Source: Zygnema circumcarinatum SAG 698-1b (lineage: Eukaryota > Plantae > Zygnematophyceae). Taken from it: a stretch of DNA of 64,000 nucleotides. Under the pieces are notes generated by a model that saw only the letters and a list, made by a program, of their open reading frames with translations, did no database searches and was not told where the DNA came from. Location of the stretch: NCBI GenBank assembly GCA_037447605.1, contig CM074805.1:3071361-3135360 (forward strand), in the 5' to 3' direction. This document shows, in pieces, positions 1 through 64,000 of the stretch. Made by a program: the position numbers and the translations under genes. Position 1 is the first letter of the stretch, and each line of letters begins with the position of its first letter.

Positions 1-246
1 CCACAATGGAGACTGATTACGATCTCATTGCAACCACACATTGGCTCAGTCAGACCCCTCCCAACTGCAGTAGAAGAACTGCTGGGGCCTTCACTCAGGG
101 AGTCGTGAAAAGAAGATTGACATCCGAACAAAAGTGCTAAGACTAGAAGTAGAGACCTCCTTGTGGATGATGTTGTTGTGATTGACCTTTACAACTATTA
201 GTTCGAAACCTTACAAGAAAATCCTGAGACCCGCCTCCCACTGACA

Positions 247-3200
247 CTACTTTGTCTTCCCGCCTCTCCCTTGCCGACCTCTACCACCTCCCCCTCTACC
301 TCCGCCCCCCCTCCGTCCCCCTCTACCCCTTTGGGTAGTCGCGGCTTCTGGCTCTCGAGTAACACGAGACTCCTTAGAACTGTTATCTCCGACAAGCCCT
401 GCAATGGCCCACACCACATCTTTATGGATTAGTGGAAGCTGCTGCATGATCAGCAGAAACTGGTCAGAACCTGAGGCTGAACCTGTTCATGCAGTCTGAC
501 CACTTGCACTCAAACTGTAATACAAATGCAAGTGCAAGTGCACCCAAACTATTAGTTTCACTAATCGCAAGGAACAGCAAAATGCATCAGCATTAGGCAA
601 AGGAAGGCAAGTCACCTGAGCCATCATTAGCAGAAGCTTCTGGCCCAGAAATCCAGAAGAACACATCCATTTACAATGTCAGCTCGCAATTCTTTCGCTT
701 CTCTGCTGTACCGTTGAGGCATTAAAAAAAGACGAAGAAAACACCCAGCAATCAAAGTCTATGCAAGACATTTTAAGTGCGACCTCACCTTCCAAGTCTG
801 CATCTTCCTCTTCTTCCTCTTCAGCAACTTCCTCTGCAGCCCAACAATGTTGTCACTCACCCATCTTCAGCGACTGCTGCAACAGGTGATGATGCATAGT
901 TGAGAGCTGCTTGCCACACAGAAATTGATGCAAGGCGTTCGGTCCCAAGGAAGAGGGCTCACCTTCGATGGCTACAGGCACGTCCGCATCCGCCATGTTG
1001 CTTGCATCAAAGCCACCAATGGCCTTCTTCTTGGCTGCCTTCTTCTGCCGCATCCCGGGAACTTCCGGCAGGAGATCAGCAGCCTTCACTCTGCCCTCAT
1101 GTTTGCGGAAAGTTCGCGTCAATTGGCTCTTCACTGCGGGGGGGATGCTCGCATATGCGTCCGGCATGCCCTGCCCATAGAACAAGCAAGAGCTCTGCTT
1201 GAGAAGAAAGCACCGACCAGAGGAATTTGACATACCAGATATCGATGTTCAATGAAGGACTGACAACTTTTTGCACATTTTCTTCGCTCCTCTCCGAGAG
1301 TATAGGTGGGTGGGGGCTCAAAGTGCCGTGTTCAAATGCTGGAAATGATGTTATAAGGAGGAGCTACAACTCGCAGGAATGGAGGCTGCACGATGTTCAC
1401 CTTAAAGGTAGTAATTGCGAACGCAGTCTCGAGGTCCTCGGTGGTGAGAGAATATGCCACCAGAAGGTCCGCTGCCTCGTCCACTGCCTTGTCCTGCAGA
1501 GAAACCGTCCAAGAATTCAACGATCGTATTAGCTTGTGAAGATAAATCTCAGTGTGCTGAAGCAAACTGGATCAAGAAGATTCAGCTAAGTGTTTCAAAA
1601 CAAGAGTCGCTAGATGGAAGGGGCCAAAAAGCAGCTACAACAGTTTAGAGGGAGAAAACTGGGCTTGCTTTGAGAGCCGCAACAATTCGCTCTGTCAGGA
1701 TTGGTAGGTAGTCTAACCGAACGCCGAACCTGATATGAACAAATCCAAACAACGTGGAGAAGCCACGTGTGAGCCTTATGATCATGTCAAACTGAAGCAC
1801 AACAGCTTCACCAGAAAGAAACAATAGTCGTTCCATCCTTTGTAACTGACCTCGTTGGTTCCGATATCCTGGAAGCGAGCATGTGGGAGTGCAGGCTATC
1901 CAGCAAACGCGTGTTCTTTCCTGCAGTCGAATTCTTCCCGAGCCATCCTGGAAACCGGTTGAAGTTCATCTCTCCCTGGCCACCATGGCGGACAGAAAAA
2001 GGAATGATCAGTGACACGAAAATGAATGCTAAGGCTTCCTCTATGTGACAATGGGGGAACTTGGGTAAGCAATTGGAGTAACAGGTTCAACCACTGTTAT
2101 GGTACTACAACAAGGCACTCAAATTCCGCACAGTTACCTTCATGGGGCTTTTCCTCATTTGCTGGATATATGGAGCAAAAATGCACTATAAAGAACCATG
2201 AGGTGGGTTTAACCTCGATACTCATTAGCAAAATTAGCATAACAAGCTAATCTGTGGGGGGAGCAGACGATAGAAACGAGCACACTTCAGATCAAAAAGA
2301 GCAAAAAAAACGAACACACACCTGCGTCAAGACCTCTCTCCGTCCGTGCACTATCGATCCCCTGCAACGCCATACCGGCATACCCACCCAAAACGCAAGT
2401 CAGTCAGCACGGAACACCTGCGAGGAAACCCAAACATATCGAACATGCCCGGCGTGCATGCAGACGCATGCAAAGGTCGGTCTGTGTGCCGTACGGGAGC
2501 ACGGAGGACATGACGGCGGCGAATGGCAAATGCTGCCACTGCTGCCGCCGCCGTACGACCGTATTCACTTGGTCTCCCCCTGCAATTGCATCGGCGGCGC
2601 GGGCCGCCCTCTCCATGCATTCCACTCCCTGGGGGTCCGCCCCGGCTGCTTGGGGACGGTAGTTCAGGTAGTTTTCCTGCAGCAGGATGATTCAAAATGA
2701 CTTTTTAGGAATTGAATATGTCTTATGAATATGACTACTGCTCTGCTGCTTCGAGGCGGCAGGAAATTGCACGCACAGGTGAGAAGTTTCTGGCAAAGCA
2801 AAGGCTGGAAAGGTTCGTTGCGAAGAGTTCTGACCTGCACCATCAATGGCACGAGATCGATGTCGGCCATGGCTGCATCGAGGCGAGCGTCAAGGCGAAG
2901 GCGGCCGGCCTCCATGCCCAGCAGTCTGAACATGCAGAAGCATGGCCACTACCAGTGATAAGAGGAGAAAATCGCACCAATAGGACTGTTTGCCTTCAAC
3001 AGTCACATGGACCAGAAAAAAGAAACGATAATTTTGGAAGCAAAACTAGCTGGGTTATTGAAGAGCCCGGAGAGCAAACAATCACACATGCACATGGAGG
3101 TTTACAAGAGGCATGAGGTCTGTTTGGGGGGTCATTTCCATTAATAGCCGCAGGCATTTTTCATATACTTCAGCTCAGACGGAGATTCCCTTTCCCTGAA

Positions 3201-6200
3201 AAGATTGTCTGTCCTATTGCGTTGCTGGCAATCAAGTGCAATTGGCAAACGGTCTACTTCCTGGGACTGAAAGGCATACCTGTCAACTGCAGCCATCGGC
3301 CGCAGCTCTTCGTCTTTTGCATTCGACTGCAAACGTGAGCGGATATCGGCGTATGAGAGATTGCGCGTTGTGAGCGTTGCATACTGAAGCTGGTTCAGAG
3401 CAAGACGCATGTCCCCGCCCACGCGCTCTGCCAACTCTTCCAAAGCCATCTGTGAAAGTGCAACAGGCAATTAACGGCCAGTTGTTGAAAGCCATGACAT
3501 ATGGGTTTGTGATCTCTCCATGCAATCGAAGACTTCCATCCCCAGTTCCTCGACTTCACGAGCATTCAATTGGTGTGAATTAACTAAAATGGGTTTTCTG
3601 CACTACGCATTCAAGCAGCCTCCATTGCAAGGAACCTGGCAGTAACGATTGCAGAAAGCTGACAGACTGTAAGGAGCTTGCATTAGTGGCATGATTCCTA
3701 CACATTCCTGCACTGAAAATTCTCTGTGTATACTAAAAAATCTTTGAGTATGTTGTTAGCACAGAAAGGTCGCTTCACTCCAGCTGTCCTCGCACTAATG
3801 CAATTCCTCTTGCTCACATCTGGAATCTGAAGCTTTTCTTGTGTTGCCACATATCGAAGCCTCTTTGCCATCTGCCCCAACAGAAGAGAAAAGAACGAAA
3901 CCATGTCAGATTCAGCTCTGGTCCACACGTTTTGCGATATGCCAAAATCTCATTGTTCAACCGTAGATGCAAAGAAAACTCAAACTGAACACGACCGGCA
4001 TCAAGCACGACTCTTGCAAACATGCGATCTTCCTCCCTTCTTGACAGAAGGCGTGTGTCCACTCTCACCCCCCTCCTTCCTCTCTCTCCCCCACCTGCTG
4101 CTTGGTGGGTTTGCGGAAGTTGAGCAGCAAGCAGTGCCCCGCCAACGCCTGCAGCTGCCGCGCATAGCGGTCGTTGCAGATGCAGATTATGGGCACACGG
4201 CTCGCCCTAATGCTCGCGATTAGGTCCGCAACGCCGCCGCGGTCGCCGCCGGACATGCCGTCCACCTCGTCCATTATGAGCACAGCGCGGGGCTTCTCGC
4301 CGCTGTTACTGCCACCACCCAGCCAGGGCTGCCCTGCTGGTCATTCGTGCAGTCCAACACGACTGCTTCGCAGTTTTGGGTAGAGAATAATGGTCTATCC
4401 GAGTGGTGTGCGCCTCTACCAGCAAGCTCAACATGAACTGGGATTCAGCTACTTGGACAAATTCCTGCAGGTTTATGTTCTGGAAAAGGTTGGCTCACCC
4501 TGCTAGAGCGAGGGACATGTTGCTGACCATCTCCTTTACAGAGTTTGCTGTTTTCCCGCCCATACCATTAAGGATTTTTGCGTCGGCTTTGCTTCGGGTG
4601 TCGCTAGCATTGACCTGCACATAAGGTACAAATTCTTGAAACATTCTCACGAACATAGGTACCTTCCAGCGGGACGACTACAAAAAAGCATCTTTAGTTA
4701 TTCTTTATTTCAGTTATTTAATCAATAACTTCATAACTAAATGCTGGCTCACACATAATGACAGATTACGTCATGCCCAGTGCGGAAACCTCGGTGTTTA
4801 GTCGACCCGATACATACCCTATGACAGCAGCAGAAAGGAAGGAATGATGGAAGAAATTCCGATGCGTACTTGACCATTCGGTCATGAGCAATATCAAAAA
4901 ACCAAATCAACTATCCGACATTCCCAACACACTTACTAACACCTCTTTCTGCTCGATACAGATCCATTACATTGAAGGAGCTCCGAAAAATGATGGGTCA
5001 CCCATCACAGCACATAGGCAGCCCTATCCACGAGCCTTAATAAACCTCATCACTGCCTGCCAGGTGAGAGCATCCCTCCATTCAAAACCCCCGGTTGTGC
5101 CAACCAAGCAACTAACCTCCATGACAGTAAACCCGAGCTCTTGGGCAACAAGCTTAGCCGTTGTCGTCTTCCCAATGCCGGGAGTGCCGCTGATGAGAAC
5201 TGCTTTCTTGGCCCCTGCTTTGCTGCCACTCGAACCTTTCCTCCCTTGCTTTGCAGACGAACCAGATTGCGCCACGTGCCACTGCTGCAGCCATTCCCGG
5301 AGCTGCTTCACCTGCAAATCAACCACAAACAATTATGGGGCACATTTCCAACGCTTGCATGCAGGTTTCAAGGAACGAACAGGGGTGTCAGCTCAATGCC
5401 TCGTCCAAAACAAAATACCACTCAGACTTTGCTCCACTTCTAGCAGTTGAAGGTGGGAAGAAACGCTGCAAGATGGTTCCCTAAAGCCGAAAATGGCAGT
5501 GCTGTTCCAACGTACCATTACTGGATTGGCCACGACGTCATTTGTTGTTTTTGGGGCATACTTTTGAGGCCATGCCTCCATCTCAGCACCAGCTATTGAC
5601 TGAGGCAGTGAAGCTTTTCCTTTGGGAGTGGAAAGTGGGGACATGGAGGGGGCTGCTTTCTTCTTTGGGGAGGGTACAGGCAGGTCCTCCGGAGCTTCCC
5701 GCTTTCCCGGAAGTTTCGCCTCAGGCAGCGCTTCTGCACTCACAGTCAAAGTCGTGTCTGGAAAGAGATTCAAGTTTAGTTCGGAAAAGTCACATTTTGA
5801 AGATGGAAGAGGGACCACATGCAACCCCGCTCCTCACTGATCATGTATTCAGCTAGTCATTCCTACTGTTATATACGAAATCCTTTAAGATATTCCCACA
5901 AGACGATCGTATAACCAATACCCACTTGCAGGAGAAGACTTGAACTTCTTCGGAGTCCGAGCTGCTGCAGCTTTAATGAGGCCAAAAAGTCCGTCTTCTG
6001 TCAGAAGCGGTACTCTGCCAAACCCCCCTTGCCAGTGCAACTGTGAGCGTTCCTGGGAGCAATAATTATCCCTGACCCTAACTGGTCTGCTTATAAAGCT
6101 AACAGCATAGACAGGTTTAATTCCGAAAATGCAAGTGAAATGTCCTTTATAGAGATTGGATTCCCAACATTCCATTCCACAAGACGAACGCCCTTGAAAG

Positions 6201-8971
6201 CTGCTTTGCAGAAGGAAGGGCCTTCAGCCTCCACTTTGGCTTAGGCTTCACCAAAACACCGATCATGCTCCCTTGCTATGTGATCAAGATAACCCAGCCC
6301 TCCAAAATCCTTCCAACAAGAAATACGATGACTTTTCAACCTCAACTGAGGCAGCAAGTGAAAAGGAGGTAATGAGGAGTTTAAAAAGTGACGTAAATGA
6401 GCAAGCAGGAGTGACAACCTCGAACTGATTCACAGGTGGTCTGATAGTTCCACACCTATATTTCCACTGTCCTCCAAGGTATGGATGTTAGGGGAAAATA
6501 GTGAGATGCGAAAGGTTGCCATAAGCTGACTTCAATGATATCTAAAAGGCAAAAGAGGAGTAAATGCAAGTACCCCAACTCCTTGGCCTTCTGTGATTTT
6601 CGACCGCCGATATCCTCATCTGCAAGCAGATATGACTACACAGCAAAGGTAACAAAACCATCAGCACGTAACAAAGCAGCATCAAGCAAGTTTGCACTTG
6701 CAAATTCTAGACAATAATCTATGCAAACATGTTCTGAGGTGGACTATGCTGATTTCGATCCCAGCTTAAGGTGGCAGGAAACCGTGTAATAACTTGTTCA
6801 CTCAGGAAGCAGGTTGTTCAACTAATGACACTGTTGATTCTCTCGGCAGAAACTAATGAAAGACAGCTCAGCTTCGGTTAAGAAATAGACTCGAATTGGT
6901 TGAAACTTACTCTATTCCATTCCACATCTTGCAAACTCAAACAGCACTCACAAGTGCGCAAGACACGGCGTTTTACCGTACGCGACAATACCAATGGAAG
7001 GAAGAGTGTCATGAAGCACGAGCAAGGTCAAGAAGCTTACGGTTTTCCCACTAACAGCTGACGTTATTCTTCCGCCATGGCTCTTTATCAAGTCCTCCGC
7101 CTCCTCTCTCTCCAGGCTAACCATGTCAAGGCAGCAAGGCCGCACCAATGAGTTAGCGATATGATACGGCAAGAAAGAAAGTCGATAGGCAAAGCACTTA
7201 TGGAGACAGCAGACTTTTCTTGTGCACAGGTAACTGAATTTGCTTCGAGAATTGCAGCACTCTTAGACGTGTTCTGTCAAAGCACAAGGCAAGGCCCAAA
7301 AACACAAGTCACTTTCTACTATGCAATAAAATCGGCTGAAAACTCGTTTGCGACCAAATCAGTATGTCCTTTTCTTGCGAATACATTCTTCCCAGGTCAT
7401 GTTTGTGGACATACCTGTCTAAAGTGCCGCTGATAACAAAGGTCAATCCTGAAAGAGCATCTTCAGGTCCTTGTGGAACTTCCTGCAAAATTCGTCTTGT
7501 GGAGTTTGTCATGACCAAATATTTGTAAAAAGCGAGTATACTTAAGAAGTATCCCCACACGCTGCTGCTTTTAAAGAGGAATTCATTTAGACAGCGAGTC
7601 TCCATCACGCAACAGATTCAAAAGACGTAATTGAATTGCTCTATAAAACCGCTGGGTCCTTTGACTAAGAAATACCCTGAACACATCCGGACTAGGATAA
7701 CAAACTGACCAATTGCACAGTAATTGACATCACCTTTTCGCCTTTATGTGGTGGGGGAGCTCTTTCAGCCATGAAACCTCCTCCCCAGCCTCCCCTACCT
7801 CTGCCAGCTGAAGGTTTGCTGGCAGGCGTAGTTGGCTTGCTGGCAGCTGGTACAGCAGAACCACGGCCATTGCCCCTTCCCCGACTCGCAGCTTCCGGTT
7901 CTACCTTTGCTCTTTTTGTAGCTGGTTTGGCTGATTTTCCAGCATCGCCCAGCTCTTCTTTTTCTTCCTCATCTTCAATCAAATGAATAGCTTTAGAGAC
8001 TCTTTTTTTCGGGGAGGTTGAAGGTGGTGTGGGCTGAGGGAGAGCCTTCGCATTTTTGTGAGTCGACTTCTTCAATACAGGGCTAACTGTTGTGAGCGAC
8101 GCTTTGTCTGCAGAAGATCGCGCCTTTGGAGTAAGTGCCTTCGGAGCTGCTGAAGCTTGCAATTTCTCCGAATTGGATGCCGTCGTATGGTTGCTCTGTT
8201 AATGCAAGTAGTTTGGCTTGTTAGATCGCACGGCAATCGATCACGCTCACATGGCCGACAACTGTTGGAATCTCGTGCCCATGAAGAGTTGTTTCACCAC
8301 TGACAGTCTTTGTGCAAGTTATGTCCTAACGACCCAATTCACTGAACGAGCTAAAAATAGCATTCGAGTCCTAGGACGTGGACATATGGAGAAAGTTCGA
8401 AAGAGTCACAGACAGGATTAAACGAAGTCCATTACTACTAGTTACGAGTAAAGAAATGTGTGGAGAAGACGAAATTTCATAAAAGTGTTTTTGCGAATGG
8501 GGGCTTACAGAGGCCACATTAGTTCCATCCTGGCTCTTTGCAGCGGGCTTCTTGAACCATTTTCGAATATCTTCCTGTCAGAAAGAAAAATTATTTCAAC
8601 CGTTCAGAATCATCATTCGGCCACATTCACGCCAACTAGGAACGCTTCAATGTTTCAGAGGGCCTAATGACCCTCCGAGAGTTTAAATGCCTAATCTCTC
8701 TAACCACTTGCATTCTTCCTTAGCAATAAATTTCCGTAAGAGCTTCAATTTCTGACTCAGCAGCTAAAATATGACCTCAAACAAACCATCAAAGGAATGC
8801 TTTCTCAAATGATGAGTAGGGTCGTGGCTGAGGCACGCCCGAATCGTGCAGGAGAAAACCATTCAAGCTCCATTAATGAACACATGCATACATGCATACA
8901 TGCACGCACGCGTGCTTGCATGCATCCTGCCTCTTCGGCCACTGGGGAGAAGGTGCGCTCGCACTCACCAT
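247..8971 (-). CDS. RFC1: Replication factor C subunit 1 (multi-exon)
   Basis: The ATG at 8971-8969 (GCCACCATG|GTGAGT) splices to EDIRKWFKK, matching the plant RFC1 N-terminus. BRCT exons: GLTFVISGTLD / SLEREEAEDLIKSHGGRITSAVSGKT. Walker A GTPGIGKTT (5024-5332 ORF); Walker B LIMDEVDGMSGGDRGG with PIICICNDRY; GDMRLALNQLQ; RFC1 C-domain FNRFPGWLGKNST; VKSQLTR. Acidic micro-exons (789-833, 617-640) and a final RGG-rich exon ending at TAG 249-247. Confidence 0.95.
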
Positions 8972-9023
8972 GGTGGCAGACGACCCCAGCGAGCACTCGA
9001 CCGCAGCGCAGAGGAGAGAGGGA

Positions 9024-9032
9024 GCGCGGGAA
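9024..9032 (-). promoter_or_regulatory. E2F-like site (TTCCCGCGC) about 55 bp upstream of the RFC1 ATG
   Basis: GCGCGGGAA on +. This is a near match to the E2F consensus, next to a DNA-replication gene. The motif is short, so a chance match is possible. Confidence 0.35.
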
Positions 9033-9729
9033 GGCGATGCGAATGGCGAACGGTCGCTTCCATGCGGCTGTTCTGTTGTCCTTCACGGGAGTGTTCTTGC
9101 ACTGGATGGGCTCGCCCATGCCATGTGCGGAAAGCTTCAAAGTACATGGACATGCTTGTTTTCATGTGCCATGTTACACCGCCCCCCTTCCATGTTACAG
9201 CAAGCAGAGGTGCCATGTTACCATCCATGCATGCATACCAATATTCAATATGGGCTATAAAATGCAGGGGCATGCTTGCATTCATGGTATGGTATGGATC
9301 CAATGAGATGCGCATGGACGTATGTCGAGCTTTCGTCTTTAGGGAAGAAGAGGATTGACATTGGTGTACATGAACAAAGGCAGTATGTCGAAAGTGATTT
9401 GGCCTTTTAGGTAATAGATTGGTGTATAATACGTGGGCAGGATTTTTCTCTACAGTGTTCTAATCCCGTATGATCCACTCCTAGCATATGTTTCAGAAAG
9501 TATATCGAAGTGAGCAAAACATTGACTAGCAAGAGCTGGAGACGGCTTGTCTCCAATCTGCTTGTGTTGTGTTAGGTCGGGCGGAGTCATGCATCCACTC
9601 AATCAGAGTACAAGCGAAGAACCAGCACACTGCCTTCAAGCTACAAATTTCGGAATCGCTACGCGACGCGTGCTTACATATGGATGGATCTGTGACAGAA
9701 TCCAACAAGTTCTGCGCCTTTAAACTTTT

Positions 9730-10408
9730 CACAGTTCGGACCAGTGGATCGGCAACCATTGGACAACCATTGGATGGCAATGGTTGGACGTCTACTGGTT
9801 GGCAATCAGTCGACTGGTTTGGAACCAGTGGATGCCACTGGTTGGCAACCAGTCGAATGGTTGTTTCGATCTGGCGGCACTGGTTGGCAACCAGTCGAAT
9901 GGTTATATCCATTAAATCAAATGGTTTGGCAACCATTAAATCACTAGTTGTAGCGAACTGAACGCTACAGTTACCAAAATGCCGTCTGCGTTTCGGAGTA
10001 AACTATTACGGTTCGGCCGTACAGAATCCCCGTACAACCGTACGATTTGGCTGTACGAATCCGTACGCATCTGTACGCATCAGGCTTGTTACACTAGTTG
10101 TCAACGGTTGGCAACCAACCAAAAAACACAAACGACCCATTTTTGCAAAAAGGCATAATTTCAGAAATTCAATGGTTGCCAACCATTGGATCACTGGTTC
10201 CGAACCAGTCGAATGGTTGTTTCAGTTCTGCGCCACTGGTTCGCAACCAGTCGAATGGTTGTTTCGATCCGGCGGCACTGGTTGCCAACCATTCGACTGG
10301 TTGCCAACCAGTGGCATCCACTGGTTCCAAACCAGTCGAATGGTTGTTTCTGTCCGCAACCACTGGTTGCCAACCAGTCGACTGGTTTGTCTAATGGTCC
10401 GATCTGTG
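9730..10408. mobile_element. Non-autonomous DNA transposon/MITE, family 'CACAG' copy 1 (679 bp; P-like or atypical hAT)
   Basis: TIR CACAGTTCGGACCA ... TGGTCCGATCTGTG (13/14 match). 8-bp TSD AAACTTTT at 9722-9729 and 10409-10416. Subterminal arrays of the palindrome ACTGGTTG(C/G)CAACCAGT. Confidence 0.9.
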
Positions 10409-10807
10409 AAACTTTTTCCCGTGAAAGCACAGGCATAGGAGACGACAAGTGACTCCTCTTTGAGTGGATTGACAATATTCACAAAGCAACAACACCACTC
10501 CCCTGAGGAAGGAAATGTGTCTTTTTAGCATCATGGCTAGTTGCTTCCATTCCTTCTTATAGACATGAAAAATCTACATATTAAAAGCTAGTATTACAAC
10601 AACTTTACATTCTAGTGACGAGAAATCAAGGAGTCCCAAAATGTTGAGCCGGAGTAGATCTGAACTTCCAGGAGCACATAGGCTCCTGGAAAATACGGGC
10701 CCATGCATGGATGTATTTTCCATCCGGGCCCTGTTCCAAGTCTCTTCCAGATGCTTAACTGCCCATTCGGCACGTGTGCTTGGCTGCTGTTGCTCTTGAA
10801 GGCCCTC

Positions 10808-13800
10808 TCATTCCGCACTCGAAAAAGAAAAATTGAAAAGGAGTCGAGGTCCTTTCAGATCCTTTCCCTTCTTGTCAAGGAGGGGTACACAGTGAAGGCC
10901 CTGCCGCAGGAATCCAACCGGCAGCACTGACTGCCCTCCAAAGGCATGCGGTCCCGCACGGTCATACTCATACACCTGCAGAGAAACCCCCTGAACCCCG
11001 TCAGCACTAGGCGCACAGGCACAGGCATAGCGCCACGCATTTGTACGTTCTTAGAAGGAGAAGATGCTGCTGCGTGTTAGGCATGATGGCTCCTCTCTCA
11101 CCTCTATCCTTAGAAGGGCCAGCTCCGGCACATGTAACTGAAACTCAACCTGATGGTCCTCCCAATTTGGGTGCCACTTGTCCACCTGCGTCTCAAGCCT
11201 CTTCACTGCCGTGTCTGCAGGTACACCCGCGATACCAATCTGCAGGTTGTACACAGAAACCACCAAGAAATCTTTTCAAATTATGTATTTGCAATATCGT
11301 TAGTTGATGGCAAGCTGCAGCAGTTTCACTTGTCGCCTCCACGTCAGACTGGTTCATGAAGGATTCGCATATTAACCTTGTTGCAGAAGGTATTTCCTAG
11401 TGGATTCTTCACCTTTTTCATCAGCTTGCTTCAAACAATCACGGCAACACCTCAGTTTGCACTATCCTCCCTCGTCTTAGGAACAAACCTTCACATAAAA
11501 ATCTGGTGGAGAAAAGCGATCGAAATATGTCCTTCCAAAGCGCTCCAACCATCCTGTTCCCATCACAATTCTCACCTGCAACAAAGTCCTGCAGTGTTGG
11601 ACTTTTCTCACTACTCAAGTCACAATTCTCCAAAGTTTGGCTAGCCGCCATCAAGTACATGAAAAATTTCTCCCATTAAACAAAATGAACAAGGGTCCCA
11701 CCTGGAGGATAGTCCTCACTGGCCCCGGGCACTGAGGGTTCCAATATTCAAAGCCGTGGTCCTCCCCATTCTGCTGTTCACTTCCCTTTTCTCGCTTTTT
11801 TAAGAAGAAAGGTGGCTTCTTTACGAAACCGCACCCTCCATTGCCTAAAAAGAACCCATGAACAAGCCACAGAGGGCGACCGTATCCCTGCAAAGGTACA
11901 GAAATCCAGAGTTTCATCAAATGCATGGGTTTCAGAATTACCTTGTTCAAGTACAAACTTGCTGGCGATAGTTTCCTTCAATGACTCATCTAACTGCTTT
12001 AACCTTCATAACGACTTCAACACTCTTTGCATGGCTGTAACGACTGGTTGTAGATTCTGAAAATTCAAATAACCTTTCAAAAGCTCCATTTACATTCCAA
12101 CTTTCAGAGTCGCAACAGCATCTCAAGCGGAGTGATTCTTGACTTTCACTCTTCCATTGCTGTTGCGTCTCCGATAGAAACTCTACTTATGCATACGTAA
12201 GTGGTATGACCCCGGTCTGCCATTACCTCTCGCTTGTGCTTTCACGCTTCCCTCATACCCACCACCGCTTGCTACTCTTCTATTCCCCATGTAGTGCTCC
12301 TTAACAGCTTTCAGGGTCCATCTTGCAAACAAAGCCGAGCACACTCATGATTCTCTCCAACCGAGACCATGACCGAGGAGCACATACTCCCCTGATTAAA
12401 TAACGAATAGTTGGAAGATGCATGTGAATGCTTGCCTGCATATTGATGGCCACCATCTGTGCACCATGTGTCCAGGAAAGTAGCGGATTATAGTTGCTGG
12501 AGTCAACACGCATGCCTTTTGGATAGATACGCAGCAGGTTTCGCTGAGTGAACCTGTCAAACACCGTCATGTTATCTCGTTCTCTGAGATCTTCGACATA
12601 ACATATAATGACCTTTTTCTGCATAGAATTTTACAAATGCAATCACCTATACAGAGAAGTTTTCTCAGTTTCAAGCCATCTGCAATTAAATAATCTGAAA
12701 GACGGATGTTACCTTAAGAGGTCATCTGGATGGCCCTTGGCCACTGCTGCAAGCTGCACCTCACTTAGGCTCACTCGCTTGGCAGAGGTCCCATCCATAA
12801 GGGACACTCTCACAGCTTCTCCGCGCATTCGCCCGCCTGCAATAGTGATCATGCGTGCATACACTGCCTTCTCCCCCAATGGCTCCTTCGTGCTATCCAT
12901 TACTGGCAGATTTACATGTGGGGGCACAGCGTCAGCGCCCCCGGCGGTTTCCTTCTGTAGCACGGGCAGCTCCTTGATGGTGCTTTCATCTTCAGAGCTG
13001 TCCATATCGCCAAGGGATGCCTGCCAGCACCTCAACTTTCTGCCTGTCAGTCACTCTCAAGGTGCAACATCAGAATAACACAGCACAAAAAACGGCCAGT
13101 TGCTTGTAAGTTTGTTCTCAAGTAACGCCCAACCTTCAACAATGGTGCAAAAAATAGAGATCTTCTCTTTTCCGAGGAGACATTACAAAGCAGAGTCTGC
13201 TCTTCTACCCATGTGTATCCAACTACCATAAGAGGCTTGAACAAATTGTAAACACTCACGCGCTATATCAAGAATAACCCGACTCCTACGGAGAATACCA
13301 TATAAACATTGTTCAAATTACTACTTGTGGGGAGGAAGCATAGTGCACAAGTAGCTTGCAGAATGCAACATCGACATCAATGGATAGGATCTATATGACC
13401 GTCCCTAAAAAACGCAGACAAACGTCAGTTAGCCCATCAAGGAATTGAGAGAAACTCCCAGGCAATGTATCGAATGCTCCTGAGAGCAGCTATGAAAGAT
13501 CTCCCTGCACAATGGAGAGAGCCATACAGAGTTATGCTGTGGATTGAATTCTCCCCAGGTCATCGCATCCGCATCCCCTACACTCCACATCCGTTCAAAT
13601 GACGAGCTTGAACCCTTCGAGCTTTCCGACTTATTATTTTTTGGCAATTTATCTTCTAACCCCGATATTCTTTGACTTTCTGTGCCAGAGGCTCCATTAC
13701 TCGAAGCAGAGGAAAGTGTCTTGCTTGATGCTGTGCAATTCGATGGATCCTCCTTCGGCGGCTGTGTGGAGATGATAATCCGCTCCTTGAGCTCTTCTGG

Positions 13801-15964
13801 CGAAGGGAAAGTGTCTAAAGCATCATCAGTAGGAGGTGTCCACAGGAGGCTTCCAAGTACTTGTGCCAGCACCTGCATCCTAACACCCTCCAACTAGAGC
13901 AATAAGCTGCAGGGTCTGATGAATGAAAAAGCAAAGAATTTACCTGCGCGCAAACAACGAAATCTAGATGGGGAGGAATAAGGAGCACCGTAGCAGCTTC
14001 TGCTTGAAGATTAGAGGGTAGATGGTCCTCAAGAGTGATAATCACGGGATACTTCGTGGCTACGAACGCATACTCCTTGATCGCTTCAATGCATTTCTGG
14101 AAGTCTACTGCCTTCGTCAAAGTTCTGCAGTGCAGGCCCCGCCCTGCACATGAGCAGGCACAGGAGAAGACTAGGCGAAAGGAACAACAATGGCAGTGTC
14201 GATGCAAGTGGAGAGAAGGGAGGACCATCCATCGCAAATAGAGGATGAAGCCAGAAAATACAGAGGAAATGGGGCAAACAAGTAGACAAAACGACGAATG
14301 GGAAGGGGAATACAGGACAAATGGAAACGCAACAACTATAGTTTGTTCCTCAGGGATTGCAGCAAGCCGCATGCAACAGAAAGGTCTCTTCTGAAATATC
14401 TTCGAAAAAGGCTTTATAAATCAGGGAAAGCCTAATTAAGGAGGCAAAAGTGGCGGTGCCATGTTATCGGAGCAATTTGCATATGAAAAAGTATTCATGT
14501 TAAATGTCAAAGCAATTCAAGCCGTTGTCAAGTCCGGGTCTGACCACGAAAGTTTAGCAAGAACGACAGTCGAATCAACTCGGTTGTTCAACGCATAAAC
14601 GATAAGACTGTATTAATTGCTTTCAAATAATGAGTTATACAACATATTTCAGCAAGCGACCACGTAGTTGGAAGATATCCTAATGTGGACTATCCTCTAG
14701 AAGGCAAAAAACATACATGCCCTTTCATAGCCTGATATACCACGGGAAGGAAGGCAACAAAAATCCCAGATAACAACAAGCATTGAATAATCGGTGCAGC
14801 AACGTGCTGGGAAAGTGACCTGAACGATGATCTACCTGATTTGGACACTGCAGGATGTGATGCAAATGTAAATGCAAATTACGGAGAACAGGACTGCAAA
14901 AGCTGAAAGGGTTGTACAACAACGTAATTCGCCCACATTTGACACGGGCTAAGCAGAGAACTTCGAAGAACACTTTGGACTTACCCTCCGTGCATGACCA
15001 GTATCTTATCCTTCTTATCACTCGGCCAGAGGTCAAGCTCAATCACCCGCACTCCCCTCTGAAGAGCAGCTATTATTGGCTTTACGCTGGAGGGGCTAGT
15101 CAACTGGTTGCCTTTCAGATACGAGTTGTGGCCCGTGTAGATGAAGTAATGGGCCATTGGCTCTGTCATATCTTGAGTAACCTGCCTCAGCCCCCCTCAG
15201 CTTAAAAATTCTCATAATGCAGAGTTTCCAGTCGGTCATGACAATACAGAATTGACACTCAGCCGAGTCAATACGTAATCTACACTCAGATAATCCATTT
15301 TGCACCCAGAGCATTAGAATCATCAAGTGAGCCTGCAGCTGTCTGAGTTTGTCGTGCGTTTTCAAGTATTTTCCGAGTTTGAATGGTCAGCGGGTTGTCT
15401 CCTGACCTTTGTTTCTATGGCTGGGGTCAACTCAGGGTTGAGGAGCAGGAAAAGGAAGTCCTCAACGCTCAAGGATGGTAGCGAGGAGTGATTAAGGGAC
15501 GTAGTTAGCCTCATTGGCCCACTCTTCATTCTTCGTAGAGTCTTTTGAATCAAGTTCCCCATGGACCCCCTGCCACCAGTCACCACTCTCCTTGGCGCAA
15601 GTTCCAATTCCTTTCTCCTCCCCGGACTCATCCCACTCAGCATCATGCTCTCCACAATCCTGGAACCATCCTGAAATCCCATTTCAAACCGCGCACATTC
15701 TCGAGATAATTAGCATTCAGAAACAACAGCACATTCAGCTTAAGACAAGCTAAATATCCACCCAATGCCGGAAATTGGTGGTATTCATACTTCATCAATG
15801 TACTTCCGCCATATCTGACTCAGCGCTTGGCTGCTCAACCGTCCGCCCTCGTCAGCAAACTCCGCGAAGACCTCCCTGACGAGCTGCGGGACTTCAGGTT
15901 TGTCATCGAGCCCGTCGCCCCCCTTGGCGCCCACGCTCTTCCACGGCCATGAAAAGCAGGCCAT
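10808..15964 (-). CDS. PLC: Phosphoinositide-specific phospholipase C (plant EF-X-Y-C2 type), multi-exon
   Basis: N-terminal exon MACFSWPW...[10 protein letters not shown] box [49 protein letters not shown] box [20 protein letters not shown]...[10 protein letters not shown]|GYGRPLW...[11 protein letters not shown]2 domain FSPPDFYVK|IGIAGVPAD...PELALLRIE|VYEYD...SAE* (TGA 10810-10808). Confidence 0.95.
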
Positions 15965-16266
15965 GGCCTCTCCTCTCCTCTCCTGGCGGCAGCCGTTCTC
16001 TCTGCCTCTTTCTCACCTCCTCCGCCGGCCATGCTCCTCCTCACTCACGCCCGCCATGGAGCCGGTTTTCCGCCCCTGCCGGAAAGCATCTGTTTACATT
16101 TTGGTTGCCTCAGGTCGGTTAGCTTTGACTAGCTGGTTTCTAAAGCCCGCTGCCAGTCAGCTCGGTTCGGTCTGGTCGCCCACCGCTGGTCCGGTCGGTT
16201 CGCTTTGGCGACGTTTCCATGCTTCTGGAAGCAGCCCCGGAAAGTCCCCCCGGAGCGGCTGCCAAC

Positions 16267-16635
16267 TAGGGATGGATTAGTTACGATTATATATTATATA
16301 TTATATTATACAACTGTTACGAATAGATAACGGCTGATATATATTAATTTACAACGCCTTTACAACATGTACGGTCGTACGGTCGTACGACTGTACGGTA
16401 TTATGCGGCCCGAGCACGAGCAGACAGAAAAAACCAGACGAACGCATTTCGCAACGCCGACGCCAAAACGACCTAATTTTGGTATGGTACAAGTACGATC
16501 GTACGGTCGTTAATTGTTCAAAACGAGTGGGTATAATATATGTAATAAAGTGTTTTACTTTGTAATATACTACTAATTTTAAACCCGTTGTAAATTATAT
16601 AATATATTCGGAATTTATAACGCGGGCCATCCCTA
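16267..16635. mobile_element. Ac/Ds-like non-autonomous hAT element (369 bp)
   Basis: TIR TAGGGATGG ... CCATCCCTA resembles the maize Ac/Ds terminus (T/C)AGGGATGAAA. Perfect 8-bp TSD CTGCCAAC at 16259-16266 and 16636-16643. AT-rich interior with CGTACGGT repeats. Confidence 0.9.
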
Positions 16636-16794
16636 CTGCCAACTGGAGGACCCGTAGAAATAGTCCGCAGCCGCGCCGCAGGCGCGCTACTGTACCTGGT
16701 ATTGTACGGACAGGTACGGACATGCACGGAAGTGTACGAAGCGCTGTCGCCTGCCTCGGGCATCGCAATGCGTGAAAAAGTGCCAAAACCACTA

Positions 16795-16990
16795 AGTGGC
16801 ATTGATCTCACGATGGCGATGATGCCATCAAATGTACATGGACACCATCAGCATGGGGAACCACGAGAAACTGGTCGCAAAGGACCTACGGACAACAGAG
16901 AAAAGCTGAGAGCGGAAAGCTACGCCTAGGCACAACAACGCTTCAAGCCCTCCTTCGAAGCAGCCGCGAAGGTCGCCGATCGATGTGCGG
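16795..16990 (+). repeat. Dispersed repeat family R, copy A
   Basis: GTGGCATTGATCTCACGATGGC...GCCATCAAATGTACATGGAC...GAACCACGAG...CTACGCCTAGGCACAAC...GCAGCCGCGAAGGTCGCCGAT. It aligns by eye with six other copies in the window. Confidence 0.85.
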
Positions 16991-17023
16991 CCACGCGACC
17001 TTCATATTTGTGCTTTTATTTTC

Positions 17024-18283
17024 GGAGAACTATATACCGCCCCCTTTTTTTGGTTATCCCGCCACTGTTTTTTTGAAATCCGACCCTCCCATTTCGGCTA
17101 TTCTGCCCCCCTCCCGCATTTTGGATATTTCGGGAGGAGATCGCCCCCCTGTTTTGAATATTTCATTCCCGCCCCTCCCGTCCTCTCCCCTCCCCTCCCC
17201 CTCCACTCCCCTCCCCTTCCCAGCCCTCCCCTCCCCTCCCCTCCTTCCAGCCCCTCCCCTTCCCTCCCCTCCCCTCCCCTCCCCTCCCCTCCCCTTCCCT
17301 TCCCTCCCCTCCCCTCCTCCCTCCCCTCCCCTCCCCTCCCCTCCTCCTCCCCTTCCCTCCCCTCCCCTCCCCTTCCCTCCCCTCCCCTCCCCTCCCCTCC
17401 CCTCCCCTCCCCTTCCCTCCCCTCCCTCCCCTCCCTTCCCTCCCCTCCCTCCCTCCCTTCCCTTCTTCCTCTCGGTTTGCAATCTCCACACAAATGACTG
17501 AGTATAAGACTCGCGATGAGCTTGTACAAGTCTTGACCAAGCACTACAAGAAGGAAGGATTTCACATCAAGATCGGCAAGCATAGCGATAGCCGCTGACT
17601 CTGCCTGCAATGCTTTAGCGGGGGACCTACGAGGACAGAGGTCTGGAAGAGAGTAGTAAGAAGAGGAATATCTCTCCTCTGCTCTCTCTCCTCTAGTCTT
17701 TCTCTCCTCTACTCTCTCTCCTCTGCTCATTCTCTCTCTCTCCTTTGCTCTCTCCTGTGCTCTCTCCTCTAGTCTTTCTCTCCTCTACTCTCTCTCCTCT
17801 GCTCATTCTCTCTCTCTCCTTTGCTCTCTCCTGTGCTCTCTCCTCTAGTCTCTCTCTCCTTTGCTCTCACTCCTCTACTCACTCTCTCTCTCTCCTTTGC
17901 TCTCTCCTGTAGTCTCTCTCCTCTGCTCTCACTCTGCTCTCCTCTCTCTCTCTTTCTCTCACTCTCTCTCTCTCGTTCACTCTCTCTCTCTCTCCTCTGC
18001 TCTCTCTCCTCTAGTCTCTCTCTCCTCTACTCTCTCTCCTTTGCTCTCTCCAGTCTCCCTCTCCTTTGCTCTCACTCCTCTCCCCACTCTCTTTCTCTCC
18101 TTTACTCTCTCTCGAACGTTGCGCTGATGTGTGAGAAGGAGAAAACTGGGGGGGGGGGGGATATCCAAAATGGGGGGGCGGGATATTTCAAAACAGGGGG
18201 CAGAATAGCCGGAATGGGAGGGTCGGATTTCAAAAAAAACAGTGGCGGGATAACCAAAAAAGGGGGGCGGTATATAGTTCTCC
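17024..18283. mobile_element. Non-autonomous Mutator-like element (MULE) deletion derivative, 1260 bp
   Basis: About 85-bp near-perfect TIRs (GGAGAACTATATACCGCCCC... / ...GGGGCGGTATATAGTTCTCC). 8-bp TSD TTATTTTC at 17016-17023 and 18284-18291. Interior is (CCCCT)n, a transposase remnant and CT-rich repeats. Confidence 0.88.
17494..17640 (+). pseudogene. Remnant of a MULE transposase N-terminal (FAR1/WRKY-GCM1-like) domain
   Basis: MTEYKTRDELVQVLTKHYKKEGFHIKIGKHSDSR*LCLQCFSG/GTYEDR, with an in-frame TGA at 17596 and a 1-nt frameshift in a G run. The pattern GF.v.I..S....l.l.C..GG.Y resembles MULE DNA-binding domains from memory. Confidence 0.55.
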
Positions 18284-18752
18284 TTATTTTCAGTATTATT
18301 GCACGAAGTTCGGCGCAAGAAGTACCGTTGGTGTGTGCGAACTGCTCCGCTACGGTGGCTACGGCGGCGGGGCGAACTGGAGTGCGTGAACTGGACTGGA
18401 CTAAACTGAACTGGGGGGGGGGGCGGCGCGAGCTTCCTATACCATCGTCGATGTCAAACGACATTCGTGCTTTATGTGATCTGTTGAACGGTACAGGTTC
18501 CATGCTACGGTTCTTATAGAAACTGTTGTCAACAACCTTGAATGCCTTGACCTTAACACGTTTCAGGAGGGAAAGGTCGGCCCTTCTACTCCAAAGACCA
18601 TCAGCGTATTGCATTGTCACTAAGTACCTGTGGCGGTCCTTGTGTATACTACCCTTGTAAGACTATCGGGGGCAGCAGCTGGGAAGGGATTCCTACCCTA
18701 ACTCTTTGGTTGAAAGTGCAAAACAATAATCTGTGTAAATCGTCCATGGGCC

Positions 18753-22278
<3,526 letters not shown>

Positions 22279-23466
22279 AGAGGACGGCTGAGAAAGGACC
22301 GAGGGCTCCCCGGAGCTGGCAGGGCAGGGCAGGGAAGGGGCTCAGTGGGAGGGGAGAGTGAGAGAGGGAGGGAGGGGGAGAGGCCGAGCGGGAGTGTGGG
22401 GGGGAGGGGGCGTCTTTCACTTGGATGGCAGGGGCGCCGGAACCGGCAAGTTTCGCCGGCCGTCCCAAATTTCGCTGGCGATATATCGATATTTTGAGGG
22501 GGCAGCAAACAGTCGGGCCAGCCGGCAACCGTACGGTTCTCTGGGCTACCGGCCAAGGCTCTGCCTCTTTGAAAATTTGAAACGGTTTTGGGCATTCATT
22601 CATTTCTCGTCTACTGATTCAGTTATGGTAGATTGAAGGCGAGAGAATAAGACGCTGGGAGAAAACAATAGTTATTATATCAATATCAGACTAATTGAAT
22701 TCAATTGGCGATGAGATTTTTGTTTATCAAAACATTTGAGACATGGAGGAAGGCGCAATAATTTTTCTTATTATTTTCCTTTATTTTTAGACTGGCAACA
22801 AAAGGTTATCTTTACGGTAGACTCGTTGGCTGAAACCATTTGGCATGTCCCCTACAATAGCCAACGCTTTCACCACACTCTTGCAGAGGAAAACGAGGTC
22901 CCAGCGAACTTCCGTACTGCCCCTGTTTATGAGGCAGGCTGCTACTGCGCACCCTTATTCTCGACATGGGTGCTTTCAAACGCTTTTAAAGGAGGAATGA
23001 CGCCACTCGTGATGAAATTCTTCTTACGAAAAAGGCAGCACACACAAAGACAGCACAGACATACTTCAGTGGTTCGCATTCGGATAAAAACACACAATTC
23101 GAGGGTCACACGCAAGCTGCCATCTGTGCCTCAAGTGTGCTTGCATCACTTCATACTCGAATTTTGAGAACTATAGCACACGCGTAAGGATGCCATCCAT
23201 CACACATGCACATCCACCATCACTGGTACCATGATGATATTCAGAGTGGAACTTGGCCCACGCTCAGATCTTCTAAACAAGTCACCAACTAGTGGAATAC
23301 GCAATTGCCAAGAACTGCAACGCACGGTTATCTTCATGAATATTAATATATAATAATATTGGTTAGGAGAGGCCAAGCAAAATAACCTGGGAAATGATAC
23401 ACCTTTATTTGCTATGTTCAACAGTGACAAGAAGTGAGGGCAAATCTCGTACAAGTTGGGCCATGG

Positions 23467-26291
23467 TCACCGGTCACTCCTATCTTCAGAATCTTGATCT
23501 CTAGCTAAAAAAATGGAAGGGATGGCGCGGCCTACCTCGTCAAACTTGGCCTCGGAACTTTCTGAAGTCTTAATTTCTCCATGCTGCTTTTTCACAAACT
23601 CGGAAAGGTAATAACTTCGACAAAGTAATGTCAAACACAGGGAGGTTACGGAGGCAACAATGCAGGCACCGGCCATCACTATGAAAGTAACGCGGAAACA
23701 ATGCGCTCCATTGCAAAGCAATGCCTGCCCGCCGTCAGGGGGGGGGGGAGCAGAGGCCGATGATGGTGGGATCATATCACGATCTTTTTCTGCTTCAATG
23801 TCATATAGGTAGCCAGCGACACATACAGAGAGGAAATATGAGCCTGTTGGGTTTGTGATAGTCAGCCAGTTGTACAAAGTGCTGAAGTAACGGAGCCCAA
23901 ACACCTCAGAAGCCACCGCTGGCATTATTCCCCATTGTGCACCATACGTCAAGCCTATGAGCGCAGACCCAATGTAGAGAGATCCTGGAAATGCGGCTGC
24001 AACGAATAGGTGCCCTATACTCATAACGGCTTGCGTGACGACCATAAACAAGGGGCGTGGAACTCCTCTATCGCGAACAAAACTTTCTGAAATAAAGCCG
24101 CCACCTACACGTCCCAGAAAGTTCCAAATGCTCATCAATGAAACGAAGACATTGATTGCATCCTGTTCATAGCCTAACGATCGTCCAATCTGACCCAAAT
24201 TGTTGATTGCCGTGAGGCCTGATCCCGCGGCTAGAGTCATTGAAAGGTATATCAGCCAAAAGTCTGCGGTACAAAAGGACTGCAACAGATTGTGATCTTC
24301 TCCCCTTCTTGGCCGCCCTGCAAACGGACGCTCTGCAGGAACGCGACTTGCTCGCTTCTCTTCATCCAGTAGAGGCTCCTCTTCATCTTTCAGCAGTGCT
24401 GACATCTGTTGTGTAGATGAATGCCCTAGCCTGGGTCTCATCTTCAAACCTCGACCTACCACTACATTACTACCGAGCAGTGCTGGACGATCATCCTCCG
24501 GTGGGAGAACATCCTGAGTCCGTCGTCTTGACAAAATTCCAGCTACCGGTGGTATGGGAGTGCGCTCTATACGTGGGATGGATTCGGTTATTTGTCCGCG
24601 AATCAAGGGCTCCATCACTCCATCTCCTCCTCCCCGATTTCTTTCCCACTCCTGTTTCACACCAATGATTAATGGTAGAGCGAGAATTATGACGGCTCCC
24701 ACGGAAATCGCAGAGCTAACCGAGTTACCGACCACAAAAGCTTCGTCCAATAGGCTGGCACCGAGAAGGTAAAAGGCCAAACTGATACCAGAAGCGAGAA
24801 CAAGCAGGAAATTTCCTCGCTCAGCTGCCTCTTCCACGGGCGGCAAGGGATGGATAAGTGGCATAACTAAGCATGCCACTAATGCTGGCAACCATGAGGC
24901 CATAAGCAAGAAAGAATCCCTGTCGGGAGCATAAAGAGCGAGATAGGCTTGTGTGAAGATTGCCCCACCGAGGCCAATGTAGCCCTGCACATGATACCCG
25001 GCTGACCAGATTAATGTCAGACTAAGTAAAGCTTAAAAAATGAGACAAACAACTAATCTGGACATGATATCCGTTTCAAGAGTAACCTATATCTGACAGC
25101 TAACAAGGTGCCTATCCCTAACTTGTTCAAAGCTATCTCGGAAACTGTCTGTCTTCGGAATCTCTGCAAAAGGTGTAATGCTACTTTCGCAATTGAGTAC
25201 TTCCACACCGTTTTCAAAAGTCTTTTTTTGATTTTTCCCTATAACCTAGAGCCTAGCCTATTTTCCTAGAGCTCACTAGTACAACGTAATGCATCAGAGA
25301 GAGCTCAGTATGTCAACTTAACTGCAGAAAAGTGTAAATTATTTTAAGGCCTTCGGTTACTATACTTCGTTCTGTGCTCTGCATCTCGTAAACTAGAAAG
25401 GCGTAACGTAACGTAACGTAACGTAACGCAACGTAAACGGCGACATTTTCCTTCTGCCAAACAATATCTGCGAGACCAAAGGTTCTGTTGATTACTGAAA
25501 GTTGCTGCTTATAGAGTTACAATTATGCAGATTTATGAGTGAGCTGGTACTGGCGAGTAAACTCCCGATATCACATCAAGTGTAGAAAATGCACAAACTA
25601 CATGTTCATCCGCTAGCTTATGTCTCAGAGGAAATGTACATGGTGCGGTCCAGAACCAGACAAAGTCGACACTTATTCAAGGGGAAAAATAAAGACAGAA
25701 ACACACCTTCAACAGGCCAACGACGGGCCCACGGCTGGAAGGGAAGCTTTTAACACAAGTGACCAATGCACCTGTGTTGAAGAAGGTGCCGCCATTTGTT
25801 CCAATACACATAATAATGCAGATTTGCCAGAAGCTGGGCTTGGGTATGCGGCCCGTGAGTGCAAGCCACAGTATGCCATGGCCAAAAACGTTTTGCAAAG
25901 CTCCAACGAGAAGCACCACCCAAGTTGGAGCATAGTCACCCACGAAGCCTGACGTGATTCCTACATTTCCACCAATATCTTTCGCCATGCCCACACCATC
26001 CACCATCTTCTGATTGTAGCCGAGTGAGGTTTTGAAGCTCTGTGAATAGATCCCAAACATGTAACCTGTTCCTGCGCAAGCCTCCATCCAAGTTGATGCA
26101 GCAAAAACCACCCATCGGTTTTGTAAAATGCCATGCCAGCGTGATACCTTTGCTGTTGCTCCATGGCCCATCAAAGGTGCAGATGGACTCGATGTTTCAG
26201 ACTGCAATGCAGCTGCTCCTGAAGGTGCTTGGTTGTCACTTCGATCCTTCGTCAACGGTGCAGTATCCAGTGAATAATAATTTTCTTGCAT
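23467..26291 (-). CDS. Nodulin-like MFS transporter (NFD4 family), 2 coding exons (26291-25707, 24984-23467)
   Basis: RWVVFAASTWMEACAGTGYMFGIYS...KDIGGNVG...NTGALVTCVKSFPSSRGPVVGLLK|GYIGLGGAIFTQ; GSGLTAINNLGQIG; SIWNFLGRV; SEVFGL; CNGAHCFR. The intron is GT-AG. The exact start Met is uncertain. Confidence 0.92.
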
Positions 26292-26953
26292 ACTCCTTCG
26301 GGAACTATGAGCTTATTACTTTGAGGGAGAAAGACGCAAACGCATAATAGCGCACATGTTTTTTCTCGTTCAACAGGGTGGCCACCAAATTAAAAAGAAA
26401 AAAAAAAGGTGGCTCCACAAGCTTACACTGCCTTAAATATTTTCTCGACAATGGTGGTCTCCTAAACACGCAATAAGATGTGAAAGCACATCAAATAAAA
26501 CAAAAAACTATTTCAAAAAAAAAGCGAGTTAAAGCTGGCAATTTATATCGAGCTTCTGCAGAGGTCCCTCAGACTCAGCCGCTCTTCCCCTCGCTCCGCC
26601 TCCTGCTTCCCTGCCTGCCTGCCTGCCCTTGCATCAGTGCCATTGCTCCCTTCAGCTCTGGCCATGGATGCATGCATGCATGCATGCGCCATCCCCCCCC
26701 ATTGCCTGCCTGCCTGCCTGCCCCAGACCGACCCTCCCCACCTCCTGTTTGCGCGCGCTTTTGTCGTGTCTTGTCATGTACAAAGTGTACGGGTTGTACA
26801 AATTGACGGCCGGCAGAGCCACGGTTTCGTCGGCCGACAGTTTATACCGTCAACAAATCATATTACGCCACGTGGATATTTCTTGTCTGGATTTGAAACT
26901 TCATTGTGCGTATACCGTCGCAGTTTTTTCTAACGTGATTTTAACGGCGTCAA

Positions 26954-27006
26954 CCAATAAAAAAATGTCACGTATAAAACTATTCCACGTGGCAAAATGA
27001 GATTGG
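26954..27006. promoter_or_regulatory. 53-bp dyad CCAAT-N10-CACG-N15-CGTG-N10-ATTGG (inverted pair of ERSE-like units), copy 1
   Basis: CCAAT 26954, CACG 26969, CGTG 26988, ATTGG 27002. It lies in the divergent MFS/ObgC promoter, 149 bp upstream of the ObgC ATG. Confidence 0.6.
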
Positions 27007-27154
27007 TTTTCCATTCTGCCGTACTCCCCGGGAAAAGTATCCGCTCGATCCGCCCCAAGATATGGATGTCACTGAGCGCACTTTTCCCCCCCACGCCGCC
27101 TCGGGGAGGGGAGGGGAGGGGAGGAGAGGAGAGGAACCCTAAGCTTGGGCAGCC

Positions 27155-30100
27155 ATGGCGGCGGCACTCGCGCGCATGGCAGTCGCTCCCCAGATAAGAT
27201 GGCTGCGGATAGAAGGGCTTCAACAGCAGCGCACGTTTCAGCTGGCGGAAAAATCAGAGCGCCTGCGCTTCTGTGCGCCATTGGCTGCATCGAAGAGAGG
27301 AAAGAAGCAGTCAGAAGATGCGGGGCTGTGGGAAGGTGGTATGAGCGTCCCTGCTCTTCAGCCGAGGGAGGAGGAGTCGCTTGCTGGGTTTGCAGACAGC
27401 TCTGGGTCGAATCTTGCGGTTCGTCCGAAAGGTAAGAGCGGCAAAGTCGCCTCTTTGCAGGAGGAGGTGAAATTGGAAGGGATTCAAGAAGTGGAGGAAG
27501 GAAATGAAATGCTTCTTAAACGTGGAGCTGAGGGGATTCGGAGTGAAGGCGGTGGTGTAGAGGTGGTGGCTACCCTATGTGCAGAGGGGACGGAAGATTT
27601 GGAGGTGGAATATGACCTAGAGGAGGATGAGGAAGAGGATGATTGGAGCGCCGAAATCGAGGATGAGGATTGGGATGAAGACGAGGAGGAGGAGGAATAT
27701 GTGGAAGTGTGGGAGGGAGATTTGCCGCCGCCAACGGAAGAGGAAGAAGCAGAGCTTTTGAGGGAGGCAGAGGCGGAGATTGCAGAGCTGGAAAGGGAAC
27801 AACCAGGTGTGGAAGAAAGCTGTGAGAAGGATCTCTTGCCGTCCAGTGTGGTGAAGCTTGAAACGGAACTTGCAGCCATGCGGGCTCGAGTAGAAGAAAT
27901 GGAGGAGGAGCTGCTCCTGCTGAAGGGCTCTGCAAGGAGAAGTGGGCAAAATGCTGAGGAGGTAAATGAGCAAACAAGAGAATTTAGAGACAGTACAGAG
28001 GATTGGGAATCCCCAGGAAGTGGATGGAAGAGAAACAGTGGGGATGGAGATGTGAGCATTCTCTCGCATGATGCTGGAGGAAAAAGCAGTAACAAGGGGA
28101 GGTCAAGGCATGAATCTTATGAACCAGATGGGAATTGCAGAGAGAGTGACGTCAGTCAGGGTGATGGAGGTTCCTCAGCAGTAAGTTTAGAAGATGGGTT
28201 GTCATGTGATGGATTAGATACAAGAGGGGCAGTAGCTGTGGGTACTTACCAGGTAAGAGAGTTCGGAGAGGATGAATATTTAAGCGACGAACTGTTGCAT
28301 AGGCTTGAAGTGCCTGGAGCTGCAGATGATAGCCCTGATAAGCTAAAACCTTTAAGGGAGGCAATGCTAGAATTTTCCCATTTGAAACGCAAGGCAAAAG
28401 CACAGGAGCGTGCTATGGAGTTTCTTCAACGAGATGATGAAGAAGATGACAGCGATAGTGAAAACCCTAAACGGCGTGGACTTCCAGCTATCATGAGGTG
28501 TTTTGATACTGCGAAAATCTATGTGAAGGCTGGGGACGGTGGCAATGGCGTAGTAGCCTTTAGACGGGAAAAATATGTTCCGATGGGGGGGCCTGCAGGG
28601 GGAAGTGGAGGTCGTGGAGGTGATGTTTACCTTGTTGCCGATAAATCGCTCAATTCTCTGCTTCCTTTCAGGAAGAACGTCCACTTTCGTGCAGGACGTG
28701 GTTCCCATGGACAAGGCAGCAGTTGCCATGGCTTTACAGGCAAAGATGTAGAAGTTTTAGTACCCCCCGGTACAGTGGTCCGCCAGGTAATTGGAGACGA
28801 AGACGGCCCGGTGTTGGTGGAGTTGGTGACTCCAGGACAAAAGGAGTTGCTGCTACCGGGTGGACGCGGGGGCAGAGGGAATGCAGCGTTCAAGACAGGC
28901 CGCAATCGCGCTCCTCAACTTGCAGAGAATGGCGAAGAGGGAACAGAAATGTGGGCATTCCCTTGAGCTTATGTTCCGTCGAGTATTTCTCTTCTCACCC
29001 GATTGAAAGCGGGAAGTGCATGCAGTTCTGTTTTCAATGGGCCCCAAGAACTTTTTGCTTGACTTCTTCTGCGTTGTTTTTAGTTTTTAATCGCCACTGC
29101 TGTTCATCTTCGAAAGTTTTGCTTGTCTGGTTTCTAGGGATTTCTCTTACGATCTGTTTTCAAGTAAGATGTCCTCAGATTAATGCCTCTTTGTCAACAT
29201 TAGTTTCAACGACCGCTGTGATGGTAAAAGCATCAGTTATGCTGGTCTGTATAAAGCAGCTTTACTATGCAAATGGGCACTTCTGACAGATGCGGGCAAC
29301 AGAAGTCGGTAAAAGTTGATGAATGTCATTATTTTCGTTTGTTGGGATTCCTTGGGTTTCTCATTATTGAGCATCCAGTGAAGTCCCTTGATTTGTTCAA
29401 ATTTGACGTTTTCTTAGCGGGGTCTGTGGTGAGCTGATGTTAATAGCCATGAGATCATCTATTGATTGAAGAGAGAACTTTGCAAGGTAATAAAAATCAT
29501 CAAAACTATGGATTTGATACAACTCTTTTATGCGCTAAACGCGGACTGCGGTTCACTTATGCTTAGCCATGCAGGGCACATCATGAATGTAAGTTTGACA
29601 TCCTCGGATGGTGGTATCTGGTGTTTTGCCGCCCATGAACCTCACAGGTGGCTGAAACTTGAGCTGAAACTGGTGGCGGATGTGGGAATCGTTGGTGTGC
29701 CCAATGCTGGCAAGTCAACGCTGCTGAGCGTCATCAGCGCTGCCAAACCCAAGGTATGCCGGGAAGGTGGAGAAGCTCAGAGCTCATTTGTAAATAGCAT
29801 TCGGTTTTCCAGCTCTTCTTGAACCTCTCCCAGCCAATTCGACTTCTCTTACAGCAAAGCTGCAGCTTCAGTTGCTTGGCCGTAGCAGCATGACCTGTTC
29901 CTGGGCTTTCTTCGCTTGCAAGTGGGTATCTTTAAACTGAAATGGGGGGAGGCCAGGTGGCGGATTATCCATTCACCACACTGGTCCCCAACCTGGGTAT
30001 GGCAGAGGTGGACTTTGAGACTCTAGTGGTGGCAGACGTACCGGGTCTGCTTGAAGGAGCACACCTTGGCTTCGGTCTCGGCCACGAGTTTTTGCGTCAC

Positions 30101-31424
30101 ACTGAACGATGCCGTGTGCTGGTCAGTGGGGACAATCCCGGGGACTATTTCCAGCCTGTCAAAGAACTAGGCAACTCTTGATGCTAATCTCAGTCTTGCA
30201 TTATGCAGCATTGTGTTTCGGGGTTCATGGCTTCTGTGCCACTTGATCCAAGCTCGCTGAAGAGGGTTTTGCAGATTCATTTGGTGGACGGCACGCGGCC
30301 GCAGCCAGAACACGATTTTGAAGCCATTTGCAACGAGTTGGAGCTTTTCAATCCGGGACTGGCCTCCAAACCCCAAGTGGTGGTTTACAATAAAATGGAC
30401 GTTCCAGAAGCTTCCATTGAATGGCCCGCCTTCGAGGCCACCATGGCTCAACGAGGGATTAAGGTGATGCCACTTAGTGCAGCCACTGGAGAAGGCTCGT
30501 TGGCAGTGCTCCGTGCAGCGCGAGATCTGTTAAAATCTCTCCCTTCAGGTGAGATTTTGGCATTGATGGCATATGTTCATGTCACTGAGTTCATGTATCG
30601 ACGATGCAGCGTCCATCATTGGTGAGGTTTGGGGACATGGGTGTGATAAGCCTATGTATGGCTCGTTGAATAGGTGTACCAGACAAACTTGATTTGATGA
30701 GGATGACATTCGGGATAAGTCTAATTCTGCTTTGCGTGCTCGATGTACAATGCAGAAGACATAATGGATGTCATGGAAGATCGAGTGCCGGTAGGAGAGC
30801 AACTCCGAGCGCAGCGAAGGGCAGCGCTTGAGAACTTTAGTATTGTTGTGGACCGCCATCAGCGTACATTTGAGGTCGATGGCGAGGGCATGCGCAATTT
30901 TGTGCAAATGACGAACTGGGAGTAAATATACTTGCCATTTCACCCTTTTTACTGCCTCTTCCTTTTACAAATCCATTCATTGGAGTCACATTGCTCGCTG
31001 CGCAGTGTCAGCAAAAGCTTCACTTAATGTCAAGTTTGAGTTGCTGAGGTAGAGCGTTATGATTTTTGAAAACTTGCAGGTATTATGAGGCGGTCAAGCG
31101 TTTTCAGCACGTTCTAGAGGCAAGCGGTGTGAATCGTGCGCTGAAGGAGGAGGGTGTGCGAGATGGTGACAGTGTTGTCATTGGCAAGGTATGACTTGTG
31201 TCCCGCGGATTTTATATTTGATTTTCGGTGATAAATTTGCCGTTGTCTTAAGCTGCCAAGAAGGGCCATTTCCGTTGCCTTGGATTGGTGGAACTCCGGG
31301 CTCGGCCTTACTGAGAAACTCTTTTGTTTTTCAGATGCAATTTGACTGGCGGGGAGATAAAGACATTGAAAGTCTTGGTGAGTGGAAGCGCGGCAACCGC
31401 GGCTCTAAAGTGTGGCCTCACTGA
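27155..31424 (+). CDS. OBGC: Plastid Obg/CgtA family GTPase (ObgC/CPSAR1-like), multi-exon
   Basis: [37 protein letters not shown] (Obg fold); G1 GVPNAGKST; G2 YPFTTLVPN; G3 DVPG; G4 NKMD; G5 SA; C-terminal OCT domain VQMTNWE|[17 protein letters not shown]...[11 protein letters not shown]; stop at 31422-31424. Confidence 0.95.
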
Positions 31425-31974
31425 CCTTGATTTTTTTCGGAGAGGCGGAGCCACTGTACTAGACCGCATGGGTGAAGTCCTGCTTCATGGCGCCGTTCTA
31501 TGAGGCCTTGTGGTTTTTTTCCGTGTATTTGTGAACTTTTTTTGAGAAGGTCCCTAAACAGGCAGGCTGGCATCTCTCGACAGCGCTTCATTTGTGTGTT
31601 CAAGAGGCGTTTTTTTTGTGTTGGAGTCAATGTAGCACTAAGGATGATTTGCTTTGGATTGGGATTCGATAGGAGGGCTTTCATGCTCAACTTGCCATTT
31701 TCAATTATTATTCTTGCGGTGCCCCTTTTTCGGTTGGTGCGATAAACTGTGCTTGCTGCTTGTATTCTTTTCTCTACAACCTCTATTGGCCAACAGGTCT
31801 CTGGAGACTTGCGAGTTCATCTTCCCTTTTCTTAGCAAGAAAAAGACATCGAAGTGAGGAAAGAAGCAGTCAGAAGAATCAGAAACAAAAAACAGACGTC
31901 AGAAATAGAAACTAAAAGCGAGAAAATCAGATACCAACCTTCGGACAGGTTCATACCATTCCAAAAGAAGAAAT

Positions 31975-32070
31975 GGAAGTGGCATCGATCTCACGATGGC
32001 GAAGCCATCAAATGTACATGGACAAAATCAGCACGGGGAACCACGAGGAAGTGGTCTCAAAAGACAAAAA
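31975..32070 (+). repeat. Dispersed repeat family R, copy B
   Basis: GGAAGTGGCATCGATCTCACGATGGCGAAGCCATCAAATGTACATGGACAAAATCAGCACGGGGAACCACGAGG. Confidence 0.85.
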
Positions 32071-32147
32071 GAAAAAAAGCCAAAGAAGGCTTTCAGCACA
32101 CAACATTCGATACATGTAGACTGTCAACTGGAACGTAACTGAGCCAC

Positions 32148-32270
32148 CTCCCTCCCCTCCCTCCCTTCCCTCCCTCCCCTCCCTCCCCTCCCNNNNNNNN
32201 NNCACCCTCCCTCCCTTCCCTCCCTCCCCTCCCTCCATCCATCCCACCCTCCCTCCCTCTCCCTCCCTCC
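32148..32270. repeat. CCT-rich low-complexity tract spanning an assembly gap (10 N at 32193-32202)
   Basis: (CCCT)n on both sides of the N run. Confidence 0.9.
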
Positions 32271-32636
32271 AGGCTGAGAGACTCAGTCAGCGTCTCCGAG
32301 GTCCTGGAGGAGCGCTCTCTTCTGGAGGGCCTCCATTCTCTGCGGCGCCTCTGTGCCCTCCACGGCCTCCCGGCCCCCAAATGTAATAAAAAGGCCAAAA
32401 AACTAAAAAATAAAAGCGGTCCGGAGAAGCGCGAAGCGGCGCAGCTCCTCGCGAGGAGACATCGGACGGATGAAGCGAAGGCAGGAATGGACGGCTCAGA
32501 TTCTGCCACCTGTCATCCTGAGGCTGTGCGTCCTACGATTCATGAGCTGTAGAGTTTCCGGTCGATCAGAGTGTACAGGAAGGTGCGGCCGTGTCACGGA
32601 ACAGAGGGTATGAAGGGTTGCATGTGTAGATTCACT

Positions 32637-32640
<4 letters not shown>

Positions 32641-32720
<80 letters not shown>
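32641..32720. repeat. (TC)n microsatellite
   Basis: About 40 uninterrupted TC units. Confidence 0.95.
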
Positions 32721-32724
<4 letters not shown>

Positions 32725-34169
32725 TCCCTCTCCCCTCCCTCTCCCTCTCCCTCGCCCTCTCCTCGTTTTTCTCGTTTGAACTGTAGAACCTTAACTAGTG
32801 AATTTCGACAATTGCGTATAGATTTTTTTTGGTCGCTTTTGCACACCCACATTCTCGTCGGGATTCATTTCATGCCCACAGTTTTGTCGCAGTCCAGTTC
32901 AGAAGGAGGTTGCGGTAGAACGTAACGGAAGCATAGAGGCAGTCATAGGACCAGAGCCTCGCGAGCTCTTTACCGTTCGGAAGAATAACGCGAGTTCTAA
33001 GCTGTTGCACAGTACGCATCCTTTTGAAATTTGAATTTGGGCTTTGGTGACGAATACGATTAATGGTTAGAACAAGGGCGAAATGTTCGGGGTCCAAAGT
33101 TTCAATAATTATGGTGAAGGTTAATAATTATGGTTAAGGTTATGGATTAGGGATCAAAACGCAACTTTAGACTTTAGGGCTTGAGATTGGGTTAAGGCTA
33201 ACTAATAAGGGTTTGGTATATAAGGTATATGCGTAGGGTTAAGGGTTTAAGAGGGTTCGTGAGACGAGAGTTCCGGTTTTTCGTTCGTACCCTTTTGCGG
33301 TGGCCCCGCCACGGAGCAACGGAACGGACGGGAATGGAACGGTGCCACCCCCAAGCGCCACATGTAACGGAACGGCAGCGGCGAGGGCGAGGACTCGTGT
33401 CGCGGTGTTGTGCCTGAAACGAGCGATATATCGAACGTATCGCTCGCGCTGTGCGGTACGCCAATGGGGCGCCGTGGCTTTTCGTTCCTCGCACGTGCGG
33501 AATCCAACCGTCGACGCAGCTCGCCTTGGCGCTGCGGTGCTGCGTGTGACATGACAGGGCGTGACGCGCAACACCCCATCCTCGCCGTGTTGCACTTTCT
33601 CATTCGTCTTTCTCTTACTCCTTCAGTATGTGATGAATGAAAGTTAGTTTCACTAGAATGGAGTGCCAGCCAACTCTACCCAACCCATAAAAAAAAAATT
33701 ATGGAAAAATGGAAAGAAAAAGAAAAGAAGGAGAGAGGTAGACACCCCTCTCTCTACCTCTCCCCCTCCCCCGCACCTCCTCCTTCTGCTCACTCTCTCA
33801 CTCTCCGTGCAGTCTGCACTCAATTTAGGAGAGACATCCGAAGTTGCTCTTCAAGAGACCAGATTCGCACCTTCGACACGCTAGTGCCACAACACATGTT
33901 GAATCGTATGAAGAAAATGCGGAACATATCAATTACGTGAAAACCAGCCCGTCGGAAAAACCCACCGTACAAGTTAAACCTGCCGCCCCTAGAGCAAAAT
34001 ATGGGCAATCCTTCATCCCTATTGGATTCAGACACCCTCCAAACCCTCACCACTACCTCCAGACGTTCGTATCACCCAACACCCCTACCTATTCAGGAAC
34101 AGCAGAACGGCACTTATTTCTCTCAAACATCTGCTGCCCATGCCCTCTCCTTAGACCAAAACAGAGTTC

Positions 34170-35355
34170 TTAGTTCGCAATGGTCACGGCAGCACCCGCA
34201 GCGGTGTACTGGGTGGGCAGCTTGTCGAAGCCGAAACTGGGGCCGAGGTTCTGCACGGAGGCGCCCATAGTGTACGTCACCCACGCCTTGACGATCCTGG
34301 AGGTGGCGGCGTTGCCGTACGACTTGCGGGCGAACTGGAACACAATGGAGGCGATGGGGTAGGTGTTGGGTCCAGCCTTGTTCAGGATGTTGATGCCGCT
34401 GAAGTAGTTGCTGGAGAGGTTGGGAACGGGGTTGGGCAGAAGGGCGGCAAGGTCGGCTCCTTTGGCGGCGAAGATGTAGTTGCCGGCGGGGTTCAGAATG
34501 GCGGCCTGGGGAACGCCGTCAGTCACGCAGAGGCCGGTCTGGACGTATCCGATGGCGTTGGCGTTGCCCTTGATGAGGGCGAGCACGCCGTCGGACTTGG
34601 CCCCATACTGAATGAGCTTGGAGACGGAGGAGAGGGTGTTCCACGAGGCGGTGGTGGTCGCCGGCCATGCAGCGACCTTGGACTTGATCCAGGACCCCAC
34701 GACCTCGGTGGTGCCCGACTTGTCGGAGCGCGCTACGGGCACCACGGTGCCGCCGGCGCCGGCGAGGAAGTTGCTCCACGGGAGGGGCGAGTCAGAGGAG
34801 TAGATGTTGTAGACCTGCGAGCCGGTGAGCTTGAGCGCGGCGGATTTCTTGGTGCAGAAGGAGTACGTCGCCACGGTGAAGGGGATGGTGTACTTGTTGG
34901 CGCCACCAGCGTCGCCGTCCTGGGTGGTCGTGAGGGCGGCGTCGGAGAAGGCCACCTGGTAGGTCTTAAGGATGAAGTTGGCGATGCCCGTGCCGGAGCC
35001 GACATTGGCGTAGGTGCCGTAGTCAGGCTTGGCGGATCCCGCGGAGAGGATGGCCTGGGCCACATACTGCGCAGCATGGCGATAGCGGGGGTTGGGGGGG
35101 AGGGTTTAATTACGGTTCTCATCATTTGGAGGTTTGAATTAGAGAAAGAGAGGCAGCAGCAGCAGCAGCAGTAGCAGCAGCAGCAGTAGCAGCAGCAGCA
35201 GCAAGCAAGCGAGCAGAGGAAGGAGGGGTGACGGTTCAGAGTGGTACGTCCTGCACGGAGGTGGCCCCGCCGATCGCAATGGCGGCCTCGGCGGAGGAGG
35301 CGGCGGAGAGGAGGAGGACGACGGCGGCGGCGGCGAGGAGGCGGAGGGCGGCCAT
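34170..35355 (-). CDS. Secreted PstS-like (periplasmic-binding-protein fold) phosphate-binding protein, 334 aa, 2 exons (35355-35248, 35066-34170)
   Basis: Signal peptide MAALRLLAAAAVVLLLSAASSAEA, then AIAIGGATSVQD|YVAQ. PstS motifs in order: GGAT, VGSGTG, AFSDA, ARSDKSGTT, SDGV...NAIGYV, TYPIAS, GFDKLP. Phase-0 GT-AG intron at 35247-35067 containing a (CTG)n tract. Confidence 0.88.
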
Positions 35356-35998
35356 GGCTACGGCGGGCGGCGAGGGTGAGGGGACGGGCGGTAAGCAGAG
35401 GGCACTTGACTTTCGGCGCCCGCGCAGCCGCTTTGTAGCTCGCGGTGGGGCCCGCCCGCGCCACGTGGCGGCATCTCCGTGAGGGAGATTCCGAAGGATC
35501 AACAATGTCGGTGGACGCGTCGGTTTGTCGTGACACGTGGCGGTTCGGCGCTCGCCGACTGTCTTTGTTCCTGGTTTTGTCTTGAATGTAGATAGTTTAC
35601 GCCAACGAGAAGACGCCACATAGCCCTCCTCCACTCGGCGCCTCCTGAGGCAATCCGCTGTCCTATCCAACGGCTCGATTCGCGGCACGTCGGATCGTGT
35701 TCCCGTCAAAGTCGCGAAAGGCGACGAAAAGCGGATTGTAAAGCGACCGGGTGACGTGACGCGAGGCGGCACAAACACTCTGCGTGGCGTTCTATGTGTA
35801 AGCTGGCGCCGTTCAGTGCAGTGCAAGTCGGGGCTCGTGGCTAGGCGTTCCGTACAGACGGCGCGTCTCGACGCATTCCGTACGGACGGCTTGTCGCGCC
35901 GCGAAGAGTCTCTCCATCGGATCTGCTTCGTCGCGTGGCCCACACAGGTGGTACATGTTGTACAATCCGTATATGTTGTACAGTGGATACATGCTGTG

Positions 35999-36517
35999 CA
36001 GTCAACAGTCCTCATATTTTCCACCCTGTACAGTGCGTCCCCAAGGAATTCGCCCCGATTTTGCCGAAACCACCTTTTTGTACGGTAACTCTGTGTTAGC
36101 CGTAGTACCCGTACTATTCGTACCCCTAAAACCCTAAAACCCTAGAAATCCTAGAAACCGTACTAGCCGTACTAGCCGTATTAGCCGTACTTGCTGTACT
36201 AGCCGTTACGGGCTTCAGCAAAACTCACCGAATCTTCCCGCACTTGCCGCCGTAAGAGGCGCTCGCTCGTCTTTCTTCCTTCTTGGCTCCGATACGACAC
36301 GATACTGAACGATACGGTATGATACGGTACGATACGGTACGATACGGTGCGATATGGTACGGTACGATACGTACGGTCCAACATGAACACTAACATGAAC
36401 TCTAACAATACCGCCCGTCTATTGGTAACACGAACCATCTATTTGCAAAAATCAATATTTTCGCCTCATATTTGCCAAAACCACATACCATGGCGAAAAT
36501 ATGAGGACTGTTGACTG
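35999..36517. mobile_element. Tc1/mariner-like MITE (519 bp)
   Basis: Perfect 23-bp TIR CAGTCAACAGTCCTCATATTTTC ... GAAAATATGAGGACTGTTGACTG. Flanks are TG (left, presumably a mutated TA) and TA (right). Interior has CCGTAC, GATAC and AAAACCCT repeats. Confidence 0.82.
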
Positions 36518-36639
36518 TACAGAGTCGGGGGCAATGATGGACTGCGGCGGCCCATCCGTGGCGATTGGCTGTCCCAGGTCTGTCGCGACTCGCGACGCCC
36601 ATTGCATCCGTAGACGGATACGTGGTGACGTGGCACCAA

Positions 36640-36903
36640 TCGATGGGACCCCAAATTGTCTCTTGTGCTATCCGTCGTGTTGGTGGACTTCCGCCGCTCC
36701 CTCCTCGCGACGTGCCTCACACCGGTGGGTGACCTTCGCGGCTGCTTCTAGGGCTGCGTTGTTGTGCCTAGGCGTAGTTTTCCGCTCCTAGCTTTGTTTT
36801 ATTGTGTTTCGGTCCTTTGTGACCAGTCCTTCGTGGTTCCACATTTTGCCTTTGTCCATGTACATTTGATGGCCTCGCCATCGCGAGTTCAATGAAAGTT
36901 TCC
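36640..36903 (-). repeat. Dispersed repeat family R, copy C
   Basis: The reverse complement reads ...CATTGAACTCGCGATGGCGAGGCCATCAAATGTACATGGAC...GGAACCACGAAG...CTACGCCTAGGCACAACAACG...GCAGCCGCGAAGGTCACC. Confidence 0.82.
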
Positions 36904-37016
36904 ACCCTCTCGTCGCTCTGAAATTTTGAAAGTGCCACGTGGATGTCACGTCACGCGGCACTTTCTAGTTTTCGAAGAGTGCGGTTCCTTGTTTCACGAA
37001 GTGTCGCGAGAGAGAA

Positions 37017-37260
37017 AATGCATTGGCCTCACGATGGCGATGCTGCCATTAAATGTGCATGGACAACATCATCATAGGGAAGAACCACGAGGAAAAACTG
37101 GGCGCTAGGGACCTAAGCACAAAAGATAAAAGCTTGGTGTGGAAAACTATGATTAAGCAGCCGCAAAGGTCACCGATGTGAGGCAACATCGGGAGGAGGG
37201 AGCCAATAAGAGCGGAGAAGCGAGGATGACAACGCTGAAGGGCGACGGATATACACATGT
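37017..37260 (+). repeat. Dispersed repeat family R, copy D (head-to-head with copy C)
   Basis: GCATTGGCCTCACGATGGCGATGCTGCCATTAAATGTGCATGGAC...GAACCACGAGG...GCAGCCGCAAAGGTCACCGATGTGAGGCA. Confidence 0.8.
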
Positions 37261-38409
37261 GATCGTATCTACACTGCAAGTCAATGGCGCGCTCCCCGAG
37301 TATACCTTTCATCGCTATTCAATTTTGCAACCCTTCACCATAACCGCTCGCTAAACTATGTACAATGTTAGAAGTCACTGACCGCTGTACACGTTTCCGT
37401 CTCCTTTTTTACCCTTCAATCCCTTCCCCCCCCTCCCGCTGTCTCTCTCCTCCTAACTCTCCTCCCCTTCTCTCTCTGTCTCTCGCCTCTGGTAACGTGG
37501 TCTCTCCTCTCTCTGCCCTCTTCCCCCTTCGACCTCTCCCACTCTCCCCTCTGTCACTTTCGTTCTCACTGAACACCTCTCTCTCTCTCTCTCTGCCCTC
37601 TCTTACCCTGCAATCTCTCCCACTCCCCCCTCTACCTCTCTTGTCCTCACTCTCCCCACCTTTCTCTTTCTCTGTCTCTCTGAGGCAATAGAGAGCGAGA
37701 GAGAGAGAGAGAGAAGCTGAGAGAGACAGAATAATTATTTTTCAGGGCTCCTGCTACCCCTCCTTCATGAAACAAATCCCTCTGAAAATGAACTAAGGAG
37801 CTAAAAAGAAACAATGGAATGAACTACTATTGGCTATTGAAGTGAAAGGCGGAAGAGGGAGAGGAAGGAGGGAGGGAGAGAGAGAGGGAGGAGGGACGGT
37901 GGGTTCAGTCACGAAGGAGAATCCGGCGTTCTATGTTTAAGAAAAAAAAAAAAAATTGTTATCGTGTTCAGTTTCAAAAACAGCGAGGAAAAACGCTTAA
38001 TCTGCTCGAAGGGAGGAGGAAAAAAAAAAAAAAAGAGGTAAGGCAAAAAAAGGTTTTCTTCATGATCGACGCACAGTGGCCTCCAAAACAGCATCGAGCA
38101 CATCCATGAATAATTTGTGCACAAAATCAGAAGCGAGATGGAAGCATTGTCGTACATTAAAAATATATATATATCCCTGCGTCACATGCTATGTTTCATT
38201 CGAACGACCGCTATGCAGGCCAACAAGTCTATGTTTAAGAAGCGTCCCTGCTTGAGTGCGTGCATGCGTGCGTGCGTGCTGGAAATCGTCCGGTTCCGCA
38301 CTCAGATCGACGAGAGCCCGCTCCGCCCATATCCAGCTCCTCCGCACTGCTCTCTCCTTGCCTGCTTGCCTGCTTGCCTGCCTACCTTGCCTCTCTCGGT
38401 CCAAACTTC

Positions 38410-38859
38410 CACAGATCGGACCATTAGACAAACCAGTCGACTGGTTGGAAACCAGTGGTTGCGGACCGAAACAACCATTCGACTGGTTGCCAACCAGTGC
38501 CGCCGGATCGAAACAACCATTCGACTGGTTGCCAACCAGTGGCATCCACTGGTTCCAAACCAGTCGACTGGTTGCCAACCAGTGGTTGCGGACCGAAACA
38601 ACCATTCGACTGGTTGCCAACCAGTGCCGCCGGATCGAAACAACCATTCGACTGGTTGCCAACCAGTGGCATCCACTGGTTCCAAACCAGTCGACTGGTT
38701 GCCAACCAGTGGTTGCGGACCGAAACAACCATTCGACTTGTTGCCAACCAGTGGATGCCACTGGTTGGCAACCAGTCGACTGGTTGCCAACCAGTAGACG
38801 TCCAACCATTGCCATCCAATGGTTGTCCGATGGTTGCCGATCCACTGGTCCGAACTGTG
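38410..38859. mobile_element. Non-autonomous DNA transposon/MITE, family 'CACAG' copy 2 (450 bp, opposite orientation to copy 1)
   Basis: TIR CACAGATCGGACCA ... TGGTCCGAACTGTG. 8-bp TSD CAAACTTC at 38402-38409 and 38860-38867. The interior is a 127-bp higher-order repeat (GCGGACC at 38461, 38588, 38715) built from ACTGGTTGCCAACCAGT palindromes. Confidence 0.92.
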
Positions 38860-41262
38860 CAAACTTCCACCCTTTTCGCCCCTGCTCGCGGCCACGTCCA
38901 GAGCCAGGGCCTTCCCTACCGTCCAAGGAAGGCGGCCCGCCGCGCAGGCAGTATCCGTATCGCGCAACTACGCGCCAGAGACTGCGCCCACCCTGCGCCA
39001 CATATGCAAAGTACCTATTCCGTCTTCTGAATCTCGCCCTCCTGCCGAGGGCCGCCACGCGTCGCGCCTGCGCTGGCGTTTTGCCTATCATCGTACGGCG
39101 CCTGTCCAGAATACTGTAGTAAGATAGGGCTGTGAGGCCACTAGTTATCAAATAGACGAGTCACGGTTGGCTCTTATCAAATGTTCAAAATTGTTTTTTC
39201 TTTGTATTTAAAGGTGTTGTTTTAGTTCAAGAGTAAAACATGGTGGGTTGGAGTATGGAGTACGAGAATATGGAGGCTCAAGCTTGTATCGTGACATAGA
39301 AGGTGCAACTTTCATGTCGTTGACTTTCATATCAAGCAATTCAAGCAACTTAGTATTGAACCACGGTTTTATGTCAGGCTATACTTTTTTTTGTTTTTTT
39401 TTTTTGGCTCTTCGTCACATCTCAACTATAGTTGTCTATGTTGCAGCTGCGAATGGTGGCATGCTCAAAACATGAAAACAAATCAGTGTTAAATTGTGCT
39501 CACATAATGATGCGCTGTTTTTGCAAATGTTAGCTGTTTTTGCAAATCAGTTTTTGCAAATGTCAGTTGTCTTTAGTCATGGGGTTTAAAACTCTTTCTA
39601 TTTTTTGCTTTATTTTTAAGGTTCCGTTCAGGCTTGTGACATGAAAGGGTTCACCTTCCATGTCGAGCAACAGTGCCGACCACGGTTTTGCGTGTGGATA
39701 AATGTACACATGTTGGCAAAGAAGATCAACTTATCTTTAACAATTTTTTTGGGGGGATTTTGCATTCTTTTGAGTATGAAATCGAAAGTATACATAGCGA
39801 AGCTTTACCATTCGGCTTTTTTGAGACGTTTGTGGTTTTGTCAGCCAGAGCGAACCACAACACTGCAAAGTCCTTAAGGAGAGCACGGTTGCTTATCGCC
39901 TCGTGAGTCAATCGCTCCACACACCGTGGATACCTCCCCTGACTGCTTTCCCGCACGTTTTTTGAGCAAACTCCGACTTTTATTCGGAAGTCATATGAGC
40001 TCTAGACTTCACTTACATCCATAGTCGACCTCCGTGTCGACGATCATCTCTTGCCTTTTCTACAGTGATGAAGGTCGAGAAGTCATGTACATTATGACAT
40101 CACAACCAGACGACGGCAAAACGCTAACATATACGTGGGAGAGTTGAGGGAATAGAATTTTCGACAATGCTGTACCTAACATGATGGTGAAACTTACTAG
40201 TTTGCCAAAGGACGACGCTGCTTCGTACAATATACGCTGCAGGTTTCATGAAAGAAGAGTCTATGTGACATCAAATCACTGCCCAATCACCGTCCATTCC
40301 ATGCAGCCTCTACACCGATCCATGTGCAAGTTACAATCCACGCACTTCTAAGCTACATGCAGCGTGGGGGAATGAGACCATGCCAGAAAGAAAGAAATCA
40401 GTATAACCTCCCCACAACCCCCCTTCGCCAGTAACTGCCCTTCACCAGTAACTTACAGAACCCTTCCTCTTCATCTCAGAACTTCCCCAAAACAAAGAGG
40501 ATCCAGCAGATTAAAAAGCAAAAGGTGAACACTTACACTCCATTATCCAACGGTCTACTGAACTGCGTGCCCATCTCCCTGCCAGCCCTACCCCTAAGCA
40601 GACTGGGCTCCTTGCCCCCTTTGGATTGCGGCCCACTGTCAGCTCACCTCCCACCCCGTTGCAAAAGGATATCCCTAGCTTTTCCCTTCAGAACTGTGAC
40701 TCTGCATGCGTGCAAAGACGGGAGAGTGAGAAGAGGCTCACAAGCTACATGAGGGCTGCAGGTTCGCAATCGAGCACCGCCAGTTGCCAGCATTGGCATG
40801 AAGCAGCAATGCTGGTTCCCTCTCCTCCACACATGCCAGTACCTTCTACATGATCCTCATCGATCACATGATACCTTAGCACATCACAGAAAGGCTTGGC
40901 TTTCCCCCTACCAACAGATCCCTCTGAGAGGGAGGACGTCAAAGGCCTGCATGTCTCACAGTTGTACCAAAATCCTATTTACCAGAACTAAAATATAGAG
41001 CGGAAACATTGAGCAACCTGTTCAAGGTGAGCCAACATGCCCCCTTCAAATTTGGCCCACATAGCTGTTGCTTCTTGAAACTAAACGCCTTCTCCTCTTG
41101 ACACTTCCATACAAAAGCTTCCAAATGTGGAGAGATCGTAAGACCAGTTAATACGGTCGAACCATCTTTCCACAATAATTTGCCACTTCTGCAGCCAAAA
41201 GTTCTACTCCCTTGTAACGTGATTCCTCTTAAATCTCAATAAGCGTGGACAAAGGCACAACC

Positions 41263-44200
41263 CTACATGGCCTGATCGCATGCTTGTAGAGCCTGCCCTG
41301 CAAAGAATTTCACGTCGGGGTCTGGGTCATCATGTAGCTTCAGCAGACACGGTCGAATGGTCTGCTCCACAACCTGCCACCATTCCCATACCCAAGAAAA
41401 CTGCTCAATAAAGACTTCCCACCTACTTTGACAACACCATGCAGAAAAGATGAACGCTATGATTTCATCAGCCAGGTCGAGCAGGTGCGAAAACACAGAA
41501 CCTACTTGGGATTCAAAGACTCCGTTGTCAAGACCGCGCATGTCACAATGCTACGGTGGGCATAGGAGCTAAACTAGCAGCATCAAAAGGCTTCCAGAAT
41601 GGGAGCTAGATTCACCCAGCGTGCATGCTCCAATTCCTGCACATTAGAATCCACGAAGCTTTGCATAATCCTGTAAAACACAAACCGGGTAACCTGCACT
41701 TACTGTTTTGTCCACAATGGGGATGAAACTCTGAAGTATTTTGGCGACATTGAATTTGATGTTCGGTACTCTGTAATCCAATAGCCAGACCTCGTTTCAC
41801 GAATCAATACAAGAGCAGGCCCGAGAAGGAAACAGATACCATACCACATCAACATGTGCGCAAATTCAAATAAAAAACACATTGTACACGGTGTGTTGGT
41901 TGGGTAATCTCTTCAAGAAACAAGAACAATGTCTTATCATGCTGCAGACTATTGAGTCATATGCTTTTGCGGAACACAGAATCAGGCCGTTTTTGTCCTT
42001 GTAACCAACTACATAGAAGGAGAGCAGAGGTCCCTCCAACAAAGCAAGAACACCAGGCAGCTTGTCCAAAGAAAAATTAAAGCCAGAAAATGCATGATTA
42101 GCATTCTTTGTGAACTCCAAGAGCAATCGCAACGAGGTCATCCTAAGGGTATCTAAGCAGCATTAGTCAGAAAGTCTACGGGATTTGGGCACAGAGAACA
42201 GACATGTGTGATCGACAATGCCCTAACAGTGGTAACAAGTATCACTACACATTCATAATCATTACAATTATCAAGCCTCGTCAAAATTAGCAGGCATGTC
42301 CCTAGTGGTAAACATCATCCCCGATCGTTTCCATAACAATCTTGACCGGATACCTTTATCTTTATCTTTATCTTGAACAGTACAAATACTACAAGCATAT
42401 ACCTAAGGATGCCAAGTGCACACACTTCATCCTATCACACAATGCATGGCGGCTCACCTATCCTCCTCTGCCGCTCGAACGACAACGGGCAGCATCTTGT
42501 TGCATGTCACTTCAGGGCCAACTACAGGCGCCAAAAGGGCTATTGACTGCAGTACAGTCATTCGGTAAAGGTAGTGCTGGTTGTTGATCATTTCCAAGAC
42601 CTGCACCCAAAAAGAACCACTCATTTCGTCTTCTGAACACTTTTTTTCTCTAACTATGATGTCGAGCGAAATTAGTTTCAGTCAAGACAAGCCCTATCGA
42701 ACTCGCACGACCAAAGTGAGTGACATCATTCCTTCACTATACAAAGAAATTTCAGTCATTAACATGCCAGCTGTGTCCGAAAGATTTGAAATCGATTCGC
42801 GAGTTGCTCAACTATGCTATTTAGATGGGCACAGCTCCCTCTTTCACCAAGTGCACCAGTTTGCAGATCCATGAAGCTACAAGGATGGATGCTTGCCTGT
42901 GGAATGATCTGAGCCTGAGCCCATTCCGATCCAAATTCATCTGCCAGGCGCTTCAAGTTGCTTGCTGCTGCCTCCCGAATGGAGAATACCTGTTCACATA
43001 TTGCAAATATAGTCATCAATATGTTCCTAGGAAGATCTGCGTTCACTCCACAGAGCAATAAGAAACTGCGTACAAAGCCAGCTCCCTCAGTATGCTCATT
43101 AAGCATAACTTGCCTTTGCACAAAAGACATAACGGACCCAAGGGGACAGTGGAATTGGCGTAAAGGAAACAATACCTGATCTCCCAACCACTGCATGCAG
43201 TGAGGTCTGAGCTTCTCATCGAAAAAGTCTCCTCCCAATTGGCTGGCCAAGAGAGGAATATACTCTATGATTGCCAAACGCACGCGCCAATGGCGGTCCT
43301 CTGCTAGTTCCACTATTGCAGGCAATAAAGACTGTGATAAGAGGTCTATGCCGATAACCTGCATCCATTAAGAAGGGAATAAATAAAAGGCAAGCAATCT
43401 CAATGAAATACGATAGCTTAACAGAAAGCAAGTGTTTTACTCCAATGCACTTGCTCTTCAAGAATAATTATGTTGGGACATAAGTGAGCAAAACCAAAGG
43501 TTGCAATGGAATAATTCTTTCGATTCAATGACACTTGAGAACCCTTGCAGATTCAACGGACATAGATCTGGAACCTAAGTTTCTCAGACTCTATGCTTAC
43601 CAGTGTAGACTACTAGATGGGCAAACAATGGACAAACAATTTGTTGAGAGCCAAACAAACCACGCACGGTGACCCTCTTTCTCTTCATGGATGGGGTTAT
43701 CTCCAATTGTCGGAAGAAAGACTGCATACCTGATTGACCTGATCCAACTTGCTGATAATGTTAAGTCGCACTTCTGGAAAATCATCTTTCAAAAGAGCTA
43801 AGAAAATCGGCAAAAGCATCTCGATAGTTGCTTCCTGCATCAGTTCCAAAAAAGAATTTTAAGGTCCTTGCATTGGAAAAAAAAAAAAAGAATAGTTGAA
43901 ACGATTGACCATCCTTGTATGTTACAATGAGGGCTCACTTTTCCCAAAAGGGGTGCCATCCCCATGATGACAGAAGCCAAAGCAGCTCGCACATGCTGCG
44001 ATGAATCGGTTGACAGATCCTGAAATTCAAACGGCAATTAACTCTATTAGTGGCAGCGAGCTAATCACATACAAAGATGGGCCTCAAGCCTTCACTCCAA
44101 CACAGTGGTTGGGTATCCCCGAAAACTGCTAAGTGTTGCCTGCACCTATTTCTTGGCAAGGACGAGCTGGCAGTAAAACACCAGAAGCGAAATTAGAGAG

Positions 44201-47048
44201 GAGTAAACGATAAAATCCGCAACAAAGAGAAATGGTAGCAATACGCAATAGACATCTGACCAAAGGAACATCACACTGAATCAATCTCATTATTCTGCAA
44301 GGCTGCAATGAAAGAACTGACCTTAACACAAGGAAGAATGGTACGAATTGCTTCCTGGCTGCTCACAATGCTGCAAAACTTGGTCACTTTACCAGCAGCA
44401 GCAATGCGTACTTCAGCCTCATTGTCTCTAAGAAGGCGAACGTACGCGGGGACTAGCTCCGTCCTGCAACGCAGGAGTCATATACGAAGGGAGAATATCA
44501 ACTGCTGCAAAGCAACAAATTCATCATTCCTTCTTGACACACAAAATTACAAACCGCAGACGCATTCTCAGCTATCGTTAACGGACATAACCAGAACCGC
44601 AAGGACTGTCACCTTTACCAAGACCAACATGCCAAACTCAGGGTTAAGTACAGTTATTGTAGATCTCCGCTTCCGCATGAAACTCCTCTTGTAAATAACA
44701 CCAACATGATAAAATCTTTTACAGTAAATGGCCAAGAAATGCCCAAAGTGCCCAAAGTGCCCAAAGTGTCAGCGACCTAATTTTAAACTGCACTTCACAG
44801 TAATAGCCAATTGGATTCCATGCAAAATCAGAAACCGTTAACCTACAAGGTGCAACGGACAGTTTTCTCTATGAACGATTGTTCAAACCTAGGTCCCACA
44901 AAAATCTGCCTATTGCGGGGGCATGGATTGGGATGAACCTTGCATGATCTTGTCCAACAGCTTCACACAACTCATACAGCTGGTTAGCCACCATGTATCT
45001 GACTCGCCAAGATTTGTCCTGCACCAAGCAAAACAATGCTGTCTGTCAAATGAAAAAATTGTAAGTGATTTTGGTTGGAAAATACTCTACATGCTTTCGA
45101 ACCACGTAAGGACGCATAGCACTGATGAACGACAAGCTGAAGACGAAGACGAATAGGCGCCATAATCAAAGCTTAGATCACAGAAGGCCAGCAAACAACA
45201 CAGTTCGGAGTTCTCAATCCCTACCTGTGAAAAGTTGATGATAACCGGAAGCACATTTGCAATGCAGTCCTGTTTGTCAAGCAGCTTGCCTACTGCCGCA
45301 CAGTCTTCAACAGCCAGAAGTCGGACTGAGTCTTGATCTGCAGGACAAAAATATCTTATATAAGGACCTGCATAAAAAGTGTGCGTACACTTGACTGTCG
45401 CAAGGTGCATTGTAATAGCACAACAACAATGATATCCAGTTCGCCTAACGCTAGGTGGTAGTTATACACTCTGCACATAACTCGGCAAACGTCCTGTGGC
45501 ATGGAAATACTTAGAAGACCTTCTGTATGAAAAATGAACGGTAGCCAATGTACTGTTTTCAACATGAAAAAACGTCAAGGCTGCGCGTCCGAAACATCCA
45601 AGACAAAAGCACCTCTAAATTCTTAACCTAAAAAGAAACTTTGAGTAGAAAGAATCTCCTCACCATCTTGAGTTAGGCTCTTGAAAAACTGCATGACTTC
45701 TGTCTTCAGAAACTGCGGCTCTATCGTTGCTGCAAACTTTCCCAGGTTCAATGCTGCAGAACGTCTGACCATTGGCATATCATCTTGGCACAGCTCCAAA
45801 AACTTAGCCCTCAAGTCTGTACGAAGCGCTTCCGTTGCACTTGGATATGCGATGTGAAACAGCCCACAAGCAGATACCCGAGCTGTAAACCATTCTCCTG
45901 CACCAAGACGCTGATCACCAGAAGGCAAACAGTTAACTCTTCATTAGGTCCTTTCACTGACATCAATGATCACTAGAGTTTTTAACCAGGCAGGTTTTTA
46001 ATAGGCAGAGGCTGATAAGGCCTGGATACACTGCGAAGGAAAGGTAATAAAAAAGAATAGCAGAAAGTCAACTGTTGGCTGCCGCATATCTGAACTAAGT
46101 AAGACGATGAATAGAAAGTCCCATTAGATAATCCGTTTAGACTGTATCAAGAACTAGAATTGAACTTAGCCAGCAACAAGAACGGTTGCTCTATCTCAGT
46201 GCAGGATCTTGAACCAAACTTTTGGCCCTATGAATTTGAAAAGAAATCTGATAATATGGAGACGACAATCTGTGTTGTCTTCATCGATATACGAAGTCTC
46301 TCCTCCAGCTTTTCACCACCAGAACAGGCATTGTTAATTGCATTCGATAATGGGATATGATCCATGGATCAACATAACCTAGCTTCAGAGACGCCTTAGA
46401 GCCCTCAAAGCCCTAAGCTCTACACAGCCCAACTGCACCAAAAAAGACATATACACGTGTACATATACGTACTTCACTACAACACGGGTCGAATGGCAGG
46501 ATCTACCTACCAACTATGTCGGCAACAGGACAATTGTGAAACTGCTAATCTGATATTTTCATAAGAGCTGCATCAATACAACAGCTCGCAATGGCAACTG
46601 AGACAAGTTCGCCAGGCCAAGGCATTTTCAGTCAATGACCCACCTTGACAAGTGGGATGAAAAATTCAACAATGTCTCGCTCCTTCATTTGGCTGCCAAT
46701 TTTCCCGAGCGATTCCACTGCTTTATCACGCACTACAGTTTCTTCTACAGTGCATAATGTCTCCAATGGAGGAAGCAGGATATGAGCATAGTCAACTCCA
46801 CCAACATAAGGAGTAAAACTTCCAAGCTCTTCAGCCATCGCCAAAAGGACTTCATCATCATCATCGTTGTTCTCATTCAAAAATGGAATAAGCTCTTTCC
46901 GAGTCCTCTCCTCGCCCAAAGCCCTTGCGATTGTGCTCAGCCTCCTGATAGAGTTCAAGCGAAGCTGGATGTCATCATTCTTAAGTTCATCAATTAGTAT
47001 AGAGATGGGATAAATTGGCTCGTCAGAGCCCCCCATGTTTGAAGCCAT
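41263..47048 (-). CDS. PP2AA: Protein phosphatase 2A 65-kDa scaffold subunit A (HEAT repeats), multi-exon
   Basis: [48 protein letters not shown]; [13 protein letters not shown]; [11 protein letters not shown]; [10 protein letters not shown]; [42 protein letters not shown]; HYLYRMT; [14 protein letters not shown]. Confidence 0.97.
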
Positions 47049-47674
47049 TCTTCAAACCGTCACGGCAGAACGGGACCAGCACAGGACCTGGCTGGTCCCA
47101 GTCACTCCTTTCTCAAAAAAAAATAAACAAAGATCACACGCCTTCTCCAAAATCAAGCACCATCAACTGCTTCAAAGCCCTCGGTTTGCAGTTCCTGTCT
47201 GCCGTCCTTCTGTTTGACAAACTCTAATGCTCAGGTTCCCCTCTCCTTCACACCATCACAGTCTTCCCTGCTTCCAATACGCGAATACGCAGCTTCCTAG
47301 GCAGCCCCCCAAATTAGGGTTTGCTGGCCTCCCCTCCCTCCACCTGCTCCAGAGACGGGATCCAAATGCGCTGCCCTTTTTCCCCGAGGCTCAAACTGAG
47401 GGACCCACCCACTGTCCCCCGCCGGGCCCCGCCCGCCCAGGGCAAGGGCAAGGGCCAGCATACAACGTCATTCTGTTCCACGCTATTTAGCATGTGCACA
47501 GTTCTAGCCCCTACCTCAACCGTACTGTGCAACAGAGAACGTGTCGTACTTCGCCTGCCCAAATTTCCGGCCATGACCGTACATCAGTACGGGAGGGGCG
47601 AGACCTGAGCGGCTGGAGCCCTGCGGCCTTTCTCCATTGATTGCGAACGCTAAAGACATAAGTCCAGGCATTAT

Positions 47675-47727
47675 CCAATGGAAGCTGTCCACGTGGAAAA
47701 ACCTTACACGTGACGGATAATCATTGG
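47675..47727. promoter_or_regulatory. 53-bp CCAAT/CACG dyad, copy 2
   Basis: CCAAT 47675, CACG 47690, CGTG 47709, ATTGG 47723. Located in the divergent PP2AA/MAX2 intergenic region. Confidence 0.6.
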
Positions 47728-48686
47728 TAGATGGACGACTCCCGTTTTAATGCCCGGGAGTTTGACATTTGTAAGCCGGCCCGACTGTTCGCATGGACCC
47801 GTTCTTTGCCCGTCCAGTCCCCGCAGTTTCAGTGCAACGCTAGATAGTAACACGCTTCAACAGGATTTGGACACATAGAGCGCCATCTGCGCGTTCCTCC
47901 ACGTGGCAGCTGGCCACCTGCTCGTACGGTGCGGCCGTCCACTTGCTCGGAGACCGTACGCTTCCGGTCGCCTGTCCGCAACCGGCGTTACCGAGTTGCC
48001 AGAGACCCTGTGCCGTATACCGTACCTCAACCGATCGTACGACCAAATGTCCATTTCGCGGTTGACCTCTCGGTCGGGGAGGCCCCCTGCGGCCCAGGCC
48101 CTGCCTCCTCCATATTTGTAAGCATGATTGGCCATGACCTTGCCCTGTCCCGCACAGAAGGAGATGAGGAAGATGAGGGAGACTCAGATGAGATGAGGGA
48201 GCGTGAGCGCTCTTGTAATCGCTGAGCTTCATACGATGATCCGGTCTCCAATGTCCCCTTCACCGTCTTGCTCCTAATGTATGCGTAATGCTTGGAAAAG
48301 AAGGCATTCAGGGAGAAGGGAGGACATGGACCAGCAATGTTGTTGACATCAGCAGGGACGATTGGCCGAGGGCAGTAAGGAGAGACTTATGGGGAATTGC
48401 AAGAGATTATTGTACTGTGAGGATTCGGCTCCTTTTTGTGGACATGCTGGTGCCGCTCAGGCCTGTAGGAGGAGGCCGCTTTGCTGCATGGAGTTTTTGC
48501 AGGAGGGTTTTCTCTTGAGCTCGTCGTCTTATAGCTGACGAAGCGTAGCTTACTATAGTTTGGATGCAGAGGAGTGATTTTATATAGTATCCCCTAGTGT
48601 GGGGGTTGATTCGCTCGCTCGGTTTTACTTCGCTCGGGTCGCTCGCATTGTAAGGTTGAGCGTCTCATTGAAGCTTCAACTAAACG

Positions 48687-51600
48687 ATGAGTCAGGCTAT
48701 CCAGGATGAAGGCTATTCTTTCAGAAGAGGTCGGAAGGCCTCCATTGCTAAGCTTCCGCCTGAAATCATGGCGTCTATTTTGGCGAGAATCGATTCAGTG
48801 AGAGATAGAAATTCCTGCGCCCTCGTCTGCAGAGCATGGCGGTCTTGGGAACGTGAGACACGCACTCGGCTGCATCTGAGGGGGAGTATCATTGACCTGA
48901 AAGAAATCAGAAACTCATTTCGTTCGGTAACTGATCTTGACCTAACTGACGTCAATCCCGGATGGGAAGGCTCTGAGGAAGAACTTCGCGACCTCTTCTC
49001 AACGTCTTTTCCAAATGTTCGGCGAGTGAAGGCAAATGTGTCCCCCTCGGGTCTGCAGTACGTGCGACACTGTTGGCGAGAGTTGCGAGAAGTTGTGATT
49101 GGTCACTGGGACGGTCCAGACGATTTTCTGGAAGCTCACCACGTCCGGGAGCTGCTTGAGAGCTGTCCGCATATATTCTCAGTAGACTTGTCTTGGTCTC
49201 GCAATTGCGATTTTAATAATCTGCCTAGGGAATTGGCTACTTTGGAGTATCACAATCTTAGAGCCCTTAACCTTTTAGGCGGCCCGAGTAAACTCTGGGA
49301 TGCGACTCTGGAGGGTTTAGTTGACGTCTGCCCGCGCCTCCAGGAGCTTTGCTTTTCCATTGGTGACGGCAGCGTCACAGACGCAGGGTACATACTCAAT
49401 CTTCTTTCTGTCGCTATTTGGTTTGTTGAGAATGAGACTGTGCCAGCCACATCAGCGACTTCTCTTCTTTGTTTAGAGGAACCGGCCCATGATTCTCATG
49501 TCAATTATGTCTTTTAGGAAGCTGTCTTATGATGTCACCTATGATACTTTACATGCACCTTAACCTGATGCAACTAGTTTTGACCAAGGGAGGGTGAAAG
49601 AAGTATTTGCCAAGATGCAGGTCTTATTGCAGAGATCCCAAATTTTTGGGGTTTACAAGAGCTGCAATGGGACTACTTTTTTGTTTGGCATGTGATTCGA
49701 GATTGACCAATGGGTTGCAGCAGATTCAGATTGGTATTATTTTCAAATATGTGTGTTGAGAAGCTCCTGGTTCAATTGGGCAGGTCAATTCGAGGGGACT
49801 AGGCTTTTTGGCTGATGTGAATATGTGGAGTTGCTTGGCCAGAATCGCACAGCTTGCCGGGGGATGCACCGACTTACGGCTTTTGTCCATGGAAGACATG
49901 GGGCATGATATCAACGATGAACACGATGCAACTGGGCCAATCACAGCGGCAGCTGTGATTGCTTTGGCGAAGAACTGTCCAAAGTTGCGAGCGCTGTCAT
50001 TGGTCCTTGCATTTTATGTTCGTAAAAGTGGTGCAGCTTTTGAACTACTGGGTTTTTGTTGCAAAGACCTCCAAACTTTACGCCTAGCTCGCTTTCTCGG
50101 CCTCTGTAAGCGGGAGCAGAATGAGGTGACAGGTGCTGCATTTGGTGGCAGACCAGGTAGCGGGGGATTACGGGCCAGTGAAGCTCGGAGCCTACTGGGG
50201 CTGAACAGAGGGCCTGGAGGAAGGGTGGTCGACCGAGGCCCTGAGGTTGCTCTTGGGGGTAGAATAACTGCCAACATTAGTGGGGGCGTTGTTGGAGGAG
50301 GCTCTTCCTCCTTCCCTCCCTTACTGGGAAATGCAGGTCACTGTGCAACACAAGCATCTGGCACGCTTAACAGTACAAAGGGCTGGGAAACAGTGCCATC
50401 TAAGCATCGAGGTGTGGCTATGTGTACCAGTTTGACAGACCTGGAGATGCAATCCTGCAAAGATTTGGTTGATGCGGATGTGCAGCAGATCTTGGCCGCA
50501 TGCACGCAGCTTCGACGGCTGCAGATCATGGCCAATCAGAAGCTGACATCGAAAACTCTGAATCCCCTATCATCAGGAGCAAACGGACATGGGCTGGCCC
50601 TTGAGCACCTCAGGGTTTTACAGGTGAGCGTGAGAGGCCATGTCGAGATTCATTCTCTCTATCGTCCTCGTGTGTTTATCAACGAGCAAATTTGGTTTAG
50701 GCAAACAGCTTGTCTTTGCCTCATGGCTTTTTGAATTGAGAAGTTTGAATTGTGCTATGCTCGCCAAGTGGTGGTTACAGCCTACTTTCTGAAGCTCGTA
50801 CTTCCTCCTAGAAATCATACTTGACGGCCTGGTCTCGTTCTATGTAGCTGCAGATTCTTGTATACTTCCGAATAACTTGGAAAACTTGGGGATGGGTTGG
50901 TGGGGGGGGGGGGGAGGACAGTGTGATAAAGTAGCGACAGTAAATGCATTGGAGCGACTCGGCAGTGTTAAAAATCGGATTTCCGGTCTGGAACTCACAT
51001 GCAGTTGGCTTCCAACTGATCACCCAAGCCAAATCCGTCCTCTCCCGTTGGCCAATTTCAGCTCGCTTTTGTCGCTGTACTTGCAAATGCGGGTTGGATC
51101 GTCATTGCAGCCGCTGGCTGAGTGAGTACTTGTTGTCTCCTAGTTTCAAAAAGAAAAAGTCATTAAGGAAGCTTTGGAAGTGGTTTGCACTGTAGTTTGA
51201 AGATGTCAGTCTCGCCACTCAGTCGATTTACTAGTGTTTTAGGAAATGTGATGTTTGTCCGTTTTCTGAAGGTAAAGTTTGCTGGTTGTTTTGTATGCCT
51301 CCCGGACACATTGTAACGAAGACTTGCCCTACGTGCTGAAATGTACGAAAAAGTTGGTTTTCTTCCGTCTGGATGTAAGTTAGGATGAGAAAAGGAGTCG
51401 TCGACATGGGGCTTAATAGCACTCTCAACTGAGCATTATTTGACATAAGTTAGGGGGTAGGAATCAAATCATTGCATGGCGTTGGTTGGAGTTGAGCTGA
51501 CAAAGCATGCGGGAGGCATTTGTGGAGCTGCAGAGCCGGACTTGAGACATGCACCAGTTTGAAATATTTTTATCTGACGCTGTATGGCGAAGTTGTGACG

Positions 51601-52098
51601 TATTCGCCGTGGATGACATGCGCAACAAATCTGAGCTTTCTATCTGAAATTCCTTCCCTGGAGTTCTTCTACCTTGCGATGGAGCGAGTCGGCGGTGCAA
51701 AGGATGTTGTAGATGTGTGGGAAAGAAGTTACATGAAATGGCTGCCTTGCTTGGGGCTACCGGACCTCGAGTATCACCCTCCTCCAGATCATGACGGAAT
51801 GGAGGTGGTCTCTCTGCAAGCGGCAAATTTTTTGGCAAGCTGCCCCAACTTGAGGAGGATGTCTCTTGGAGGAGTGGTAAGAGAAGAGGCAATGGTGGAG
51901 CTCCTCCGCTGCAAAACTTTAAGGGATGCTACGTTCCACCTTCCGCCAGATTGCTCGGATGTGTTCCGTCAGGATTTTTACACTACATTGACATCGCGGT
52001 CATATGCGGACCAAGTAAGGCCCATCAAGAGAAAGGTTGCATCAAGAGGCCGGCCACCTTCAAGGACACGGCGCAGCACAGGCTTGACGAAGTCGTAA
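48687..52098 (+). CDS. MAX2: MAX2/D3-like F-box LRR protein, 4 exons (48687-49387, 49843-50623, 50922-51122, 51534-52098)
   Basis: F-box LPPEIMASI...DRNSCALVC...ERETRTRLHLRG...FRSVTDLDL parallels MAX2 ERSTRSHLTIRG...FRSISHLDL. Further colinear blocks: VRKSGAAFELLG..CKDLQTLRLARFLGLC, GVAMC, VGSSLQPLAE|AGLETC, WERSYM...LEYHPPPD...VSLQAANFLASCPNLRRM...G...LLRCKTLRD, LTSRSYAD. All splice junctions keep the frame. Confidence 0.8.
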
Positions 52099-52877
52099 AG
52101 GGCTGCGAAACAGAGGCAGGGGATGAACCAGGGGATGCTCGTTGGCTGGGCTGTAGTGTACTGTACTGTACTGGGATGGTGGTTGTCTGTCCGCCATTTT
52201 GGACGGAGTTTGCCCCTTAGGGGCTACAGGTCACAGGAAAGGAATATCATGTCATGTAATTTGATGATCGCTTTGCACATGTAACATGCTTATTAGGTGA
52301 TGCAGGTTCAGCAGTTTGCCTCAGATGTTAGTGTAATCATATGTCCCACTTTAGAGCGACTCAGAAAGGAGCCCGAATGAGACGCCTGCTCCCATTTTGG
52401 TGGAGGTTGGCGTACAAACAGAGAGCGGCTCAGTCAGATAGGGAGTGAATGTGAACGTAGGATAGTACTGAAATGCTGGTGCTTGTGGGGAAAAGGCTTG
52501 TTTTAGCGGAAGCACGCGGGCTTCCCATCTCCTTTCAACTGCCCTCTCCTGCTTTAGGTCTGCCACAGGAGGACCCTATCTTTTGAATGTTCTTTGTGAA
52601 AACGCCAATTCATTCCTCTCTGAGTGAAAATAAGCACATGTGCTTTGCCGTGTGTAATCCGATGAGCACGCAAGGTGGGGAACTTTGCGAGTCGTTTCTT
52701 TGCTGTGTGGTAATGTCCTGGGACTTAAACGCGTGCGAGCACCTCTAATTTTGTTACGAACATTACCTATGTCACCTCATAAGACCCTATTGTGCACTGG
52801 CTAGGGATGGCTGCTCAACAGCATGGAACCGTTTAAATGAACAGTGACATATGCTCACATTCGACCGTAGTTGTTTT

Positions 52878-53073
52878 GCACATCGGTGACCTTTGCGGCT
52901 GCCTCGAGGGAGGGCTCGAAGCGTTGTTGAGCCTAGGCGTAGCCTTTCGCTCAGAGCTTTTTTCTGGAGTCATGTCCTTTGCGCCCAGTTAGTTCGTCGT
53001 GGTTCTCCATGCTGAGTTTGTCCATGCACATTTGATGGCATCATCGCCATCGTGAGATCCATGCCACTTCCAT
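52878..53073 (-). repeat. Dispersed repeat family R, copy E
   Basis: Reverse complement: GGAAGTGGCATGGATCTCACGATGGCGATGATGCCATCAAATGTGCATGGAC...GAACCACGAC...CTACGCCTAGGCTCAACAACGCTTCGAGCCCTCC...GCAGCCGCAAAGGTCACCGATGTGC. Confidence 0.85.
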
Positions 53074-53147
53074 CGTCTTTCGACATGGAACAGGCGCTAG
53101 CTCGGGCCTTTTTCCGCTTCTCTGGGACTTAACCTGTGAAGTGATCG

Positions 53148-53200
53148 CCAATCACGGCTTGACACGTTGCACATTTTTACACGTGACGGGCTGTGATTCA
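53148..53200. promoter_or_regulatory. 53-bp CCAAT/CACG dyad, copy 3 (right CCAAT box degenerate: ATTCA)
   Basis: CCAAT 53148, CACG 53163, CGTG 53182, ATTCA 53196. It ends 93 bp upstream of the AFG1-like ATG. Confidence 0.55.
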
Positions 53201-53292
53201 TTCAACATGACAGTTCGCTCAATGGAGGCCCGCCCGACGGTGCCCAAAAAGCAGCCGCGTGTACCGTCTGCTGAGAACTCAAACTGCCCGAA

Positions 53293-56200
53293 ATGGCCAT
53301 GGCGGCTCGGCGGAGGCTCGTCGCCGCTGCTCTGTCGCAGGGCGTGCGCTCTGCTCCTTCAAATGGCATTCGTCAAGGGCGAGGTGGCAAGCACTGTACT
53401 TCTGTCGGTACTTCAGAGGTGGAGATTTTGCCGTATGTTTCTGGCAGCTTGGACGGTGTTTTTCATCGACAGACACATGGCATGCAGACAGGTTTGTTTC
53501 TTGGATTTTTTTTTGGGAAAAAAGTTCCTCCTGCAAGTATTTCCTAGGTTCATATATTTTTTATGCGATTTTTATCACTGCTGGCCAGCATTGATAAAGG
53601 GAGCAATGTCCTTCCCGCTTCTTATTTCTTCTTCAAATTGCACTTTGTTTGTACAGTCTTCTCTGTCACATCAAATCAATCAACCTGTCACCAGCAGCAA
53701 GTGCCCGCAAGACTCAGGAATATGTCACATGGATCGCTTCAGATACAGCAGAGAGAGACAATATATAGCAGAGGACCTGCTTCTGACGGACCCCTTGCTG
53801 CTTATCGTCAACTTTTGGAAGATGGTGTCTTGCAAGCTGGCGACGTCAAGCAGGTTATCACTTAATCTTTGTACATTGGATATGTCTGACATGCTCCTGC
53901 CCCCAGTCATTCTTGTCCTCCCTTTAATGAATCTCTCGTATGAAGACCTTGTTAAAGAGGTTAGGGCTCGTCTGAAGGATCTCCGCCGTGTGAAGTAGAG
54001 CATCTCACGCGATTGCATTTTCTTGATTTCCCGCGATACTGTTTCAAGCATTGGAAGATTTATGTTGCACTGCTCTGGTATGACATTCCAAAGTGAGCGC
54101 CAGCATTTGCATCTCTCTCGTTAATTTATACCCCATATTGTATTGTACATTTTACATAGCAAACAAACTGACTTCAACGATTTCATTATTTTTGATTAAA
54201 AGAATATAACTAGGCTGAAAGCATTCGATCAGCCGAGCTACTCAACTTTATCGAATATTGTAGTGATAGCCAATGCAAATATATGCAAACATCTTGTCTA
54301 CGAGAGGTGAACAATGACTTACTAAATGACTTATTAAATGTATGTCACTTCAAAATGATATATGAAAGTGCAATATTTGTGAGACAGGGTTCGATAATGG
54401 CTCACATACGGAGCTGTGTACAAATCAATCAAAGTGAACGTGATACGTGAACTGTTTAATGTTCAAAGAGGGGTGCATGGTAGGCATATCCGACCAAGTT
54501 CTCAGCGAGCGAATGAGCTATCACAGAAAGTAACCTGTTTCAATAACGTCTCTGGTTGATTCTATTCTCATCGTGGATAATTGACGGGAATGCCCCTTAC
54601 ACTATGAATGTGCAGGAAGAATGCATCACTGAGTGATTGCGGCTCAAGTTTTTGTTCTTGGAGCTCCTGAATGAAACCAGTGCCTGCTTCCTCCATCTTG
54701 TTGCTAAAAACGGGCAAACTGAAACCTGTGGATGGGCTGCAGGAGGAAGCCGTCGAGAAGCTTCAAGAGCTCCACGATGAGTTTGCAAATGATTCTGCGA
54801 GGTTCGAATCTGCCTTTGTTAGCTGTAATCTGTCAATTACTGCAAGAAAATCATGTTGCTTATCTCATGGTGGGAGGCATTGTGGGAAAAAAATAAGTGA
54901 AGATCTTTGAAACGAAATGAGTTTGACAAACATTCAGAAGACATATAGAAGTGCACTTGTGAAAGTGTCTTATTCCATGAAAACATCAATAGAAGTTCCA
55001 TGTGGAAGCAACCAACAATGTCTTTGGTTTGCCGTTTGACTCTGGTCATGGCAGCCTGAGTCCAGATTGAATAATTGTGTTCTTATAGGATAGGAGAACG
55101 AAGTCAAACTGGATGAATTCCTGAATTGGTTAATCAACTACCTATATTTCGGTTCGCTTTTCCTTTGGGATGTGTATCTGGGTTTCCTTTCTCGGTGGAT
55201 ATGCCTAATGAAAATGGTTTTCTTTGCAGACCGCCATGGATGACCTTCCTTAAACCTCTCAGAAGTTTATTTGGTGAAAACCATTGGGACTGGCGGATGA
55301 TGGGTATCTACATGTATGGGGGCGTGGGAACGGGAAAAACGATGCTCATGGATGTCTTCTTTAATGGAGTCCCAGTTTCGAAGAAGAAGCGGATCCACTT
55401 CCACTCCTTTATGTGTGTGCACATCCCTTTATTCCATCTGTATTGCAGGCAGCCTGATCGCACGTCCACTCATTCCAACAAGAGAGGACGGATTACGTTC
55501 TGATGGTAGTTTGCTTGTCCCGATTTGTGGTTGCAGGTTGGATATGCACACTCGCCTACATCGACTTAGAAATAGCTATGCTGTCCGGTTGCGGAACAAG
55601 GATCCGATCGCCATAGTGGCAGAGCAGATATGTGAAGAATCACCTCTGCTTTGCCTTGATGAACTTGAAGGTGAGGTTTAGGTGAAACTGGCAGTGTTGT
55701 TTGTATTTAGTTTGTTTCCACCATTCACCATTTATCATTGATATACGGTTTTTTTGACGATGAAATACATACTCATGGCATTGTGTGGAGGATCTTGAAA
55801 ATAGACATCTGTACGTTCTCTGTGATGACGTGGACTACGGTATGCCGGTCTACTTGTTCGCCTTGCCCGTTTCTCCTTTCCTTTTCGTTTCCAACCCACA
55901 AGTCACCCAGGGGCAAGTTGTTGCACTAGAGTTTTCTCTCCTTCACAGTGTTTGGTTTGGTTTGGGAGTTTTGATTGCAGTGACGGACATAGCAGACGCC
56001 CTAATACTACTCCGACTATTCTCTCATGGTTGGCCACGTGGCCTGGTTCTAGTGGCCACCTCCAATAATGCTCCGGAAGGGCTGTACCGTGGTGGCCTCA
56101 ACCGCCAACTGGTCCGAGGCAAGCCAAAGGCCTCAGTCGCCCCTGCTTTGCGCTGCACTGCCCTGTCAAATCTTTCAGTCCCAGTTGAAATTGAAATGAA

Positions 56201-58245
56201 GTTCTGTACAACTGGGATTTTTTTCAAACTGTTACTGATTTCTGTTGCAGAATACTGTCTGTTCATGTGTTCTGCCCTTGATTGTTTCAGTTTGTTAGCA
56301 AATCTTCATTTTTTTTCCCGCTGTCGATGCTCGATTTTATGTTTCAGCTTTGAAAGAATCTCTAGAATTCCTTTAGGTGAAGACTAAAAACATTTGTATC
56401 TGCGCATTGGTGAGAGGGTGGTTTCATGGCATTCATTCATAAAACTCTCACACGGCCTGTTGGTATAAGATCTCGCTGAAGCATGTCGAGGTTAATGTAG
56501 TCCATTTGTTGCCATGATTTTGAATATCAGTTAGTTATCAGTTTTTTGGAGTCGTGTGGGAAAAGACAGAGGCTTTCAAATATTTCTGAAGTGAGCGGGA
56601 AGTGTTTCAGACAGACAATGGTGTTAATTATTTTCGGAAACTCAGAGAACTATACGACAAATGCTATTAACCATTTGTTTCTTTCCTCCTGTGTTGCTGC
56701 AGTTTGTGCCCTTTTATAACCTGCTGAGAGATTATTGTGACGTAATCAACTTAGATGGAGGGAAAGATTATCGGAGAGGTTGTGTTTTGCTGAACACTTT
56801 CCTTTACTCTGAAAACAATGAGGCACAGGAATTGATGGACAAGGCATTCGAGGCTTTAACTGGTGAGGAATTCTGGCTTCAGTCCCGGATTTTCCCCTAG
56901 AGTCAGCATCAGCCTGCATCACTGTTTCACTCTCATTTGAACTGGCGCAGGTTTTCTCGATAGTTCTCACCTTTTTCTACGTAGTAGTGATACTTTCTTC
57001 CCTGGCATTTCTTTGTCAGACTTTCCCTGTCGTTAGAGAGAGTCATGTCATGTCATTTCGGTGCAAAATAAGTGTCTCTTTGCATTTATCGCAGGCTTCA
57101 TGTATGTGTCGCAAACGCATGTTTTCCAATACAGAGCATTATGAAGATCCCATCGGCTGAAAGCAGGCTCGTCCAAGTAGTTTCTTGAGGCTTGTCAGTT
57201 GCAAGCGGTGTTTACCTGCCAAACCCACTTCGTAAATGACTGAATATAGGGGCTTGTTCTTTAGGTCATCGATTTGGTCAAGAGAGAATAGAGAGATTGT
57301 CTTCTACAAGCTCCTCTATGCAGGAAAACAGCGGTTATACTCATACACATCTTCTTCTGCGTGCAGATGAACCACCTCATCCGACATCGTTACCGGTCAT
57401 GATGGGTCGGAAGGTGGTGGTCCCGCTAGCGGCTGGATCGGTGGCTCGATTTAACTTTGATGACATTTGTGGAGGACCACTTGGGGCTGCAGATTACCTC
57501 GTCCTTGCACAGGAGTATCGTGTTATTTTTGTTGACAGGTGACTGCTTTGAATCACTACATTATGCCAGTATAGAGTGGAAGGCAGCAGGCAATTTGTCG
57601 GGGACCTACTTTCTGCTTTTCCTCCGTTGGTGCAGCCGGTACTGCTCTGGGGAGAGGCAGCTTGAATAGGAATTTGTTGCTTGCACTTGCTGGTGGGAAA
57701 CGGTGTATGTTTCACACGGTGCCAAGTTCAGCCCCGTCGTTGGAAGGTTTACTTGAAGTACGAATTTGTTCTGTCTGTGCAGGATTCCCTGGTTGGGAGA
57801 TCCTGCGAGCGAGAATTTGGCAAGGCGGTTTATCACTCTCATTGACATCATGTATGAGAACTTGCGAATCCTTTTCTGCTCATCAGCTGTTCCGATCGAC
57901 TCCTTGTTTTCTTCTGATGGCGGGATGGAGGAGAAGCCTCCCACGGAAGTCCTGCAGGATGACGATGGCCACGACAATGACGACGAGCGCACCTCCCAAC
58001 TCTCCGTTGCAGGCCATGGCGGGAGCTCTGGGCGCTCCACCACGATGATCAGAGGTATGGAGTGGAGCGCCACTGGACGAAGCGGTGTTTCCTTGGCCCA
58101 ACTTTCGGGGGCGAGCTTTACCAGAGCGGCATCGAGAAGGACGGTGTCTCGGCTGCTCGAGATGCAGAGCGAGGTGTATTTGTTGAAGGACGAAGCTCTG
58201 GGGGGAAGGGTGATCTCATTGCTCAAGCAAAATCTGCCGGCTTGA
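53293..58245 (+). CDS. AFG1/LACE1/ZapE-family ATPase with organellar presequence, multi-exon
   Basis: Arg/Ala-rich N-terminus; GPLAAYRQL; [19 protein letters not shown] (Walker A); RIHFHSFM; LLCLDE (Walker B); VTDIADA; [18 protein letters not shown]; DYRR; PLGAADY; [13 protein letters not shown]; [11 protein letters not shown]. Confidence 0.93.
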
Positions 58246-58786
58246 GCAGGACGATTCATTTCACAAGCGCGACGTGAAGCTTATTTTCCTCGCATTTGTG
58301 AAGGTCATTTCGCCGTTGTCTAAAATAGAGCATTTCAGCAGTGCCCGTACAAGTTAATTTTAGCGATGGATCAGGTGTATAGATTGAATTTTTGCTTTGT
58401 AGCTTCCACAATTCCAAAAAAATCCAACGTTCTGTATTTCTACAGAAGGATGCTGCAATTGCAATAAAGGTTTGGCCTCACTTGCAGCCTCCCTTGGTGA
58501 CCTCGCTTTCTGCGCACACTTTCATGAGGGGGGTCTGTAAAAGAAGGACAGGACAAAAGTGAGGGGGGGGGGAAACCATCGCGTCGGCAGCATGCGCACA
58601 TAGCACCAATGAAGGAATGAGCTGCAAGTCACCGCCAACGATGTCAACAGCTGTTGGATACAACGTTACATCCGTAATACGTAGTAGCACTTGAGCTGAT
58701 TTTTGGGAAACGCATTAAACCCATCATTTTGTTTCTGAGAGAAGTATACGCATTGATCTCACGATTGAAGCATTAGCATCGTCGGG

Positions 58787-58841
58787 GGAACTTTCATTGA
58801 ACTCGCGATGGCGAGGCCATCAAATGTACATGGACAAAGCA
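58787..58841 (+). repeat. Dispersed repeat family R, copy F (truncated; an extra CATTGATCTCACGAT fragment lies at 58751-58765)
   Basis: GGAACTTTCATTGAACTCGCGATGGCGAGGCCATCAAATGTACATGGACAAAG, nearly identical to the head of copy C. Confidence 0.8.
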
Positions 58842-59008
58842 TCTTCCCGTTCCCCATATACTTATAAATGTGTGTAAGGTAATGAACAGCAAATTTTGAA
58901 GCCTTTACATGAACACTAGCGTACAGCAGCAGCAGCAGCCACACTTACGCAACGCCTCTGCCTGCCTGCCAGCCTGACTCGGACTCAATACTCTGTGACT
59001 CGGTGTCA

Positions 59009-62000
59009 CTATTTAGGGTTTGGCGGCCGACTGTTGGCGGCGCTGACGCGGGAGCCCCACTCGAGCAGCTCGCGGCTCGTGTCGTCTCGATGCACCATCA
59101 CTTCGATGAAGCACAGCGAGTCCGCCTTCTCGCCCTCCGCTGTGGCAATGGCCCGCGTCAGCTCTGCCTCCGTCCGCACCTGTAAACCAGCATCACATCT
59201 CGTCCTGTTGGTGACCTTCGTCAACACGCACGTGCAAGAAGTCATTGCATACGGCAGGATTTGCAAATCTTCCAACAGAAGGCACCTCACTGCACCACCT
59301 CAATACTATTGGCGTCGTTCAACACAAGAAAGAGGCACTGATCCTTTCGGCAGGTAATTGCAAGGACGAACTAAGGATAAAGTCGGGCTTCTAAAGGCAC
59401 ATGCGGGCTATGGACGGTGTCACTTCACCTGACAGGTCCAATATTTCCCCTGCTTATTGCCAAAGTTTTCAACTACGCCAGCGTAGTTCCAGTTATGAAT
59501 TACATTATAGGGTCCGTCGTGAATCTCAACTTCAATGGTGTATCCACCGTTATTGATCAGAAAAATTATGGATTTTTGCCCGTAGCGGATCATAGTTGAA
59601 ACATCCTGCGCAGTCACCTGAATGTGCCAAAAGGGACACATAAGATTAAGAAAAGAAGAGGTGAATAAACCCACTGGTTCTCTGGCTGCCTTTCGAGCCT
59701 CCATTTCGCTAGTAGCCTTCATTTCCTCGTTCGGTCATTTGTTACATTTTTCACGTTGGTTCTTCACTGAGGCCCGCCCTAAGTACATCTGATGGCGCCG
59801 CTATTGTGAAATCAATGGCGTTTATCTACTTCGTTTCGACAGTCCACTATCATGATTGACTGTTGTGATGAGAAACATGAGACAAAGACAGTAAATCCAT
59901 CTAAACGTGAAAACACGATCAATAAAATGCCTACTTTACCTTTGAATATATATCAGAATAGGACATGTCCTCCAAGAAGGGGATTGGAAAGAGCTCTTGC
60001 CTGGAAGCTGCCATCCCCAATGCATGCGATAACTCGTTTTCTCCGAGCTCCTTGGGCATAGCCAAGAGTTGCACCCACTGCCCAGCCAATGGAGCCGTAT
60101 TGCATTTGGAACTCATATCTGAACAGATGAACAACAGGATGGAATCATGGCACATCCGTCCCTGCCGCCTAGTTTTGGGTCCTGTGGTTTTTAGAGTCCC
60201 GTGATTAGTATTTCATACTTCGAGCATACTCTAACGTCCTCCAATAGGAGCCCCAAGTAATTTCCTTCATTTGCCTGAAGAGACTTGAGGTCTATCACTC
60301 ACCCGCAACCTTCTGGAAGCTTCAACTTCTGGCAATTGAACCACGAATCCCCCGTTTCCGCAATGACTGCTGTTTCGCTAGTCAGCAAGTTCTGCAAGTC
60401 AAAATGTTCTACCACTTCGTTTAATCCTTACTCGAGAGTCGCAACAAACGTGAAAATGGCTAAAACATTCTTTCTCTCGCAGCAGGTACAACGAGGCCAC
60501 CTTCATGAACCTAGCAAAGGAGACTAATTATTAAACTCATTCTACTTAATAGTAAAAACCTCGAAAACGCCTGCCGACATCACCTGAATGTGAGTAAATA
60601 AAACATTCGTTCGAAGCTGCTCATTGGGACCCTGCTCCGAGGGCTTCCCAGGCGGCACATACATCCTCAAAAAGTTGTCGTATGCCGTTGGATTTGCGGA
60701 CACGTGTGCCCCCAGCTTCTCAAAGAAATCCGCCATCAAAACACATCCGTACGTCTCTACTCCACCAATCGTCACTCTGTCTACGTCAACTCTCACCATC
60801 TTCTCCTTCTGAAGCAGAAGCGAATAACCAACGGAGCTGTAGTCGTTAAACACGGGCCCTGCAAAGAGGTAGGCGTCCGCTGACTCCACGATATCAACCA
60901 CAAACGGAGACGAAACGGCCCCCCAATAAGTGCCTATATAGCGTTTCTGTGTCTCCGGAATCAGTCCCTTTGCAGCAGGCATTGTTGCCACCGGATACTC
61001 TGCAGCCTCCGCGAGCTGCAGGAAGGAGGGGGCAGCTCCGGCCACACGCAATTTAGCACCAGCCACCAGCACCGGCTTCTTGGCCGCATTCAGAAAGGCG
61101 GCAGCTGCCTCGACAGCCGCTTTTAATGATTGAGGATTGCTGAGCCTGTGTGGGAGGTGGAGGGAGGAGAGTAGAAAGGACGGAATATAGAACTGATAAA
61201 GTTAGAGGACTGGTATGGCATGAGGGGTTAAAAGTTGAATTTGCGCTGGTTCTCGTGACATAGATAGGAGCAAGGCGGAAATCACAAAACGGACATCCTG
61301 CTATTCTTTGGACTTTGGTAGGCAGCGAAGGAGGCGGCCTCACTTCGGGGAGAGAGCGTAGGGCACGGGTGGCTTTGAGAAGCTCGGATGAGTGAGGCCC
61401 GCCAGATTACAGCTGATGCTTATATAAGCAGGTTTACTCTGGCGGATCGCTTCAGATATTGCCGAGTCAACCTTCTCATACGCGTCTTCAAGGTCGCTAA
61501 TCACCACCTGAAATACCCCGAAGTTCCCATTCCAGGCAGTCTAATCGTTCAATCAGGCAGCCTAGACGATAGCCTGATGGCATCCCCTGTCAAAATTAGC
61601 GAACGCAAGATCCACACTCCGACATTGCCCTTCTTTTGTTATAGCCGGGAGATTGCATTGCAATCATAAATTTTGAACCATCATTGAACAAATCGAGCTC
61701 TGCGGAATTCTCAAAAGAGAAAATCAATTGTTCACCCTGGGACCGGATCTTGTTGTTCACCTCATTTTGCACAAATAAGCAAATGATAAGCCATGACTTC
61801 GCAGTGTCTGGAAGCTGCTTGTAAAATGGTGACTGCTAGCGTGTTGGTTTGCGGATGCTTACACCTTTTTATATTGTTGCCATGAATTCGACTTCTAAGA
61901 AATGTTCAACCTCTTCATTGACATAAAATTGGAATTGGACTTGCATGAGAAGGTCGTACCTGGACGCAGGTGACTTGCTGAAAGCAGCGAAACTCATGGC

Positions 62001-62762
62001 CGTAGTCAGGCAGTCCAATAGTGTGGTGGAGGATGCGACTTGTGCCGTAGTCGTTGCTGTTCGGGCCGCCAACTATACAGATTACTGGCAGACTTTCACT
62101 GCGTGTAAAAGCCAGAGGATAGAGGCAGGATTACGTTGTCGAATGAATTGGGAGCTCGCATCTCATATTAAATTTGAAATCGAGCCATGTGAGGTAATAT
62201 GCAATCCTTGATGGATGCAATGTGTACCTGTATGCTCCAGCAATGGCGTTGATGACACTGAGTCCACCCACAGTGAATGTCACCACACAACATGCCACAC
62301 CCTGCTCCATTGAACATCCACCATTAAGCCGGAAACGGACCATGCTCGGCCATACACATCAAATTTTTCAAAGAACCAAATCCCAGCCGAAAATGGAGAG
62401 CGCCGTAAGTGAAACTCACTCTGGCCCGGGAGTACCCATCGGCCGCATATCCTGCGTTGAGCTCGTTGCAGCATCCGATCATTGACAGTCTTGGCTCCGA
62501 AATGAGCTGTCAATTCCGTGAAATAAAATTAAAAGAAACGTATTACAGTTGACATGATTTTCTTGGCGGAAATGCTCAAAGAACAGCCAAATTTGATGAA
62601 GACATAGCCCAAAATCCCTCAGAGCAAGCTCACCTGGTCCAGCAGAACGAGATTGAAGTCTCCTGGCACAGAGAAAAAGTCCTCGACTCCGACCTCCACC
62701 AGCCGCGAGGCGATGTGGTGCCCCAGCGTGCGCGGGCGGCCGCTTCCCCTCTCCTCCGCCAT
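59009..62762 (-). CDS. PDC: Pyruvate decarboxylase (plant type, TPP-dependent), multi-exon
   Basis: [28 protein letters not shown]; [14 protein letters not shown]; [19 protein letters not shown]; IGTYWGAVS; [13 protein letters not shown]; [12 protein letters not shown]; TPP motif IGDGSFQ...[20 protein letters not shown]; [25 protein letters not shown]. Confidence 0.97.
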
Positions 62763-63239
62763 GGCCGCTTGGACGCCGCTCCAAGCGCTGCCCTCCAAAA
62801 ACGGCGCCAAGAGGGGGGGACTTTACAGCGGCGTCACCGGATGCCATGTGGCGATCGGAGAGTGGCCGATGACACGTGCACCGATTTTTCGGCCGCTGAC
62901 GGTGTGGCACGTGGAAGACTTTGTCGGCTACGTGGTCGACGCGTGGCAGGTCGAAAGCGAGACACTCGACTGTGACGTCGACGTCGGTCGGGTTACATGA
63001 CGACGTGTGGAGCGTTCAGTCACTGGTCGCATGAGCACATAGATGGCAGCGTCTGCGTTTGACTGAAGAGTGGTAGACAACACATAGTTGCACCGTTGAA
63101 CGGCGACTGAACTAGGATGCACGCAGCTACATGCAGCGAGACGTGGTCACGTCGCCCGTCTTTGACCCAAATGGCCACATTTGGATGGCCATGTCCTCAG
63201 CACACCTCGGCCCCCACCTCAAACGACGAGCAATTCCAT

Positions 63240-63337
63240 TGTCCTGAGGTTCTTTGTGACCAGTTCCTCGTGGTTCTCCGTGACGTTTTTGTCCATGTAC
63301 ATGTGCTGGCCTCGGCACCGTGAGATCAATGCCACAT
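63240..63337 (-). repeat. Dispersed repeat family R, copy G
   Basis: Reverse complement: GTGGCATTGATCTCACGGTGCCGAGGCCAGCACATGTACATGGACAAAAACGTCACGGAGAACCACGAGGAACTGGTCACAAAG. Confidence 0.78.
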
Positions 63338-64000
63338 CATTTTACTATTTTTTACTTGGCTCTCGATTTTATGTTTGTTCATACTTTCAGCTCCAGATTC
63401 CCCATGGCGGACAAAAATTTGAAGCGCATACGAACTTCTGGGTCGAGACTCGAGACGCTTTGCGGTTTGCCAGAATTTCATTTTTGAAGGGTGGATGCAC
63501 CCAAACCTGACACAGAACACGAGCGATTATCAATTATTTGATGGTCAACTTGTTTTCGTTAACTGGAAGACTTTGTTTCTCACTCAAAATTAATTGAAGA
63601 GAATTGCGTACAGTTTCCAGGTTTTAGGAATCTGGTTTTCGAAATTTACTTGAACAAAATCGTCAATGTCTCAGTGTCTCAACCTTTTTGATATTAGGGC
63701 TTGCACGTCTTACAAGACGTCAGTATGTCTCTTCTGTTCAGAGTCCAGAACGGGTTTTTAAGATTTTAAGCTCCGGTGATAAGCCGATCCGCTCGGGCCG
63801 AAGCACTTTCATAACTTAAATTTTCGTAATGCTTTTTGTAAGGGTTGTTCAGTCTGACAAGCCCTACTGCTGTGGTAGTTTTGACCAAAATCCAAGAGCA
63901 ATGTAGCCAACTTCAACAAAACTAGGGAGACCAGACGCACTACAACGAAACACCAACCCCATCCTCACTTCCTCATACACTTCGATATACACGCCTTCAC

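Follow-up and report, generated by a model that had tools for sequence, protein, structure and literature searches.

Nuclear PstS genes are already on record in algae. In Chlamydomonas, PSTS (Cre01.g044300) shows a rise of up to 8-fold on PSR1 overexpression (PMC10413257); diatom PstS genes carry signal peptides (PMC3237598), and diatom pstS is in use as a P-stress marker (bioRxiv 2025.04.09.648040). In a 2024 review on how phosphate acquisition evolved among streptophytes, PstS comes up for bacteria only (PMC11528361). The DING proteins, for their part, are defined by four protruding loops, a length of about 375 residues and two conserved disulfides (PMC3004253), with the DINGGG N-terminal signature given as a criterion in PMC7922408.

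Here we describe a PstS-like gene in a 64,000-nucleotide stretch of Zygnema circumcarinatum SAG 698-1b DNA (the window). An earlier note on this DNA had proposed a horizontally acquired, DING-like protein representing an undescribed phosphate-acquisition system. In its broad sense the last of these claims is overtaken by the Chlamydomonas and diatom reports just cited. What looks undescribed is the single-domain, anchorless, strongly basic and amplified subfamily of conjugating algae to which the gene belongs, on which our literature search returned no paper.

Gene structure and predicted export

The PstS-like gene lies on the minus strand and, as read from the sequence, starts with an ATG at 35355 and encodes 334 aa. 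Exon 1 (35248 to 35355; 108 nt, 36 codons) encodes the signal peptide and mature residues 1-12, Thr32 being one of them, and is followed by GT. The intron (35067 to 35247, 181 nt) is a phase-0 GT-AG intron that ends in CAG and has a CTG repeat inside, while exon 2 (34170 to 35066; 298 codons plus stop, GC3 0.89) encodes the predicted body of a two-lobed PstS fold. A probable 3' UTR (33689 to 34169, minus strand) is joined to the coding end on one contig of the RNA-like run X2 (record 5); 12 letters of this contig differ from the window, which makes it an allele or a paralogue.

Contigs of X2 and X8, two RNA-like runs whose type is unrecorded, break exactly at 35248 and 35066, and further letters follow past these points; over the intron, depth drops to 2 and 12, respectively, versus 19-35 alongside. 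This is the pattern expected from splicing. The case for a transcribed and spliced gene is strong but indirect, and the two-exon model with a canonical phase-0 intron put forward earlier stands, with exact coordinates and contig breaks at both intron edges. The RNA-like contigs extend upstream to 35668-35768; two G-box/ABRE-type CACGTG sites (35460 to 35540) lie upstream of the start and may be within the 5' UTR. Across the window, this motif occurs 9 times versus 0.7 expected, mostly near gene starts (positions 26867, 26985, 35460, 35532, 36934, 47899 and 56033). Neither of two overlapping open reading frames (34733-35536 and 35236-36024) matches a Pfam family. X2 and X8 also cover 32768-33700, downstream of the gene, where their common letters differ from the window and from the DNA runs; this coverage is a paralogue's long 3' end, another strain or a separate transcript.

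The first 24 aa (35284 to 35355, minus strand) form a predicted cleavable signal peptide (hydropathy 2.2) with A-E-A at -3 to -1 and no lipobox Cys, leaving a mature protein of ~310 residues. In exon 2, no stretch of 19 residues exceeds a hydropathy of 0.87 and a membrane anchor is absent, so that the leader and the hydropathy scan agree with the export and lack of anchoring read earlier from the letters. Exon 2 has a pI of 9.4, one N-glycosylation sequon and two Cys. A disulfide between these Cys, also suggested earlier, is possible, although they are not kept as a pair across the family.

Fold, phosphate site and the DING proteins

The two exons were searched, aligned and folded separately, and the fold model is that of exon 2, without the first 12 mature residues and the Thr32 among them. 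Exon 2 matches the Pfam family PBP_like_2 (PF12849) at E=1.5e-15, with 58.2 bits against a gathering score of 27; on the PstS profile TIGR00975, exon 2 alone reaches 79.6 bits, under the curated cut-off of 205. The AlphaFold model of exon 2 (pLDDT 87) is closest to PstS, with Z of 27-29 over 274-285 residues and a Foldseek E of 3e-20 for this exon, followed by weaker matches to DING proteins (Z 23-25) and to molybdate binders (ModA, Z about 12).

At just 19-24% identity to E. coli PstS, all seven of its side-chain ligands are kept, in the order noticed earlier: T10 corresponds to Thr32, S38 to Ser60, D56 to Asp78, R135 to Arg149, D137 to Asp151, S139 to Ser153 and T141 to Thr155. By alignment to E. 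coli PstS, the phosphate ligand Ser60 is encoded at 34995 to 34997, Asp78, the equivalent of the residue for phosphate-versus-sulfate selectivity, at 34941 to 34943, and the motif of Arg149, Asp151, Ser153, Gly154 (G140 in E. coli) and Thr155 at 34710 to 34730, all on the minus strand. At the position aligned with E. coli F11, which we take to be a backbone ligand, the window protein has Ser. Taken together, sequence and model support a stand-alone protein of PstS fold that is predicted to be secreted and whose predicted phosphate site is intact.

The equivalents of D56, D137 or T141 are lost in several family members, which suggests that some of the family's proteins have moved away from phosphate binding; the window copy appears not to have done so. 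P0032 and P0079 (Mesotaenium), P0030, P0041 and P0062 have other residues in place of the D56 equivalent and of further ligands, and are likely non-binding or re-purposed paralogues.

Bacterial and archaeal PstS proteins (E. coli 1ixh/2abh; cyanophage Syn19 7xg7; TIGR00975) resemble the window protein in fold, length, the seven side-chain ligands and an export signal. The window protein differs from them in its low identity (19-35%), its score below the TIGR00975 cut-off and its strongly basic character, and its gene differs from theirs in being nuclear, intron-containing, amplified and without pstCAB nearby.

With the DING proteins (PfluDING 2q9t, HPBP 2v3q), the window protein shares the superfamily fold and the phosphate site. 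However, the DING signature is absent from its mature start and from all retrieved relatives, and the resemblance that had been seen between the two N-termini amounts to the G-G/A-A-T phosphate loop, which is common to the whole PstS superfamily. Its ~310 residues, versus 373-376 in DING, leave no room for the four protruding loops; alignments to DING take 337-352 columns versus about 290 to PstS, with Z lower by 4-5; and its two Cys are not kept as a pair across the family, whereas DING has two conserved disulfides. Signature, length and loops, disulfides, and lower Z and E-values thus rule out a DING identity, and the label "DING-like" has to be dropped. The window gene leaves the DING puzzle unsolved.

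A conjugating-alga subfamily and its possible role

A full HMMER scan retrieved top relatives at 30-41% identity and with E-values to 1e-43; the named ones come from Mesotaenium, Spirogloea and Closterium, and the remainder are unlabelled transcript or metagenome contigs. A word-based search with exon 2 had returned only prokaryotic PstS (30-35%), missing the algal kin that HMMER later caught, and a related-locus search with P0054 returned only two bacterial loci. The Closterium gene has one intron, in phase 0 and at the same codon as in the window gene, and two environmental genomic homologues carry an intron at that codon too. Since these four genes are ~30% alike and have one common intron, a long residence in the nucleus is indicated.

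The traits of the single-domain subfamily, all present in the window gene, are a phase-0 intron six codons after the phosphate-loop G-G, a signal peptide and a pI above 8. The genes of Mesotaenium (ME000013S00800 and others), Spirogloea (SM000365S13725) and Closterium (CAI5530945.1) agree with the window gene in clade (SH-aLRT 99), architecture and high pI, and form near-identical paralogue pairs, the window genome likewise having close paralogues; nevertheless, their proteins are only 30-37% identical to the window protein, and some have lost ligands. The next relatives, from Mesostigma, Bathycoccus, Prymnesium, Aureococcus, dinoflagellates (Symbiodiniaceae) and Amorphochlora, mostly have two to four PstS domains, are acidic and end in a C-terminal membrane helix; the Paulinella PstS form is also among them. 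In contrast, members of the subfamily have a signal peptide and no C-terminal hydrophobic segment. A pI above 8 is found in 24 of 25 single-domain members versus none of the 21 tandem-type domains, those of freshwater Mesostigma included, in rows that are related by descent, so that a p-value on this contrast is too strong, and the median pI is 9.9 versus 5.05. The window protein and the tandem forms nonetheless share one eukaryotic clade and a eukaryotic signal peptide; the Chlamydomonas and diatom genes lie outside this direct test of kinship. The best Atlas shape match of the window protein is a mostly chlorophyte cluster (TM 0.83).

Two further architectures were seen among the relatives. 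P0075 (Logan, 1165 aa) combines two FEA1 iron-assimilation domains with one algal PstS and one somatomedin B domain, a fusion that would couple iron and phosphate capture. In Mesostigma, P0033 and P0297 string together three and four PstS domains and have a C-terminal membrane helix; the annotation treats them as two isoforms of one gene.

We consider it slightly better than an even chance (about 0.55) that the window protein is a wall-held, stand-alone phosphate trap feeding ordinary carriers and derived from an old, vertically inherited algal pstS. A prokaryotic pstS would have been acquired early in algal history and then passed on vertically, and the membrane anchor and second domain of other algal relatives would have been lost. 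The product, a soluble and presumably secreted protein of about 310 residues, would close on one inorganic phosphate ion as bacterial PstS does, and would have no ABC transporter to dock on; neither the 64-kb window, as remarked earlier, nor any of five homologue loci contains pstC, pstA or pstB. Conjugating algae have walls with abundant acidic pectin, and the net positive charge of the protein probably holds it in such a wall or in mucilage. Pi might thereby be trapped at low concentration or in pulses and released near PHT1/PTB-type carriers, and the gene may be induced by starvation.

We favour a wall-held trap because seven of seven ligands are kept at such low identity to E. coli PstS, because the fold is closest to PstS, and because the subfamily is anchorless, with a signal peptide and a pI above 8 in nearly all members. 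The proposal also leans on the Chlamydomonas PSTS response and on the use of diatom pstS as a P-stress marker. Amplification into paralogues fits a bulk, stoichiometric protein, and the GC3 of 0.89-0.97 fits high expression. On the other side, no P1BS motif lies within 1.8 kb upstream of the gene, the count of this motif across the window being at chance level, and the loss of ligands in several family members also speaks against a trap. Moreover, steady-state uptake gains nothing from a free binding protein; for there to be a benefit, the protein has to buffer pulses or dock on a carrier. The fuller proposition of an ABC-independent, wall-bound, high-affinity trap, an ancient algal PstS that was stripped of its anchor, made cationic and amplified, and that was lost by land plants, is offered tentatively and is, as a whole, somewhat doubtful.

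The intact site, the secretion signal and the amplification would also fit an extracellular phosphate sink that keeps Pi from surface bacteria, prevents calcium phosphate in the mucilage, or stores Pi in the secretory system or vacuole, and no eukaryotic docking partner is known. However, one Pi per 32 kDa of protein makes a poor store, and we regard such a sink as unlikely. The protein could also be the ligand-binding subunit of an external phosphate sensor, with a membrane receptor or carrier recognising its closed form, given that bacterial Pst also senses Pi (PMC11528361) and that the tandem relatives have a membrane helix and a short tail. Yet the window subfamily has lost the anchor, and its amplified genes with their strong codon bias are more in keeping with a bulk protein, which leaves a sensor subunit quite improbable. 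Similarly small is the chance that it is a wall or mucilage protein whose cleft now serves a different anion or some phosphorylated ligand and in which phosphate binding is a vestige. The fast divergence of the family (30-41% between members), the high pI and the replaced ligands of members such as Mesotaenium P0032 and P0079 would agree with this, but the window copy keeps the full set, the D56 and D137 equivalents among them, in an otherwise diverged protein.

Origin and residence in the host genome

The ancestry of the gene was examined in a tree of 88 rows (46 eukaryotic and 42 prokaryotic, many of them unlabelled and none of them DING), built under LG+C20+F+G4 with a quick search and left unrooted. 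The window protein falls within a 21-row single-domain clade (SH-aLRT 99), beside a second single-domain group (98), and the tandem algal forms are sister (97). A long branch parts all 46 eukaryotic from the 42 prokaryotic rows (SH-aLRT 100). In donor tests, neither cyanobacterial (p-AU 0.45) nor gammaproteobacterial (0.29) sisterhood was rejected. A small LG+G4 tree places a Bathyarchaeia-containing group next to the eukaryotes; since the mixture-model tree disagrees, we claim no donor. The eukaryotic PstS clade may be of endosymbiotic origin.

A bacterial transfer that was recent or specific to streptophytes, and independent of the other algal PstS genes, could draw on the GC3 of the gene (0.89-0.97 versus 0.44-0.59 in its neighbours) and on the constraint of streptophyte forms beside actinobacteria, which was not rejected (p-AU 0.09). 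High GC3 does not point to foreign DNA, however, since other algal homologues have it likewise (0.74-0.87, with one at 0.42). The single long branch, the rejection of separate streptophyte origins beside cyanobacterial or archaeal groups (p-AU 0.014 and 0.015), best prokaryotic matches of just 30-35% and the intron common to other algae all oppose such a transfer, which is very unlikely and largely refuted. The comparisons thus support a gene that is ultimately prokaryotic, as the earlier note held, within an old and vertically inherited algal family; the lineage-specific horizontal import that the note also proposed gives way to the intron common to conjugating algae and to the pan-algal eukaryotic clade. 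Of the alternative it had named, ordinary vertical inheritance across Viridiplantae including land plants, the part that stands is inheritance across the conjugating algae within this pan-algal clade. No land plant is among the named matches of the HMMER scan, most matches being unnamed, and loss of PstS in land plants is likely.

The stretch is present in 20 runs, which come from 8 studies and belong to one organism. Difference-free DNA contigs continue from the intron through exon 1 into the upstream region, and from the stop into the 3' flank. Gene-specific DNA contigs extend into host repeats, and their depth of 32-37 resembles that of host DNA next to the gap. DNA depth over the coding sequence is 2-4 times that of the flank and variant contigs exist, which indicates several close paralogues elsewhere in the genome. 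The neighbours are of plant type: an NFD4/nodulin-like carrier, an Obg GTPase, a HEAT-repeat PP2A subunit, an F-box protein, an AFG1 ATPase and a thiamine enzyme. That the gene is a contaminant, a misassembly or a pseudogene is scarcely credible: no contig spans the 10-N gap at 32193-32202 or joins the gene to Obg or PP2AA, with repeats on both sides, but the host-like depth, the 20 runs from 8 studies, the intact frame and the spliceosomal intron common to other algae support a genuine nuclear host gene, and the earlier note was right to set bacterial contamination aside.

Transposon capture was considered and rejected, as no terminal repeats enclose the gene; the flanking inverted match (31983-32085 and 36792-36894, 79% alike) is a dispersed, high-copy repeat. 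A MITE-like element (35999-36517) with perfect 22-nt terminal inverted repeats lies about 640 bp upstream of the start; its DNA depth is 20,000-50,000 versus 30-60 for single-copy DNA, and it contains telomere-like and 9/10-nt satellite units. A tandem array at 38429-38795, with 42-nt units, a 127-nt higher order, 98% likeness and palindromic cores, has open frames on both strands, none of them matching a Pfam family. In the F-box/LRR gene at 48687-52098, the F-box is the only domain confirmed.

The window gene is not a new gene transfer. How PstS acts in a eukaryote without PstCAB is a question that concerns the algal family as a whole, since its members serve as phosphate-stress markers without biochemistry, and a small, soluble, single-domain copy with an intact predicted site makes an easy test case. 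If the protein is indeed a wall-held phosphate trap, it would be a candidate apoplastic phosphate concentrator, a step without a known counterpart in plants, and would give the sister group of land plants a further component of phosphate acquisition, one that land plants themselves have apparently dropped.
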